A stretch of DNA of 64,000 nt from an uncultured Acidobacteriota bacterium (GTDB taxonomy: Bacteria; Actinomycetota; Acidimicrobiia; Spongiisociales; ZC4RG35), in contig CAVZVJ010000011.1 of the NCBI GenBank assembly GCA_963778755.1, positions 10,226-74,225 on the forward strand, read 5' to 3'. Numbering within the stretch: the first letter of the stretch is position 1; each line of letters starts with the position of its first letter. The notes under the pieces were generated by a model. It did no database searches, was not told the origin of the DNA, and saw nothing but the letters and a program-made list of their open reading frames with translations. The translations under genes were made by a program, and so were the position numbers. This document shows positions 1 through 64,000 of this stretch, piece after piece.

Positions 1-1
1 T

Positions 2-850
2 GCAAGTTCTCTTTCTCTCCTGCTGGTCGCATGTGGATCGGGCGAGCCGGTCGCGTCGAGCTCTTCGACAATCCAAACCACCAGCACCACCGTCAGGGTT
101 GTCCAAACGACGACCACGAGCACCCTTCCGGTCACGACAACCACCGCGGGTGTCTCCACCACAGAATCGTCTTCCGGTCTTCCCGGAGATCCCATCGACT
201 TTGGTCCGGCCGAGGGAGACATCGTGGCGGTGATCGGAGTCGCCCACGATGACGTGCTCAATCTCAGGGCCGCGCCCGGTGCCGACCAGGACATCGTCGC
301 CGGCATCCCGCCCTTGTTCTCCGACTTGATTGCAGCCGGGGAGACCCGCCAACTGGCGGCCTCGATCTGGATCAAGGTGGATTACTCCGGCCTGGAAGGT
401 TGGGTCAATCTGCGTTTCGTCGCGTATCTCGGTGCCACCAACGACGCCACGGCTGACGTGGTGGCCAATCTGGGGGAAACTCCTGTGGCGGAAACCATGC
501 CCGAGCTCGGGCTGATCGTCGCAGAGAGCGTCGCCAGCGATGAGCCCAAATCGAACATAATCATGAGTGTCGAACCGACCACGGGAGACCTCGGTGAAGT
601 GACCTACGACGTGATCGGGCTCGGCGATGACGCGGTTCGAGGACTGAGGCTTCACGTCTTCGGCCAACCGGGAATCGGTGGTTTCTCCCTGGCCTCCGTC
701 GAAGCGACCCCACTTTGTGGTCGGGGCGTCGACGACAGCGGCCTGTGCGTTCTGAAGGGGAACGTTTCTCGCACCGGGCCTTATGACCATCCGATTAGGG
801 GAGCAGTCCTCTCGTCGCCACACCAGATGAGACCGAACATGACCGCATAG
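2..850 (+). CDS. Lipoprotein with Thr/Ser-rich linker and SH3b-like domain (5' partial)
   Basis: The frame of ORF 224..850 stays open back to position 2: ASSLSLLLVAC-GSG lipobox, Thr-rich stalk, then VLNLRAAPG...GWVNLRFV SH3-like motif. The true stop may be near 754 (LCV then out-of-frame TGA) if one base is extra. Confidence 0.7.
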   Translation, partial: ASSLSLLLVACGSGEPVASSSSTIQTTSTTVRVVQTTTTSTLPVTTTTAGVSTTESSSGLPGDPIDFGPAEGDIVAVIGVAHDDVLNLRAAPGADQDIVAGIPPLFSDLIAAGETRQLAASIWIKVDYSGLEGWVNLRFVAYLGATNDATADVVANLGETPVAETMPELGLIVAESVASDEPKSNIIMSVEPTTGDLGEVTYDVIGLGDDAVRGLRLHVFGQPGIGGFSLASVEATPLCGRGVDDSGLCVLKGNVSRTGPYDHPIRGAVLSSPHQMRPNMTA

Positions 851-879
851 GCAGTTCATTCTCATAGAAGGAGGCAGCG

Positions 880-1416
880 ATGACTGCAATCGAAAGCGAA
901 AGAGGAACCACAAGGGCAGTCGGCACTCCACGCACCATGACGGTCCTGCTCACAGCAGGGATCCTGGCGATGGTCGTCGGGTTCGGCTCAATGGCTGGAG
1001 GCATCTTCGGTGTCTGGTACACGTATGACCACGCAGTGGCCCAGGACGTGGTGACGCCCGATGACGCGGCAATCCCGACGACACCGGTGAGAGGGCCGTT
1101 CACGATGTGGGCGCAGGCCGACATCATCACCCACCACCAGCTCGAGTCGACCGGGGGCCTCTACTACGCCCAGATGGACCGCACTGTGCCCCAGTTGGAT
1201 GAGAGCGGAGCAGTCGTTCTCGATGCCAATGGCGACCCGGTGATGGTCCCCAACGAGGCACGTGCCTCCTGGGTGACAGCCACCACTCTGATCACGGCAC
1301 TCGGCCTCGGAATGATGGCATATGCCCTATCGGCCTTTGCGATCGCAGTCGGGTTGACCCTGGTGGCCACCGGATTCGTATTCCTCTACATCCGCAAGCG
1401 GGCTGTGATCGTCTGA
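880..1416 (+). CDS. Conserved actinobacterial membrane protein, function unknown
   Basis: AGAAGGAGG RBS, N- and C-terminal TM segments, central GPFTMWAQADII...TGGLYYAQM motif. Confidence 0.75.
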   Translation: MTAIESERGTTRAVGTPRTMTVLLTAGILAMVVGFGSMAGGIFGVWYTYDHAVAQDVVTPDDAAIPTTPVRGPFTMWAQADIITHHQLESTGGLYYAQMDRTVPQLDESGAVVLDANGDPVMVPNEARASWVTATTLITALGLGMMAYALSAFAIAVGLTLVATGFVFLYIRKRAVIV

Positions 1417-1435
1417 TCCAAGATCACAGCGAATC

Positions 1436-1467
1436 GAATCGAGCCCCCAGCGCTGGGGGCTCGATTC
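1436..1467. terminator. Perfect 32-bp palindrome between convergent genes, probable bidirectional terminator
   Basis: GAATCGAGCCCCCAGC|GCTGGGGGCTCGATTC lies between the stops at 1416 and 1491. Confidence 0.7.
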
Positions 1468-1490
1468 GCGTAATGGCCTGATCCTGGTCG

Positions 1491-2180
1491 CTAACCCTTT
1501 CGGTCCTGTCGGAGCAAGGTCCGAACGGCTGAGTTCTTCCAGATGTTCGACATCTGATTCCACTGCCGCTTCTTGTCGATCAAAGCTGCCGACGAGGTCA
1601 CCACGGGATCGGTGACACCGAAGTGATTGGCAAGCTGGGTGAGGGTGTGGGTCCAGATCTTGTCCTCGAGACGCGAGGTGTAGAGCTTGAAACTCGCCTC
1701 GTATAGAGGGTCGTTGGCTCTCACCAGCAGGTGGATCTTGGCCACCGAGGCGCCGTCGTCTCCTTCGTGGGCGCTAAAGGTGATGATTGCGGCCCAGGGG
1801 TGGCCTTCGGGGGTCATGTATGACCAGGAACGCTCGTCGGCGTAGATCACCCGCACCCCGGTCGTGACCTTTGCCGGACCCTTGCCACCACCGATCACTG
1901 CCACCTCACCAGGGGTGATCCCACCTGCCGGGGCGTAGAACTTGTTGGAGGGGGGCCAGAACTCGCCGAAGTTCTCCTTCCAGGTGGAGATGATCACTTC
2001 TGGAGTCGGGCCCGGCACCACAACTTCGTAGGTCTTCTGCCAGAGCTGGCCGAAGCCTTGCAACGGACCGGTCGGCTTGCGTCCTTCGACATTCCCCTTT
2101 CTGGCTCCGTCGGCAACCTCTCCGACATGGAAGGCGTCTACCGGGTCAGCCCAGTTCTCGGCGTCTCTCGGCTCTGTCAA
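1491..2180 (-). CDS. Conserved hypothetical protein (possible START/SRPBCC-like fold)
   Basis: 229-aa ORF with AAGAAAGGA RBS; motifs QGFGQLWQKTY, MTPEGHP, RANDPLYE. The fold call is inference. Confidence 0.7.
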   Translation of the reverse strand: MTEPRDAENWADPVDAFHVGEVADGARKGNVEGRKPTGPLQGFGQLWQKTYEVVVPGPTPEVIISTWKENFGEFWPPSNKFYAPAGGITPGEVAVIGGGKGPAKVTTGVRVIYADERSWSYMTPEGHPWAAIITFSAHEGDDGASVAKIHLLVRANDPLYEASFKLYTSRLEDKIWTHTLTQLANHFGVTDPVVTSSAALIDKKRQWNQMSNIWKNSAVRTLLRQDRKG

Positions 2181-2204
2181 CTCGGTCCTTTCTTTGATTC
2201 TCGA

Positions 2205-2236
2205 ATCAGATCAGGGACGCGTTCCGTGACCGTTAC
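2205..2236 (-). promoter_or_regulatory. 11-bp direct-repeat site A plus candidate -10
   Basis: GTAACG-gtcac-GGAACG-N9-TCTGAT upstream of 1491..2180. Confidence 0.55.
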
Positions 2237-2265
2237 GAAACAGGGCATGGCGGGGAGGACGGGCG

Positions 2266-2297
2266 GTCACCGTCTCGTAACGCAAGTGGGGCACAAT
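2266..2297 (+). promoter_or_regulatory. 11-bp direct-repeat site B plus -10, leaderless start
   Basis: GTCACC-gtctc-GTAACG-N9-CACAAT, then 8 nt to ATG 2306. Confidence 0.6.
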
Positions 2298-2305
2298 CAC
2301 TCGAG

Positions 2306-3700
2306 ATGACGAACTTCGACGCGGTGGTGGTCGGCGCCGGGCCGAATGGCCTGGCCGCAGCCGCCGAATTGACGCGGGCGGGCCAGCGCGTGTTGGTGAT
2401 CGAGCAAGCGGATGTGATCGGGGGCGGCACCAGAAGCGAAGAGCTCACCCTGCCCGGATTTCTCCATGACATTTGCTCGGCGATCCACCCCCTCGGCCTT
2501 GCGTCGCCCTTCTTTCGGGACCTGGATCTAGACGTGGAGTGGATTCACCCCCGGATCCCGATGTCCCACCCCTTGGGCGGAGGGCGGTCTGGCGCCCTGC
2601 TCCGTGACGTAGGCGAAACGGCTGCCCTCTTTGGGCCCGACGCCGACCGTTACTCCCGCATCATGAACCCCCTTGTCGAGTCCGCCGATGAAGTGATCGA
2701 GGACTTCCTGGGACCGATGACGGTCATCCCCAAGAACCCGACCAGCTTCATCAGGCTGGCCACCAGGGGAGCCCTGCCGGCATCCACCATCGCCGGCGGA
2801 TTCTCCTCTACGGAAGGAAGGGCGGTATTGGCGGGGCTTGCAGCCCACGCCATCGCACCTTTCAGCTCGCCGCTGACCGGAGGGGTGGCATTGCTGTTCG
2901 CCACCACCGGGCACGCCTATGGATGGCCACTGGTGAAGGGTGGATCGCAGAGGGTGGCCGAGGCGTTGGCCAGGGTGGTTCTCGACGGGGGCGGATCCAT
3001 CGAAACCGGAAGGCTCGTGTCGTCTCTCGACGAGCTTCCGGATGTCGGCACTGTGATCCTCGACGTGATGCCCCGCGCCGCGGTCCATATGGGCGGGGAC
3101 CGCATCCACCCGATGCACCGGCGCAGGCTCTCGGGGCAACAGCCCGGCCCCGCGGTGTTCAAGGTCGACTGGGCTTTGGACGGAGCCATCCCCTGGCTCG
3201 ACGAATTCAGCCCCGATGCGGGCACTGTTCACGTAGGCGGTACCTGGGAAGAGGTCGCGGAGGCCGAAGATGCGGTGCATTCGGGCCGTCATCCGGAGCG
3301 TCCCTTCGTCTTCGTCGCCCAGCAATCGCTATTCGATGAGTCGCGTGCGCCAGCCGGCAATCAGGTTGCTTGGGGCTACTGCCACGTCCCCAGTGGCTCG
3401 GATCTCGATATGACAGACGCGATCGAAAGCCAGATCGAGCGTTTCGCCCCGGGTTTTCGAGATCTCATCCTCGGGCGGCACACGATGAACGCCGCCGCCT
3501 TCGAGGCCCACAACCCGAACAACATCGGCGGCGACATCGCCGGCGGGGGGTTCGGGATGAGAAAGGTCTTCCAACTGGGAGCCACCAGGCCCTATCACCT
3601 TGGTGACGGCCTGTATCTGTGCTCCTCAGCTACCCCGCCTGGCGCAGGTGTTCACGGCATGTGTGGCTACTACGCCGCCCGTGCGGCCCTGAGGGGTTGA
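2306..3700 (+). CDS. Phytoene dehydrogenase-like NAD(P)/FAD-dependent oxidoreductase (COG1233 type)
   Basis: N-terminal VVVGAGPNGLAAA Rossmann motif, HDICSAIHP, C-terminal SSATPPGAGVHGMCGY. Confidence 0.9.
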   Translation: MTNFDAVVVGAGPNGLAAAAELTRAGQRVLVIEQADVIGGGTRSEELTLPGFLHDICSAIHPLGLASPFFRDLDLDVEWIHPRIPMSHPLGGGRSGALLRDVGETAALFGPDADRYSRIMNPLVESADEVIEDFLGPMTVIPKNPTSFIRLATRGALPASTIAGGFSSTEGRAVLAGLAAHAIAPFSSPLTGGVALLFATTGHAYGWPLVKGGSQRVAEALARVVLDGGGSIETGRLVSSLDELPDVGTVILDVMPRAAVHMGGDRIHPMHRRRLSGQQPGPAVFKVDWALDGAIPWLDEFSPDAGTVHVGGTWEEVAEAEDAVHSGRHPERPFVFVAQQSLFDESRAPAGNQVAWGYCHVPSGSDLDMTDAIESQIERFAPGFRDLILGRHTMNAAAFEAHNPNNIGGDIAGGGFGMRKVFQLGATRPYHLGDGLYLCSSATPPGAGVHGMCGYYAARAALRG

Positions 3701-3713
3701 GTCGGGCCCAGCT

Positions 3714-4067
3714 TCAGACTGCAGCTAAGGCTGATGCCTCGTTGTCGTAGATGCCAATCGCTTCGTCGAGACGGGTCAGGGAGAAGATCTGGCGGTAGTG
3801 ATCGGACAAGCCATAAGCCAGGAGTTGGTGTCCGTTGCGCTGGGCGCGGATCAAGGTGGTGACCAGGAGCCCGATCCCGCCACTGTTCATGTACTCGAGT
3901 CCGTCGAAGTTGAGGATGATGGCCGTCACTCCGCCCCGAGCGGCCTCGTCGTGGGTTGCCGCGATCTCCTGCTCGGAAAATGATGTGATCTCGCCCGAGA
4001 TATCGATCACACGCACCCCGGGGGCAGCATCGCGAACTGTCATGGTCAGGTTGGACGTAGGCACCAT
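3714..4067 (-). CDS. STAS-domain anti-anti-sigma factor
   Basis: 117 aa, ILNFDGLEYMNSGGIGLL phospho-Ser loop, IFSLTRLD. Confidence 0.9.
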   Translation of the reverse strand: MVPTSNLTMTVRDAAPGVRVIDISGEITSFSEQEIAATHDEAARGGVTAIILNFDGLEYMNSGGIGLLVTTLIRAQRNGHQLLAYGLSDHYRQIFSLTRLDEAIGIYDNEASALAAV

Positions 4068-4076
4068 TGTCTCCAG

Positions 4077-4418
4077 TTATCTGGCTGCCACGGCAGCGTC
4101 TTCATCTTCGTAGATGGCCATGAAATCGGCGAGTCGGGTGATCTGAAAGACCTCCCGGTAGTGGTCGGTGAGACCGAAGGCCCCGATTTCCCTCCCCTCG
4201 GCCCGAGCCCGAGCCAACACACCGACAATGACCGCGATCCCGGTCGAGTTGATGTAGTCGACCTCACCGAAATCCAGAAGGACTCGACCCGGCTTCGAGG
4301 TCGCCTCTTCGTAGGCGCCCTCCAGGCCTTCCTTGGCAAGCCGGTTCACGGTCCCGGTCAGGTGCACCACACCTCCGTCGTCGCCCCAGGCGACTCTCGC
4401 CTCGAAGCCGTCGTCCAT
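4077..4418 (-). CDS. STAS-domain anti-anti-sigma factor
   Basis: 113 aa, LLDFGEVDYINSTGIAVI, VFQITRL; overlaps the upstream stop by 1 nt. Confidence 0.9.
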   Translation of the reverse strand: MDDGFEARVAWGDDGGVVHLTGTVNRLAKEGLEGAYEEATSKPGRVLLDFGEVDYINSTGIAVIVGVLARARAEGREIGAFGLTDHYREVFQITRLADFMAIYEDEDAAVAAR

Positions 4419-6007
4419 CAGGAGACTCCTTCTCTGTTCATGACAAGCTCCACGGTGTGGGTCTTGTCGTGGCTCTCGGTCTTGATCTCGTCAACCATTT
4501 GCCCGATCAGGAACAACCCCCAGCCACGTGGGGTCTGCTCACCGGCCAACTTGGCCTCGAGATCAGGGGTCTCGGCGTCGGGAATCGTCTTCTCACCACC
4601 CTGGTCGCTGACCAGGACACTCACATTTGTGGCCGTGGCCCTGACCTCGATCTCCACCGGTATCTCGGCGCGATTCTCGTTGCCATGCTCGATGGCATTC
4701 ATCACGGTCTCACCAACCGCGGTCTTGAGCCGTTCGAGCCGCGAGACCTCCATGCCCAGATTGCCGACGACCTCGGTCACCTTGGAGATCGCGATCCGCT
4801 CGTTGCCTTCCTCGCTAGGGACACTGAATTTGGCCAGCACCTCAGCCTCCCCAGCATCGAACGTCTTGGCGGATTCCTTGGCCGAAGCCGTGCGCCGGAC
4901 AACAACGAGGGTGATGTCATCCTCCTGCTCGGCGCCGGCACCGGTGAAGTTCTCCAGGTCACCGACCAGGGCCGCCACCATGTCGTCGTTTGAAGGCTTG
5001 ATGGCAACCCGCCCCATGAGGCGCCCGAACCCGTACATCTCGCCTTCACTGTTGTGGGCCTCGGTGATGCCGTCGCTGGTGAGCACCATCACATCACCGC
5101 GCTCCAGGCGGTAGGTTCGCTCGTCGTAAGGCATCCCTGGCATCAGACCGAGGGGCATCCCGGTCGCCCGCAGCTCGACCACTCCGTTACTGCTTCTGAC
5201 ATAGGGAAGGTTGTGCCCGGCATTGGCAAAAATGATCTCGCCCTGGCTGGTGTCGATGATTGCGTAGAGGCAAGTTACGAACATGGCCGGGGGGATCTCG
5301 GGCACGAGAGCCTCGTTCACTTCGGCAAGCACAGCCGAGGGCGAATCATGCTTTTGCGCTGCGGCCCGAAGCATCGACCGGCACGTCGCCATTACCAGCG
5401 CGGCCGGTACTCCTTTGTCAGTGACGTCGCCGATCACCACCCCCAGCCTTCCGTCATCGAGGGTGATGAAGTCGTAGAAGTCCCCGCCGACGGCGCGAGC
5501 CGGGCGATAGAAGGCATCCACGTGCCAACCCGGAATCGCGGGTAGCTCTTTGGGAAGCAATGTCTGCTGGATGAGGGCGGCGACCTGGAGCTCCTGTTGG
5601 ATTCGCTCTCTCTCCTTGGCCTCGGCCTGCTGCTCCCTCACCAACTGGGCGACCTTCATCGCCGGCGCCACCTGTGAGGCAAGACTCCCGAGAAGATGCC
5701 GATCGTCGGTCGAATAGGGCTGGTCCGAGAGGCGGGGCCCGAGATAGAGGGCTCCGAGTAGCTCACCCTGGCCGATGAGCGGCACGATGAGCTCGACGCC
5801 TCGGTCCCGCATCGACTGCAGCGCCTCGGACTCAAAGTCGACAGAGTCCAGCTCCAGGGGTGCTCCGGTGGATAGCAGGGCCGTTTCCAGGGGATCGCCC
5901 GGCGGAATCGGCACCGCGTCGATGACCCTGGTCCCTGGCGAAAGGGAGGTCTCGGGGGCCTCAGACGGGGCTTCCTCGGACTTGCGACGTCTCAACAACT
6001 GGACCAT
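4418..6007 (-). CDS. Partial GAF + SpoIIE/PP2C phosphatase + RsbW-like HATPase kinase fusion
   Basis: IVPLIGQGELLGALYLG (GAF C-half); VGGDFYD, IGDVTDKG, NAGH, SDGITEA, EDDIT (PP2C); ETVMNAIEHG, SDQG, RGWGLFLI (anti-sigma kinase). Confidence 0.9.
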   Translation of the reverse strand: MVQLLRRRKSEEAPSEAPETSLSPGTRVIDAVPIPPGDPLETALLSTGAPLELDSVDFESEALQSMRDRGVELIVPLIGQGELLGALYLGPRLSDQPYSTDDRHLLGSLASQVAPAMKVAQLVREQQAEAKERERIQQELQVAALIQQTLLPKELPAIPGWHVDAFYRPARAVGGDFYDFITLDDGRLGVVIGDVTDKGVPAALVMATCRSMLRAAAQKHDSPSAVLAEVNEALVPEIPPAMFVTCLYAIIDTSQGEIIFANAGHNLPYVRSSNGVVELRATGMPLGLMPGMPYDERTYRLERGDVMVLTSDGITEAHNSEGEMYGFGRLMGRVAIKPSNDDMVAALVGDLENFTGAGAEQEDDITLVVVRRTASAKESAKTFDAGEAEVLAKFSVPSEEGNERIAISKVTEVVGNLGMEVSRLERLKTAVGETVMNAIEHGNENRAEIPVEIEVRATATNVSVLVSDQGGEKTIPDAETPDLEAKLAGEQTPRGWGLFLIGQMVDEIKTESHDKTHTVELVMNREGVS

Positions 6008-6015
6008 GTACTCAC

Positions 6016-6047
6016 TTTCTAACTCGCGATCGTCTCGGAATCGTTAC
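6016..6047 (-). promoter_or_regulatory. 11-bp direct-repeat site C plus -10, inside the 3' end of the membrane gene
   Basis: GTAACG-attcc-GAGACG-N9-TAGAAA, then 8 nt to ATG 6007. Confidence 0.55.
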
Positions 6048-7254
6048 GAAATGCTGATTTGGTCCAAACCGCAATCGAAACAGGCTGCATGGTCGCGCTG
6101 ACCACACCCATCCAACCCTCGACCACCCGGTCGGCGTCGAGTTGATCCCGCAACGATCCCGCGAACCCATCCATCACTCGTTGCGTGTCGTAGTGGGAAC
6201 GGTTGAACCGACGATCCACCCAACCCTGGACCCGTCTCCGCACCGGGTTGAATAGCGCAGCCACAGCCAACGTGGTCGCCGCCACCACCAACTCGGACTG
6301 GTCCGGAAGCAATGTGGTCAACCAGGTGACCCCGGCCACATACACCGCTGCTAGAGCCACCACCACGACCGTGTATGAGACAGTTCGAGCGATGATCCGA
6401 TCGATCTCATACAAACCGTGGCGGGTAATAGCGATCGCAATCGCGGCGGCGGCCCCGATTCCCCACAACGAGAGAATCACCAAAATCGGGTCTATGCCAT
6501 GGTCTCCGATAAGCCCTTCGAGAAGGTTTCCCAGGACGAAAAGGATGGGGAAGGTCGCGAAGGCAGCAAAGAACCATCGGAACTGCTGTCTCTCGGTGCC
6601 ACGCGAGTGGCGAAAGCGGACAAAGAGGTCGACGATCGCAAGCAGGAACAGCGCAGCCATCACCCAACCGAGAGCCTCGACAATCGGATCGAGGAACTGG
6701 TCGGAACCAGGTATGTCGAATGGATTATTGGGTGGCGCGACATCTCCTTCTACAGGACCCGGTCTCGTCGCGCGCGCAGCAGCGTTCAGCACGGCAACGG
6801 GCAGAATCGCTCGTATCACCAAACGTCCTGCGCTGGTGGTGGCAGACCCCGTCGGATAGAGCAGCACCAGGATCACGACCAGCGTCACCGGAACCATCAC
6901 CACCCAAGTCGTCAACCAGGCAGCAAGGCCGCCCAGTGGGAGTGATCCCGGCACCGTGACCAGCGCATAGCGGCCGTAGGCACTGGCAAAGGCCCCCAAA
7001 CCCACGGAGAAGGTGATGCCCGAAAGGATCCAGCCGATGCGATTGGAGGGGCGACTGGAAACCAGCAGAGCTCCGACGAGGCCGAATCCAACGAATGCGG
7101 AGAAGAAGATGAGCCCCTCCAACACCGTCGACGGCGGATCCGGTGGCGAGACTGACGGGTTGAGAGGAGTCAACACAGCCGCCGCCACCATGCCGGCCAC
7201 TCCTAGCAGCCACATGGTCCAACTCAGGAGCGCAGCGCGGCGCCGAGACATCAA
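6019..7254 (-). CDS. Polytopic membrane sensor-like protein ending in the N-terminal part of a GAF-like domain
   Basis: About 9-10 TM segments, RPSNRIGW, ERQQFRWF, LYEIDRII, PVRRRVQGWVDRRFNRSHYD, TMQPVSIAVW; clear paralogue of 41311..42456. Confidence 0.85.
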   Translation of the reverse strand: MMSRRRAALLSWTMWLLGVAGMVAAAVLTPLNPSVSPPDPPSTVLEGLIFFSAFVGFGLVGALLVSSRPSNRIGWILSGITFSVGLGAFASAYGRYALVTVPGSLPLGGLAAWLTTWVVMVPVTLVVILVLLYPTGSATTSAGRLVIRAILPVAVLNAAARATRPGPVEGDVAPPNNPFDIPGSDQFLDPIVEALGWVMAALFLLAIVDLFVRFRHSRGTERQQFRWFFAAFATFPILFVLGNLLEGLIGDHGIDPILVILSLWGIGAAAAIAIAITRHGLYEIDRIIARTVSYTVVVVALAAVYVAGVTWLTTLLPDQSELVVAATTLAVAALFNPVRRRVQGWVDRRFNRSHYDTQRVMDGFAGSLRDQLDADRVVEGWMGVVSATMQPVSIAVWTKSAFRNDSETIAS

Positions 7255-7385
7255 ATTCCGCCCGAGATCTCACTGGCGAGAGCCCACATCCCGAAGACAG
7301 CAATGAGGCAGACAGCCAACGTCCGGGTCAGCCCTGAGATTGTCCGTGATGTCGTCAGGGCTCGACTCCGTCATTCATCGGCGGC

Positions 7386-7417
7386 AGCATGCCATTGCTT
7401 CGTTACGTAACCGCAAC
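7386..7417 (-). promoter_or_regulatory. 11-bp direct-repeat site E (degenerate first repeat) plus -10
   Basis: GTTGCG-gttac-GTAACG-N9-CATGCT upstream of 6019..7254. Confidence 0.45.
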
Positions 7418-7454
7418 CGAGCTGAACGAACGGGGGAAGCTGCGACCGGTTCAT

Positions 7455-10260
7455 ATGCCGTTCCGTAATCTCAAGTTGCGCAAATCTCGTAACGCACCAA
7501 TATCTCCCCATCACAGGCACAACCATCGACATCAGGCTCCTCGGGCCGCCGCGGATCGAGAAGGCCGGAACGTCAATCGACGTGGACACCAGGAAGGCGA
7601 TTGCGCTCCTCGCCTACCTGACCGTCGAGACGACTGCCACGCGCGACCGGCTGGCGAGCCTCCTGTGGCCCGAGGCCAACACGGAGCGGTCACGAGCCAC
7701 CTTGCGGCGCACGCTCTCCTCGCTGCGCACCGCGGTCGGCCATGAGACAGTTACCGCCGACAGGATCGGCGTGGCTCTCGCTGAAGGCACGCCAAGTGAT
7801 ATCCGCACCTTCACCGACGAGCTCGAAGCGACCTACCACCACGACCATGACCGGGGCGACGTATGTGGTCTTTGCATTCCCCATCTCGAGAAGGCCACCG
7901 TTCTCTACCGGGGTGACTTCCTCGAGGGTTTCTCCATGCGAGACGCCGCCGAGTTCGAGGACTGGGCCCGCACCGTCACCGAGTCGCTTCGGATTCAAGC
8001 CGGGGTCGCCTTTCAACGTCTGGCCATGGCAAGAGCAGCCTCAGGCGACTACTCGGGCGCCCTCGGCGCTGTCCACAACTGGATCGAGCTCGATCCACTC
8101 CACGAGCCCGCCTACCGCCTTCTCATGCTGCTCAACGCCTGGGATGGCGACCGGCCGGGAGCGGTCGAGGCGTACCGGCGATGCGTCGGAGTTCTCGACC
8201 AGGAGCTTGGAGTTCCGCCCCTGGAGGAGACCACCGAGCTCTACGAGGCAATCCTCGATGAGGACCTCCCACCGGCGCCTGGTGTCAGGAGAAAGGTCAA
8301 GGCACAGGCGGTAGCAGTGGCGCAACGTGAGGCCATGATCGACCGGGAGGAGGAGACGGCCACTCTGCTCCAGGCCATGGACAGCCTCTCCGTCACAGGC
8401 AACGTGCTGGTTATCGCTGGGTCGGCATGGATGGGAAAGACCCGTCTGCTCGAGGAGTTGGGCCCGGCCTCGAGGATCTCGGGTCGCTCGGTGCTCTCTG
8501 GTCGCGCCTTCCGAATGGAACAAGATCTGCCTTTCGGGGTGGCGGCCCAACTACTCCGATCCGCCGCACCCCTGATCGACAGAAACCTCGAGTTGCTGCC
8601 CAACTGGGCCATGGGCGAGGTGGCGCGGCTGGTCCCCGAAATTCACCAGGCACCGGTGTCGACCGAAAGCGCCGATCCCTTCGGCGAGCTTCGTCTCTAT
8701 GACGGCGTGCACACGGTGCTCAGCGAACTGGCACGAATCCATCCGATCGTGATCATGATCGACGATGTGCAATGGCTTGACCCAGCGTCGGCGGGTCTCG
8801 TCTCTTACATCGCCAGCCGCCTCGAAACGTCGCCGTTGCTGCTCGTCCTCGCCGTGAGGTCAGGGGAACCACTCTCGGAGGTGACGAGCGAGCTGATCTC
8901 GGCCGCCGGTACCCACATCGACTTGCAGCCACTAACCATCGACCAACTGAGCGACGTTGCCGGCACTCTCGAAGCCGCCACGGAACTTCACCGGAGGACG
9001 GGAGGGATCCCACTTTTGGTGACCGAAGAGTTGTCGGACCGAGGCGACCACGGCCCCGAAGGCCTGGGGATGGTGCGCTACATGGAGTCACGCTTGAGGG
9101 ACATCAGCGACCTGGGTCGACAGGTGGCCACTGCGGCAGCGGTGCTCAACGGTGTCTGTGATGCCGCCTTGCTCCGAGAGACCAGCGGCCGCACCGAGGA
9201 CGAAGTAGTCGACGCCGTCGAGGAGTTGATTGCCGTCGGCTTGTTGCGGGAGCTGCCCGATGGAGACGGCCTGGCATTCAACCTCGATGCCCTGGAGCGG
9301 CTCACCTACGAGTCGACATCCCTGATCAGACGCCGGCTGCTCCACCGGCGTGCGGCATCAGCGCTGGCGGAACGCTCTCACTCCGCATCCGACCCCCGTC
9401 TCGCCGCTGCAGTGGCATTCCAGCTCGAGGGGGCCGGGTCGAGTGAGAGTGTCGAGTGGTACCGGCGCGCCGCCGACCTCTCGCGGGCCGTGTACGCATA
9501 TGCCGAGGCTCGGAGTCTCTACGAGAAGGCCCTCGGACTCGGTGACGCCGACCCCGCTGCAATCCATATGGCGCTTGGGGAGATCGCCATGTCAGTCGGC
9601 GAATACGACCAGGCCCTTCAAGAGCTCAACGGCGCCGCGGCCCTTGCTGACGGCGATCAGCTCGGCCTTGCCGAGCACCGTTTGGGTGAGGTTCAGCGTC
9701 TTGTTGGCCGGTTCCCCTTGGCGGCCGAGCATTACGAACGGGCTTTGGCCCTCCACCCGCAACCTGCGGAGGTGCATGCCGATTGGGCCCTGTTGTTGCA
9801 AAGGACGGGCGATGTCCCCGGAGCCCTCGAGCAGGCCGAGCTAGCTGTTGCGGCTGCCACCACCACCGGGGATCCGAGACAGCTCTCGCGAGCCCAGAAC
9901 ATCCTCGGAGTTATTTCGTCGGACCCGGACACCGCGATGGAGCATCTCGAAGAAGCAATGAGGCTCGCCGGCGAGGACGACCTGCTTCGAATGGCAGCCC
10001 TCAACAACCAGGCGCTGCTCCATACCGCGGCCGGGGAAGATCAACCAGCAGTGGAGTTGATCGAGGAGGCCATCCAGATCGCGGCCAGGACCGGTAATCG
10101 CCACCGGGAGGCCGCTTTGCACAATCATCTCGCCGATATTCACCACAGAGCAGGGCGGGAAGAGGAAGCGGAGCAACAGCTGATGCAAGCCGTCTCATTG
10201 TTCGCCGACGTCCACGCCGGAGGGCAGGAACCTGAGGTTTGGCTCCTCCGCCAGTGGTGA
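7455..10260 (+). CDS. SARP/BTAD transcriptional regulator with STAND-type AAA ATPase and TPR domains (start uncertain)
   Basis: IRLLGPPRI...TRKAIALLAYL wHTH, LYRGDFLEGF and DPLHEPAYRLLM BTAD, Walker A GSAWMGKT, Walker B IDDVQWLD, TPRs, C-terminal EPEVWLLRQW. Coding continues upstream of GTG 7582 with no in-frame start; ATG 7455 or TTG 7476 joins if one extra C near 7508 is removed. Confidence 0.85.
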
Positions 10261-10350
10261 AAGCAAGGATCTCCGACCTGCCTCCAGGTTGAGGCTGTCG
10301 ACCCAGACCGTTTCCTAAAGAACGGTGCTCTGTTTGCCGAAATAGGGCCT

Positions 10351-10623
10351 ATGACCGCATCAACAGCCGAATTCCTCACCGACTGGACTGCCCATCCGAT
10401 CGGCAAGGTTACAAGGGCGCTGATAGCTGTGGTTGGCGTGATCGTGGCCACCCTGGTCATGCTCCTGGCCACCCTCGGAGCCCAGAATCCCTGGATTCTC
10501 ACTTTGGTCGGAGTTGCGCTGGCCGCAACGTCGATCCGTGCGGCGATGGAGCCGAGTGCCATCCGACTGACCACGCTCGGCGTGGTCCTCATGGCAGTCC
10601 CCATCGTCGGCCAAGTCATCTAA
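10351..10623 (+). CDS. Small membrane protein (about 3 TM)
   Basis: 90-aa hydrophobic ORF followed by an intrinsic terminator. Confidence 0.65.
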   Translation: MTASTAEFLTDWTAHPIGKVTRALIAVVGVIVATLVMLLATLGAQNPWILTLVGVALAATSIRAAMEPSAIRLTTLGVVLMAVPIVGQVI

Positions 10624-10663
10624 AGCCCTCTGCGAACGGTCTCAACGACCCGACGCTGACCCA

Positions 10664-10698
10664 CACGGCCACCGGCTAACGGTGGCCGTGTTTTGTTT
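10664..10698 (+). terminator. Rho-independent terminator
   Basis: CACGGCCACCG-gctaa-CGGTGGCCGTG followed by TTTTGTTT. Confidence 0.85.
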
Positions 10699-10709
10699 CA
10701 CGACTTTGA

Positions 10710-10870
10710 CCCAGGGAAGCTCCATAGGGGACATCCCCCATAGGCGACACCACGGGCCCCCGTCAACATCACAGTCGGGGACTTCAGGGAAACCACGTCC
10801 CTTGAAGCGACAATGGGGAACCCATGGGGGGATCGCCTCGGCAGTCCCCCCATGGTTCAACCCCTGATTC
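10710..10870. promoter_or_regulatory. Cluster of GGGGA/TCCCC repeats, candidate NarL-type response regulator sites
   Basis: CCATAGGGGACATC and CCATAGGCGACACC (16-bp period), CAATGGGGAACC, and an inverted pair CCATGGGGG...CCCCCATGG upstream of the kinase. Confidence 0.4.
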
Positions 10871-10935
10871 TCCGAATGGCCATCAACTCAATGCAACGGG
10901 ATCCAATTGACGCCGAAGGGGTAGCTTCGGCCGTG

Positions 10936-12054
10936 ATGACCTCACGATTCAGCCATCGCGGGAGCCCTGAACTCGAGGCCACCCTTCGCCGGATGGTGGT
11001 CATCTTCCGGTTCCTCGGTTTGGTGTGGATGGCCATCCTGGTGGCCATCACCCTTGCAGTTGAGCCCCCACCGAGATTGTGGATCGTCTATGCGTCCGTC
11101 GCCCTCGCTCTGATCTGGACACTGCTCACCTGGTACATGTCCCGAGCCCACCCCAAAGCGATGAGCTCGATCGGGTGGTTTGCCCTCGACTCGCTGGCGA
11201 TGCTCGCCATCGGCGCCGCCTCGGTGGCGTCAGGCGCCGAGGAGTTGTTCCACGGCGGTCTTCCCCTGTCGTTGGTCTTCACCGGGGCGCTGGTCGGCGG
11301 GTTGCCGGGCTCGCTCATCGCCGCGTTGTTGCTCGGCGTGGAACAGTTCCTCGTCCACATCATCGCCAATCTCGGAGCGGTCAGAGCGGCGGGCAGTGTC
11401 ATCTTCTTCGTCGTCGGCGCGATTGTGGGCTGGACCTTCGACAAGCTGCGCGACTACGACATCGCCCGACAGGAGGCCCAGAATCGCCTCGCGGAGGAAC
11501 AGGCTGTGGTGTTGCTCCACGAGCAAAGGGCCGCACTCGCCGACCGGCTCCACGACTCTGTGTTGCAGACCCTGCATGCCATTCGGATGGGAGCCGACGA
11601 CCCAGCGCAATCTCGCTATCTCGCCAGACGCCAGGAACGCGAGCTCCGTCGCAATATCGAGGAGTGGCGCTCCGACTACCCCAACAGCTTCCGCGCCTCG
11701 CTGCTCGCGGTCCGAGACGAGATCGAAGACACTCATCGGGTCGAGATCGAGGCAGTGATCCGTGACGACGCCCAGCTCAACGCCAGTCTCAGCGCAGCCG
11801 TTGAGGCGGCCCGGGAGGCCTTGGCCAATGCCGCTAAACACTCCGGCTCGCCGAACATCGCCCTCTACGCCGAGTTCAGCAACGGTGATGCTCACATCCA
11901 CGTCAGGGACCGGGGAACCGGGTTCCGGGACGAGGCGGCGCGGATGCGGGTCCACGAGCGTCTAGCCAAACGAGTCGAATCGGTTGGTGGCGTGGTTGAC
12001 ATCGACTCAGGGCGCGAATCGGGCACCGAGATCAAAATCACCGTTGAGGTTTGA
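10936..12054 (+). CDS. Membrane sensor histidine kinase (NarX/LiaS-like, resembles actinobacterial PspC-associated kinases)
   Basis: About 6 TM, H-box RLHDSVLQTL, ARRQERELR, EALANAAKHS, VRDRGTGF; start uncertain (10891-10936). Confidence 0.85.
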   Translation: MTSRFSHRGSPELEATLRRMVVIFRFLGLVWMAILVAITLAVEPPPRLWIVYASVALALIWTLLTWYMSRAHPKAMSSIGWFALDSLAMLAIGAASVASGAEELFHGGLPLSLVFTGALVGGLPGSLIAALLLGVEQFLVHIIANLGAVRAAGSVIFFVVGAIVGWTFDKLRDYDIARQEAQNRLAEEQAVVLLHEQRAALADRLHDSVLQTLHAIRMGADDPAQSRYLARRQERELRRNIEEWRSDYPNSFRASLLAVRDEIEDTHRVEIEAVIRDDAQLNASLSAAVEAAREALANAAKHSGSPNIALYAEFSNGDAHIHVRDRGTGFRDEAARMRVHERLAKRVESVGGVVDIDSGRESGTEIKITVEV

Positions 12055-12704
12055 ACATGACGGACAGACTTCGCATCCTTCTCGTCGATGATCACGATGT
12101 CGTCCGCGCCGGGATGCGAGCCATCCTCGATCATTCGTTTGACATCGTCGGCGAAGCCGACAACGTGGACAGCGCGATCGAATTGACCCGGGAGCGAAAT
12201 CCGCAATTGGTCGTTCTCGATGTCAAGCTCCCGGGAGGCGGCGGGGCTTCGGTCATCGACGCCATTCGCCCCCAACAGCCAGACGTCCGGTTCATGGCGC
12301 TCACCGTTTCCACATCACGCGAGGACGTGGCGCGGCTGATGGAGGCCGGAGTCGACGGTTACATCACCAAGACCACCTTGGGGACCGACCTCCCCGACTT
12401 GATCCACCAGACCTACGCCGGAGCGCGACCGGTCTCACCTGATGTGGCCGGCTACCTGCTCGACATCGACGAAGACATCGTCGCCGAGTCGTCGATCTCG
12501 AGACTGACCCCACGGGAGCGGGAAGTGGTGAATCTGATCGCCAGGGGATACACCTACCGGGAGACCGCATCGAGGATGGGGATCCGGGTCAAGACCCTGG
12601 AGAACCACATGGCCCACATCTTCGACAAGCTGAGCGTGGCCAGCCGTCACGAATTGACCGCGCTGGCTTACGAAGAGGGTTATCTGCGGCCTGACGATCA
12701 CTGA
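12051..12704 (+). CDS. NarL/LuxR-family response regulator
   Basis: LLVDDH, VLDVKLP receiver; LTPREREVVNLIARG...TLENHMAHIFDKL LuxR HTH; 4-bp overlap with the kinase. Confidence 0.92.
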   Translation: MNMTDRLRILLVDDHDVVRAGMRAILDHSFDIVGEADNVDSAIELTRERNPQLVVLDVKLPGGGGASVIDAIRPQQPDVRFMALTVSTSREDVARLMEAGVDGYITKTTLGTDLPDLIHQTYAGARPVSPDVAGYLLDIDEDIVAESSISRLTPREREVVNLIARGYTYRETASRMGIRVKTLENHMAHIFDKLSVASRHELTALAYEEGYLRPDDH

Positions 12705-12716
12705 GCTCTACTGCCA

Positions 12717-12871
12717 ACCCCCCATCGTCCTCGCTTTGCTCGCCCCTTCAAAGGGGGGACAACCCCACCCCGGTGTCCGACCTAGGCCGTCTGGTGGGAC
12801 AACCGGGTTGTCCCCCTGGGAAGCGGGGGGACGACGCCAGCGAGCGCAGCGAGCGCGTCGAGGGGGGCGGA
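12717..12871. repeat. Inverted pair of REP-like units between convergent genes
   Basis: Both units read CCCCCC...TCGCT(T/G)(T/C)GCTCG...C-run/loop/G-run hairpin-ACAACCC, one on each strand. Confidence 0.6.
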
Positions 12872-12874
12872 CTC

Positions 12875-13852
12875 CTAAAACTGCAGCGCGGCAGAGGCCC
12901 AGTGCAGGCCGGCTCCGAAGGCGGTCAGCACCACCAGGTCCCCATCCTTGATCCGGCCGGTCTCGACCGCCTCCCATAGGGCGAAGGGCACCGTAGCCGA
13001 GCCGGTGTTCCCGTACTCCTGGATGTTCACGTAGACCTGTTCCTCGCTCAGACCCAGTCTGCGCCCGATGGCGTCGATGATCCTCAGATTCGCCTGATGA
13101 GGGATGACCAGGTCGACATCGTCGGTGGACTTCTCGATCCGGGCAAGAAGATCCTCCACGGAGGCACTCATCCGTTTCACCGCCTCGGTGAAGACTCTCG
13201 GGCCGTCCATGACCAGCCGGTTGTAGTCCCCGGCCGCCAGGCTCGCCTCGTTGAACGGGTTCCTGGTGCCCCCGGTGGCAAGGGTCAGGATCCCGGCCTG
13301 GGAGCCATCGGTTCCCGAGACCACCTCGAGCAGCTTTGCCCGCCCGCCCTCAGGACCCAGCACCACGGCACCGGCGGCGTCGCCAAAGAGGACCGAAGTG
13401 GCCCGGTCGGTCCAATCGAGGAGCCTGGTGATGAGCTCGACGCCGACTACAAGGATGTTCCGCGGGGAGAAGGCGATGCGGGCGCGTGCGATATCCAGCG
13501 CCTGGACAAACCCTGCGCAGCCGCTCCCACCAAGGTCGTAGACCGGTATGAAGTCACAGCCGAGACGATGCTGGAGGAGGGCGGCTGTGTCGGGGGTGTA
13601 GAGCTCTGGGGTGTCTGTGGCAATGATGATCTCGCCGATGTCGGCAGGGATCAGGCCGGCGTCCTTGATGGCGACCTCGGCGGCATTCGCTGCCAGGGTA
13701 AGCGTGGTCTCATCCTCGGCGGCAACCCGACGACGCTTGATGCCGGTCCGCTGGGTGATCCACTCGTCGGTGGTGTCAACCAGGAGAGCCCAATCGTCAT
13801 TGGTCATGACTCGTTCGGGGACATACCCCCCGAAACCAAGGAACGCTGCCAT
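12875..13852 (-). CDS. fabH: Beta-ketoacyl-ACP synthase III
   Basis: WITQRTGIKRRR, GSGCAGF catalytic Cys, FGDAAGA, PHQANLRII, YGNTGSA, FGAGL. Confidence 0.9.
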   Translation of the reverse strand: MAAFLGFGGYVPERVMTNDDWALLVDTTDEWITQRTGIKRRRVAAEDETTLTLAANAAEVAIKDAGLIPADIGEIIIATDTPELYTPDTAALLQHRLGCDFIPVYDLGGSGCAGFVQALDIARARIAFSPRNILVVGVELITRLLDWTDRATSVLFGDAAGAVVLGPEGGRAKLLEVVSGTDGSQAGILTLATGGTRNPFNEASLAAGDYNRLVMDGPRVFTEAVKRMSASVEDLLARIEKSTDDVDLVIPHQANLRIIDAIGRRLGLSEEQVYVNIQEYGNTGSATVPFALWEAVETGRIKDGDLVVLTAFGAGLHWASAALQF

Positions 13853-13936
13853 CGCGATTCAGGTTAGGGCCGTTCGCAGAGCACCCGACAACGGCCTAGA
13901 TTTCGTGAGAGGCTTCGAACAGGCAGGGAAGAACGA

Positions 13937-14209
13937 ATGGGATGGACTCGCGAACAACCACCTTGTGAGCACCTCGGCCTGATTCAAGAGGTCGAGCCGG
14001 CCAGCGCCGGCTGTGGCGAGTGCCTCGCGATCGGCGACACCTGGGTCCACCTTCGACTTTGCCTTATCTGCGGAAATGTCGGCTGCTGCGACCAGTCGAA
14101 GAACACACATGCCCGCAAGCACGCCGCCTCCTCCGGGCATCCGATTGTTCGCTCGTTCGAGCCCGGCGAAGATTGGCGTTGGTGTTTTCCGGACAATCGA
14201 TTCGTCTGA
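13937..14209 (+). CDS. Stand-alone UBP-type zinc finger protein
   Basis: CEH...CGEC...WVHLRLCLICGNVGCCDQSKNTHARKH...WRWCFPD. Confidence 0.88.
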   Translation: MGWTREQPPCEHLGLIQEVEPASAGCGECLAIGDTWVHLRLCLICGNVGCCDQSKNTHARKHAASSGHPIVRSFEPGEDWRWCFPDNRFV

Positions 14210-14212
14210 ACT

Positions 14213-15865
14213 ATGCCAAAGCCTGTGATCATGACCGTGGACGACGACCCTGAGGTGCTCCGGGCGGTCCAGCGCGATCTGCGGCGTCACTACAGCGAGG
14301 AGTTCCGGGTGGTTGCCGCCAATTCTGGCGCCGAAGCCCTGGAGACTCTCAAGGACCTGAGCCTCCGAAACGAGCCCGTCGCCTTGCTCCTGGTCGACCA
14401 GCGGATGCCTGACATGTCGGGAGTCCAATTCCTGGCGCAGACCCTGGAGCGCCTGCCAGACACAAAGAAGGCCCTGCTCACGGCCTATGCCGACACCGAA
14501 GCTGCGATCGCGGCCATCAACGAGGTGTCCCTCGACCACTACATCATGAAGCCCTGGGACCCGCCGGAAGAGCGTCTCTACCCGGTCCTCGACGACCTGC
14601 TCGAGGATTGGTGGGATCACTTCACACCGCGCTTCGAGGGAATCAGCGTGATCGGGAACCGTTGGGGGCGAGCCACTCACGACGTCCGAGCCTTCCTCGC
14701 CCGCAATCAGGTCCCCTATCGCTCGCTTGACCTCGGCACCGACGACCAGGCCGAGGCGCTGCTCGCCGATGTCGGCGGCGACCCCACACTGCTTCCGGTT
14801 GTGCTCTTGCCCGATGGGACCGTCCTCGTCCAGCCGACTACCGCTGATGTCGCCAACCGGATCGGTCTGAAGACCCAGCCCACCGAGCGCAACTACGACC
14901 TGGTGATCGTGGGCGCCGGGCCGGCCGGTCTCGCCGCCGCCGTGTATGGGGCGTCTGAGGGCCTGGCCACCCTTCTCGTCGAGAGTGAGGCTCCCGGAGG
15001 CCAGGCCGGCCAAAGCGCCCGCATCGAGAACTACCTCGGCTTCCCCAAGGGCCTGAGTGGCAGTGATCTCTCGAGACGGGCAGTCACCCAGGCGACCAGG
15101 TTCGGAGCCGAGATCCTGACCCCTGCCGAGGTCGTCTCAGTGACCCGGCACGACCCCTTCCGGACCGTCGGTCTCAACGATGGCACCGAGGTGAGCACCA
15201 AGGCGCTTCTGATCACAACCGGCGTCTCCTACACCAAGCTCGACGTACCTGGCATCGAGGACCTGACCGGTGCCGGCGTCTACTACGGGACCTCCCGGAT
15301 CGAGGGGGCCGCGCATCGCGATGAGCCAATGTTCATCATCGGGGCGGGCAACTCGGCGGGCCAGGCGGCCATGTTCCTCTCCCGATTTGGATCCAGCGTG
15401 ACGGTGATGGTGCGAGGCGATTCCCTGGCGGAATTCATGTCTCAATACCTGATCGACGCGATAACCGCGGAGGAAAACATCTTCGTCCGCTACCAAAGCC
15501 AACTCGTCGAGGCTCGGGGTGACACTCATCTCGAGCAGTTGGTGATCAAGGATCTGGCAACCGAGGAGACCGAGGTCGTTCCGGCCGGGGCGTTGTTCAT
15601 CTTCATCGGCCAATCCGCCCGCACCGAATGGGTCGGGGCCGACGTCGATCGAGATGACAGAGGGTTCATCCTCTCCGGTTCCGACTGCGGCCCGAACCCC
15701 AAGGGGTGGAATCTCCAGCGTTCACCCCTCCCCTTTGAGACTTCGGTCCCCGGGATCTTTGTCGCCGGCGACGTGCGCCACGGCTCGGTGAAGCGGGTCG
15801 CCTCATCGACCGGGGAGGGAGCAATGGCCGTCCGCTTCATTCACGAGCATCTGGCCGACTTGTGA
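14213..15865 (+). CDS. Receiver domain fused to thioredoxin reductase-like FAD/NADPH oxidoreductase
   Basis: TVDDD, LVDQRMP, LLTAY, KPW receiver; GAGPAGLAAA, GAGNSAGQAA, GIFVAGDVR flavoprotein motifs. Confidence 0.9.
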   Translation: MPKPVIMTVDDDPEVLRAVQRDLRRHYSEEFRVVAANSGAEALETLKDLSLRNEPVALLLVDQRMPDMSGVQFLAQTLERLPDTKKALLTAYADTEAAIAAINEVSLDHYIMKPWDPPEERLYPVLDDLLEDWWDHFTPRFEGISVIGNRWGRATHDVRAFLARNQVPYRSLDLGTDDQAEALLADVGGDPTLLPVVLLPDGTVLVQPTTADVANRIGLKTQPTERNYDLVIVGAGPAGLAAAVYGASEGLATLLVESEAPGGQAGQSARIENYLGFPKGLSGSDLSRRAVTQATRFGAEILTPAEVVSVTRHDPFRTVGLNDGTEVSTKALLITTGVSYTKLDVPGIEDLTGAGVYYGTSRIEGAAHRDEPMFIIGAGNSAGQAAMFLSRFGSSVTVMVRGDSLAEFMSQYLIDAITAEENIFVRYQSQLVEARGDTHLEQLVIKDLATEETEVVPAGALFIFIGQSARTEWVGADVDRDDRGFILSGSDCGPNPKGWNLQRSPLPFETSVPGIFVAGDVRHGSVKRVASSTGEGAMAVRFIHEHLADL

Positions 15866-17259
15866 ACACGATCTACGAACAGCTCAGAAAGCTCCCCTAC
15901 TTCGAAGATCTCCCCGAACGCCTCCTCCTACGGGTGTGCATTGCGTCCGAGCAACTTCACGCTGCTCCGGACGAGGTGATCATCGAAGAGGGCTCCATGA
16001 GCGACGGCCTCTACGTGGTGACCGAGGGCGAGCTCGAAGTCACCAAGATGAGTGCCGGGCGATCGATCGCATTGGCTCGCGTTGGCGCCGGCGCGGTGCT
16101 CGGCGAGATCTCCCTCCTCGACGATGTCCCCAGAATCGCCACGGTCAGGGCATTGACAGATGTGGAGTACATCAAGGTGCCCTCTGACACATTCACCGAG
16201 TTGTTGGACAACCCGAAGATGGTGCTCAGGATGCTGCGAACAGTCACCTCGCGCCTCAGGGAGACAGAGGGATTGGTGCGGAGTGAGGAGCGGATGGCCG
16301 GGCTCGGCCGCATGGCCGCCGGCCTCATGCACGAGATCAACAATCCGATGGCCGCCATCAGACACGGGACGAACTCGGGCCGGGCGATCATCGAGGACCT
16401 GGGTGACACCGCGCGCCGCCTCTCCACGAAGGGTGTGGTGCTGCCGGAGGAGACCCCATCGGAGCCACAGTCGGGGGAGATGAGTGCTCTGGCCAGGGCC
16501 GACGCCGAAGACGCCTTGGGTGAATGGCTCTCCGGTCTCGGGATCAGTGATGGCTGGGAGCTGGCCCCGTCGCTCCTCGACGCCGGTTGGACCGAGGAGA
16601 CCCTGGGCAAGCTCGTTCCCGACGCCGACCCTGAGACGAGGGCCGACCTGCTCCGTTGGCTCGGTCTCCGGCTGCTGGGGATCCAGGTCGCCACCGAGGT
16701 CAAGATCGGCGCCGACCGTGTCGCGGAGTTGATCCAGGCCGTCAAGGAGTTTTCTTACCTGGATCAGGGATCGATCCAGACCGTCAACCTCAAGTCCTCC
16801 ATCGAAAACGCCTTGGTGCTGCTGAAGCACAGATTGAAGGGAGGGGTCACGGTGATCAAGGAGTACGACCCTGACCTGCCCGAGATCGAGGCCTTCGGCG
16901 CCGAGCTGAGTCAGGTCTGGATCAATCTGATCGACAACGCCATCTACGCCATGGACGGCGAGGGCGTGCTGACCATCACTGCTACCCGGGACGGGGACGG
17001 CGTTCTGGTGACCATGGGCGACACGGGTACCGGCATTCCTGACGATGTCGCCTCCCGCATTTTCGACCCCTTTTTCACCACCAAGGAGCCGGGAGTGGGG
17101 ACCGGTCTCGGCCTGGCGACCGTGCATTCGATCGTGGCCCGCCATGGTGGCCAACTCGACTTCGTGACCGGTCCCTCGGGAACGACTTTTCGGGCCCGGC
17201 TCCTGCTCAAGCTCCCCGACGCCACTCGCGGCTCAGAGGGAGGCACAGGTCAGGGTTGA
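15862..17259 (+). CDS. Cytoplasmic histidine kinase with N-terminal cyclic nucleotide-binding domain
   Basis: LGEISLLDDVPRIATVRA cNBD; MHEINNP H-box; QVWINLIDNA, DTGTGIP, FFTTKEPGVGTGLGL. Confidence 0.92.
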   Translation: MNTIYEQLRKLPYFEDLPERLLLRVCIASEQLHAAPDEVIIEEGSMSDGLYVVTEGELEVTKMSAGRSIALARVGAGAVLGEISLLDDVPRIATVRALTDVEYIKVPSDTFTELLDNPKMVLRMLRTVTSRLRETEGLVRSEERMAGLGRMAAGLMHEINNPMAAIRHGTNSGRAIIEDLGDTARRLSTKGVVLPEETPSEPQSGEMSALARADAEDALGEWLSGLGISDGWELAPSLLDAGWTEETLGKLVPDADPETRADLLRWLGLRLLGIQVATEVKIGADRVAELIQAVKEFSYLDQGSIQTVNLKSSIENALVLLKHRLKGGVTVIKEYDPDLPEIEAFGAELSQVWINLIDNAIYAMDGEGVLTITATRDGDGVLVTMGDTGTGIPDDVASRIFDPFFTTKEPGVGTGLGLATVHSIVARHGGQLDFVTGPSGTTFRARLLLKLPDATRGSEGGTGQG

Positions 17260-17263
17260 CCGG

Positions 17264-18340
17264 TCAGACCTTCACCCGATAGCGCGCGAGGATCTCGGCC
17301 GTTCTGTCGAGAGGCAGGGCGTGAGCGACTCTCCCCGACCTCCCGGTGGTCGTCTCGGCTGCGAACAGGGCATTGACGATCGACTCCTCGGTGGCGTCGA
17401 CCACGGCATGAAACAGCGGGTCCATGACCTCGTTGGGCAGGGTGGTCACGGTTCGGGCCTTGCCGGGGTTGCGCTCGAGATGGTTGGCGGTCGAGAACGC
17501 AATGAACAGGTCGCCACTGGAGTCGTGCCCGTAACCGCCGACCCGGCCAACTCCAACCGTCGCTCGTTGCGCAAGGCGTTTGCACTGACCGGAGATCAGG
17601 GGGGCGTCCGTGGCGATCACGACGATTATCGAGCCCCCGTTAGTCGGCCCCACGCCAAGGGCGGGAACCTCATCGGTTCCGATCAGTGCCCCTACCGGCA
17701 CCCCGTCGATGCGGAAGTCCTCCCGCAACCCGTAATTCACCTGCACCAGGACACCGACTACATGGCGCGCGCCGCAAATGTCCACCGCCCTCGAAGAGGT
17801 GCCGATCCCCGACTTGAACTCGTGACAGATCATCCCGGTGCCACCTCCGACGCATCCCTCGGCCACGGTGCCAGTGGCCGCTGAGGAGAGGGCCGCCGCC
17901 GCATCATCTTCCGTCAGAGCAAACGCCTCCGCTTCGTTGAGATCTGAGTCGTCGGTCTCTCCCACCACGGGAAGCAGAAAATCGTCGACCACCCCGAGGT
18001 TCACTCCCTCCTTCGTCAAGAAGTCGCGCACCATCCCCACCTGGAAGGTGTTGGTGATCCCGATCGGCGAGCCCAGCATCCCCGATTCTTCCACCCAGGC
18101 GAGACCGGTCATCTCACCGTTGCCGTTGAAAACGTGGGAGCCGGCGTAGACGTAATCGGTCCAGATCTCGCCGTCGCGGGGGACGACCATCGTGATCCCG
18201 CTCCGGATCACATGAGGCGAATCCCTGACCACCGTGGCATGTCCGACCAATACGCCCGGAACATCGGTGATCGCATTCGATGGCCCGGTAGGCAGCTTTC
18301 CGATTCCATCACTCATATCACGCAGCCTGGCCTTCAACAC
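17264..18340 (-). CDS. DmpA/P1-family (S58) aminopeptidase
   Basis: NAITDVPGVLVGH, FNGNGEMTG, EGCVGGGTGM, GGSIIVVIATDAP, SSGDLFIAFST. Confidence 0.88.
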   Translation of the reverse strand: MLKARLRDMSDGIGKLPTGPSNAITDVPGVLVGHATVVRDSPHVIRSGITMVVPRDGEIWTDYVYAGSHVFNGNGEMTGLAWVEESGMLGSPIGITNTFQVGMVRDFLTKEGVNLGVVDDFLLPVVGETDDSDLNEAEAFALTEDDAAAALSSAATGTVAEGCVGGGTGMICHEFKSGIGTSSRAVDICGARHVVGVLVQVNYGLREDFRIDGVPVGALIGTDEVPALGVGPTNGGSIIVVIATDAPLISGQCKRLAQRATVGVGRVGGYGHDSSGDLFIAFSTANHLERNPGKARTVTTLPNEVMDPLFHAVVDATEESIVNALFAAETTTGRSGRVAHALPLDRTAEILARYRVKV

Positions 18341-18390
18341 ACCTTCCCTTCACAGCGAACGGTAACCGGAGGCCTAACGTCAGGTCACTG

Positions 18391-19722
18391 ATGACCCCGG
18401 ACCGTGATTCGATGAGCTCCGTCTTCCACCGCGGCTCGGGGTCTCTCCCAACTGCCACAACAGCAAGCGGATCCTGGGTGACCGACGCCGAGGGGAAGCC
18501 GTATCTGGACGCCGCCGGAGGAGCGATCGTGGTCGGGATCGGCCACGGTGTCCCCGAGGTCGCAGAAGCAATGGCTGCCCAAGCTGGAAATCTGGCGTAC
18601 GTCCATGGCTCGGCTTTCACGACGGAGCCATTGGAGGCCTATGCCTCTGAGCTGGCGGCAATTGTGCCCATGGACAGAGCCAGAGTGTTCCCGGTCTCCG
18701 GCGGATCGGAGGCGATGGAGAGCGCCTTGAAGATGGCTCGGGCGTACCACCTCGCCAAGAACCGCCCGGAACGGGCCGTCATCATCGCTCGGGGAGCCTC
18801 CTATCACGGAAACACCCGCGGGGCGCTCGATGTCTCCGGACGGGAGCCCCTCCGCCGGCCGTACGAGCCGTGGCTGGGCCAGACCAGGCGAGTCCCCGGT
18901 GTCACCGAGTACCGATGCCCCAATCCCGGACATCCGAACGGATGTGCGGAGTGGCATGCCAGTCAACTGGAGGCGGCCATCGCCGCGGAAGGGCCGGAGC
19001 GGGTTGCGGCGTTCGTCGCCGAGCCGATCGGAGGGGCTGCCAGCGGGGCGGCCCTCCCCCCAAACGGCTATTGGGACGCCATCGCAGAACTTTGTCGCCG
19101 ACACGACATCCTGGTCATTGCCGACGAGGTGATGACCGGATTCGGGAGGACAGGGGAATGGTTCGCCGCCGATCACTTCGGGCTGCGGCCGGACATTCTG
19201 GTCTCTGCCAAAGGCGCCTCCAGCGGGTATTGGCCCTTGGGCCTGGCGATCACCTCGGGTGACGTCCACGACACCATCGTGGGCGGCGGCGGCCTGATCC
19301 ACGGCTTCACCTGGTCCCACCATCCGGTCGGAGCAGCCGTTGGCTTGGCGGTGCTGGACCGGATTCGCGGGCTACGACTGATCGACCGGGCACGGACCCA
19401 GGGTGAGCGCTTGCTCCTGGCACTGCGCTCGGCGCTCGGGGACCATCCCCGAGTTGGCGACATCAGAGGAACCGGGCTCCTGCTTTGTGTGGAACTGGTC
19501 GCCGACCGTGACACCAAGACGCCGTTCGCCCGATCCGAACAGGTCACCGAGCAAACGCTTCTGAGGGCCCGGGAGAGCGGTCTCTTGCTGTATCCGTCGA
19601 CGGGCAACGCCGATGGAGTCAATGGGGACTATCTCCTCATCGGCCCGCCTCTGACCGTCACCGATGACGAGGTGGATCTGATAGTCGATCGGCTGTCGAC
19701 GACGCTGGGCGCCCTTCGATGA
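18391..19722 (+). CDS. Class III PLP aminotransferase
   Basis: YLDAAGGA, SGGSEAMESALK, SYHG, FVAEP, IADEVMTGFGRTG, SAKG PLP lysine, HGFT. Start may be 18412. Confidence 0.92.
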   Translation: MTPDRDSMSSVFHRGSGSLPTATTASGSWVTDAEGKPYLDAAGGAIVVGIGHGVPEVAEAMAAQAGNLAYVHGSAFTTEPLEAYASELAAIVPMDRARVFPVSGGSEAMESALKMARAYHLAKNRPERAVIIARGASYHGNTRGALDVSGREPLRRPYEPWLGQTRRVPGVTEYRCPNPGHPNGCAEWHASQLEAAIAAEGPERVAAFVAEPIGGAASGAALPPNGYWDAIAELCRRHDILVIADEVMTGFGRTGEWFAADHFGLRPDILVSAKGASSGYWPLGLAITSGDVHDTIVGGGGLIHGFTWSHHPVGAAVGLAVLDRIRGLRLIDRARTQGERLLLALRSALGDHPRVGDIRGTGLLLCVELVADRDTKTPFARSEQVTEQTLLRARESGLLLYPSTGNADGVNGDYLLIGPPLTVTDDEVDLIVDRLSTTLGALR

Positions 19723-20774
19723 GCCTCACCGCGGTCTGGTCTGAGGGATACCTGGCTCACGACGCCAACTGGCTGGTCTGGGTAGGAGTCCGCCTTCCCG
19801 GGGACGAGGAAGCAGATCGCGCCCTCATCATCAAGACCGCCCTGGAACAGGCCGGTGTGCCGATCGTCGAGGCCGTCGCGCATGATCGGAGCAACATCGA
19901 GGCGGTGCACGACCCGGGAATGGTCGACTACCTGGAGACCGCTCACCAACTCTGGGTCGAGGCCGGCTACCCGGAGGAGCCCGGTGTCGACAGAGTCGTG
20001 CCCTATGTCTTCCCGCATCCCGCCGCGGTCCGGTACCAGCCCGGCGTCATCCCCACGAGCAGGGCGGCCATGGCCGGGGTCTATTGCATGGATACCGCCA
20101 CCGTGATCGGCCCCGGGACCTATGCCGGCGCCCGTGCCGCTGTCGACGGGGCGATCACCGCAGCGGAGCTGGTCCGGGGCGGGACCGGCTCGGCCTACGC
20201 CCCGGTCCGACCCCCCGGCCATCACGCCGGGACCTCCTACTTCGGCGGGTCCTGCTACCTGAACAATGCTGCCGTGGCCACGGAATGGCTCGTGAGAAAC
20301 GACACGGGGCGGGTGGCCATCCTCGACATCGACGCCCATCACGGCAATGGGACCCAGGAGATCTTCTACGAGCGCGCTGACGTCCTCTACACCTCGACCC
20401 ATGTCGACCCGGGCCAAGGTTGGTTTCCCCACTTCTGCGGATTCGAGGGGGAAACCGGCGCCGGGCCAGGACGGGGGGCCAACCTCAACCTGCCGCTGAC
20501 GCCAGGGAGTGGCGACCGCGGCTTTCTCGAAGCCTTGGAACGAGGCTGTGAGGCGATTAAACGATTCAAACCCGACACGTTGGTGGTATCGATGGGGGTG
20601 GACGCCGGGGCCGAAGATCCCGAGAGCCCGCTTCAGGTGACCAACGATGGATTTACAGCGGCCGGGAAAACGATCGCTGCTCTCGGTCTGCCCAGCGTTC
20701 TGATCCAGGAGGGCGGGTATCACCTTGAATCACTTGGGTCGGACGTCATGGCTATCTTGGCCGCCTTCCCGTGA
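19719..20774 (+). CDS. Histone deacetylase-family protein (acetylpolyamine amidohydrolase-like)
   Basis: RPPGHHA, CYLNNAA, DIDAHHGNGTQ, GVD, QEGGY; 4-bp overlap with the aminotransferase. Confidence 0.9.
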   Translation: MSLTAVWSEGYLAHDANWLVWVGVRLPGDEEADRALIIKTALEQAGVPIVEAVAHDRSNIEAVHDPGMVDYLETAHQLWVEAGYPEEPGVDRVVPYVFPHPAAVRYQPGVIPTSRAAMAGVYCMDTATVIGPGTYAGARAAVDGAITAAELVRGGTGSAYAPVRPPGHHAGTSYFGGSCYLNNAAVATEWLVRNDTGRVAILDIDAHHGNGTQEIFYERADVLYTSTHVDPGQGWFPHFCGFEGETGAGPGRGANLNLPLTPGSGDRGFLEALERGCEAIKRFKPDTLVVSMGVDAGAEDPESPLQVTNDGFTAAGKTIAALGLPSVLIQEGGYHLESLGSDVMAILAAFP

Positions 20775-22597
20775 CCCAAGGAGGGTGGGTGACTGACGGA
20801 ATATGGGTGGGCGAAGACGTTCATCGGGGACCTCCAAGCGAGGATCTGGCCGATCGGCCCAAATCCGTGCACTGGCGACTCGAGGATGTGTGGGCCACAG
20901 CCCGGCCTTACCACGCCACGGTTTCCCCGGATGGCTCCGCGGTGGCATTCCTGCTCGACTTCGAGGGAACAACTGACATCTGGTTGGTTGATCTTGAAGG
21001 CCGCCTGTCCCGGCTGACGACGGACCGGGCACTCACCGCATATTGGGAGGATTCGGCGCCGGTCTGGTCGCCGGACAATGATCTGCTCGCGTACAACAGC
21101 GCCGGATGGGTCCACATCGTCAGCGCAGCCACCGGTCTCGGTCAAAGAGTGGTCGAGGGTTCGGCCGGGGCCTGGCTCGACGAAAAGAACCTTCTCATCA
21201 TCGTCGAGCACGACCACCTTTCCTGGCTGGCCGCGGTCGATATCGAGGATCCCGAGTCACCGCCAAAGACCCTGGGCCCCATCGACGGCGATGTCCACGA
21301 CCCGCAGGTGGCCGACGACGGAAGGGTGTTGGCCACCTATTTGCCCAAGGACGACCTCAACCGCTCCGACCTGATCCTGGTTGCAGCCGATGGGTCGTGG
21401 GTCACCGTTGTCGGCCACCCGGATCGGCGTGCCGAGGCGGCACGGCCCCGTGGCGGCCAGATCGCATACGTATTCGAGGACGAAGATCGGTTCTCGCTCT
21501 TCGTCTCCGATATCGACGGCAGCAACCCAAAGCGGCTTGCAACCGGTGACCTCGACTTTGGGGCTCCGGAGTGGATGCCAGACGGGAGCGGTCTGGTGGC
21601 CAGGGGCGCCCATCGCGGGCAGACCGACCTCATGACTGTGGGTCTCGATGGCTCGACCGAGGTTCTCGCCGCGGGAGGGGCCTGGGGGTCGCCACATCCT
21701 TCTTCGGACGGGGTTGTCGCCACTCATGAGTCGTGGGGATCACCACCACGGCTGAAGCTGCTGAGACCTGATGGCAAGGAAGTGACCCTCTACGACGGGG
21801 TGCCCACAGCGATTCGGCATGCCACCCACGTGTTGCCGGAGCGAATCACCTACAAGTCGCTGGACGGTTTGGAGATCGAAGGGTTCTTGTTCAAGCCGAG
21901 CCGATCATCACATCCGGTTCCAGCCGTGCTCTATGCCCACGGTGGGCCCACCGACGCCTACGCGGACGAATGGGATGGGCAGGCCCAGCACTTCATAGAG
22001 AACGGATATGGATGGCTCACGATCAATTTCCGGGGGTCGACCTCGTATGGCCTGGAATTCGAGCGGGCCAACCACGGTGACTGCGGGATTGGCGACGCCG
22101 GTGACTGCATCGCAGGCGGCAAATTCCTTCGGGGGTTGGATTGGGTCGATCCCGATCGAATCGCCATCTTCGGTGCCAGTTATGGAGCGTATTTGACCCT
22201 CGCCGCGCTCGTTCACCCCGAGAACCCATTCGTGTGCGGTATCGCCAAATACGGCGACTTCAACATGCTCACCTCTTGGGACCAGACCGACAGCGTGGGC
22301 CACGCCGAATTTCTTCGGTTGTACGGGCATCCCGACAAGAACCCGGAGGCATACCGGACAGGCTCACCGATTCATGGGGTGCCCAACCTGACGGCGCCGA
22401 TCCTCATCGCCCAGGGCCTCAAGGACCCTCGTATCCACCCGAAGCAGGCCGACGAATTGGTCGAGGCGTTGGAACGCAACGGCAAGACCTACGAATACGT
22501 CAGCTATCCCACCGAGGCGCACGGCCTTCTCCGCCGTGAGCCACAGCTTCATTTCTACCGCCGTCTCGGCCGATTTCTGGACTGGCACACCAGATAG
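20771..22597 (+). CDS. S9-family prolyl oligopeptidase/acylaminoacyl peptidase
   Basis: N-terminal propeller repeats, HGGP, GASYG nucleophile, QGLKDPRI Asp, EAHG His. Confidence 0.9.
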   Translation: MTQGGWVTDGIWVGEDVHRGPPSEDLADRPKSVHWRLEDVWATARPYHATVSPDGSAVAFLLDFEGTTDIWLVDLEGRLSRLTTDRALTAYWEDSAPVWSPDNDLLAYNSAGWVHIVSAATGLGQRVVEGSAGAWLDEKNLLIIVEHDHLSWLAAVDIEDPESPPKTLGPIDGDVHDPQVADDGRVLATYLPKDDLNRSDLILVAADGSWVTVVGHPDRRAEAARPRGGQIAYVFEDEDRFSLFVSDIDGSNPKRLATGDLDFGAPEWMPDGSGLVARGAHRGQTDLMTVGLDGSTEVLAAGGAWGSPHPSSDGVVATHESWGSPPRLKLLRPDGKEVTLYDGVPTAIRHATHVLPERITYKSLDGLEIEGFLFKPSRSSHPVPAVLYAHGGPTDAYADEWDGQAQHFIENGYGWLTINFRGSTSYGLEFERANHGDCGIGDAGDCIAGGKFLRGLDWVDPDRIAIFGASYGAYLTLAALVHPENPFVCGIAKYGDFNMLTSWDQTDSVGHAEFLRLYGHPDKNPEAYRTGSPIHGVPNLTAPILIAQGLKDPRIHPKQADELVEALERNGKTYEYVSYPTEAHGLLRREPQLHFYRRLGRFLDWHTR

Positions 22598-22649
22598 ACC
22601 TGAGGCTGGTTTCCTCAAGCAAAAGGCCAAAACAGCCGATTTTTCCCTC

Positions 22650-24128
22650 ATGGCGACCCGCGCCCCGAAAGGGACCCGACCGTCTCGCTGGTGGATCGCG
22701 CTGGCGGCGGTCTTTGCAACTCTGTCCATCGCCGTCGCTGTCGCCGCGATCGTGCATCAGCACAACGCCGGCCGACCGATCGGTGAAGGCCAATTGTTCC
22801 TCGCCGACGCTCAACTGGGCTCCGCTCAGATCAACGAGGCGGTTGATTCGGGAGTCGGTCCCAACGAAGCGGTGCGGCATCTGAGGAACGTGCTCGGGAT
22901 CGAAGGCGTTGCCCTGGTCGACTCGACAGGCACCATCACCGCCGCCACTTCGGATCCCTTGATCGGGAAGCAAGTCGACAACCCGGTCCTGGCTTACGCC
23001 CTGGATTCGGGGCGATTCGCTGCGGTGGCCGCCCCCATCGACCAGGACCTGAGGATCGACGGAGTGCCCGAATGGCAGACCGGCGACGCCCTCTACCTGG
23101 CAATGCTCCCCGGCGCAGAGGGCCGGCCGTCGCTCCTTCTCTACTACGACATCTCCGAGCTCTTGGCGAGGCGTGCCGGGGCGCTCGGAATCCAGACCGC
23201 CACCGTGCAGTTGGCGGCGGTCGCTCTGCTCTTCGCGATCGCCGGACTGGCTGTGATGATCGGCCGCTATCACTCGGTCCAGCGCTACCGGGAGATGGCT
23301 CTCGAAGCCGAGTTCCTCCGCAAGAACTCAGAGTCACTGCAAATCCACAATGCGGAATTGGAAGTGGCGCGGCATAACGCAGAGGCAGCGCTCACCCTGG
23401 CCGAGGAAAAGAACCGGATCCGCGCCGAGTTCGTCCTCATGATCAACCACGAGTTGCGAACTCCACTGACCAGCGTCGTGACCGGCGCCGAATTGCTCCT
23501 CATGACCGACACCGACGGAGCCGACCGTTATGAGATCCTCGAGGCCCTGGTCCATGACGGCAGAAGGTTGCAGACGATGATCGATCAGCTGCTGGCCGTG
23601 GCAAGAGTCGAGAATCGGGGCCTCTCGTTTGCTCCCCAGCCGGTGAAGTTCGCCAAGGTCTGTGACACGGTGGCGCTCTCGCACTCCAGAGTGATCTCGA
23701 GTCATGGCCCTGACTGCCACACCGCCGACCATGACCCGACGGTCATGACCGACCTTCAGACGCTGAGCAATCTGGCCTCCTCGCTCGCTGACAACGCCTT
23801 CACCCACGGAGCTCGCAACGTGAGGATCCACTGCAGCACGAACGAAGTGCATGAGCCTCATTTCGTCGTGGGCACTCCTCCGGAATCCGCCGTCTATCTG
23901 TCCATCAGCGACGACGGCCCCGGCATCCGCCCCGAATTCCTCCCCCGAGCCTTCGAGAAATTCGAAAAGGACAGCCGAAGCTCGGGCACTGGCTTGGGCC
24001 TCTATATGGCCCGTCTCATGGCAGAAGCCATGGGTGCCTCGCTATTGGTGTGGACCTCGTTCGAGGGAACCACGTTCACCATTGCCTTGCCGCTGGCCAG
24101 AGTCACAGCCCAGCTCGGGGCGGCATGA
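22650..24128 (+). CDS. Membrane sensor histidine kinase (orphan)
   Basis: Two TM with a periplasmic domain, INHELRTPL, LADNAFTHG, SDDGPGI, GTGLGL; ATG 22650 chosen. Confidence 0.88.
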   Translation: MATRAPKGTRPSRWWIALAAVFATLSIAVAVAAIVHQHNAGRPIGEGQLFLADAQLGSAQINEAVDSGVGPNEAVRHLRNVLGIEGVALVDSTGTITAATSDPLIGKQVDNPVLAYALDSGRFAAVAAPIDQDLRIDGVPEWQTGDALYLAMLPGAEGRPSLLLYYDISELLARRAGALGIQTATVQLAAVALLFAIAGLAVMIGRYHSVQRYREMALEAEFLRKNSESLQIHNAELEVARHNAEAALTLAEEKNRIRAEFVLMINHELRTPLTSVVTGAELLLMTDTDGADRYEILEALVHDGRRLQTMIDQLLAVARVENRGLSFAPQPVKFAKVCDTVALSHSRVISSHGPDCHTADHDPTVMTDLQTLSNLASSLADNAFTHGARNVRIHCSTNEVHEPHFVVGTPPESAVYLSISDDGPGIRPEFLPRAFEKFEKDSRSSGTGLGLYMARLMAEAMGASLLVWTSFEGTTFTIALPLARVTAQLGAA

Positions 24129-24499
24129 GAAAGGTCGCCATCCTCGTTGCCATCCTCGCGGTAACCGCCTGCCAGGGACCGACCGGCTCCTCCGCCGACG
24201 TCGATGTTTACGAGTTCAACATCGAGCCTTCGATCACCAACTTCGACGCGGGGACCGTGACCCTCAACGTCGATAACGAGGGAGAGTACGGACACACCCT
24301 GGTGATCACCGATGCCGGCGGCCACGTCCTTCATGCGGGGGGAGTGATCCCCCCCGGGGAAACCGCCCAAGTGTCAATCGACCTGGCCCCGGGCAAATAT
24401 TCGTTCACCTGCCGGATCGTCGCCCAGGACGACCAAGGCAATGTCATCGACCACTATGAACAGGGCATGTCTGCCGAAGTGGTGGTCAGGCCGGGCTGA
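24125..24499 (+). CDS. Cupredoxin-domain lipoprotein
   Basis: VTAC lipobox; HTL...CRIV...HYEQGM Cu ligand pattern; 4-bp overlap with the kinase. Confidence 0.8.
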   Translation: MRKVAILVAILAVTACQGPTGSSADVDVYEFNIEPSITNFDAGTVTLNVDNEGEYGHTLVITDAGGHVLHAGGVIPPGETAQVSIDLAPGKYSFTCRIVAQDDQGNVIDHYEQGMSAEVVVRPG

Positions 24500-24547
24500 G
24501 TTTTTTCTGAGGCTGCACAGGCACCGATTCATCGGTACCTTCGAGTT

Positions 24548-25228
24548 GTGACCTCGCCCCCCCGGCTCGCCATGGGCCTGTTTCGACCGATCGCTCGCAA
24601 CTACGAGAGGTGGGCGGCGATCCTCAGTCTGGGCCAGGACGGAAGATGGCGACGCCGCCTGGTCTCCTCCCTCCACATTCCTCAGGGCTCGCTGGTCCTC
24701 GACGTGGCCGCTGGGACGGGCTCGATCACGCGGCTTCTCCAAGCGAGTGGCTATCGGGTGGTCTCTCTGGACCAGAGCCGCGAGATGCTCGACGAACTCG
24801 ACGCGCCCGGTTCTCTCCGCCTTCTGGCGACTGCCGAAAGACTGCCAATCGGCGACGCAACCGTCGACGGTCTCACCGCCGGGTACCTGCTGCGGTACGT
24901 CGAGGACCTCTCCCTGGCCATGGACGAATTGGCCCGCGTGGTGAGACCAGGGGGCATGGTCGCCATGCTCGAATTCGGACGGCCGCAAGGGATATGGGGC
25001 CCATTGTGGTGGTTCTACACAAGGTTCACCTTGCCCATCGCCGGGTCTGTGGTCGGCGGCGGCTGGGGCCGAGTGGGCAGGTTTCTCGGGCCCGACATCG
25101 ACAGGTTCTGGACGAGAAACTCGTTGCAGAGCCTGGTTCAGTCATGGGAAGGAGCCGGCATAGGTCAGGTTCGCTGGGAACGGATGTCCCTCGGCGGGGG
25201 CTTCGTGATTTGGGGTATCAAGACGTGA
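24548..25228 (+). CDS. UbiE/MenG-like class I SAM methyltransferase
   Basis: IARNYE...LSLGQDGRWRR, LDVAAGTG, ARVVRPGG...LEFGRP. Confidence 0.82.
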   Translation: MTSPPRLAMGLFRPIARNYERWAAILSLGQDGRWRRRLVSSLHIPQGSLVLDVAAGTGSITRLLQASGYRVVSLDQSREMLDELDAPGSLRLLATAERLPIGDATVDGLTAGYLLRYVEDLSLAMDELARVVRPGGMVAMLEFGRPQGIWGPLWWFYTRFTLPIAGSVVGGGWGRVGRFLGPDIDRFWTRNSLQSLVQSWEGAGIGQVRWERMSLGGGFVIWGIKT

Positions 25229-25917
25229 CTGATTCACGTGCCTTCTACGCCCGCTCCGGATCGGCGTGGGACGACCTGGTGACGATGCTCCATCTTCCGT
25301 ACACCGTCTGGCATCTCTCCTACGTCGCCATCGGAGCCGGCCTGGCCGCCGTGCTCGACTGGAAGATCCTCGCCGGAACGCTCCTCGCCTTCTTCTTCGG
25401 CCTCGGTATCGGCGCCCACGCCCTCGACGAGGTCCACGACCGCCCTCTGCGCACCGGGATCAGCGACGCTGCATTGTGGGCACTCGGGATCGGCGGTCTG
25501 GTTGCCGGTGGCGCCATCGGTGTCGTCGGTGCCTTCGTCATCTCACCGATGCTCCTGGTCTGGGTTGCGATCGGGGTGGTGCTGGCCGCCGGATACGGGC
25601 TGGAGTGGTCTCCGATCCTCCACTCGGACTGGGGGTTCAGCGTGGCGTGGGGTGCTTTCCCGGTCCTGGTCGGCTATTGGGCACAGACAGAGTCCCTTTC
25701 CCTGGCGGCTGTCCTGATTGCATCGGCAACCACCGTCCTGAGTCGAGCCCAACGTGAATTGAGCACCCCGGCACGGAGGATTCGCCGGACCGACGACCCT
25801 GTCGAGGTCTCGGGTTGGACCCGTGACCAATTGTTGTCGACATGGGAACGAGCCCTGCGCCTGATGTCTTTGGCAATGCCGCTTCTTGCCCTCGGATTAC
25901 TGGCCGGGCACCTCTGA
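25225..25917 (+). CDS. Membrane protein with a degenerate UbiA-like Asp motif
   Basis: GTG 25225 overlaps the methyltransferase stop; LHLPYTVWHLSY, AHALDEVHDRPL, 7-8 TM. UbiA relationship is inference. Confidence 0.65.
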   Translation: MTDSRAFYARSGSAWDDLVTMLHLPYTVWHLSYVAIGAGLAAVLDWKILAGTLLAFFFGLGIGAHALDEVHDRPLRTGISDAALWALGIGGLVAGGAIGVVGAFVISPMLLVWVAIGVVLAAGYGLEWSPILHSDWGFSVAWGAFPVLVGYWAQTESLSLAAVLIASATTVLSRAQRELSTPARRIRRTDDPVEVSGWTRDQLLSTWERALRLMSLAMPLLALGLLAGHL

Positions 25918-26100
25918 AGGACTCCGATTCGATGTCGACTTGACATTCGGTGAATTTCGTAGAGTCGAAACGGACCAGGTAGATTCGCCCCCCGTTGTGA
26001 GCAGCGCGGTCCACAAAAGGGGTGATTCGGACCGAGCGCGGCCTGGAGCCGTAGCCTCACCTCGCTGATCAGCGTCGCCAACTGAAAGGACCAACCGACG

Positions 26101-28413
26101 ATGCCCATCGTCCTCGCCGCCGAGGGTGGCTTCCAGGAGTTCACACTCGGCCCCACCGAGTGGGCGTGGCTTATCTTCGCTCTCGCCACTTCTCTCCTGG
26201 CGATCACGGTTGGTTTCTTATTGTCCCGGGGAGTCCTTCGCGCTGATCAGGGCACGGAGAAGATGCGCGAGATCGCCGCCGCCATCCAGGAGGGCGCCAT
26301 GGCCTACCTGAAGCGTCAGTTCAAAACGATCGCATTCATCCTGATCCCTTTGGTGGTGGTGGTGTTCCTCACCTCCACCGTGGTCCTGAAACCGGACGGA
26401 TCTGAGGCGCTCTCGCTCTTCGAGTCGGGAAGCGCCAGAACCCTGGCCTTCATCGCGGGATGTTTGATGTCCGGGCTTACCGGCTTCATCGGGATGAGAC
26501 TCGCCGTTCAGGGCAACGTCAGGACCGCCGCCGCAGCTCGCAGCGGCTCTCTCCCCGCCGCCCTTCAGATCGCGTTTCGCACCGGAGGCGTCGCCGGGAT
26601 GTTCACCGTCGGCCTCGGGCTCCTCGGTGCCACGGTCATCATCATGATCTTCCAAAACACCTCGTCGGCGATCCTGATCGGGTTCGGCTTTGGCGGCTCG
26701 CTGCTCGCACTGTTCATGCGAGTAGGGGGCGGGATCTTCACCAAGGCGGCGGACGTGGGCGCCGACCTGGTCGGAAAGATCGAGCAAGGAATCCCCGAGG
26801 ACGACGCAAGGAACCCAGCGACCATCGCCGACAACGTCGGCGACAACGTCGGCGACTGCGCGGGTATGGCAGCCGACCTCTTCGAGAGCTACGAGGTGAC
26901 CCTGGTCGCTTCGATCATCCTCGGCGTCGCTGCCTTCGCCTCGATCGGGGCCAACCCGGTCCTGGGGCTCATCTTCCCGGTGATCGTCCGCGCCATCGGA
27001 GTCCTGGCCTCCATCGTCGGGGTGTTCCGGGTGCGGGCGACGGAGGACGACACCTCGGCCCTGGCACCTATCAACCGGGGATTCCTCACTGCCGGGATCC
27101 TGACCGTGCTCGGCACCGCAGCCGTGGCCTTGCTCTATGTGGGCAACGACCATGGAGGTGAGGGGTGGAGAGTCCTCGGCGCGGTGATAGCAGGGTTGCT
27201 CCTGGCTCAGGTCGTCAGCAGGCTCACCGAGTATTTCACCTCCACGGAGGACAAACCGGTTCAGGAGATCGCCGATGCCACCCAAACCGGGCCCGCGACC
27301 ACAGTTCTCGCCGGCATCTCTTCCGGCCTCGAGTCGTCGGTCTGGGCGATTGTGGCGATCGCAGGCGCCATCGCCATCGCCATCGGCCTTGGCAACGGCA
27401 ACATCCAGTTCTCGCTCTACCTGGTTGCCCTCACCGGGATGGGCATGCTGGCAACCACCGGCGTCATCGTCTCCGAGGACACCTTCGGCCCTGTGGCCGA
27501 CAATGCGGCCGGCATCGCCGAAATGTCGGGTGAGTTCCATGGTGAGGCCCAAAAGGTCATGATCAGCTTGGATGCAGTTGGCAACACCACCAAGGCGGTG
27601 ACTAAGGGCTTCGCCATCGGCTCCGCGGTAATCGCTGCGGTCGCCTTGTTCGCATCCTTCATCGAAACGATCGCCGCCGAGCTCGGTCTTGGGATCGAAG
27701 GGGCCGATATCTTCTCTGCTCCGGAGACCTCGATCAACGTGGCCAACCCCACGACCTTCATTGGGCTGCTCATAGGTGGATCAGTGGCCTTCATGTTTTC
27801 CGCCCTGGCGATTCGGGCTGTGGGACGAACCGCGGGAGTCGTCGTGGAGGAGGTCCGTCGTCAGTTCGCCGATGGAAAGATCATGGCCGGGCTCCGACGC
27901 CCCGACTACGGGCCGGTGATCGACATCTGCACCAAGGCCTCGCTGCGGGAACTGGCCACACCGGCATTGTTGGCGGTGCTGACCCCGGTGATCGTCGGCT
28001 TCGGGATCGGGTATCTCGCCCTTGGAGGCTTCCTGGCCGCGGCCATCCTCACCGGGCAGCTGATGGCCAACTTCCTGTCGAATTCGGGTGGCGCTTGGGA
28101 TAACGCCAAGAAATACATCGAAGACGGCCATTACGGCGGCAAAGGCTCCGACAGCCACACCGCAGCCGTGATCGGTGACACGGTCGGAGATCCGTTCAAG
28201 GACACGGCAGGGCCTGCCCTCAACCCCTTGATCAAGGTGATGAACCTGGTGTCGCTTCTCATGCTCCCTGCAGTGATCGCCCTTCGGGACAACACCACGG
28301 CCAGACTCACGATCGCCGGGGTGTCCCTCGTTGTCCTCCTGATCGCAATCGGGTACTCCAAGCGTGAGGCTTCGGTGGGCGGCGCCAGGGAAACCGCTCC
28401 GGCAGAGGTCTGA
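26101..28413 (+). CDS. hppA: Membrane H+-translocating pyrophosphatase, K+-independent type
   Basis: [45 protein letters not shown] (Lys at the K+-dependence position), [14 protein letters not shown]. Confidence 0.95.
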
Positions 28414-28501
28414 GCACCACAACAACGCGTAATTGCGCGCATGAGGGGTCATATTCGGACCTGTCCTGCCCAATTTGGAGGTAGGGACTTACCCTTGGCC
28501 C

Positions 28502-29671
28502 ATGACCTATGACGTCGTGATCGTCGGTGGTGGGGTGATGGGGTCGGCAACCGCCTATCACCTCATGAAGGACGACCCCACCCTGTCAGTGGCGGTCATC
28601 GAAAGAGATCCGACCTATCAGCGCGCCTCCACCGTGCTCTCTGACGGGAACGTCCGCATCCAATTCAATCTCGAGGAAAACGTGCGGATCTCACAACACA
28701 CCATGGAGGTGCTGGCGAGTTTCGCCGACGACATGGCCACACCCACCTATCGGCCCGAGGTTGGAGCCCGGCACCAGGGCAATCTCTTCATGGTGGATGA
28801 GCGTGGTGAGGAGGAGGCGCGAGCCGGGCTGGACCTGCAGCGAGGGCTTTCGTGCGAGGTGGAATGGCTGGACATCGAGGCCATCACTGAGGCCTACCCG
28901 GCGTTCGGCTCCGATCTGCTGGTCGGGGGCACCCTGGGCAGACGTGACGGTTCGGTGGATCCGAGCGCCGTGCTCCGCGGCTATCGGAGCAAGGCGATCG
29001 AACTCGGGGCCACGTACCTCCAGGACGAGGTGACATCCCTGGTGGTCCGGGACGGGAAGATGGATGGTGCATCGCTGGCGTCGGGCGACTCTGCCCGATC
29101 CGAGCGGGTAGTCAACACTGCAGGGGCCTGGGCCCCGGCGCTGCTCGCCGGGATCGGTGTGGAGATCCCGGTCCTGCCGGTGATGCGCACCGTCTACGTG
29201 GTTTCGACCACCGTCTCGACCCGGGGCCTGCCCAGCGTCTTCCTGCCCTCCGGGCTCTACGCCATCCCGGAAAGCGACACGACCTGGCTCATGGGCTGGT
29301 CGCAAACCAACGACCCGGTCGGGTTCGAGTTTCGACCTGCCGGTCACGATCGATTCATGGACCTGATGTGGCCCGAGCTGATTTCGTACCTGCCGTCGTT
29401 CGACAGTCTTCGAATCGAGCGATCCTGGGCCGGTCTCTACGACGTCAATACCCTCGACGGGAATGCCATCGTCGGCGAGTGGCCTTTGATCCAGGGCCTC
29501 TATCTGGCATCGGGCTTCTCCGGCCACGGTTTCCAGCAGGCCCCGGCCGTGGGTCGGTATCTGGCCGAATCAGCGATGCAGCGCCCACACGAGCTCGACC
29601 TTTCCCGGCTCGGGCCGCAGCGGATCCTGGAGAACGAGCCGCTCTTCGAACATGCCGGCCGTCTGATCTAG
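28502..29671 (+). CDS. FAD-dependent oxidoreductase (DAO/sarcosine oxidase family)
   Basis: IVGGGVMG, DGSVDP, NTAGAW, WAGLYD, GFSGHGFQQAPAVG. Confidence 0.88.
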   Translation: MTYDVVIVGGGVMGSATAYHLMKDDPTLSVAVIERDPTYQRASTVLSDGNVRIQFNLEENVRISQHTMEVLASFADDMATPTYRPEVGARHQGNLFMVDERGEEEARAGLDLQRGLSCEVEWLDIEAITEAYPAFGSDLLVGGTLGRRDGSVDPSAVLRGYRSKAIELGATYLQDEVTSLVVRDGKMDGASLASGDSARSERVVNTAGAWAPALLAGIGVEIPVLPVMRTVYVVSTTVSTRGLPSVFLPSGLYAIPESDTTWLMGWSQTNDPVGFEFRPAGHDRFMDLMWPELISYLPSFDSLRIERSWAGLYDVNTLDGNAIVGEWPLIQGLYLASGFSGHGFQQAPAVGRYLAESAMQRPHELDLSRLGPQRILENEPLFEHAGRLI

Positions 29672-29685
29672 GCGATCATCCCGCC

Positions 29686-30429
29686 ATGCCTCGCCCGATC
29701 TCCGACTTCACCACCATGACCTTCGATTGCTACGGCACATTGATCGATTGGGAAGCAGGCATTTGGGAAGCCCTGCAGCCACTTCTGGGGCGAAACGACG
29801 CTGTTGGCATGTCTCGTTCCCTGGCTCTCGAGGTCTTCGCCCTATCGGAGGGTCAGCAGGAGACGGCGATGCCGACCGCGCCTTATCCCGAGATCCTGGC
29901 TGCGGTCCATCGGGATCTGGCCGAGCACCTCCAGTTGAAGACCGACCCCGAGATGGATCGTGCGTTTGGCCAGTCGGTGCCTCTCTGGCCGGCCTTCCCC
30001 GACAGTAGAGCCGCGCTCCGGGACCTCGGGTCCCGCTACCGCCTCGTGATCCTCTCCAACGTCGACCGCGCCGGCTTCGCTGCCTCCAATATCAGGCTGG
30101 AAGCGGATTTCGATGCGGTCTACACGGCGGAGGACATTGGCTCCTACAAGCCCGATCCGCGCAACTTCCGCTACATGCTCCAACATCTGGCCACCGACTT
30201 CGGGATCGCTCCGGAGGAGATCCTTCACGTGGCTCAAAGTCTGTATCACGACCACATCCCGGCCCAGAGTTTCGGCCTGGCCACTGCGTGGATCGATCGA
30301 CAGCGCCTCTCCGAGGGCGGCGACTGGGGGGCCACTGCCCCTGTCGAGAATCTCCCCGTCACCGACTACAGGTTCTTCTCGATGGCACAGCTCGCAGATT
30401 CGGCGCGATCAGCCAACTCGGATACCTGA
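29686..30429 (+). CDS. HAD-superfamily hydrolase (haloacid dehalogenase type II-like)
   Basis: TFDCYGTLIDW, LSNVD, YKPD, HVAQSLYHD. Confidence 0.88.
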   Translation: MPRPISDFTTMTFDCYGTLIDWEAGIWEALQPLLGRNDAVGMSRSLALEVFALSEGQQETAMPTAPYPEILAAVHRDLAEHLQLKTDPEMDRAFGQSVPLWPAFPDSRAALRDLGSRYRLVILSNVDRAGFAASNIRLEADFDAVYTAEDIGSYKPDPRNFRYMLQHLATDFGIAPEEILHVAQSLYHDHIPAQSFGLATAWIDRQRLSEGGDWGATAPVENLPVTDYRFFSMAQLADSARSANSDT

Positions 30430-30540
30430 ATACCATCGGTGGCCCTGGTCGACCCGAAGCCCGGTACACGATCGGTCCGAGGGGCGGTTCGCCCTTCATG
30501 CCGATGGCCGCGTCGAACGACGCGACATGCAACCGGCGCG

Positions 30541-31509
30541 CTAACGGCCTAGATGCCTCGCGACGAACTCGACGGTCTTTCGCACCGCCAGGCGAGCCTC
30601 CGGTGACTCGGTCATCTTGTTCTGAAAACTATGAGGCATGCCCTCGTACAAATCGAGCTTCACCTCCACCCCACCGGCATCGATCGCTTGGTAGTGCCGG
30701 ACGAAATTGCTGAGGAAGATCTCCCTGATCCCGCCCTGGATGAGGGTGGGGGGAAAACCCTTCGAATAGTCGCCGTAAACCGGGGAGACGTAGGGGCTTT
30801 TCTGCTCGTCCGGGTCGGCATAGGCGTCGGCGGCGGGTTTGAGGTGGAGTTCGTAGAGATAGCTGCCTTCGAATCCGGCCAATGTCTCATAGGTGTCCCC
30901 GCGGTCGGTTATGTCCGACCAGGGCGACCACATCACCACCGCCGTGGGCATGCCGATGCCGAGATCACGCATCTTGAGAACCGATCCAGAGGCAAGCGAG
31001 CCGCCGGCAGATTCACCGAATATTGCGAGTCGGCCGAGGGGTGATCCCTCCACCACCAGATCTTGAAACACCGCTATCACCTGATCGGTGATCTCCTCCC
31101 ACCTGGCAAACGGGGCCAGGGTGTAGTCGATCGACACCACGCGGAGCCCGGACGCCCGGACCACACGCGCCGCGTTGCCGATAGTGGATCGGGCAGTGAA
31201 GGCCACGTACCCACCGCCGTGGGTGTACAGCAAGGCACGGTCGTCCTCTTGCCAATCGTGTGGTCGCAGATCCAGGACGGGAACGCCGCCGATCTCACGC
31301 TCGATGACCTCCACCCCGGGACCGGGATCGCCGAAGCCTGCTGCCAGTCGCTCTGCTTCAACCAACCGATTTCGCTCACGCCAAGCTTCGAGTTCTCCAG
31401 GGGCAGGCAACAAAGGAAGACGAGCAGGGTCGGGGAGCGTCTCGTAGTAGACAACCCAGTCCGCGGAGACTGTGGCCGGAACTCGGGAGTAGCCGGCAGG
31501 GATGCTCAA
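30541..31509 (-). CDS. Alpha/beta hydrolase (HSL family esterase)
   Basis: HGGGY, IDYTLAP, GESAGG, YEGMPH. Confidence 0.9.
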   Translation of the reverse strand: MSIPAGYSRVPATVSADWVVYYETLPDPARLPLLPAPGELEAWRERNRLVEAERLAAGFGDPGPGVEVIEREIGGVPVLDLRPHDWQEDDRALLYTHGGGYVAFTARSTIGNAARVVRASGLRVVSIDYTLAPFARWEEITDQVIAVFQDLVVEGSPLGRLAIFGESAGGSLASGSVLKMRDLGIGMPTAVVMWSPWSDITDRGDTYETLAGFEGSYLYELHLKPAADAYADPDEQKSPYVSPVYGDYSKGFPPTLIQGGIREIFLSNFVRHYQAIDAGGVEVKLDLYEGMPHSFQNKMTESPEARLAVRKTVEFVARHLGR

Positions 31510-31512
31510 GCC

Positions 31513-32109
31513 TCATCCATTGCTGAGATCGGCGCCGCCACTGACATCGATGGTCTGCAGAGCGGGGTCACCCTGAACCACGACATCGGCGCCGCCTGAA
31601 GCTGATCCGGTTATCGCATCGGTCACTTTCACGACCACATTCGCTCCGCCCGACGCGTCGAGGGTCATATCTGCGACCGGGAGCAAGGACAGGTCAACGT
31701 CGGCGCCGCCACTGGCATGGAGGTCGAGGACATCGATCGACCCTTCTCCGAGTACGTCGGCGCCCCCGGAGGCGGTCAGGCCCTGGAGAGTGGCAACGAA
31801 GACCTCTACGAAGCGATCCGAGCCACCGATGGTGTTGTAGGACCCATTGCTCTCGATCTTGAGCGTTGTGCCATCGACCCTGGTCTCGATCAGGTCGATG
31901 ATGTTGTCGTCGTAGTTGACGGTGACCGCCGTGGCGGCTGCCGGGTCAACGGTGAGTCGGAGGGCGATCCCACCGGAGACCTCGATGCTGTCGAATGCCC
32001 CGACGTCCCGGTCCTCGCTCACGATGTTTCCCGATCCGGACGGGCCACAGGCTGCCAGCAACATCACGGTCAGCACCAATGCCAAGCCCCGCCAACGCAT
32101 CATGAGCAT
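31513..32109 (-). CDS. DUF2807/GIN-domain lipoprotein
   Basis: LAAC lipobox, GSGNIVSEDR, repeated ASGGA strand-turn motifs; GGAG RBS before ATG 32109. Confidence 0.8.
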   Translation of the reverse strand: MLMMRWRGLALVLTVMLLAACGPSGSGNIVSEDRDVGAFDSIEVSGGIALRLTVDPAAATAVTVNYDDNIIDLIETRVDGTTLKIESNGSYNTIGGSDRFVEVFVATLQGLTASGGADVLGEGSIDVLDLHASGGADVDLSLLPVADMTLDASGGANVVVKVTDAITGSASGGADVVVQGDPALQTIDVSGGADLSNG

Positions 32110-32198
32110 CTTCTCCAGTCGACAATAACTCTGGAACCTATCCGAAAGAGCCGGCACCTAGCATCCGGCAGCTTGAGGTCAGACGACAAGATGCGCAC

Positions 32199-33458
32199 AT
32201 GATCGGCTTGGCGATCCTGGCCGTGGTGTTTCTCTGCTACTCGCTGGTGGCTGCTCGTCTGGAACGATGGTCGATCACAGCCCCGATGGTGTTTGTGGCG
32301 GCCGGCGCCCTGATCGGGCCCGTTGCACTCGGAGAGTTCGACGTCGCCTCGAATACCGAAGTAGTCCTGGTGATCACTGAGTTGACCCTCGCCATCATCC
32401 TTTTCGCCGATGCCTCGACCCTGAAGTGGAAGCAGGTTCGCCTCGACTCCACTCTTCCGGCCCGGCTGCTTCTGATCGGGTTTCCCCTCACCGTGCTCGC
32501 CGGTGCGTTGATGGCGGGATGGCTGGCGCCAGAGTTGGGATGGGCGGGAGCCGCCCTCGTGGGCAGCATTCTCGCTCCAACCGACGCAGCCCTGGGCTTG
32601 GGAGTCTTCTCGGATCGATCGGTCCCGGCTCGGATCCGACGCGGACTGAATATCGAGAGCGGGCTCAACGACGGGCTCGCCACCCCGTTGGTCGCAGTAT
32701 TCCTGGCGATCCTCGTGGCCGAGGCCGGTGCGGATCAGGGGCATTGGGTCGTCGAGGCACTCAAAGAGCTCGGCGTGGCAATTGTCGCGGCAACCGTCAT
32801 TGGATTCGTGTTTGGCCACTACGTGGCGGTGGCACGCCGGAAACAGTGGACCTCTGAAACCTCCGACCGCCTGGCCGTCCTCGCGACCGCCCTGCTTGCC
32901 TATACCGGCTCGATCACCGTTGGTGGCAACGGATTCGTGGCGGCCTTTGCGGCCGGGATCCTCTTTGCCGCCGCCTCCCGAGGGGAACTGGCCGAGGCCA
33001 CGTCGTTCACCGAGGACGTCGGCCTTCTTCTCTCGTTTGTCGTCTGGGCACTATTTGGAGCGATCCTCGTGGGTCCCCTCCTCACCCAGGAAATACACCC
33101 AATGACGGTCGTTTACGCCGTGCTCAGCCTCACAGTGATCCGCATGGTGCCGGTCGCCATTTCCCTGATAGGGGCTGGGCTCCGACCGGCTTCGGTGGCC
33201 TTCATGGGATGGTTCGGCCCGAGGGGGCTGGCCTCCGTGGTCTTCACCCTTATTGCGTTCGAATCGTTTCACGGCAACTCGATCGCGTCGGATTGGCTGT
33301 TTGAGATCGCCACCTGGACGATCCTCTTCTCCATACTCACCCATGGGATCACCGCCCGCCCCCTTGCGGCTGCTTACGGTCGCAAAGTCACCGATGGCGT
33401 GGCGGAGCATTTCACCCCATCCGATACGCTCGAGGAACCATCACCGAGGCGGTTGTGA
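32199..33458 (+). CDS. CPA1/NhaP-type cation:proton antiporter
   Basis: ILFADA, LAPTDAALG, NIESGLNDG, WFGPRGLAS, SILTHG. Confidence 0.9.
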   Translation: MIGLAILAVVFLCYSLVAARLERWSITAPMVFVAAGALIGPVALGEFDVASNTEVVLVITELTLAIILFADASTLKWKQVRLDSTLPARLLLIGFPLTVLAGALMAGWLAPELGWAGAALVGSILAPTDAALGLGVFSDRSVPARIRRGLNIESGLNDGLATPLVAVFLAILVAEAGADQGHWVVEALKELGVAIVAATVIGFVFGHYVAVARRKQWTSETSDRLAVLATALLAYTGSITVGGNGFVAAFAAGILFAAASRGELAEATSFTEDVGLLLSFVVWALFGAILVGPLLTQEIHPMTVVYAVLSLTVIRMVPVAISLIGAGLRPASVAFMGWFGPRGLASVVFTLIAFESFHGNSIASDWLFEIATWTILFSILTHGITARPLAAAYGRKVTDGVAEHFTPSDTLEEPSPRRL

Positions 33459-33485
33459 AGTAGGGACGAACATCGTGATCGCCTG

Positions 33486-33516
33486 ACGGGGGAGGGGGTA
33501 GCCCCTCCCCCGTTTT
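33486..33516. terminator. Intrinsic terminator between convergent antiporter and amt
   Basis: ACGGGGGAGGGG-gtag-CCCCTCCCCCGT followed by TTT. Confidence 0.75.
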
Positions 33517-33524
33517 GGTCTTGA

Positions 33525-35039
33525 TCAGACTTCGCTGGCGACCGATCCTTCGTCGATCTCCAATGCGGGACCGGTGAACTCCGGATAGGCGAGGACGCCC
33601 ATCTCCGGGATGTCCAGCCCGGTCAATTCCTCCTCCTCCGAGACCCTTATCCCACCCTTCATGAATATGTCCTGGAGCTTCCAGAAGAGGTAGGCGATGC
33701 CGAACATGACGGTCCAGATCACCACTACCCCTGTGAGCTGGGCCAGGAATTGCCCGGTTCCGCCATGGAGAAGCCCGATGATCTCGACCGGTTGCCCGGC
33801 GCTGTCCACGGCCAGGTTCCATCCGTCGCCGTAGCTGCCATCGGGGAAGATCCCGACCGCAAGCACACCGAAGGTGCCGCAGACACCATGAACCGCAATA
33901 GCGCCGACAACGTCATCGATTCCCCGCTTCTCGATGAAGAGAATCGCTTCCACAACCAGAACACCGGAAATGATGCCGATCACGGCTGAAGCACCTGGGG
34001 TGACGAAAGCGCAGGGGGCCGTGATGGCCACCAAGCCGGCGAGCATCCCATTCATCATCATCCCGGGATCTGGTTTCTTGCCCCGGAAGTACATGCAATA
34101 GAGCATGGAAACGACCGCTCCGAAGGCGGCTGCGATTGCAGTGTTGGCCGCCACCGTCGCGAACTGGACGTCCGTGGCCGCAAATGTCGAAGCGGCGTTG
34201 AACCCGAACCATCCAAACAGGAGGATGAACGTCCCCAACGCAGCCATCGGGATGTGATGGCCCGGAATGGCATTCGGCGTGCCATCGGCTTTGAACTTGC
34301 CGATCCGGGGACCGAGGACCAGGGCGCCAGCCAGCGCCGCCGCCCCACCCATTGCGTGAACTACTCCGGATCCGGCGAAGTCGGCATAGCCAACGCCCCA
34401 CCCCACCGAGCTCCAGAGTCGGTTCAGCCAGCCTCCACCCCAGGTCCAAGCGCCGAAGAGCGGGTAGTAGATCGCCCCACAGAAAAGACCCCACCCAACG
34501 AAACTCCGCCACTTCCACCGCTCCGCCATCGATCCGGTGGGAATGGTCGCCGTGGTGTCCATGAAGGCGGCCATGTAGAGGAAGAACCCGAGCACTGCCG
34601 GGGTGATTGCCTTGCCGGCGAGCAGGAAGCCACCCTTCCACAAGAAGGTCCAGTCGCCGGATCCGATGAGGGCGCCGCCCAGGGCCGTGTCGTATCCGAA
34701 GTCGAATCCGGGGAGGACATAGGAGAACCCGCCGAACATGAATGCATAGCCGACCAGGAAGTAGGCGACGAACCCCAAACCGAAGATTGCGAAGTTCGTG
34801 GAGACCACATGCGCCGCATGCTTGGCACGGGAGAACCCGGTTTCCACCAGCGCGAATCCGGCCTGCATGAAGATCACCAGGACCGCCCCGATAACGATCC
34901 AGAGCAGGTTCATCTGCTGACCCATGGCGGTCACGGGGTCGGTGTCCTGGGCCATCGCGGGTGCCGCCACTCCCACCACCATCAGGCCAATCAAGCCGGC
35001 GATTACTGACAGCTTCCTGACCCGGTGTCTCGGTCTCAT
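33525..35039 (-). CDS. amt: Ammonium transporter
   Basis: FMQAGFALVE, DFAGSGVVH and AIAVHG (twin His), ILLFGWFGFN; AAGGGAGG RBS before ATG 35039. Confidence 0.95.
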   Translation of the reverse strand: MRPRHRVRKLSVIAGLIGLMVVGVAAPAMAQDTDPVTAMGQQMNLLWIVIGAVLVIFMQAGFALVETGFSRAKHAAHVVSTNFAIFGLGFVAYFLVGYAFMFGGFSYVLPGFDFGYDTALGGALIGSGDWTFLWKGGFLLAGKAITPAVLGFFLYMAAFMDTTATIPTGSMAERWKWRSFVGWGLFCGAIYYPLFGAWTWGGGWLNRLWSSVGWGVGYADFAGSGVVHAMGGAAALAGALVLGPRIGKFKADGTPNAIPGHHIPMAALGTFILLFGWFGFNAASTFAATDVQFATVAANTAIAAAFGAVVSMLYCMYFRGKKPDPGMMMNGMLAGLVAITAPCAFVTPGASAVIGIISGVLVVEAILFIEKRGIDDVVGAIAVHGVCGTFGVLAVGIFPDGSYGDGWNLAVDSAGQPVEIIGLLHGGTGQFLAQLTGVVVIWTVMFGIAYLFWKLQDIFMKGGIRVSEEEELTGLDIPEMGVLAYPEFTGPALEIDEGSVASEV

Positions 35040-35149
35040 CGAACGTCCTCCCTTATCTGGTTGAGATGATGTCAACGAGCGTAAAGAAGGGCTGTTAATC
35101 GTCTTGAAACGCAATATTACGAGTGTGGATCAGATACCTGACAGCTTTC

Positions 35150-35734
35150 TTACAAGGCGGCAGGGAGTGACTCCAGGAGATAACCCCGGGATCTGATCGT
35201 CCGCACGGTGAGACCCACTGCTGGCAGACGCTGTCGGAGACGGAGCATGTGGGCGTCGAGGGCGTTGCGTCGCGGGCGATCCATCCCAGCCGACGGCCAC
35301 GCCGACTCGATCAGCGCCTGACGAGTGACCACCGCATCGGGACGCGAGATCAAGGCCGACACCAGACGGGATTCGAGCGGCGAGAGCGACACCCACTCAT
35401 CTCCGAATCTCAGGATCCCTTCGGGCTCGAGTTGTGGAGCGGGATGAGCTCGCTGGGCCACCTCGGCCTGGCTGGATCTGCGTCGCAGGGATTCGAGACG
35501 GGCCTCGATGTCGACCGCCGATGCGGGGACTCTGATCCATTCCTCGATGAGGGTGAGGTCGAGAGGTGGCGGCCCTGCTTCGACCAGCAACAAATGGGGC
35601 TGTCTGGCTGCCAGCAAGGAGGCACGTCTCTCCTCGTCGCCTGGCCAACGGATCAAGGCCACGTCCACGTCGGAACGCTCCCAGGGTCGTGTTTCACCCG
35701 TGTTTCCCCGATGTGAAGGATCCGCGACGGCCAA
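35150..35734 (-). CDS. OmpR-type winged-helix regulator with atypical N-terminal domain
   Basis: VSLSPLESRLVSAL, RNALDAHMLRLRQRL, IRTIRSRGYLL; no acidic receiver pocket. Confidence 0.8.
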   Translation of the reverse strand: MAVADPSHRGNTGETRPWERSDVDVALIRWPGDEERRASLLAARQPHLLLVEAGPPPLDLTLIEEWIRVPASAVDIEARLESLRRRSSQAEVAQRAHPAPQLEPEGILRFGDEWVSLSPLESRLVSALISRPDAVVTRQALIESAWPSAGMDRPRRNALDAHMLRLRQRLPAVGLTVRTIRSRGYLLESLPAAL

Positions 35735-35760
35735 ACGGTCGAAGACCTGCCCGCCAAGCC

Positions 35761-36381
35761 TCAGGCGATATGGGCGCCGTGGCGAACGGCGATGCTGAAT
35801 CGCGAGACCCGGCGCCGTCGAGCGTGACGCCCTGAGACCCGTGTCGCCGCCGCATCCGATTTCTTGGGCACCAACACCAACGAGACCGCTACACCGGCAG
35901 CGAGACTCGCGAGCACGAGGGGAGCCCGAAGGAAGGTCAGGACCAGCCCGACCGAGGGAATGTGGAAGACGGGGCGACCGACAATGTCTGAGTTCTTCGG
36001 ATACCAGATGTCCTTCTCCTGGTTGTTGTCGCCGAGAAGCGTGAATCCTGCCTCACCGGACCCGCCAATGATCCGATGGATCAAGATCAGGTCGGAAGCG
36101 ATGTCATCGTCAGGCACCCGGTAGGCGACAACGTCCCCTGGCCCGTACTCGGCCTCTTGTCGAACCAGAACCAGGTCGCCCGGTTGGTAGGTGGGCTGCA
36201 TGCTGGTCCCCCGTATCACGACGTAGGTGAGCGAGCCTCCCCAAATCGTGGGGCGGAGGAAGGCGAACCATCCTGCTGCGAGGATCAGAGTCACCGTCCA
36301 GACCAGGAGTCGACGCAAGAGATGGCCTCCACCTTCGGGAGGTGAGGAGACGGGACGAGCGATGACGAGGGATCCGGTCAT
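35761..36381 (-). CDS. ER/archaeal-type (SipW-like) signal peptidase I
   Basis: GTSMQP catalytic Ser, GDLVLV, GDVVAY, ILIHRIIG (His in place of Lys), C-terminal TM. Confidence 0.85.
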   Translation of the reverse strand: MTGSLVIARPVSSPPEGGGHLLRRLLVWTVTLILAAGWFAFLRPTIWGGSLTYVVIRGTSMQPTYQPGDLVLVRQEAEYGPGDVVAYRVPDDDIASDLILIHRIIGGSGEAGFTLLGDNNQEKDIWYPKNSDIVGRPVFHIPSVGLVLTFLRAPLVLASLAAGVAVSLVLVPKKSDAAATRVSGRHARRRRVSRFSIAVRHGAHIA

Positions 36382-37109
36382 GGGCGGAAGGTCACTGTGA
36401 GTTGAGGGGCCTGGGCGAGATTGGCAAGGTTCTTGGACGAGTAGCGCACGTTGCGCGCGGTGCCCGAAGCCTCGACGTCATCCCTGATCATCCAGCCGTT
36501 GTTGGTGACACTGCCAGCCACAAAGGCGCTGACATCTGCGGTCACGTCCCAGCCGTTGACGTATCCGACTGCGGTGTTCTGACATCCGGGCCCGACCGTG
36601 ATGAACGAGGTGCGAGAACCGCTCGCCGGCTGGTTGGCGGCGTTCCACCCAACGGGCTGGGTGTTCCAGGTGACGCCGGCCTCGGTCCAGGCAAAGGTGA
36701 CTCTGAAGATGTCCTCGGTTCGGCAGACGCCGGGGATGGCCGATGCGTAGAGACGGAGTGTTCCCGAGATCACCGTTGCGCTCGATGGGATGGCGGGACT
36801 GCACTGTGTCAGGTCGAAACGAATGAAGGCACGGCGATTCGTCGTGGCGCCTGCCGACTGGACGTCCATGAAGGTGTCGGTGCCGTTGTTCTGAGTCAGA
36901 TTGTTGTGGTTAACCCAGGAGTCAGCGACCGTGGTCGACCCCGCGGCCCAAGCGGTGAGGGTGCAAGTGCGATAGACCGCGAGCGTCTTTGCCGTCACGG
37001 TGAGCGGTGCCGCAGACGCCGCGGTCGGCAGGAGCGCCAGAAGCAGGATGCCGATCATCGGCCATGAGGCGAAGCGTCTGCCTGAGTCCGACATCTCAAG
37101 CACCGACAA
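36378..37109 (-). CDS. Secreted DNRLRE/CBM96-like domain protein
   Basis: Signal peptide, ADSWV...RRAFIRFDL...GTLRLY...WTEAGVTWN...WDVTADV...NNGWMIR...APQLTVT. Confidence 0.75.
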   Translation of the reverse strand: MSVLEMSDSGRRFASWPMIGILLLALLPTAASAAPLTVTAKTLAVYRTCTLTAWAAGSTTVADSWVNHNNLTQNNGTDTFMDVQSAGATTNRRAFIRFDLTQCSPAIPSSATVISGTLRLYASAIPGVCRTEDIFRVTFAWTEAGVTWNTQPVGWNAANQPASGSRTSFITVGPGCQNTAVGYVNGWDVTADVSAFVAGSVTNNGWMIRDDVEASGTARNVRYSSKNLANLAQAPQLTVTFRP

Positions 37110-37470
37110 TCGTCAGATCGGTGGTCATCGCATTGGCGGCGGCGATCGGGCTTGCCAGGGTCACCAGGATCGAGCCACCGCCGGCGGGAACCGTTGCGGT
37201 GCCGCTCACATTGGTTACCCCGTTGCTCACCGTCAGGGACAGCGCCCCGTTGCCACAGGCGGCAGCGATATTGGAAACGGTGACCGAGACGACATTCGTC
37301 CCCGAAAGTGTGCGGACGATGGTGACGCCGTCGGCGTCACACGCCGTCACGGCTGCGTTTGCGCCTGCCAGGGTCTGGGAGCCGGAGGGCAGGTTCGCTG
37401 CCAACCCGGGCGCGATGGTGGCCACGATCGTTACGACCGCGGCCACCATTCCGATCAACCAGCGTCTCAT
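37096..37470 (-). CDS. Small secreted pilin/fibre-like protein
   Basis: Signal peptide, then AANLPSGSQTLAG...TAC, a second Cys, beta-rich; paralogous to 37492..37881. Confidence 0.7.
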   Translation of the reverse strand: MRRWLIGMVAAVVTIVATIAPGLAANLPSGSQTLAGANAAVTACDADGVTIVRTLSGTNVVSVTVSNIAAACGNGALSLTVSNGVTNVSGTATVPAGGGSILVTLASPIAAANAMTTDLTIVGA

Positions 37471-37491
37471 CGCGTGGTTCTCTCGATACGT

Positions 37492-37881
37492 TTAGCCCGA
37501 GATGACCAGGTGCACTCCGAGGACACTGGCGGCGCTTATGTTGGCCGCACTGAAGTCGGCGGTGAACGAGGTACCGGAGCCTGGCGTGGTGCCGGTCATC
37601 TCGCCGAGCAATGCGTTTGCCGTGCCGGTGAGACTGATTCTGTAGGGCTTGGTGAAGCAGCCGGCAGCCATTCCGTTGACGGTCACGACGCCGACCCGAT
37701 AGCTGGACCCAGCCACATAGGAGGTCGCATAGGTCACGGTCAGCGGGGTCGCCTGGCAGGCCGCGACAGTGGCACTGCCGGCGCCGAGGGTGTCCGTATT
37801 GACGGTAAGGCTGGCAGCGAGCCCGAAGACGGCACCAAATACCGCTCCAGCCACCAGCAGGGCGATCAAGATTCGTTTCAT
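37492..37881 (-). CDS. Small secreted pilin/fibre-like protein (first gene of the SipW operon)
   Basis: MKRILIALL signal, then AASLTVNTDTLGAG...AAC, a second Cys, beta-rich; AGGAAG RBS. Confidence 0.75.
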   Translation of the reverse strand: MKRILIALLVAGAVFGAVFGLAASLTVNTDTLGAGSATVAACQATPLTVTYATSYVAGSSYRVGVVTVNGMAAGCFTKPYRISLTGTANALLGEMTGTTPGSGTSFTADFSAANISAASVLGVHLVISG

Positions 37882-38016
37882 ACCACGTCTTCCTAGATCA
37901 GGGAACCTGTGTTCTATCGCCACGAAAAGGCGGAACCTTGAGTAGGTCGCCCGACCTCAATCGTCAGACAGCAAGGGACTTTTGGCATGCTCTGATGGCG
38001 TATCGTCCGGCCGGAT

Positions 38017-39509
38017 ATGGCCACCGAATCGTTCGATGTCGTTGTCGTGGGCGCAGGCGCCGCTGGATGCGTTGCTGCCGCCCGGCTCGCCGAGTCGAGC
38101 TCCCGATCGGTGCTACTCCTCGAGGCCGGTCCCGACCTCAGAGCGACGCCGACCCCAGAGATCGCGCGATGGATGGGGCTTTCCCAAGGACCACCACTGG
38201 GGTCTCCAATCCGAGCCTGACCGGAACGGTGCTGCCGCTCCTTTGCGGAGGGGCAAGCTCGTAGGCGGAACGTCCTGGGTAACGAGGTTTGTCGTCCACG
38301 GGTCCCCGGCCGATTTCAACGAATGGGCCGACTTAGGCAACCCGGGGTGGGGATTCGATGATGTCCTCCCCTATTTCAAGAGGATCGAATCCGACCTCGA
38401 CTTCGGCCACCAGCTCTGGCATGGGGACAGCGGCCCGATCCCGGTGAATCGCTATCGCGACTTGTCGTCCAGCGCCACGCTGTCAGCCGCGAACGAAGCA
38501 ATAGCGGGCGTGGGCTTCCCAGCGATCGACGACCACAATGCGCCTGGAGCAGTGGGCGTGGGGAGGATGCCGATGAGCTCTCGAGGCGGCTCCAGAGTGA
38601 GCGCTGCAGACGCCTACCTCCCGGTCGGAGCAACACCTCCCAGCCTGACGATTCGATCCGGGACACAAGTCGCGCGGATCCTCTTTCGAGGGGACCCGCG
38701 CTCGCGGTGTGGAGCTCGTCGACGGATCGATTATTGAGGGGGGTCATGTCGTGCTCTCCGCCGGTGTCTTTGGAAGCCCTTCGATCCTGCAGCGTTCGGG
38801 GATCGGACCTTCGGACCATCTGGGCACGCTCGACATTCCCATCCTGGTTGACCTCCCCGGCGTCGGGGCCAATTTCGGCGACCATCCCAGCTTCGAGCTG
38901 GAGTGTGAGTTCACAGGCGAGGCTCTGGAGGCCCCGATTCTCCATTCGATAGCCACCTTCCACAGCCAGATGACCTCGGCGAACGAGCCACCGGACCTGA
39001 TGCTGTGGGTGGCGGACCCGATTGCATCTCCAGGGGAGCCGCCGGCGTTTGGGGTCGAGGTGGTTCTGCTCAGGCCGAAATCGAGGGGGAAGGTGCTGCT
39101 TGGTTCAGCCGATCCGATGGATCAACCCCGGGTCTATCGGCCCGATCTGGTGGAGGAAGTCGACGTCGACCGACTGGCAGAGGGCTATGCGGTGGCGCTC
39201 GAAGTGGTGAATCGTCCGGAGCTCCGCGACGTCTGCCGTCCACTTGGCCCTGACGCCACGGATTCCGAAGCGATTCGCCAGGCGATTCGCGGTGACAGCT
39301 ACTCGATCCCGCATTTCGTCGGAACCTGCTCGATGGGCCCGGACCCAGATCAGGGCGCCGTCGTCGATTCATCGGGTCGAATCCACGGAGCCCAGGGGCT
39401 CAGTGTGATCGACGCATCGATCATGCCCACCGTGCCCTCGGGGTTCACTCACATTTCAACGATCATGATCGCCGAGCGCCTCGCCGAAAGAGTGGGCGCC
39501 TCCGTCTAG
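38017..39509 (+). CDS. GMC-family oxidoreductase (two apparent +1 frameshifts near 38166 and 38695)
   Basis: [14 protein letters not shown] / [23 protein letters not shown] / [26 protein letters not shown] spread over three consecutive frames. Confidence 0.85.
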
Positions 39510-39510
39510 C

Positions 39511-39960
39511 TCAGGAACGTGGAGTCAGGAGGGCGATCGGGATGACGCGCTTCGCCTTCTCGTACTTGGCAAAACCCGGTGCCCGCTCGACCACCAGGTC
39601 CCGCCACAGCTCATCTCGTTCGGCGCGGTCGGCGATACGGACATCGACGTCGTGCTGCTGCTCCCCGATCTGAATCTGAGCCCGTCCAGCCGCGGCCAGG
39701 TTCTTGATCCATTGCGGTTCGGTATCCGAGCCGCCGGCGGTGGCGGCCAGCAGGTAGCCATTGTCGTGCTCGAAGTAGGCGACCGGAGTCCTTCGAGGCT
39801 TGCCCGTCGTACGACCAGGCACGGTGAGGATGAGGACAGGAACCCCTCGGGCGGAGCCTCCCACGCGCCCTTTTGATCGAACGTAGAGCCACGAGGCAAC
39901 CTTGTTGCCGGTTGCCATCATCGTCTTGGCCACTGGGTTCATCGCATTGCTCCTTGCCAA
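39511..39960 (-). CDS. Deazaflavin (F420)-dependent nitroreductase-family protein
   Basis: LTVPGRTTGKPRRTPV, ATAGG...PQWIKNL, FAKYE...RVIPIALL. Confidence 0.85.
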   Translation of the reverse strand: MARSNAMNPVAKTMMATGNKVASWLYVRSKGRVGGSARGVPVLILTVPGRTTGKPRRTPVAYFEHDNGYLLAATAGGSDTEPQWIKNLAAAGRAQIQIGEQQHDVDVRIADRAERDELWRDLVVERAPGFAKYEKAKRVIPIALLTPRS

Positions 39961-40058
39961 ACCCTAGGCCGCTTCAAGCCCATGACTGCTGACTAGTCAC
40001 TTTGTGCGTGACGTTTCTAGTCCTCTCGCGCGAAGGCCCTGTTTGCCGATCTGGAGAG

Positions 40059-40268
40059 ATGGACACTCGCACACCTGGAGATGGCACGAGCGGGCCAAAA
40101 TGCCGTGATTGCGGGAAACCGGCAAGATTCCTCATCTCCAAGGGTCTCGCTTGTGGAACCCATGCCTATGACTACCTGGTAGGGGACGAGGTCGACTCGG
40201 GCCCTCTGCCGGCACAGATCAGGTCGCTGTCGAGCAAGCACCAGCGAAGCCTGATGCGCCGTCCCTGA
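40059..40268 (+). CDS. Putative small Zn-binding protein
   Basis: GGAGAG RBS, 69 aa, CRDC...ACGTHA; no family recognised. Confidence 0.4.
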   Translation: MDTRTPGDGTSGPKCRDCGKPARFLISKGLACGTHAYDYLVGDEVDSGPLPAQIRSLSSKHQRSLMRRP

Positions 40269-40425
40269 GCAGGGAATTCACCGTCGGCCGTCCATTGCCC
40301 TGATCCCGCCTTCAGCGCGAAGTCGCCCTGTCGAGCAACCTTGGCCCGGGTCCGAACCGGCCATCGTTCTACCCACGTATGATCCTTGGGACGGCTGAGG
40401 CCACGTCTAAGGCGAAAGGACACAT

Positions 40426-40878
40426 GTGACTGACAACGACATCGAGGTCGGACCCGTCGACTACTTCGTAGTGGAGTGGCCGGCCGGCTCGCCTCCCACC
40501 GGGGAAGCTTTCCCCTACCTCGTCGATCTCGTCGACCGGGGTTTGATTCATATCCTCGACCTGGCGTTCGTCCAGAAAGACATGGAAGGCAACATCCTTG
40601 CCATGGCGCTGGGTGACTTCGACCTCGACGGCAACCCCGATCTGGCGATTTTCCAGGGCGCGGAATCAGGCCTGATTGACCACGAGGACAAGATGGAGGC
40701 CGGCGGCATCATCGAGCCAGGAACCGCAGCCGCGATATTGGTCTACGAGAACTCTTGGGCCGCCCCGTTCGCCACCGCGCTGCGCAAGACCGGCGCCAGG
40801 CTGGTGGCATATGGCCGCATCCCAATCAACGACCTGATCGCAACCCTCGACGAGCTCGAAGCCGCCGAGGCCAGCTAG
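40426..40878 (+). CDS. DUF6325/DUF1269-like protein
   Basis: GPVDYFVVEW, IHILDLAFV, ILVYENSWA, GRIP; GAAAGGA RBS. Confidence 0.8.
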   Translation: MTDNDIEVGPVDYFVVEWPAGSPPTGEAFPYLVDLVDRGLIHILDLAFVQKDMEGNILAMALGDFDLDGNPDLAIFQGAESGLIDHEDKMEAGGIIEPGTAAAILVYENSWAAPFATALRKTGARLVAYGRIPINDLIATLDELEAAEAS

Positions 40879-40889
40879 GAGGATCGAAA

Positions 40890-41180
40890 ATGCCAAGACT
40901 TATGAGAACGATGGCCCGCACGGCGGTAGTCGCTGGCACGGCAACCGCGGTTTCCAATCGGGTTTCCCGACGGCAGGCAAACAAGTGGTCGGATCAGGCT
41001 GAGGCTCAGGCCTACGAGGAGCAGCAGGCTGCCCCGCAGGCCTACGCAGCGCCCGCACCCGCGGCCCCCAGCACCGACGACAAGCTTGCACAGCTCAAGG
41101 AGTTGGGCGCCCTCAAGGAGGCCGGAGTCCTCAACGACGCCGAATTCGAGGCACAAAAGGCGAAGATCCTCGCCGGCTAG
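40890..41180 (+). CDS. SHOCT domain protein
   Basis: ARTAVVAGTATAVSNRVSRRQ N-terminus, LAQLKELGALKEAGVLNDAEFEAQKAKIL; AGGAGG RBS. Confidence 0.85.
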   Translation: MPRLMRTMARTAVVAGTATAVSNRVSRRQANKWSDQAEAQAYEEQQAAPQAYAAPAPAAPSTDDKLAQLKELGALKEAGVLNDAEFEAQKAKILAG

Positions 41181-41205
41181 CACCAGCGGGATAGCAGATT
41201 CGGAT

Positions 41206-41240
41206 ACGGGAGCGGCGCAGCCGCTCCCGTTTCTCTTGTT
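41206..41240 (+). terminator. Rho-independent terminator
   Basis: ACGGGAGCGGC-gca-GCCGCTCCCGT followed by TTCTCTTGTT. Confidence 0.8.
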
Positions 41241-41272
41241 CAGGCCCAAGAGCGCTAACCGGTCCGGGGCAA

Positions 41273-41304
41273 GTAACGATCCCGTAACGGGTCCCTCTTA
41301 GCAT
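41273..41304 (+). promoter_or_regulatory. 11-bp direct-repeat site D plus -10, leaderless start
   Basis: GTAACG-atccc-GTAACG-N9-TAGCAT, then 6 nt to GTG 41311. Confidence 0.65.
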
Positions 41305-41310
41305 CGCGGG

Positions 41311-42456
41311 GTGAGGCTCCTGAAGTTCGTGATCCTCGTCGCCGTGGGCATAGCGTTATTGGCGGCCCAACTCGGCCAAAGGCCTGCAGGTGATGTGTTA
41401 CTCGCCTGCATGGCTTTCATCATTTATGCCGCTATGGGCGGTCTGATCATCTTTCGCCACGACGGTCATCTCACTGGCTGGTTGTTGAGCTCCCTGGGCT
41501 TGGCCATTGTCCTCGCCGATGGGATCCATTCGATCCCGGGCCTATCGGAGGTGTTCGCTCAATGGGTGTCGAGCTTGTCCTGGCCCACGGTCTTTGCCCT
41601 CTTCGCCGCGTTGACCCTGACCTTTCCGTCCGGACACGGGCCTCAAGGGGGTAGTCGATGGGCCCGGCTTGGCCGGTTGACCCTGTGGGCACTCCCCGGC
41701 CTGATTGTTGTCTGCGCTTTCATTCAGACACTCGGAGGGCCTGAGGCAGATTCTCATACCCGAAATCCGATCGGCTTCCTCCCAGCCTGGGTCGGAGCCG
41801 CGGCGTTGATCCTGATCGTGGCGATCCTGATCGGTGGCTCGATCTCACTGGTGGTGAAACGGCGCCGAGCCAGCGGGGTCGAGCGCGCTCAGCTCACCTG
41901 GGTGGTCTTCGGCGTCACGCTCCTTGCTGCCTCGGTGACCCTCACCTATATCTTCCTAATCGCGTCTGTCGCCATGGGTGGAAGCGACCCGGGGGACTCG
42001 GCCTGGATAGTCGCATTTCTGGTGATGATCCTGTTTCCGGCTTCATTCGGGGTGGCGGTGCTCCGCTATCGGCTCTTCGACATCGACCGGATCGTGTCTC
42101 GGACCGTTGGATACACGCTGGTGGCCGGGACCCTGGCAGCCATATTCGCACTGGTCGTCACCGTGCTGACCTCACTTCTGAAGTCCGAGAGCGACATCGT
42201 GGTTGCCGGATCGACCCTCGCGGTCGCCGCATTGTTTAACCCGGTGAGGAGGAGAATCCAGGACTGGGTCGACCGTAGGTTCAACCGGTCCCACTATGAC
42301 GCGCGACGTGTGAGTGACGACTTCGGCCGCCAGGTCAGAGATGAGCTAGATATGGAGCGAATCGTCGAAGGTTGCGAAGAGGTCATCTCGAGGATCCTCG
42401 AGCCGACGACGCTCGGGGTCTGGATCAGAGATGATGCCACGGCGGTGCACCCATAG
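41311..42456 (+). CDS. Polytopic membrane sensor-like protein, paralogue of 6019..7254
   Basis: ERAQLTWV, LFDIDRIVSRT, NPVRRRIQDWVDRRFNRSHYD, ILEPTTLGVW; no output domain follows. Confidence 0.85.
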   Translation: MRLLKFVILVAVGIALLAAQLGQRPAGDVLLACMAFIIYAAMGGLIIFRHDGHLTGWLLSSLGLAIVLADGIHSIPGLSEVFAQWVSSLSWPTVFALFAALTLTFPSGHGPQGGSRWARLGRLTLWALPGLIVVCAFIQTLGGPEADSHTRNPIGFLPAWVGAAALILIVAILIGGSISLVVKRRRASGVERAQLTWVVFGVTLLAASVTLTYIFLIASVAMGGSDPGDSAWIVAFLVMILFPASFGVAVLRYRLFDIDRIVSRTVGYTLVAGTLAAIFALVVTVLTSLLKSESDIVVAGSTLAVAALFNPVRRRIQDWVDRRFNRSHYDARRVSDDFGRQVRDELDMERIVEGCEEVISRILEPTTLGVWIRDDATAVHP

Positions 42457-42491
42457 TCAGAGCCAGTCTCGTGACCAAGGAAGCCTGAAAG

Positions 42492-42565
42492 CGCGCCCGG
42501 GGCGACTCGAACACCCAACCTCCTGATCCGTAGTCAGACGCTCTATCCAATTGAGCTACGGGCGC
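42492..42565 (-). tRNA. tRNA-Arg(ACG)
   Basis: GCGCCCG acceptor stem, TCTGA-CTACGGA-TCAGG anticodon arm, GGGTG-TTCGAGT-CGCCC T arm; CCA not encoded. Confidence 0.95.
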
Positions 42566-42781
42566 GGAACCCTGGATTATCGCAGGGGTCTCGGGCGAAG
42601 ACCAGCCGATCGAGGACTTGGCAGCCCGTCAGACTTTCAACCTGACCGGGAATGAGACACCCCCGAATCCTCAACCGTCGTTGGGTTTGTCATCCGTTGG
42701 GGTGACCTAGGATAACTACCAGCGCGCGACTCGAAAACGCGATGATCGGCGACAGGGCAACAAAGACGAAGGGACCGAACG

Positions 42782-43105
42782 ATGAGCAATGATCGACTTT
42801 TGTTGGACACACTGATGGACATGACGGCTGCGTCGGTAGAGCGTGCCGATCTGAACAGTCGAGAGCTGATGATGGTTCGGCTAGCGGCACTTGCTGCGGT
42901 CGGCGCACCCACCGGCTCGTATCTTTTGAACATCGTCGCCGCAGCCGAAACTGACATGACCCTCGAGGACGCGCGCAGCGTCCTGATCGCTGTCGCGCCG
43001 ATCATCGGCTCCCCGAAGGTCTTGGCCGCTGCGGGCACGATTGCCGAGGCCCTCGGGATCGCCATCGAAATCGAGCTTGACGAGCTCGAGGCCAGTAGCA
43101 GCTAG
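42782..43105 (+). CDS. Carboxymuconolactone decarboxylase (CMD/AhpD)-like protein
   Basis: LNSRELMMVRLAALAAVGAP..SY, AVAPIIGSPKV. Confidence 0.75.
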   Translation: MSNDRLLLDTLMDMTAASVERADLNSRELMMVRLAALAAVGAPTGSYLLNIVAAAETDMTLEDARSVLIAVAPIIGSPKVLAAAGTIAEALGIAIEIELDELEASSS

Positions 43106-43204
43106 GCCTCTATCCACTACGCCGAGAAGGCGTTATCGAATCCACCGGAAGACTGGACACTTGAACCGTCTCAGACGGGACCGCCGCGTCTAAGGAACGA
43201 ACCC

Positions 43205-43928
43205 ATGGCACTGGATGATCGAGACGGGCTCGGCGTCGCGCCTGGCCGCGACGCCGACGTCGAGGGTTCTCGGGTCGACACGCGAGTAGATGGCGTGCAG
43301 GCGCGGCTCCGCAGCCCCGACCGAGTATTGGCGCTGAGCGACGGTGTGTTCGCGATCATTGTCACGATCCTGGTCCTTGAGCTCAAGGTGCCGCCGTCCC
43401 TGTCGAGCGAGTCACTGCCGCGGGCTCTTCGAGGAGCTCCGACCCACGCTGATTGCGTGGGTGATCAGCTTCTTGATCGCGGGCATGTACTGGGTTGCGC
43501 ATCGTGACCTCTTCGCTCGGGTCCGCTTCGTCAACAGGGACCTCGTATGGCTGAACTTGTTGTTCCTTATGCCCGCGAGCATCATTCCCTTCGCCGCGTC
43601 AGTCCTCGGCGAATACCCCGACGAGCCGGTCGCCATCTACCTTTACGGCGTCGTCATGATCACGGCATCGGTCATGCGACTCGTCCTGTACTCGTACGTG
43701 ATCAGACGTCCCAGTCTGTTATGGACCGCGGAGGGCACCCGGTACGGGCTCGGCTACTTCCTCGTCTCAGCTCCGATCGCCGTTTACGCCCTCGCTATGG
43801 TCGTCGCCGAGGCGGCGCCATCGGTGAGCGTCGTCCTGTACTTCGCGGTCCCGATACTCTATTTCCTTCTCGTCACGATCCTGCGCGAAGGACGCAACAC
43901 GTGGGCCACGGCCGACGACTTCTCGTAA
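43205..43928 (+). CDS. TMEM175/DUF1211-family K+ channel (apparent +1 frameshift near 43412)
   Basis: RVLALSDGVFAIIVTILVL (FSD-like motif), then ISFLIAGMYWVAH, WLNLLFL...IPF in the next frame. Confidence 0.8.
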
Positions 43929-44139
43929 CGTGAGACCGCCCCAACGGCCGACTCGTCGAGCCAGGTCAATAGTCAAACGCTTCATCCAATTCAGGTACGG
44001 GCGCTGACCACAGGATGGAACGCGAGCTTCCCATTGATCGGAAGCCTCGGCCCTGTCCCGTTGAGCGACGATTCCCAAGGCGACGCAAACTCACACGATT
44101 TCAACCTCCGTCCCGGACTACATGAAACGCAGAACGATA

Positions 44140-44180
44140 TCAACATTGTTGTTGACAAAGTGGAAGTTCGACTTAAGAAT
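44140..44180 (+). promoter_or_regulatory. SigA-like promoter with overlapping palindromic operator
   Basis: TCAACA-ttgt-TGTTGA overlaps TTGACA (44152); 17 nt to AAGAAT; ATG 8 nt later. Confidence 0.5.
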
Positions 44181-44188
44181 ATTCAAAT

Positions 44189-44500
44189 ATGGAATCAGAT
44201 CGCTGGGTTGACCGGCTTTCGGTGGAGGATCTCGCTTTCCTGAAGCGGTTCCTCCTCGCCTCCGGCACGCTGAAGGACTTGGCCGCCGAATACGGCATCT
44301 CATATCCGACGGTGCGTCTGCGACTCGACCGGCTTATCGAGAAGGTCAGGCTTCTCGATGAGGCGGCCCCGAACGGAAAGTTCGAGACTCAGCTCATCTC
44401 ACTGTTCGCCGAAGGAGCCATCGATGAGAAGAACTTTCGCACGCTGGTCGAGGCACACAGAGCCGACCTGGAACAGAAATCGAGGATCGAAGGTGCGTGA
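44189..44500 (+). CDS. DUF2089-family HTH protein
   Basis: EDLAFLKRFLLASGTLKDLAAEYGISYPTVRLRLDRLI. Confidence 0.85.
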   Translation: MESDRWVDRLSVEDLAFLKRFLLASGTLKDLAAEYGISYPTVRLRLDRLIEKVRLLDEAAPNGKFETQLISLFAEGAIDEKNFRTLVEAHRADLEQKSRIEGA

Positions 44501-45185
44501 TCGACACCGGTGGCTCATGCTCATACCCGTGGCATTCGTCGTGGCCGCACCGCTGGTGGCCCTGGCAAAGTCGGAGATCGATTGGAGTTCGACCGAGCCC
44601 CTCACGGGGACGGTGGTGGAGGGAAACCTATTTGTCGAAGCCAATGAAGGGGGCGTCTATCCCCTCCTGGTGATCGAAGAGCCGGAAGTGCAGCCGCCGC
44701 ATTTCCAGATCGACGGCACCATCCGTCATGAGGACGTCGTCGGAACTGCCTACTTCGAGATGTGGACCGTGCTCCCGGATGGAAGCCGGTACTTCACCCG
44801 CACCCTTGCCGACTCAGGGCCGCTCGAATCAATGACCGGCACCTCTGAGGAGCGGCCATTCTCTCTGCCATTTGAATTGGGCGAAGGGGGACCGGTCCCG
44901 ATCCGGCTCGAGATCAACCTGGTTACCGAGGGCTCGGGGCAATTCTGGGTGGGCCCATTGACCATCGGCCCTACCGTTGCCGAGGCGGCCACGACCACGG
45001 CCCCACCCACCACATCTGGGGCGACTGAGGACAACGGAGCGGTCGGCGAGACGACTATTCGGTGGGGCATTGCTGCCCTGCTGGTGGTTGGCGCCGCCGC
45101 TTCATTCGGTTGGTTTCGTTCCGTCCGCAGAAGACGTGCGGAGGAGCAACGCCGGATGAACGCGATGGACTCGCTCGGGTCCTAG
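44493..45185 (+). CDS. Hypothetical secreted, C-terminally membrane-anchored protein
   Basis: Signal peptide, beta-rich domain (AYFEMW...YFTRTL), Thr-rich linker, C-terminal TM with basic tail; overlaps the DUF2089 stop. Confidence 0.65.
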   Translation: MRDRHRWLMLIPVAFVVAAPLVALAKSEIDWSSTEPLTGTVVEGNLFVEANEGGVYPLLVIEEPEVQPPHFQIDGTIRHEDVVGTAYFEMWTVLPDGSRYFTRTLADSGPLESMTGTSEERPFSLPFELGEGGPVPIRLEINLVTEGSGQFWVGPLTIGPTVAEAATTTAPPTTSGATEDNGAVGETTIRWGIAALLVVGAAASFGWFRSVRRRRAEEQRRMNAMDSLGS

Positions 45186-45276
45186 CGACTCGGGCTGACG
45201 TCGGTGAATGTTGCCCGCATCGGTTGGACTGGCCGACGTAGCATCTGCGCACGATGCCGTACCAAGGAGTGCACCC

Positions 45277-45661
45277 GTGATCAGATGGCTCATTTCAGCC
45301 CTTCTCTACCTCGCCGCTAATGCCCTCGGACTCTGGATCGCCGACCTCGTATTGGACGGCATGAGCCTCTCCGGGTCGGCGTTCATCACAGCGGTCCTGC
45401 TCTTCACCCTCGTCGAGGTACTCGTTTCGCCGCTGTTCACGCAGATGACGTTGAAAGGCTCTGGGGCCATGCGAGGAAGTGTGGCCTTGGTTGCTACCTT
45501 CGTGGGCCTTCTGGTCACGTCACTGGTCAACGAAGGCCTCACGATCGATGGCTTCACGCACCTGGATCGCGGCGACGGTGATCGTCTGGCTGGCTGCATT
45601 GCTCGCAGGTCTGATCCTGCCTCTGATCTTCGTGAAGAAGGCAGTGGAGGACAACAACTAA
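45277..45661 (+). CDS. 4-TM phage-holin-family (superfamily IV-like) membrane protein (apparent +1 frameshift near 45557)
   Basis: AAGGAG RBS; ANALGLWIADLVLDG...LTIDGF continues as TWIAATVIVWL in the next frame. Confidence 0.7.
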
Positions 45662-45678
45662 CACGGCGCGAGGCAGCG

Positions 45679-46382
45679 TTGAGCCCTGATTGTTGCGGTC
45701 AACCCGCGGACCCGGACGGTGGGAAAGAGGAAGACTCGACAGCCCGCATTGCGCGAGCTTTCGACCGCCAGAACGCGGGCCTATCGAGCGACCCTGCCAA
45801 ATGGCCCAGGCCGTCCCCGGTTACGTTGCGTCTGCTCGAGATGCTCGACGACGTGACCACGGTTCGCCCAACAGTGCTCGAGATCGGCTGCGGAACAGGA
45901 GCGGCATCGGTCCGACTTGCCCAGCAGGGCGCCCGCCAGGTAACCGGGATCGACCTTTCGCCCTCCAGTATCGAGATTGCCCTGCAGCGGGCGGAGAATG
46001 CCGGCCTGGATGACACCCAGATCAGTTTCGTGGTGGGTGACGGAGCCTCGTCAGCCCTCGAGCCCCATGATTGGGTAATCCTGGATCGGGTGATCTGCTG
46101 CTATCCCAGCGTCGAGCGTCTGCTCGCCAATGCTGCCGCCGCGGCGGGAAGTCGGTTGGCCTTTGCCGTGCCTGAGTCGAAGGGGTGGCGAGGTTCACTG
46201 GTGGCCTGTCGGATGGAAGGCAGAGCACCTGTGGGACTCTGATGCTCCTGCGCCCGACGTCTCCCGGTTATGTCCATGACGTGTCTGCCATACAGGGCAT
46301 CATCGAAGGCGCTGGTTTCCGGATGACCAGAGACACTCGCCACGGTCTCTGGTACGCGGCGGTATTCGATCGGGTGAGTTGA
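45679..46382 (+). CDS. Class I SAM methyltransferase, BchM-like (frameshift(s) near 46200-46240)
   Basis: LEIGCGTG, GIDLS, ILDRVICCYP; C-terminus PGYVHD...AGF...LWYAAVF is in another frame. Confidence 0.7.
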
Positions 46383-46496
46383 CGACCTATTGATCCTGAG
46401 GCCCAGGCAACTGGACCACGCACCAAGTATGTCAGCGGCGCCACACGGGTACATCCCGCTCATGTCGACCCGGTGTGGTGCCGATCTTTGAGGGCG

Positions 46497-48173
46497 ATGA
46501 GGATGCGAGGTTTGGTGCTGCTGGTGGCCGCGATTTGGCTGATCGCCCCAGCGGTGTCCGCTGCGGATACGGTTGGCCTGGTCGATCCCCAAGCTGGTCT
46601 GTGGTACCTGCGCGACCAGAACGGGGTGGTCACGAGTTTCTACTACGGCAACCCGGGTGACTATCCGATCGTTGGGGACTGGAACTGTGACGGCGTCGAC
46701 ACTCCCGGCTTGTACCGCCAGTCCGACGGCTTCGTCTACCTCCGCAACTCCAACAGTCAGGGTGTCGCCAACATCCGGTTCTTCTTCGGCAACCCCGGCG
46801 ACATCCCATTGGCCGGCGACTTCGACAACGACGGGTGCGACACAGTGTCCATCTACCGGCCCTCGGAGTCCCGGATCTACATCATCAACGAGCTGGGCGC
46901 CAACGGCGGAGGGTTGGGAGCGGCCGACCTCAGCTACATCTTCGGCAACCCAGGCGACAAGCCGTTCGTCGGGGACTTCAACGGTGACGGGATCGACACC
47001 ATCGGGTTGCACCGGGAGTCGACCGGATTTGTCTACTTCCGCCAAACCCACACCCAAGGCAACGCCAACTCGCAGTTCTTCTTCGGCAACCCTGGAGACC
47101 GTCTGGTGGCTGGTGACTGGGGAATCGTCGACAACATCGACACGCCGGCCGTTTTCCGACCCTCCAACACGACCTTCTATTTCCGCCATACCAACACCCA
47201 GGGCAACGCCGACTCTCAGTTCGGCTGGGGAGCCTCCTCGTGGCTTCCGGTAGGCGGCTCCTACGGCTCACTCCCGGGCACCGGGCCTCCCGGTGGCTGC
47301 CCGGTCTTCCCCGCCGACAACATCTGGAACACGCCGGTCAACACACTTCCGGTGCATGCCAGGTCGGCCCAGTACGTGGCCAGGATCGGCGCCTCATCGA
47401 ATGTCCACGCCGACTTCGGAAGCGGTGTGTGGCCACCGGGCTCGACCAGCCCGATCGGCATCCCATACGTCAAGGTGGGCGCCAGCCAACCTGACGTGGC
47501 GGTTCAGTTCACCTCCTGGCCCGGGGAGAGCGATCCCGGGCCCTATCCGATACCGGCCAATGCGCCGGTCGAAGGGGGACCGTCCGCCGGCGGCGACCGG
47601 CACGTCATCGTGGTCGACACCGCTGACTGCGTCCTCTATGAGCTGTTCTCGGCCTTCCCCAATGGGAACGGCACCTGGAGGGCAGCCAACGGGGCCCGTT
47701 ACAACCTGCGCTCGAACGCCCTGCGGCCGGCGGGCTGGACATCGGGAGATGCGGCAGGTCTGCCGATCTATGCCGGCCTGGTGCGCTACGACGAGGTGGC
47801 GTCAGGAGTCATCCGGCATGCCATCCGCTTCACCGCACCTGACACACTGTCGGCCTACGTCTGGCCCGCCCGCCACGAGGCGTCGGATATCACCGACCTC
47901 TCGTACCCGGCGATGGGCCAGCGATTCCGCCTCAAGGCGTCGTTCGACATCTCGGGCTTCTCCACACAGGCCCGCGTCATCCTTCAGGCGATGAAGACCT
48001 ACGGGATCGTCCTGGCCGACAACGGGTCTCCGTGGTACATCTCGGGGGCGCCAGACGAACGATTCGACAACGACGTTCTCCACGAGTTGGACGTCGTCGT
48101 GGGCTCGGACTTCGAAGCCGTCGACGTGTCCAGTCTGATGGTCGACCCGAACAGCGGGCAAGCTGCGCCCTAG
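46497..48173 (+). CDS. Secreted protein with FG-GAP-like propeller repeats and a conserved C-terminal domain
   Basis: Signal peptide; four to five (F/Y)xGNPGD.P..GD(W/F)..DG.DT repeats; CPVFPADNIWNTPV...GDRH...DAAGLPI...DNG. Confidence 0.8.
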   Translation: MRMRGLVLLVAAIWLIAPAVSAADTVGLVDPQAGLWYLRDQNGVVTSFYYGNPGDYPIVGDWNCDGVDTPGLYRQSDGFVYLRNSNSQGVANIRFFFGNPGDIPLAGDFDNDGCDTVSIYRPSESRIYIINELGANGGGLGAADLSYIFGNPGDKPFVGDFNGDGIDTIGLHRESTGFVYFRQTHTQGNANSQFFFGNPGDRLVAGDWGIVDNIDTPAVFRPSNTTFYFRHTNTQGNADSQFGWGASSWLPVGGSYGSLPGTGPPGGCPVFPADNIWNTPVNTLPVHARSAQYVARIGASSNVHADFGSGVWPPGSTSPIGIPYVKVGASQPDVAVQFTSWPGESDPGPYPIPANAPVEGGPSAGGDRHVIVVDTADCVLYELFSAFPNGNGTWRAANGARYNLRSNALRPAGWTSGDAAGLPIYAGLVRYDEVASGVIRHAIRFTAPDTLSAYVWPARHEASDITDLSYPAMGQRFRLKASFDISGFSTQARVILQAMKTYGIVLADNGSPWYISGAPDERFDNDVLHELDVVVGSDFEAVDVSSLMVDPNSGQAAP

Positions 48174-48246
48174 GCCTATTTCAGGGTGACGGCGTGTCCT
48201 GGGGTGGCGTCGTCGCGGCCCAACCCGTGACCTCCCGTCTTGTGAT

Positions 48247-48944
48247 TCACTTCTCGACGAAGGTTGCGAGACCCCGCACTAGAAGTTCGACCCCGAACTC
48301 GAAGCGGTCGTCGGCTCCACCGGCCACCATTTCGGAGGTGACCGCCTTGAGATTGGGGAAACGGTCAGGCGATAGCCCGCCCATGTATTCACCCATGGCA
48401 GCCACCACTGGATCGTCTCCCATGGTGGCGAGGTGATCTTCGACCGCCTGAGCAGCACCAAACAGGGCGATCAGGTCACCAAACCAGGCAGCAGGGCGGT
48501 CGGGAATCCCCGCACCTCGCAGCACGCTGAGAAGCCATTCCACGATCCGCACCAGATTGGGCCCCATCGGCACTCGCCCGAGCGTGGCCAGGGCGATGTC
48601 GCGATGACGACCGAACATTCGCGTCCGGCCTGGGCGAACTCCCTTATCTGTTCTTCCCAACGAGCGGGATCTGGTTCGGGTAGTTCGATCTCGCCCATGA
48701 CGCGATCGAGGATCAAATGGATGAGCTGCTCCTTGTCGGCAACGTGCCAGTAGAGGCTGGCGGCGCCGGTTCCCAACTCCTCGGCGACCCGGCGCATGCT
48801 CAGGCCTTCCAGCCCGGCCTCGTCCAGCACCTGAAGTGCCACGGTAACAATCGCCTCCCGGGTCAGCGCCGAACGTGTCCCACTTCGCTTGGGGGAATCC
48901 CACCAGGGCGGGTCTGGAGCACGGTCGGCAGGGCGGGATTCCAC
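48247..48944 (-). CDS. TetR-family regulator with TetR_C domain (apparent 1-nt deletion near 48620)
   Basis: LTREAIVTVAL..LDEAGLEGLSMRRVAEELG.GAASLYWHV; C-terminus FEFGVELLVRGL is in the adjacent frame. Confidence 0.85.
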
Positions 48945-48975
48945 CGGGCCATTCTACCCTTTTCCCGGATCCAAC

Positions 48976-49044
48976 TAGAACACCGATCGTCTGAATCGAA
49001 CACCGTTTGACAACCCATGGGCGTCTTTATGGAATGATGTTCGA
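48976..49044. promoter_or_regulatory. Three GAAC-N3-GTTC-like operator sites with a SigA -35
   Basis: TAGAACACCGATCG, TCGAACACCGTTTGA (overlapping TTGACA 49007) and GGAATGATGTTCGA between the divergent TetR and ABC genes. Confidence 0.55.
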
Positions 49045-49047
49045 GTT

Positions 49048-50043
49048 ATGACGAACGATGTTCTGCACAACGACGAGGGAACCCCCGCCCTGGCGATTGA
49101 CTCCCTTCGCAAGAGTTACCCAGGCGACGTGACAGCCCTCGATGGGCTCGACCTGACGGTCACCGCCGGCACCGTTTTCGGATTGCTCGGGCCCAACGGC
49201 GCCGGCAAGACGACCACGGTGAAGATCCTCACCACGCTCTCTCGACCGGACGAAGGAACGGCCTTGGTCGCCGGAGTCGACGTCCTAACCGAGCCTGAGG
49301 CCGTGAGGCGTTTGGTGGGGTACGTTGCCCAGAAATCGGGTGCCGACCTCCAGGCGACCGGCACCGAGAACCTCGTGCTGCAAGCTCGAGTGTTTGGACT
49401 CGACCGGTCCCAGGCCCATGACCGTTCGGCTCAGCTGATGGTCCGCTTCGGACTCACCGAAGCGGCCGGTCGCCTGGTCAAGACCTGGTCGGGCGGGATG
49501 CGCAGACGGCTGGACATCGCCCTGGCGCTGATCCACACACCGCAGGTGCTGTTCATGGATGAGCCCACGACCGGGCTCGACCCCGAGGTCCGCGCCGATC
49601 TTTGGGGTGAGATCAGGCGGCTTCGGGACCAAGACGGGGTCACGGTCCTGTTGACCACTCACTATCTCGAAGAAGCCGACCAATTGGCGGATCGGCTTGC
49701 CATCATCGATCGCGGCCGCGTGGTCGCCGAAGGCACCCCATCCGAGCTCAAGGACAGCATGCAAGGAGACGGGGTTCACATCGAGTTGACCTCGACCGAA
49801 AACGCCGACAGGGCGGTGCAGGCACTCGACGGAGACTCCGGGCTGCGAGAGATGGTTGTCGAGGGTCGGAGCGTTCACGCCCGGGCGACACGAGGGGCAG
49901 AGGCAGTTCCTCGGGTCCTGGCCACCGTCAACGCTGCCGGCATCGAGGTAGTTGCGGTGACCGTCAACCGTCCTTCGCTCGACGATGTCTTCCTGAGGCA
50001 CGCCGGCCGCAGATTCACCGCCAGAGAAATGGAGTTCTCATGA
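49048..50043 (+). CDS. DrrA-like ABC exporter ATP-binding subunit
   Basis: GPNGAGKTT, WSGGMRRRL, FMDEPTTGLDP, TTHYLEEAD. Confidence 0.92.
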   Translation: MTNDVLHNDEGTPALAIDSLRKSYPGDVTALDGLDLTVTAGTVFGLLGPNGAGKTTTVKILTTLSRPDEGTALVAGVDVLTEPEAVRRLVGYVAQKSGADLQATGTENLVLQARVFGLDRSQAHDRSAQLMVRFGLTEAAGRLVKTWSGGMRRRLDIALALIHTPQVLFMDEPTTGLDPEVRADLWGEIRRLRDQDGVTVLLTTHYLEEADQLADRLAIIDRGRVVAEGTPSELKDSMQGDGVHIELTSTENADRAVQALDGDSGLREMVVEGRSVHARATRGAEAVPRVLATVNAAGIEVVAVTVNRPSLDDVFLRHAGRRFTAREMEFS

Positions 50044-50816
50044 CTGCTTTGGCCCACGCCACTTACATCGCCGGCCGCCACACCAAAGCGCTGATCCGCC
50101 AGCCCTGGTACGTGGTGGCCTCGCTGGCCCAGCCGCTGATCTGGCTGCTCATCTTCAGCCAGCTCTTCGAACAGGTTGCCGCCCTCCCCGGCTTCCCCAC
50201 CGACAGCTACGTCGCATACCTGACTCCTGGGATCATCCTGATGACGGCGATGTTCGCCAACAGCTGGAACGGCATGGGTCTGCTCGACGACATGGAGAGC
50301 GGGGTGTTGGATCGCTTCCTCACCTCGCCAGTTCGACGGAGCGCGATCCTCACGGGGGTCAACATCCAGCAGACCGCCTCGCTGGCGATTCAGGGGTTGA
50401 TCCTGATCGGGCTGGCCCTGTTACTCGGTGCCCGTTTCGAGGGAGGCCCATTGGGGGTCACAGTCCTGATCGGAGTCGCGGTCCTGTTGGGAGCCGGATT
50501 CGGAGGGATCTCGATGGGAACAGCGCTGAGCATTCGCCAGCGGGAGTCGGTCATCGGAATGAACCAGCTCCTAGTCCTACCAGGCCTCTTTCTCTCCACA
50601 GCCCTGATGCCGGCCGATCTACTGCCGGGGTGGATCGCGACCGTTGCGCGGTACAACCCGGTGAACTGGGCTGCCGTGGCCGCCCAGGAGGCATTGCTCT
50701 CAGCCAACCCGGAATGGGATGTCGTGCTGGGAAGAGTCGGGCTGCTTGGAGCTTTCAGCATCGCCGCGATCCTGCTCGGTACCGGTGCCTTCCGGAGCTA
50801 TCAACGCTCCATCTGA
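50040..50816 (+). CDS. ABC-2 type exporter permease (DrrB-like)
   Basis: Six TM, YLTPG, ARYNPVNWA; 4-bp overlap with the ATPase. Confidence 0.9.
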   Translation: MTALAHATYIAGRHTKALIRQPWYVVASLAQPLIWLLIFSQLFEQVAALPGFPTDSYVAYLTPGIILMTAMFANSWNGMGLLDDMESGVLDRFLTSPVRRSAILTGVNIQQTASLAIQGLILIGLALLLGARFEGGPLGVTVLIGVAVLLGAGFGGISMGTALSIRQRESVIGMNQLLVLPGLFLSTALMPADLLPGWIATVARYNPVNWAAVAAQEALLSANPEWDVVLGRVGLLGAFSIAAILLGTGAFRSYQRSI

Positions 50817-50880
50817 GCCAGTGGAGCGGGCACTGAAGCCGATCTGATCCGCATGGCATTTCCCCGACCAGCGGATATTG

Positions 50881-50970
50881 CGGAGAGGGAGGGATTTGAA
50901 CCCTCGAGGAGGCTTAACGCCCCCTACTCGCTTAGCAGGCGAGCGCCTTCGACCACTCGGCCACCTCTCC
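50881..50970 (-). tRNA. tRNA-Ser(GCU)
   Basis: GGAGAGG/CCTCTCC acceptor, CTCGC-CTGCTAA-GCGAG, long variable arm, G discriminator. Confidence 0.95.
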
Positions 50971-51002
50971 AGATGACGCCGGCGGCGAGCCGCCGACATA
51001 CA

Positions 51003-51030
51003 AAGTACCAAGTACTTGGTACCAAGTACG
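51003..51030. repeat. Four tandem GTAC heptamers
   Basis: AAGTACC AAGTACT TGGTACC AAGTACG abuts the tRNA-Ser(UGA) 3' end. Confidence 0.85.
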
Positions 51031-51117
51031 CGGAGGGGGTGGGATTCGAACCCACGAGACCCTATTGGGCCCAACGGTTTTCAAGACCGTCTCCTTAGAC
51101 CACTCGGACACCCCTCC
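51031..51117 (-). tRNA. tRNA-Ser(UGA)
   Basis: GGAGGGG/CCCCTCC acceptor, ACGGT-CTTGAAA-ACCGT, long variable arm. Confidence 0.95.
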
Positions 51118-51165
51118 ATGTGGTGCTTGACGTCGCACCCATGGCGTAGAACGTACAACGGGTCG

Positions 51166-51256
51166 CGGAGGGGGAGGGATTCGAACCCTCGAGGAGGCGT
51201 CAGCCCCCTACGGCATTTCGAGTGCCGCGCACTAGACCGGACTATGCGACCCCTCC
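51166..51256 (-). tRNA. tRNA-Ser(CGA)
   Basis: CGGCA-CTCGAAA-TGCCG anticodon arm, long variable arm, GAGGG-TTCGAAT-CCCTC. Confidence 0.93.
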
Positions 51257-51267
51257 AGGGTCGGTCG

Positions 51268-51358
51268 CGGAGGGAGAGGGATTTGAACCCTCGAGGGAGC
51301 GTAAACCCCCAACGGCATTTCCAGTGCCGCGCACTAGACCAGACTATGCGATCCCTCC
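51268..51358 (-). tRNA. tRNA-Ser(GGA)
   Basis: CGGCA-CTGGAAA-TGCCG anticodon arm, long variable arm, GAGGG-TTCAAAT-CCCTC. Confidence 0.93.
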
Positions 51359-51405
51359 TGGACGCCGGCCGGGACCGGCCAGCAGGGAAAGGATAATCCG
51401 CGACC

Positions 51406-51876
51406 GTGCCCCAACCCATATCGCCCTCTCGATACGAACCAGCGATGCGAATCGCCATCGAGGCCGCCTCTGCCGCCCTGGCGACCGGTGACGTGCCAGT
51501 CGGCGCGGTGCTTCTCGACGCCACGGGCGAGGTCGTCGAATCCGATCACAACCGCCGAGAGGAGCTGACTGACCCGACCGCACATGCCGAGATGCTGGTG
51601 CTCTCACGTCGGGCCCGGGCAATCGGCGATTGGCGCCTGAGCGGGCACACCCTTGTAGTCACCCTCGAGCCTTGCCCGATGTGCGCCGGCGCGGCGGTGT
51701 TAGCCCGCCTGGATCGGATCGTCTATGGCGCCACCGATCTCAAGACAGGCGCCGCCTGGTCCCTGTACAACATCCCGCAGGACCGGAGGCTCAACCACCG
51801 CATCGAGTTGGTCGAGGGGGTCCTGGCTGAGGAATGCGGGGAACTGCTCGAGACCTTCTTCCAATCGAGGCGATGA
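51406..51876 (+). CDS. tadA: tRNA adenosine(34) deaminase
   Basis: DVPVGAV, DPTAHAEM, TLEPCPMCAGA, YGATDLKTGA, FFQSRR. Confidence 0.93.
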   Translation: MPQPISPSRYEPAMRIAIEAASAALATGDVPVGAVLLDATGEVVESDHNRREELTDPTAHAEMLVLSRRARAIGDWRLSGHTLVVTLEPCPMCAGAAVLARLDRIVYGATDLKTGAAWSLYNIPQDRRLNHRIELVEGVLAEECGELLETFFQSRR

Positions 51877-51877
51877 C

Positions 51878-53039
51878 TCAGACCAGGGCGGCCTGAGCGA
51901 CTATGCGTCGATCCCAAATCGCTGTAAACGGTGGCTCCCAGCCCAAGGGCGATCGCAACACACCCGAAGGCGACCTTGTAGTTGAAGCCGTCGATCAGGA
52001 CGCCGACCGATGGCGCCGCGAGGAGAAGCGCAATATCAAAGATCGAGGTGAAGATCGCCATCGCCGATCCTCGCTCCGAAGTTCGGGCGCGACCAACGAC
52101 CTGGCTGGTCAGAATTGGGAAGATCGCTCCATGGGCCAACCCACCGAAGATCGCGGCGACAATCAACAACGGCACTGAACCTGCGATGGCGAGCATGGTG
52201 AGGCTCAGCCCATACGACACGAGAGCACTCACGACGAAAAGCCTTTGTGGAACCCGGTCGTAATGGGCGCCTCCCAGGATTCGCATCGTGGCCGCGGTGA
52301 CGCCATACACCCCGAAGAAGAGCCCGGTCGATCCGATCTGGCGCTCGTCCACATAGGTTCGGGTGAAAGTGAACACCGTCTCGAGGCCGATGCTGAAGAA
52401 CAGGGTGACCCACCAGATGGGAAGCAGGTTGCGTTGGACCAGCGAGTGCCAAAAGCCACGCCGGGGCCGTCGCCCCATAACTGGAAGGACGGGGAGCCTC
52501 CACACCAGGAGCCAGGAGATGACACCAGCGGTGGCTGACAAAACGAAGAGGGCAGGGAAACCGAATGCGTCGATCACCAGGTCGCCGGCTACCCCACCAA
52601 TCGCGATCGGGAGCAATCCGGATAGCCCGTACAGTGCCAACCCCTGGGTCCTGCGCTCGATCGGAATCGAGTCGGCGGCATAGGTGAGAATCGTCGTGAA
52701 CATGGAGATCTGGAGAACCCGCTGGGCGAGGAAGAGACCCCAGAGCCAAGGACCCCAAACCGTTGTCGTGGCGAGCAGCAGAACCACTACCGCGTTGAAC
52801 AGCCCGGTCACCAGCAGGACGGTCCTTCGGTGAGTGAGATCGAGAACCCGGCCCAACAGGGGACGAGCAGCGAGACCAAGGAACGCGGCGGCGGCATAGA
52901 GGACCCCGATCAGGGACTCGGTCACACCCAGACTGTCGAGGTAGCCCGGAAAATGGACCAAGAGAACGAAGGAAATCTCCTGCAGCAGGGCAGCTGCGAA
53001 CAGCTTTCCGAAGTTGGGGCCGTACCGGTTGGAAGACAT
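51878..53039 (-). CDS. MFS transporter (apparent +1 frameshift near 51927)
   Basis: About 12 TM with GRVLDLTHRR motif A. Removing one A gives VYAIWDRRIVAQAALV* ending at 51878 and removes a 150-bp overlap with tadA. Confidence 0.85.
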
Positions 53040-53113
53040 CGGTCGGCCGAAGGTAACAGGCGATGAGCCCGGACATGTCGCTCTACCTGATGGGCCTCGG
53101 TAGCCTTGCCTCC

Positions 53114-53386
53114 GATCGTGCTAGGTGGGGCGCTAGGGGTGCCCTGTACCCGAAATCCTCTACATGCGGGACCGAATTCCCCGCCCGAGGGGTGGCGTGA
53201 CGCCGGCCTGAGGGTGGATACGTGGCGTTGACGGTTGGGTCCTGCGCGGCGGGACACCGCGAATCGGGTCAGATCCGGAAGGAAGCAGCCCTAAGTGGAG
53301 CGTCCCGGGTGACGCAGGGCAGCCTGACCTGAGCCGGCGGCCATCGTCACCGTCGTCCACGTCTCCTCGACGGCGGGGGCACGATC
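53114..53386 (+). ncRNA. ffs: Large (Alu-domain) bacterial SRP RNA
   Basis: S-domain TCAGATCCGGAAGGAAGCAGC; Alu-like 5' GTGCTAGGTGGGG..GGTGCCCTGTACCCGAAATCC; 5' GATCGTGC pairs with 3' GCACGATC; -10 TAGCCT 7 nt before G53114. Confidence 0.9.
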
Positions 53387-53390
53387 ATTT

Positions 53391-53481
53391 GCTCGCTGCG
53401 CTCGCGGTACTGAGGTACTCGGTACGAAGGGTACTTGGACATGGTTCTGGTCCGGGTACCAAGTACCAGGTACCAAGTACG
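53391..53481. repeat. REP-like GCTCGCTGCGCTCGC followed by GTAC heptamer array and hairpin
   Basis: Eight GTAC words, the last four at exact 7-bp period (GGGTACC AAGTACC AGGTACC AAGTACG). Confidence 0.8.
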
Positions 53482-53504
53482 ACTTCGAGGAGGCAACGCC
53501 GGCT

Positions 53505-55382
<1,878 letters not shown>

Positions 55383-55406
55383 GGGGCGCCGGATGGTACC
55401 GGTTGA

Positions 55407-56402
55407 CTAGCCGCCCTCATTGACGGTGAAGTCGACTGAGATCTCATTGTCCGTGAGATCGATGTCGGCGGCCAGCCCCACGAGGGTGGCCGTCACCTGG
55501 TATTCCCCGCCGGGCTCGACCGACACATCTTCGAAGGCGACCGAGGTTTGGGCGTCCGGTTGAAGAGCGCTGACCTCCTGGTCCAGAGTCACCGCCTCGG
55601 CACCACCGGTCAGCACGAGGCGAACAGTGGATGGGGTGCTCATGACATTGCCCAGATTCGAGATCACCACTTGGAAGGTCACCGTGTCAGTGGAGGGAAG
55701 GACGACAACGTGGCTCGGGTCCACCTCCCACTGGGGAACAGTCATCACCTGACTAACTGACAGGCCCGGCCGCAAAGCCAAACCGCTGTTTGGTGAGCGC
55801 GCCGCCTCGGCATAGGCCGAGGAAAGGCTGACCAGCTCCCCATTGGCAGGGATGAGGATCACAGTTGGCATCGGAGCGGCGGCGTCCGGCACGTCTTGGC
55901 GGCCCATTTCCTCGACAAGCGCCAGGTAGAGGCGATCACCGGCGCGCAGCTCGGCGAGGGAGTTGGCGATATTGTCGACAACCACCGTGCTCGACGGATC
56001 GTCGGCCGCCGCGAGCAGCCCGGAGGTGTATCCCCCGATCCCGGCCTCCCAGGCGTCCAATGCCTGCCGGTAAAGAGCGTTGACCGCGAACAACGTGCCC
56101 GAGGGTGGGTCCTGGGCGGCGAATTCCCGCCCGACCGCGATATCGGCGCGAACGCCGTCAACGAGGGTCACCAGCTCGGTCCGATCGATCCGTGCGAGTC
56201 GTGAGACCACCTCGCGCAGGGCGTCACCCCTTGTGGAAAGGGCGACTGCTTGCTCCTGAATCGTGTTCAGATACTCGAGATCGGCGCGGGTATCGCGACC
56301 GGCGCTGGAGACGCCAACCGCGATCAGAGCCGCTGCCGTGATGAGGATCGGCCAAAGAAACCGGCCCAGCACTCGCTTTCGGGGCCTAGGTGGGTCGAGC
56401 AT
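55407..56402 (-). CDS. Membrane-anchored protein with C-terminal CARDB-like Ig domain
   Basis: N-terminal TM, helical region, VVISNLGN...EIDLTDNE-type CARDB signature (DIDLTDNE). Confidence 0.7.
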   Translation of the reverse strand: MLDPPRPRKRVLGRFLWPILITAAALIAVGVSSAGRDTRADLEYLNTIQEQAVALSTRGDALREVVSRLARIDRTELVTLVDGVRADIAVGREFAAQDPPSGTLFAVNALYRQALDAWEAGIGGYTSGLLAAADDPSSTVVVDNIANSLAELRAGDRLYLALVEEMGRQDVPDAAAPMPTVILIPANGELVSLSSAYAEAARSPNSGLALRPGLSVSQVMTVPQWEVDPSHVVVLPSTDTVTFQVVISNLGNVMSTPSTVRLVLTGGAEAVTLDQEVSALQPDAQTSVAFEDVSVEPGGEYQVTATLVGLAADIDLTDNEISVDFTVNEGG

Positions 56403-56500
56403 TACGTGGGCGAAAGTACACAGCTTTGGGAACCACCGGTAACTGCGCCGGGGCAAAAGTTGACGTTCTGCCGGAGCCTTGTGTGACAACATGCCCGGAG

Positions 56501-57754
56501 ATGGCCAAGAGCCTGTGGCGGAATCGCGACTTCCTTCTGGTCCTGGGTGGCGGCTTCGTCAACAACGTCGGCGACTGGCTGTTGGCCGTGGCTCTGCCCG
56601 CGTATGTCTACACCCAGACAGGCTCGGGGCGAGCTACCGCCACGATCGTGGTCACAGAGCTCGTGATCGGAGTCGTCTTCGGGCCCTATGGGGGCAGTCT
56701 CGCGGACCGGTGGGACCTGCGGCGCACCATCATCGCCACCAACGTCGCTCAGGCCGCCGGAATGCTGCCGCTGCTCGCGGTTACCCAAGACCGTGTGTGG
56801 CCGGCGTTCTTGGTGGCGGCCATCCAGGGGCTCTTGGCTCAGATCAACGACCCGGCTTCGTTTGCAATCGTGCCAAGGATCGTGCCAACGGACCAGCTGG
56901 TGACAGCAAACTCAGCCAATAGCGCAGGGCAATCGATTGCCAGGTTGATTGGTGCTCCGCTCGGCGGAATCGCGGTGGCTTTGGGCGGGCTCAGCACCGT
57001 TGTCGTTGTCGATGCGATCACGTTTCTTGCCGTAGCCGTCGCTACGACGTTGGTGAGAACACCAACAACCAGCCTCGCCACAAGCGACGGGGCCGAACAA
57101 GGAGGTGCCAGTGTCAGAGCCGGCCTGCGCGAGGTGCGTCTCCACGCTGGGCTCAAAGGCTATCTCGGCGCAGAATCTCTGGCCGCTTTGACCTTCGCCA
57201 TGTTTCCTGTCCTGTTCATTGTCTTTGTGGTCGACGTGCTCAAAGGCGACGAGGCAACCGTGGGGATCATTCGCGGAAGCGCGGCGTTCGGCGGCATAGC
57301 CGCCGCTGTCATCGTCGGCCGTCTGGGAAACCGAGCGAACCCGACCCGGCTGATGATGTGGGGCTATCTAGGACTTGGTGCCGTGGCTTTCGTCTTCGTC
57401 AACATCACGGCGATCACGACTTCTTTGTGGGTGTTCCTCCTGCTATTCGCCCTGAGCGGGTTGCCGAACATCACCTCACAGGTCGGCGCGACCACGACCG
57501 CGCAACGTCTTTGCCCACCGGCCGCCCTCGGCCGACTCCAAGGCCTGCTCTCGGCGGCCACCTCCAGCGGAGCCATCGTCGGGTCGGTCGCCGTCGGGCT
57601 GTTGGTCGACTCCGTCGACGTCAAAGCCCTGCTCAACGCGCAGGCGATCCTCTTCGTTCTCTCCGGAGTCGTCACCTACGTGGGCATCATCCGCCGAATC
57701 GAGCACCAGCTGCCGATCGACGCGGACGGAACCCTCCCGCTAACCGGTGCCTGA
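56501..57754 (+). CDS. MFS transporter (DHA3/H+ antiporter-like)
   Basis: LWRNRDFLLV, GSLADRWDLRR, 12 TM; stop abuts tRNA-Leu. Confidence 0.88.
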   Translation: MAKSLWRNRDFLLVLGGGFVNNVGDWLLAVALPAYVYTQTGSGRATATIVVTELVIGVVFGPYGGSLADRWDLRRTIIATNVAQAAGMLPLLAVTQDRVWPAFLVAAIQGLLAQINDPASFAIVPRIVPTDQLVTANSANSAGQSIARLIGAPLGGIAVALGGLSTVVVVDAITFLAVAVATTLVRTPTTSLATSDGAEQGGASVRAGLREVRLHAGLKGYLGAESLAALTFAMFPVLFIVFVVDVLKGDEATVGIIRGSAAFGGIAAAVIVGRLGNRANPTRLMMWGYLGLGAVAFVFVNITAITTSLWVFLLLFALSGLPNITSQVGATTTAQRLCPPAALGRLQGLLSAATSSGAIVGSVAVGLLVDSVDVKALLNAQAILFVLSGVVTYVGIIRRIEHQLPIDADGTLPLTGA

Positions 57755-57841
<87 letters not shown>

Positions 57842-57925
57842 TCGAGGGTCGGGAAATCGTAACCCTGCGCCCGGTGTTGCGGTAGTCGGCCTCCTCTATC
57901 CCCGACCGACCGTAACCTCTCCCGC

Positions 57926-58588
57926 GTGAACCTTGCCAGAAGTCTCGAACGCCGGCTCGAGCGCCTTTTTGAAGGTGCTGCAGGTCGGGTTTTCTCGGGT
58001 CGCCTTCACCCATCGGAGATAGCGGGCCGGATCGCCCGCGAGGCAGATCTCACCAGTTTCGAGCACATCACCGGGCCCGCTACCTCCAACCAGTACGTGC
58101 TGAAGGTGAATCCCGCCGACTTGGACGTCGACCCCACCAGGCTGCAGAAAAGGCTGGAGTTGGCCTTGTCCGAGCACGCTGCGGAGGCCGGCCTGCGTCT
58201 CGAAGGCCCACCGACTGTCCTCATCGAGGCGTCCGCAAAGGTGTCGCCGGGTCAGTTCACCTGCGTGCCCTCGGTGGTGCCTGGAAAGATCCCTGCATGG
58301 GCGCGTTTGGTAGGAAACAACGCCTCGTATGACCTAGGCCCGAATCGGGTCATGGTTGGCCGATCCAGCGACGCAGATGTCGTCCTCCCCTACGAGGAGG
58401 TCAGCCGACGCCACTCATTGATCTGGCGCGCCGACGGTCAGATCTGGATCGAGGATCTCGGCTCCGCCAACGGCACCGAGGTCGACGGGGTCCGGGTCGG
58501 CTCCACACCTCGTCCCGTGCACCGGGGCGACATGATCGGGTTCTCAGGGCATCGATTCAGGTTCCACGAAGGACCGGAACATGCCTGA
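57926..58588 (+). CDS. fhaA: FhaA (DUF3662 + FHA)
   Basis: ERRLERLFEG...LHPSEI, GRSSDAD, VSRRH, DLGSANGT; leaderless GTG 7 nt after TAACCT. Confidence 0.9.
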   Translation: MNLARSLERRLERLFEGAAGRVFSGRLHPSEIAGRIAREADLTSFEHITGPATSNQYVLKVNPADLDVDPTRLQKRLELALSEHAAEAGLRLEGPPTVLIEASAKVSPGQFTCVPSVVPGKIPAWARLVGNNASYDLGPNRVMVGRSSDADVVLPYEEVSRRHSLIWRADGQIWIEDLGSANGTEVDGVRVGSTPRPVHRGDMIGFSGHRFRFHEGPEHA

Positions 58589-58991
58589 CCTGATCCTCGC
58601 ACTGCTCCGGATCATCTTCCTCGGACTGGTCTACCTCTTCGTGTGGCAGGTGGCGCGGGCGATTGGATCCCACCTGGGGATCTCACTTCGTCGTAAGCGC
58701 CGGGAGGGGACAAAAATCGTCATGGTCAAATCCGATACTCAGCAGGGCATGGAGTTGGAAGTGCAAGACGTGAGCGTCCTGGGGCGGTCGGACGAGGCGG
58801 ATGTGCTGTTGAACGATCCCTACGCTTCCGAGTTCCACATGAGGCTGGTCGCTCAGGAGAACGGCATGGTTCTCCACGACCTGGGCAGCACCAATGGCAC
58901 CTATGTCAATGGGCGCCGGGTCACGGCTCCGACGTCTCTGCGGCGGGGCGACACCATCCAGGTGGGCAAGACGGTCATGGAGGTGCGGTGA
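58581..58991 (+). CDS. fhaB: FhaB/FipA FHA protein
   Basis: N-terminal TM, LGRS...YASEFH, DLGSTNGTYVNG. Confidence 0.88.
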   Translation: MPDLILALLRIIFLGLVYLFVWQVARAIGSHLGISLRRKRREGTKIVMVKSDTQQGMELEVQDVSVLGRSDEADVLLNDPYASEFHMRLVAQENGMVLHDLGSTNGTYVNGRRVTAPTSLRRGDTIQVGKTVMEVR

Positions 58992-59710
58992 GATACATAT
59001 GGGCCGCCGCCACCCATCAGGGCATGGCGAGGACAAACAACGAGGACACCGTTTTCCCCGAGACTTCAGGGGAATCGAGCGGTCCTGCAGTCCTGATGGT
59101 GGCCGATGGCATGGGAGGGCACATCGCCGGTGAGGTGGCCTCACGACTGGCCGTGAACACCGCTGCCTCCGCAGACCTTTCCCCGGCCGATCGGGTGGCC
59201 GCCGCCAATCGCGCCATCAGGGAGCAAGTGGCCCGACAGCCCGACCTCGAAGGGATGGCAACCACGCTCACCCTTGTGGAGCTGACCGCCGATGGAAAGG
59301 CACATTTTGGCCATATTGGTGACAGTCGCGCCTACCTGCACCGGGACGGAGAGCTACGTCAACTGACCGACGACCACACGGTGGTAGCCCAATACGTCGC
59401 CGCTGGCACTCTCTCGCCGGAGGAAGCCGCTGACCATCCCCACAGCCACATGCTCACCCGATGTCTAGGGCTCACCCGATTCGTGAATGTGGACGAAATC
59501 GAGTTGCCGCTTCAGCCCGCCGATCGCCTCCTGCTCTGCTCCGATGGCCTGACGCTGATGCTCAGCGATGACGAGATCGCAAAGAGCCTGACCACCGAGT
59601 CTGCCGACGAGACCGTTTGGGGTTTGATCGAACAGGCCAACCAAGCAGGCGGCCAGGACAACATCAGCGTCATCATCGTGGATGTCCTCCCCGGAGCGAA
59701 TGACACGTAA
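58988..59710 (+). CDS. pstP: PP2C Ser/Thr phosphatase
   Basis: NNED, VADGMGGH, GHIGDSRAY, LCSDGL, GGQDNIS. Confidence 0.92.
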   Translation: MRYIWAAATHQGMARTNNEDTVFPETSGESSGPAVLMVADGMGGHIAGEVASRLAVNTAASADLSPADRVAAANRAIREQVARQPDLEGMATTLTLVELTADGKAHFGHIGDSRAYLHRDGELRQLTDDHTVVAQYVAAGTLSPEEAADHPHSHMLTRCLGLTRFVNVDEIELPLQPADRLLLCSDGLTLMLSDDEIAKSLTTESADETVWGLIEQANQAGGQDNISVIIVDVLPGANDT

Positions 59711-60995
59711 CGCCGAAGGCGCAACCGTGGTCGCGGCGTCGGTGCTCGCCGCTTTCGGGGTCACATTGGTGAACTTCGCCCGCGAGCAAAGCGTCGACGC
59801 CCAGACTGCACTGACCTTTCTGGTGTTCTTGATCGCCTTCGGCGGGCTGCACCTGGCGGTGCGCACATGGGCGCCACGGGCAACCCCGCTCCTGATCGCA
59901 CCCATCACCGCCCTCACCGCCATCGGATTCATTGAGATCTACCGGCTTGACCCGGTCAAGGCGGGGTTGCAACGATGGTGGATGCTGATCGCTGCGGGGG
60001 CAGCCATCGCAGTCCTCGCCTTATTCGCCCGTAGCTCCACCACCATTCTCCGCCGCTACCGCAACATCACACTGCTGATCTCATTGATCCTGTTGGCGCT
60101 CCCCAACCTGCCACTCGACTGGAGCGTTCCCCTCAAGGGGCTAGTGGTGAACGGGTCTCGCCTCTGGATCGTCCTCGACCTCGGCTTCACGACCCTTCAA
60201 TTCCAGCCGGCCGAGTTGGCCAAGCTCGGGTTCGTCATCTACGTCGCTGCCTATCTCGCCGACCATCAGAAGGCATTGCGCGAGGCACGCCGTCATCTGG
60301 GCCCGATCCGCTTCCCCGAGCCCCGCCAGCTGATCCCGCTGGTCATCACCTGGCTGGTCAGCATCCTGATCCTGGTCTCTCAACGAGACCTGGGGGCCTC
60401 TCTGCTCTTGTTCGCCGGATTCGTCCTTTTGCTCTATGCCGCCACTGGGACCACCGGTTATCTCGTAGCGGGAGGCTTCATGGCGGCCGCGGCTGGCGTC
60501 GCCTCATATTTCATGTTCGACCACGTGCAGCGGCGGGTAATCGCCTGGCTGGCCCCGTTCGAGCACTTCGACGACCAGGGCTACCAAATCGCCCAGGGCC
60601 TGTTCGGGATGGGAACGGGCAGTCTCTCCGGGGCAGGGCCCGGTCTTGGCCGCCCCGATCTGATCCCCAACGCAACGACCGACTTCATCTTCGCCGCGGT
60701 AGGCGAGGAGTTGGGCTTCGCCGGGACTGTGTCGGTGCTCGCCCTGTTCTCACTGGTGATCGCGGTCGGCCTCGGAATCTCCTTTCGGAGCAGGGACATG
60801 TTCCGCAAGCTGCTCGCTGCCGGGCTCACCTTCGTGTTCGCGGTTCAGACCTTCCTGATCATCGGAGGAGTGGTCAGAGTTGTCCCCTTGACCGGGATCA
60901 CGCTCCCATTCATGTCGTACGGGGGCTCGGCCTTGGTGGGGAATCTGATCCTGATCGCCCTCCTGCTCCGGATCAGTCACGAGGAAGCGTCATGA
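59700..60995 (+). CDS. rodA: SEDS-family peptidoglycan polymerase RodA
   Basis: VNGSRLW, FQPAELAK, QRDLG, YQIAQG, TTDFIF, GITLPFMSYGGS. Confidence 0.92.
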   Translation: MTRNAEGATVVAASVLAAFGVTLVNFAREQSVDAQTALTFLVFLIAFGGLHLAVRTWAPRATPLLIAPITALTAIGFIEIYRLDPVKAGLQRWWMLIAAGAAIAVLALFARSSTTILRRYRNITLLISLILLALPNLPLDWSVPLKGLVVNGSRLWIVLDLGFTTLQFQPAELAKLGFVIYVAAYLADHQKALREARRHLGPIRFPEPRQLIPLVITWLVSILILVSQRDLGASLLLFAGFVLLLYAATGTTGYLVAGGFMAAAAGVASYFMFDHVQRRVIAWLAPFEHFDDQGYQIAQGLFGMGTGSLSGAGPGLGRPDLIPNATTDFIFAAVGEELGFAGTVSVLALFSLVIAVGLGISFRSRDMFRKLLAAGLTFVFAVQTFLIIGGVVRVVPLTGITLPFMSYGGSALVGNLILIALLLRISHEEAS

Positions 60996-62447
60996 ACGGC
61001 CCGGTGCGCCGGATCGCGATCGGGGTATTCACCGCGTTCTGCGCCCTTCTCCTGGCGGTGACCTGGATCCAGGTAGTCCACGCCGACGCTCTCAAGGCCG
61101 ACCCACGCAATGCTCGCCCGGCCCTTTCCGAGCGGGGCAAGGAGCGTGGTCTGATCGTCTCCATCGACGGGACCGTGGTGGCCGAGTCAGTGGTAGATCC
61201 GTTGGATCCCCGCTCGTTCGTGCGCACCTATCCGGAGGGAGAAGCCTTTGCCCATGTGGTCGGATATAACTCGTTCATCGTCGGTGACTCCGGTCTGGAG
61301 GCCGCCTATGCGCCCGTCCTCAGATCAAAGCGCGACCTGACGATCAGCGACATGATCTCGGTGATCCTGGGCCGTGACCTGCGGCCCCACAGCATCGAGA
61401 TGACGGTCAATGGCCCATTGCAGCGAGCCGCCTTCGAAGCCCTTGGAGGGCAAACCGGAGCCGTGATCGCTCTCGACCCGAAAACCGGCGCTGTCCTGGC
61501 GGCGGTGTCCTCACCTTCCTCGACCCCGAATCGCTGCTCGGGGAGGACGCAGCGGCAGTTTGGGACGAGCTTCTTGCCGACCCCACCAGCCCGCTGAGCG
61601 ACCGCTCGACGAAAGAGCTGTTTGCCCCGGGATCGACCTTCAAGACGGTGGTGACGGCCACTGCCTTGGACACCGGCGAGGCCAACCCCGAGACCCAGTT
61701 TCCCGATCCCCTCGAGTATCAGCTGGAAGGATCGACGGACACCATCTCCAACTTCGACGGGGAGGTCTGCAACGACGGCGAGTCCGTCACCCTGCTGGTC
61801 GCCTTCGTACGCTCCTGTAACACGGTATTTGCCGACCTATCGGTCCGACTAGGCGCCGAGGACATCGGGATCACCGCCGAGGCTCTCGGGTTCAACACCG
61901 ACCTCGACTTCCCGTGGCCGGTTCCCGGGCCAACTTCCCGGTGGACGACCTGATCGATGACCCCGCCGCCTTGGCGCAGAGTGGAATTCGGGAACGCGAC
62001 GTGCGCGCTACTCCGTTGCATATGGCAATGATCGCCGCAGCAGTCGCCAATCAGGGCGAGGTTTCCAACCCGTACCTGGTGAATCGGGTGTTCGACGCCG
62101 ACGGGAACACCCTGGATACCACGGTGCCTGTCTCCATGGGACGGGCGATGGCGCCTGCCACCGCATCGGTTCTGGCCCAAATGATGGAGCGGGTGGTCAC
62201 CGAGGGCACGGGGCGCAACGCCGCCGTGCCCGGGATCAGGGTCGCCGGCAAGACCGGGACCGCCGAAGGCGCCGGTGACGGGCGACATGCCTGGTTTATC
62301 GGTTTTGCCCCGGTGGAGATCTCCACGATCGCGATCGCCGTCTTGATCGCTGGAGGTGGGAACATCGGAGAATCCGCAACCGGCGGCGGTGTGGCTGCCC
62401 CAATCGCCGCCGACCTCATTTCACTCTGGCTGCAAGGAACTTCATGA
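60992..62447 (+). CDS. pbpA: Class B penicillin-binding protein PbpA (apparent 1-nt deletions near 61519 and 61929)
   Basis: RTYP, PGSTFK (SxxK), SCN (SxN), AGKTGTAE (KTG) across three frames. Confidence 0.9.
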
Positions 62448-62484
62448 GTTGGCGCCAGGGCGTTCCTACAATCCAGCGCCTTCC

Positions 62485-63158
62485 ATGAACACCCCAAGTG
62501 AACTGACCGATCGTTATCACATCACGTCCCACCTGGCCCGGGGCGGGATGGCCGACGTCTATGAGGGCCAGGACACCTTGCTCAACCGCAGGGTTGCGAT
62601 CAAGGTCCTCCACGCCCAGTACTCGGCGGACGAGGCCTTTGTGAAGCGGTTCCGCCGGGAAGCGCAGGCAGCCGCGAATCTTCAGCCACCCCAACATCGT
62701 GGGCATTTACGACTGGGGTCAGGCTCAGGGCACCTATTTCATCGTCATGGGGAACTCGTCGACGGCCGCTCTCTGCGTGACGTGCTCAAGTCGGAGGGGG
62801 CTCTTTGGCCCGCCGGGCCACCGAAATCGCGGCCGAGGTCGCCGCTGCGCTCTCCATCGCTCATCAGGCCGGCCTCGTCCATCGCGACGTCAAGCCGGGA
62901 AACATCCTTCTCGCCAAGGACGGAACGGTGAAAGTCACCGACTTCGGGATTGCAAGGGCATGGGACGACAGTGCCGAGTTGACCAAGACAGGCGCCGTCA
63001 TCGGCACCGCCACCTATTTCAGCCCGGAGCAGGCTCAAGGGGCCGCAGCTGACGCCCGGAGTGACGTCTATGCGCTCGGGGTCGTTCTCTACGAGATGCT
63101 CACTGGCAGGCCGCCATTCACCGGCGACAGCCCAATGTCGGTTGCGTTCCAGCATCGA
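62485..63158 (+). CDS. pknB: Ser/Thr kinase PknB, N-terminal kinase domain only (frameshifted, truncated at the junction)
   Basis: [60 protein letters not shown], then the sequence switches. Confidence 0.9.
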
Positions 63159-63165
63159 ACCACGT
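63150..63165. other. Abrupt GC-to-AT junction, probable chimera
   Basis: pknB ends at ...TTC CAG CAT and addA ends at ...GAA CGT GGT, head-to-head, with no repeat, att site or IS end visible. Confidence 0.85.
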
Positions 63166-64000
63166 TCAGCTGGACTTAATTGTTTTTCCTGCATAAATTT
63201 CGGACGTTTAACGATCGATTTTTTAAAGTGTTTCACAAGGTCTGTCCCACTTTGTTCATCTGTCATTTCTCTTTGGCGTTTCATTTCAGAAACAGATTGC
63301 TTCGAGCGATGGACAGCGGCATTTGGGAAGGAATATTCCCAGTCTAAGCGCGACTTGATTTCGTCCAGAAATGGGGAAGTGGTCGGGATATGCTCCCCTT
63401 TTTGGACCAGTTCAAGAAATTGGTCTTCTTTCATTCCTGCTTCTATTTCCTTCTTCTTTATTTCTTCTGCACTTATTTGTGAAACTTTCCATAAAGAAGG
63501 GTGATTTCTAATTTCCTCTGGAACAAGGACATTTCCCATACTGCCAATCCTTAATTCATTGGCGTCGTGATGGCGAACAAGCGCTGGCCCAATCCAATCA
63601 ATATAGCTTGTAACCGCTGCCCGTTCATAATCCTTTAATAACCATTCTGTGTTAGAAACAACGTCATTCCATTGGTCGAATTTTTTTAGCGCATCTTTTA
63701 GTGTGGCGGTTAAATACAGCTTTTCCTTCGCCCTTGTCATCGCCACATATAGCACGCGCATTTCTTCCGCGAGCATTTCCATTTTCTTTTTTCGTTTAAA
63801 AGCAATTTGCGGTAAGGAAGGGTATGAAATTCTTTTTTCCGCATTTACATACTTAGATGCAAATCCGTATTCTTTATCGAGCATATATGGTTTGCGAACA
63901 TCGGCCATATTAAAAGTTCGTGCCATTCCCGCCATGAATACAACAGGAAATTCAAGTCCTTTACTACTATGGATAGTCATAATCCGGACCACGTCTTCTT
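63159..64000 (-). CDS. addA: Internal fragment of ATP-dependent helicase/nuclease subunit A (Bacillaceae-like, AT-rich)
   Basis: [64 protein letters not shown]; runs off the window end. Confidence 0.92.

Follow-up and report, generated by a model that had tools for sequence, protein, structure and literature searches.

The donation of a beta-strand after cleavage by a Sec11/SipW-type signal peptidase is emerging as a general route to extracellular fibres in prokaryotes that have no outer membrane, and is used by TasA, Abp, threads, cannulae and Tafi. To our knowledge, all the characterised bacterial fibres that combine strand donation with a peptidase of this type belong to the TasA superfamily. 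In the chaperone-usher pili (FimA/PapA), an incomplete six-strand Ig-like subunit is completed by an N-terminal extension that pairs with the C-terminal strand in antiparallel orientation; the tip carries a lectin. Actinomycetota and Chloroflexota, the two phyla considered here, are monoderm.

Peptidases of the Sec11/SipW class process the TasA, Tafi and AbpX subunits (PMC11821415; 10.64898/2026.01.04.697558). In the Tafi operon of Haloarcula hispanica, TafA is the major beta-sandwich subunit, TafE a paralogous adaptor, TafC the tip protein, formed by an N-terminal donor strand and a lectin-like domain, and TafD a signal peptidase I that is required for processing and for fimbriae; Sec-dependent taf-like clusters occur in Thermococcales (PMC11821415). 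In Bacillus subtilis, the peptidase substrates of the tapA-sipW-tasA operon retain a conserved stretch where the mature protein begins; it acts as the donor strand, and the first strand comes from the accessory protein (PMC9674648, PMC10151520). The loci of the AbpX/AbpA bundling pili, found in archaea and some bacteria, encode a TIGR02228 peptidase along with a subunit, minor subunits and predicted tip proteins that vary (10.64898/2026.01.04.697558; PMC9245690). Here we describe a candidate fibre cassette from an uncultured soil bacterium, probably an actinobacterium to judge by most of its relatives, and compare it with these systems.

Results

The cassette lies on the minus strand of the window (the whole stretch of 64,000 nucleotides that was analysed) and consists of four genes read in the same direction, referred to below as A, B, C and the peptidase gene. 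The co-orientation and the overlapping or nearly adjacent arrangement of these genes, described in an initial annotation made from the DNA letters, agreed with the coordinates and spacing found by us. The features discussed in this work are the following:

37492..37881, minus strand: gene A, putative major subunit; open reading frame with an ATG start and a GGAAGA ribosome-binding site
37774..37815, minus strand: N-terminal tag of mature A, residues 23-36, ASLTVNTDTLGAGS, just past the predicted site GLA|A
37096..37470, minus strand: gene B, paralogous minor subunit of 124 amino acids, 31% identical to A
36378..37109, minus strand: gene C, secreted CBM96/DNRLRE protein of ~240 amino acids; Pfam CBM96, NCBIfam DNRLRE
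35761..36381, minus strand: dedicated Sec11/SipW-class (S26B, archaeal/ER-type) signal peptidase I of 206 amino acids; TIGR02228
35150..35734, minus strand: OmpR-type winged-helix regulator with a truncated receiver-like N-terminus; Trans_reg_C at residues 115-187

The genes of the cassette are tightly coupled. B begins 21 nt past A in the same frame, TAA plus seven codons separating the two coding parts, and the start of the peptidase gene overlaps the stop of C as ATGA. Two starts are available for C, of which the ATG at 37094, 1 nt past the stop of B, is the likely one, with the TTG at 37109, which would give a 14-nt overlap with B, as the alternative. A scan of positions 34900-38300 for promoters and terminators found none. 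The regulator is linked to the cassette in the three nearest relatives only (L001-L003), in two of which it lies 1.2 kb from the peptidase gene; we regard it as a neighbour, whose membership in the cassette is doubtful.

The peptidase has two hydrophobic segments and scored 64.5 bits against TIGR02228 (cut-off 51.85) over residues 28-169. Its closest relatives in the PDB were human SEC11C/A, and alignment with these proteins placed the catalytic residues at Ser60 (TSMQP/SGSMEP), His102 (IHRI/VHRV) and Asp118 (GDNN/GDNN), that is, the Ser-His(-Asp) residues and not the Ser-Lys dyad of LepB-type enzymes. A housekeeping LepB is also encoded, elsewhere in the genome. The proposal of a dedicated SipW-type peptidase of the Ser-His type was upheld by the TIGR02228 score, by the aligned Ser60 and His102 and by the separate LepB. 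The SipW equivalog model NF046067 gave 28.4 bits (cut-off 190), and, judged by these scores, the cassette enzyme shares its class with Bacillus SipW without being an orthologue of it.

As had been reported, A and B are two small secreted proteins with two cysteines each. We found that these cysteines, Cys42 and Cys75 in A, are invariant family-wide and that A and B are paralogous (31% identical, E 1e-6). The precursor of A has 129 amino acids, with a predicted signal peptide whose removal would leave a mature protein of ~107 amino acids, and the homologues of A mostly begin with MKR and have a Sec-like n-region. At least 408 homologues of A were found, every one unannotated, and the A/B family comprised 1753 cluster representatives (~1,750 sequence clusters); no literature on it was found. 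Neither A nor B matched any Pfam family at E<=0.1, including Peptidase_M73 (PF12389) and DUF1102, and among PDB sequences neither phmmer nor profile searches with A/B found anything relevant. When this 58%-complete genome was searched with the family profile, only A and B were recovered. The BLB8/JUQZ-1 secreted family (NF053514; bacteriocin/elicitor) was tried and rejected, as its score was 18.7 bits (cut-off 40) and the match spanned the signal peptide. Direct reading of the sequences showed that mature A, B and C are rich in T, S, A, G and V and have few charges, and that the C-termini are ISG in A and VGA in B, neither of which is an LPXTG sorting signal.

Gene C matched both CBM96 (PF24517; 74 bits, cut-off 26, E 1.6e-20, residues 58-240) and DNRLRE (NF033679; 84.9 bits, cut-off 34), in agreement with the DNRLRE-domain protein first assigned to the operon. 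CBM96 is a polysaccharide-binding module (PMC9971899). The protein has a signal peptide, the N-terminal tag and four invariant cysteines, and is devoid of the sandwich domain of the A/B type. A tree of C, examined for horizontal transfer between the phyla, kept the Chloroflexota sequences largely apart from those of Actinomycetota, and its deep branches had weak support. Disulfides between molecules, as in Ena, were considered and set aside: the even numbers of cysteines (two in A and in B, four in C), together with the covariation of Cys42 and Cys75, make intramolecular bonds more likely.

The mature parts of the three substrates all start with the pattern [AS]-x-L-x-[VL]-x-[ST]-x-x-L, next to predicted cleavage sites of the canonical small-x-A form, GLA|A in A and in B and ASA|A in C; the tag of B is ANLPSGSQTLAGA and that of C is APLTVTAKTLAVY. 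The strings AASLTVNTDTL, AANLPSGSQTL and AAPLTVTAKTL, in which a common pattern had been noticed beforehand, were found exactly as given, and the conservation of the pattern in the homologues of A, B and C from 29 loci of two phyla shows that the sharing is not due to chance. Among 144 diverse representatives, residues 23-47 were the most conserved stretch of the family. Conservation of the tag reached +13 and was followed by a cysteine at +19 (A, B) or +15 (C), which is more than a signal peptidase site would be expected to require. In variant cassettes the tag becomes ASLGG..SLG jointly in every co-encoded protein, and the third protein is replaced by a non-CBM96 one. Besides A and B, a search of the genome for more substrates with a loose regular expression gave hydrophobic noise only.

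The gene order A(1-3 copies)-B-C-peptidase was the same in each of the 26 related loci whose flanks were long enough. These loci come from Actinomycetota and Chloroflexota MAGs, and in every one of them the peptidase gene followed C. Wherever a locus extended far enough, a single copy of B stood between A and C. No further gene family was conserved near the cassette in the 29 loci, be it an anchor protein, a chaperone, an usher or a sortase. The relatives were mostly Acidimicrobiia or Actinomycetota, and when cultured hosts were sought in a second homology search, with a variant cassette of a single-contig genome as the query, all the named matches came from MAGs or metagenomes. The cassette, though undescribed, is widespread in soil lineages about which little is known, among them Acidimicrobiia, Limnocylindria and Dormibacteria.

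The core of A/B was confidently predicted by AlphaFold2 as a six-strand FN3/Ig-like sandwich, and in the monomer of A the tag was left unplaced (pLDDT <50). As a surrogate for a complex, the natural in-frame A-TAA-B was read through as one chain, with 11 in-frame paired rows from other loci in addition to unpaired rows. The cores of this fusion had pLDDT >90, both tags were disordered (<50) and the pTM was 0.44; no donor-strand complementation was seen in this model, which is a weak test, made with a monomer network, with the signal peptide of B as the linker and without coordinates. Two Foldseek searches against the PDB gave no match at E<=1e-3, the top matches being generic FN3/monobody domains (E 4e-3 to 0.1) and Ig-like domains of GH2 enzymes. 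TasA, AbpA, CanA, thread, Ena and the chaperone-usher pilins were all missing from the best 50 matches listed in each search, and the YadV chaperone (E 0.097) was the only match among them related to the chaperone-usher systems. The initial annotation had proposed a candidate TasA-like fibre and had suggested a Foldseek comparison with TasA and AbpA; this comparison, the Pfam and PDB profile searches and the FN3/Ig-like core all spoke against that name.

Direct-coupling analysis of the A/B family (Meff 264) recovered the core hairpins as well as the Cys42-Cys75 pair. Tag residues 26-36 were coupled with the C-terminal strand (columns 118-127) in an antiparallel pattern. Six of the top 65 couplings joined tag positions to columns 111-128, and four of these six, plus one just under the threshold, fitted an antiparallel ladder with i+j = 152-154; by our own rough estimate, made with no tool, ~2 such couplings would be expected by chance. 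The couplings found include the column pairs 26-127, 28-126, 32-121, 35-119 and 31-79 of the alignment. When the family was divided into two disjoint, shallow subsets (Meff 88 and 176), reproduction was partial, not every pair being reproduced, and single tag/C-terminal pairs recurred in one subset or the other at ranks 4, 6, 13, 18 and 48. These couplings point to docking of the tag on the C-terminal strand of the A/B sandwich, with cis and trans docking equally compatible.

Discussion

In our preferred reading, to which we give a probability of about 50%, this self-contained cassette would build an extracellular, sortase-independent protein fibre or matrix. Its layout, with a major subunit that has one to three copies in the relatives, a single minor subunit, a lectin and a peptidase, is what a sortase-independent fibre would need. 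In favour of this reading are the strict gene order, the peptidase encoded in addition to LepB, the long shared tag that changes jointly in the variant cassettes, the confident cores with unplaced tags and the couplings. Against it are the A-B fusion model without complementation, the lack of a known fibre subunit among the Foldseek matches listed, the shallow subsets of the coupling analysis and a neighbourhood in which no anchor protein, chaperone or sortase is conserved. Of the pilus first suggested for this locus, the sortase-independent layout is supported, and the TasA-like nature of the subunits is not.

According to this reading, A, B and C would be exported by Sec, and the membrane-bound Sec11/SipW-class peptidase of the cassette would cut each substrate after [small]-x-A, in the case of A presumably at GLA|A, exposing a conserved N-terminal segment of 10-14 residues, [AS]-x-L-x-[VL]-x-[ST]-x-x-L-G. 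The exposed segment would then add a further beta-strand to a six-strand sandwich of the A/B type, where it would run antiparallel to the C-terminal strand. This sandwich would most likely be that of the next subunit, a case of donor-strand complementation. Since C has the tag and no sandwich, docking in trans is favoured, and we infer it in preference to docking in cis for the subunits as well. A would polymerise head to tail, with B, in a single copy, as its adaptor or nucleator; C, because it has the strand and no acceptor domain, would cap one end with its CBM96 glycan-binding module, and the polymer would have the subunit order C-B-A(n). The basal subunit may be anchored via its still-uncut signal peptide.

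The three proteins might instead be a non-polymeric secreted set, which we consider possible, short of probable. The tag would then dock in cis and form strand A, the first of seven, in an FN3/Ig-like monomer, the sequence of the cleavage region would reflect peptidase specificity only, and the peptidase would control the timing or the release of the lectin and of the two small proteins of the surface or matrix. No partner is needed for the confident folding of the cores, and their best structural matches are monomeric FN3 domains, in which the A strand is N-terminal; however, AlphaFold2 put the tag in cis in neither run, though the remainder of the fusion had pLDDT >90. The couplings fit cis docking equally well, and the 11-residue linker together with the Cys42-Cys75 coupling could permit the return of the tag in cis, but C retains the tag without a domain on which it could dock in cis. 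The single-chain A-B model without complementation would also suit independent monomers; on the other side, conservation to +13 and further exceeds the expected need of a signal peptidase, and two to three copies of A, single B and C genes and third proteins that can be exchanged are what fibre loci typically show.

A surface layer or membrane-tethered coat seems improbable to us. Here the hydrophobic N-termini would partly be signal anchors, the juxtamembrane segment would serve for lateral packing or peptidase binding, and C would bind the cell's own exopolysaccharide, in keeping with the polysaccharide binding of CBM96 (PMC9971899), with the T/S/A/G/V-rich mature proteins of few charges and with a neighbourhood in which neither an anchor nor a sortase is conserved. 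The intact catalytic residues and the canonical small-x-A sites in all three proteins argue for cleavage, however, and the couplings between the tag and the C-terminal strand suggest strand-to-strand contact, not a membrane interface. Finally, it is very unlikely that the TasA/camelysin (Peptidase_M73) superfamily includes A and B as divergent members, because, although they share with it the class of the dedicated peptidase and a conserved segment at the mature N-terminus, they had no PF12389 match at E<=0.1, no hit in the profile search of PDB sequences and no TasA, AbpA, CanA or thread among the best 50 Foldseek matches listed in either search, their mature size is ~107 amino acids against the 163 mature residues of AbpX (10.64898/2026.01.04.697558), and their core is a six-strand FN3-like sandwich and not a jelly-roll (10.1101/2024.12.30.630787).

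A fibre built by this cassette would add an unrelated and much smaller subunit family with a glycan-binding cap to those already described. If confirmed, it would give insight into surface attachment or matrix building by these uncultured bacteria, and would provide a very small self-assembling building block. More tentatively, A and B could stand for a third class of donor-strand fibres coupled to a signal peptidase, independent of the others in structure, with FN3/Ig-like subunits of ~107 residues that are completed in trans, exchangeable lectin caps and the peptidase as the assembly gate. Growth would then take place at the membrane, where the uncut signal peptide would tether the basal subunit until the peptidase freed it for strand donation. 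If this were true, the cassette would encode a surface organelle that is common among the uncultured Actinomycetota and Chloroflexota of soil.

Comparison with known systems

The sortase-assembled pili of Gram-positive bacteria differ from this cassette in their LPXTG signal, which A and B do not have, and in their pilus-specific sortase, which is not among the genes conserved near the cassette in the 29 loci. The chaperone-usher pili share with it the six-strand Ig-like core, an N-terminal segment coupled to the C-terminal strand and a lectin; in contrast, they require a periplasmic chaperone and an outer-membrane usher, neither of which is conserved near the cassette. The Abp loci likewise bring together a subunit, a minor subunit, a predicted tip protein and a TIGR02228 peptidase, whereas their subunits are of the TasA superfamily, acidic and calcium-dependent, and the bacterial ones often have SLH or LPXTG anchors and sortases, which this cassette does not have. 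With tapA-sipW-tasA it has in common the bacterial operon, the dedicated archaeal/ER-type signal peptidase and the conserved segment at the mature N-terminus. However, TasA is a jelly-roll, while A/B are FN3/Ig-like proteins of ~107 amino acids, unrelated to it in sequence and fold searches, and the accessory protein is a CBM96 lectin, no TapA homologue being present.

The differences from Tafi are also several. Tafi is archaeal and its haloarchaeal subunits carry Tat signals, whereas the MKR start of A is Sec-like; TafD is extended by a further domain at its C-terminus and has four transmembrane helices; nothing here corresponds to the partner TafG or the anchor TafF; the Tafi tip is a laminin-G domain, in contrast to the CBM96 of C, which is also devoid of a pilin-like domain; and the DUF1102 family was not matched in the Pfam scan of A/B. 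On the other hand, both systems combine in one operon a major subunit, a paralogous adaptor, a protein made of a strand and a lectin, and a dedicated peptidase, both have a regulator nearby, and in both the subunits are Ig-like and not jelly-rolls. As a match of architecture only, the archaeal Tafi operon is the nearest working analogue of this cassette.

Gene organisation and distribution of the cassette

The four co-oriented genes proposed in the initial annotation were confirmed as a closely packed cluster on the minus strand at 35761-37881, in a host genome that is a 58%-complete MAG.

Genes of the cassette and its surroundings (window positions)
33525-35114, minus: ammonium transporter gene (amt), after the regulator and on the same strand
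35150-35734, minus: OmpR-type regulator, downstream of the cassette
35761-36381, minus: Sec11/SipW-class signal peptidase (cassette peptidase), its start overlapping the C stop in ATGA
36378 to 37094 or 37109, minus: gene C, starting at ATG 37094 (1 base past the B stop) or TTG 37109
37096-37470, minus: gene B, putative minor subunit, following A after TAA and seven codons in the same frame
37492-37881, minus: gene A, putative major subunit, ATG start with GGAAGA upstream; homologues likewise begin MKR
37982-39509, plus: GMC-family oxidoreductase, divergent from gene A, in three frames (38017-38220, 37982-38737 and 38709-39509)

When one genome per species was scanned, 29 loci were found, every one in MAGs of Actinomycetota (many of them Acidimicrobiia) or Chloroflexota (Limnocylindria, Dormibacteria and Chloroflexia). 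The order A (one to three copies)-B-C-peptidase was kept in all loci with enough flank (26/26), and clustering of all the ORFs of the surveyed loci revealed no further conserved neighbour, whether sortase, chaperone, anchor or glycosyltransferase. The regulator was not counted in the system because its linkage is confined to the three nearest relatives (L001-L003), two of which have it 1.2 kb away from the peptidase; the synteny of the regulator-amt pair in these three loci suggests that it may go with amt and not with the cassette. The two frameshifts in the oxidoreductase point to a pseudogene or an assembly error.

In the closest relative, L001 (A 96% identical; positions 6819-7503 and 8134-9380), C is frameshifted into two overlapping pieces and an insertion of about 1.2 kb separates the peptidase from the regulator; L002 has the same peptidase-regulator spacing. 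Two of the three relatives are labelled Acidobacteriota and one Acidimicrobiia, yet they grouped together with 100/100 support, so that the phylum label is probably wrong for at least one of them.

The A family is large, with at least 408 matches in 90% clusters; in 50% clusters, 1,753 representatives passed E<=1e-3 and 700 of them E<=1e-10, with few exceptions about 130 aa long. It occurs patchily, being present in 13 of 401 genomes sampled evenly across the phylum and absent from three genomes of the host's own taxonomic family, and the named sources among the homologues listed were all MAGs or metagenomes. In full-text literature searches, no paper describing the A/B family of these two phyla turned up.

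A shared N-terminal tag

A and B are paralogous, at 31% identity (E 1e-6), and C has the DNRLRE domain, both as initially annotated; C also matched CBM96. The CBM96 module spans residues 58-240 of C and is preceded solely by the signal peptide and some 24 further residues. A and B belonged to no family in Pfam and NCBIfam, their sole match, to the BLB8/JUQZ-1 model, being below threshold. All three proteins begin with a positive charge, a hydrophobic stretch and a predicted small-x-A site (GLA/A in A and B, ASA/A in C), past which lies a conserved segment, here called the tag (residues 23-36 in A), with the consensus [AS]-x-L-x-[VL]-x-[ST]-x-x-L and a Cys 19 residues past the cut in A and B and 15 in C. 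The same layout was found in 46 homologues of A, 27 of B and most of those of C across the 29 loci; thus, the common mature N-terminal pattern first read from the window is real and conserved. Among 144 diverse representatives, residues 23-47 were the best-conserved part of the A/B family, above every core strand. The two Cys earlier noticed in A and B proved invariant, as are four in C.

Most A homologues keep an N-A-S sequon around residues 88-94 (consensus SNASLGE), which could be a glycosylation site or merely a structural motif; the A of the window reads ANALLGE and has no such sequon.

Remoter cassettes retained an A-like protein and the peptidase and had other proteins in place of C, implying that the third protein is exchangeable. 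In these, all the co-encoded proteins carried ASLGG..SLG, showing that the tag co-varies within a cassette. Six examples (L037-L042, in genomes G390, G147, G313, G029, G252 and G106) bear non-CBM96 third proteins such as a 238-aa beta-rich protein, a T/S/P-rich one of 204 aa, or proteins with an internal A-like domain. The first hydrophobic segment of the L037 peptidase itself ends in WPASLGG.

The cassette peptidase

The initial assignment as SipW-type stood in part: the enzyme scored above the cut-off of TIGR02228 (archaeal/ER-type signal peptidase) but below that of the Bacillus SipW equivalog. Its best relatives among solved structures were human SEC11C and SEC11A, and Ser60, His102 and Asp118 aligned to the catalytic SMEP, HR and GDNN motifs. 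Elsewhere, the same genome carries the gene for a conventional LepB-type peptidase (160 bits), indicating that the enzyme of the cassette is additional to it and dedicated.

A further enzyme of this class was found in the same genome:
contig C2 (locus L030), 481-2691, minus: second archaeal/ER-type signal peptidase (65.7 bits) together with the secreted-protein gene before it

The peptidase (494 aa) has a C-terminal laminin-G/ConA-like domain fused on and directly follows the gene for a 208-aa secreted protein, which matched no family in Pfam, NCBIfam or PDB and whose N-terminus (...GSNAAFSATTDNTGDAWATGNLLLT) we take to resemble a TasA/camelysin-type SipW signal. Together with the cassette, this pair indicates that the host genome has two distinct modules of peptidase and substrate, which differ in their tags.

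Fold of the subunits and docking of the tag

AlphaFold2 (40-row alignment) modelled A as a six-strand sandwich at residues 48-127, with residues 20-30 scoring below 50. The natural in-frame read-through A-Q-TYRENHA-B was also folded as a single chain, using paired rows from 11 other in-frame A-B loci plus unpaired rows; both cores exceeded pLDDT 90 (pTM 0.44), and the tags (22-39 and 155-177) remained below 50. Foldseek searches of the PDB with either model gave nothing at E<=1e-3, the best matches being FN3 domains, monobodies and Ig-like domains of GH2 enzymes. Among the 50 best matches listed for each search there was no TasA, AbpA, archaeal thread, Ena or chaperone-usher pilin, and a profile search of PDB sequences was empty. 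The TasA-like subunits initially proposed were therefore rejected; as modelled, A and B are small FN3/Ig-like sandwiches forming a family of their own.

Mean-field direct-coupling analysis of 390 aligned A/B family members (Meff 264) recovered the expected hairpins (53-64, 56-63; 81-98, 82-95, 84-92), the pairing of strand 3 with strand 6 (83-126, 87-122) and Cys42-Cys75, showing that the method works on this family. Six of the top 65 pairs joined the tag to columns 111-128, about two being expected by chance on our own rough estimate. Pairs 28-126, 32-121, 35-119 and 34-118, with 26-127 just under the threshold, lay on one antiparallel diagonal (i+j = 152-154), and 31-79 was the second strongest coupling of all. 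Two disjoint subsets each retained part of this signal: 28-126 and 30-79 ranked 4 and 7 in A-type sequences (Meff 88), and 31-79, 36-125, 35-119, 34-118 and 26-127 fell at ranks 3 to 48 in B-type plus variant sequences (Meff 176). These couplings indicate that the tag, as a beta-strand, contacts an A/B-type domain along its C-terminal strand.

As co-evolution signals, they are equally compatible with docking on the tag's own domain or on that of a neighbour. The neighbour is favoured, because AlphaFold2 placed everything except the tag and because the tag is conserved in C, which has no A/B-type domain, although these points fall short of proof and the A-B complex, as approximated by a single chain, gave a negative result, its tags being left unplaced.

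Proposed assembly and comparison with known systems

The data establish the gene content, enzyme class, tag, synteny and tag-to-strand co-evolution, and what follows goes beyond these by inference. The cassette is very likely a module that secretes and assembles three tag-sharing proteins by means of a dedicated peptidase (probability about 0.85). The stronger proposal of a donor-strand polymer has, in our judgement, an even chance of being right. After Sec export, the cassette peptidase would cut each subunit at the small-x-A site, and the next A/B domain would receive the freed N-terminal strand beside its own C-terminal strand. A would form the shaft, single-copy B may act as adaptor or nucleator, and C, with its glycan-binding module, would cap one end. 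With no anchor gene among the conserved neighbours, the basal subunit might stay tethered by a signal peptide that is left uncut until the peptidase frees the subunit, which would account for a membrane peptidase being the single invariant partner.

The TasA/TapA/SipW and AbpX loci share this logic, but their subunits are jelly-rolls of the TasA superfamily (PMC9674648; 10.1101/2024.12.30.630787; 10.64898/2026.01.04.697558). Among working analogues, Tafi of Haloarcula hispanica comes closest: there, an Ig-like major subunit (TafA), an adaptor (TafE) and a tip protein composed of a strand and a lectin-like domain (TafC) are accompanied by a peptidase, TafD, needed both for processing and for fimbriae (PMC11821415).
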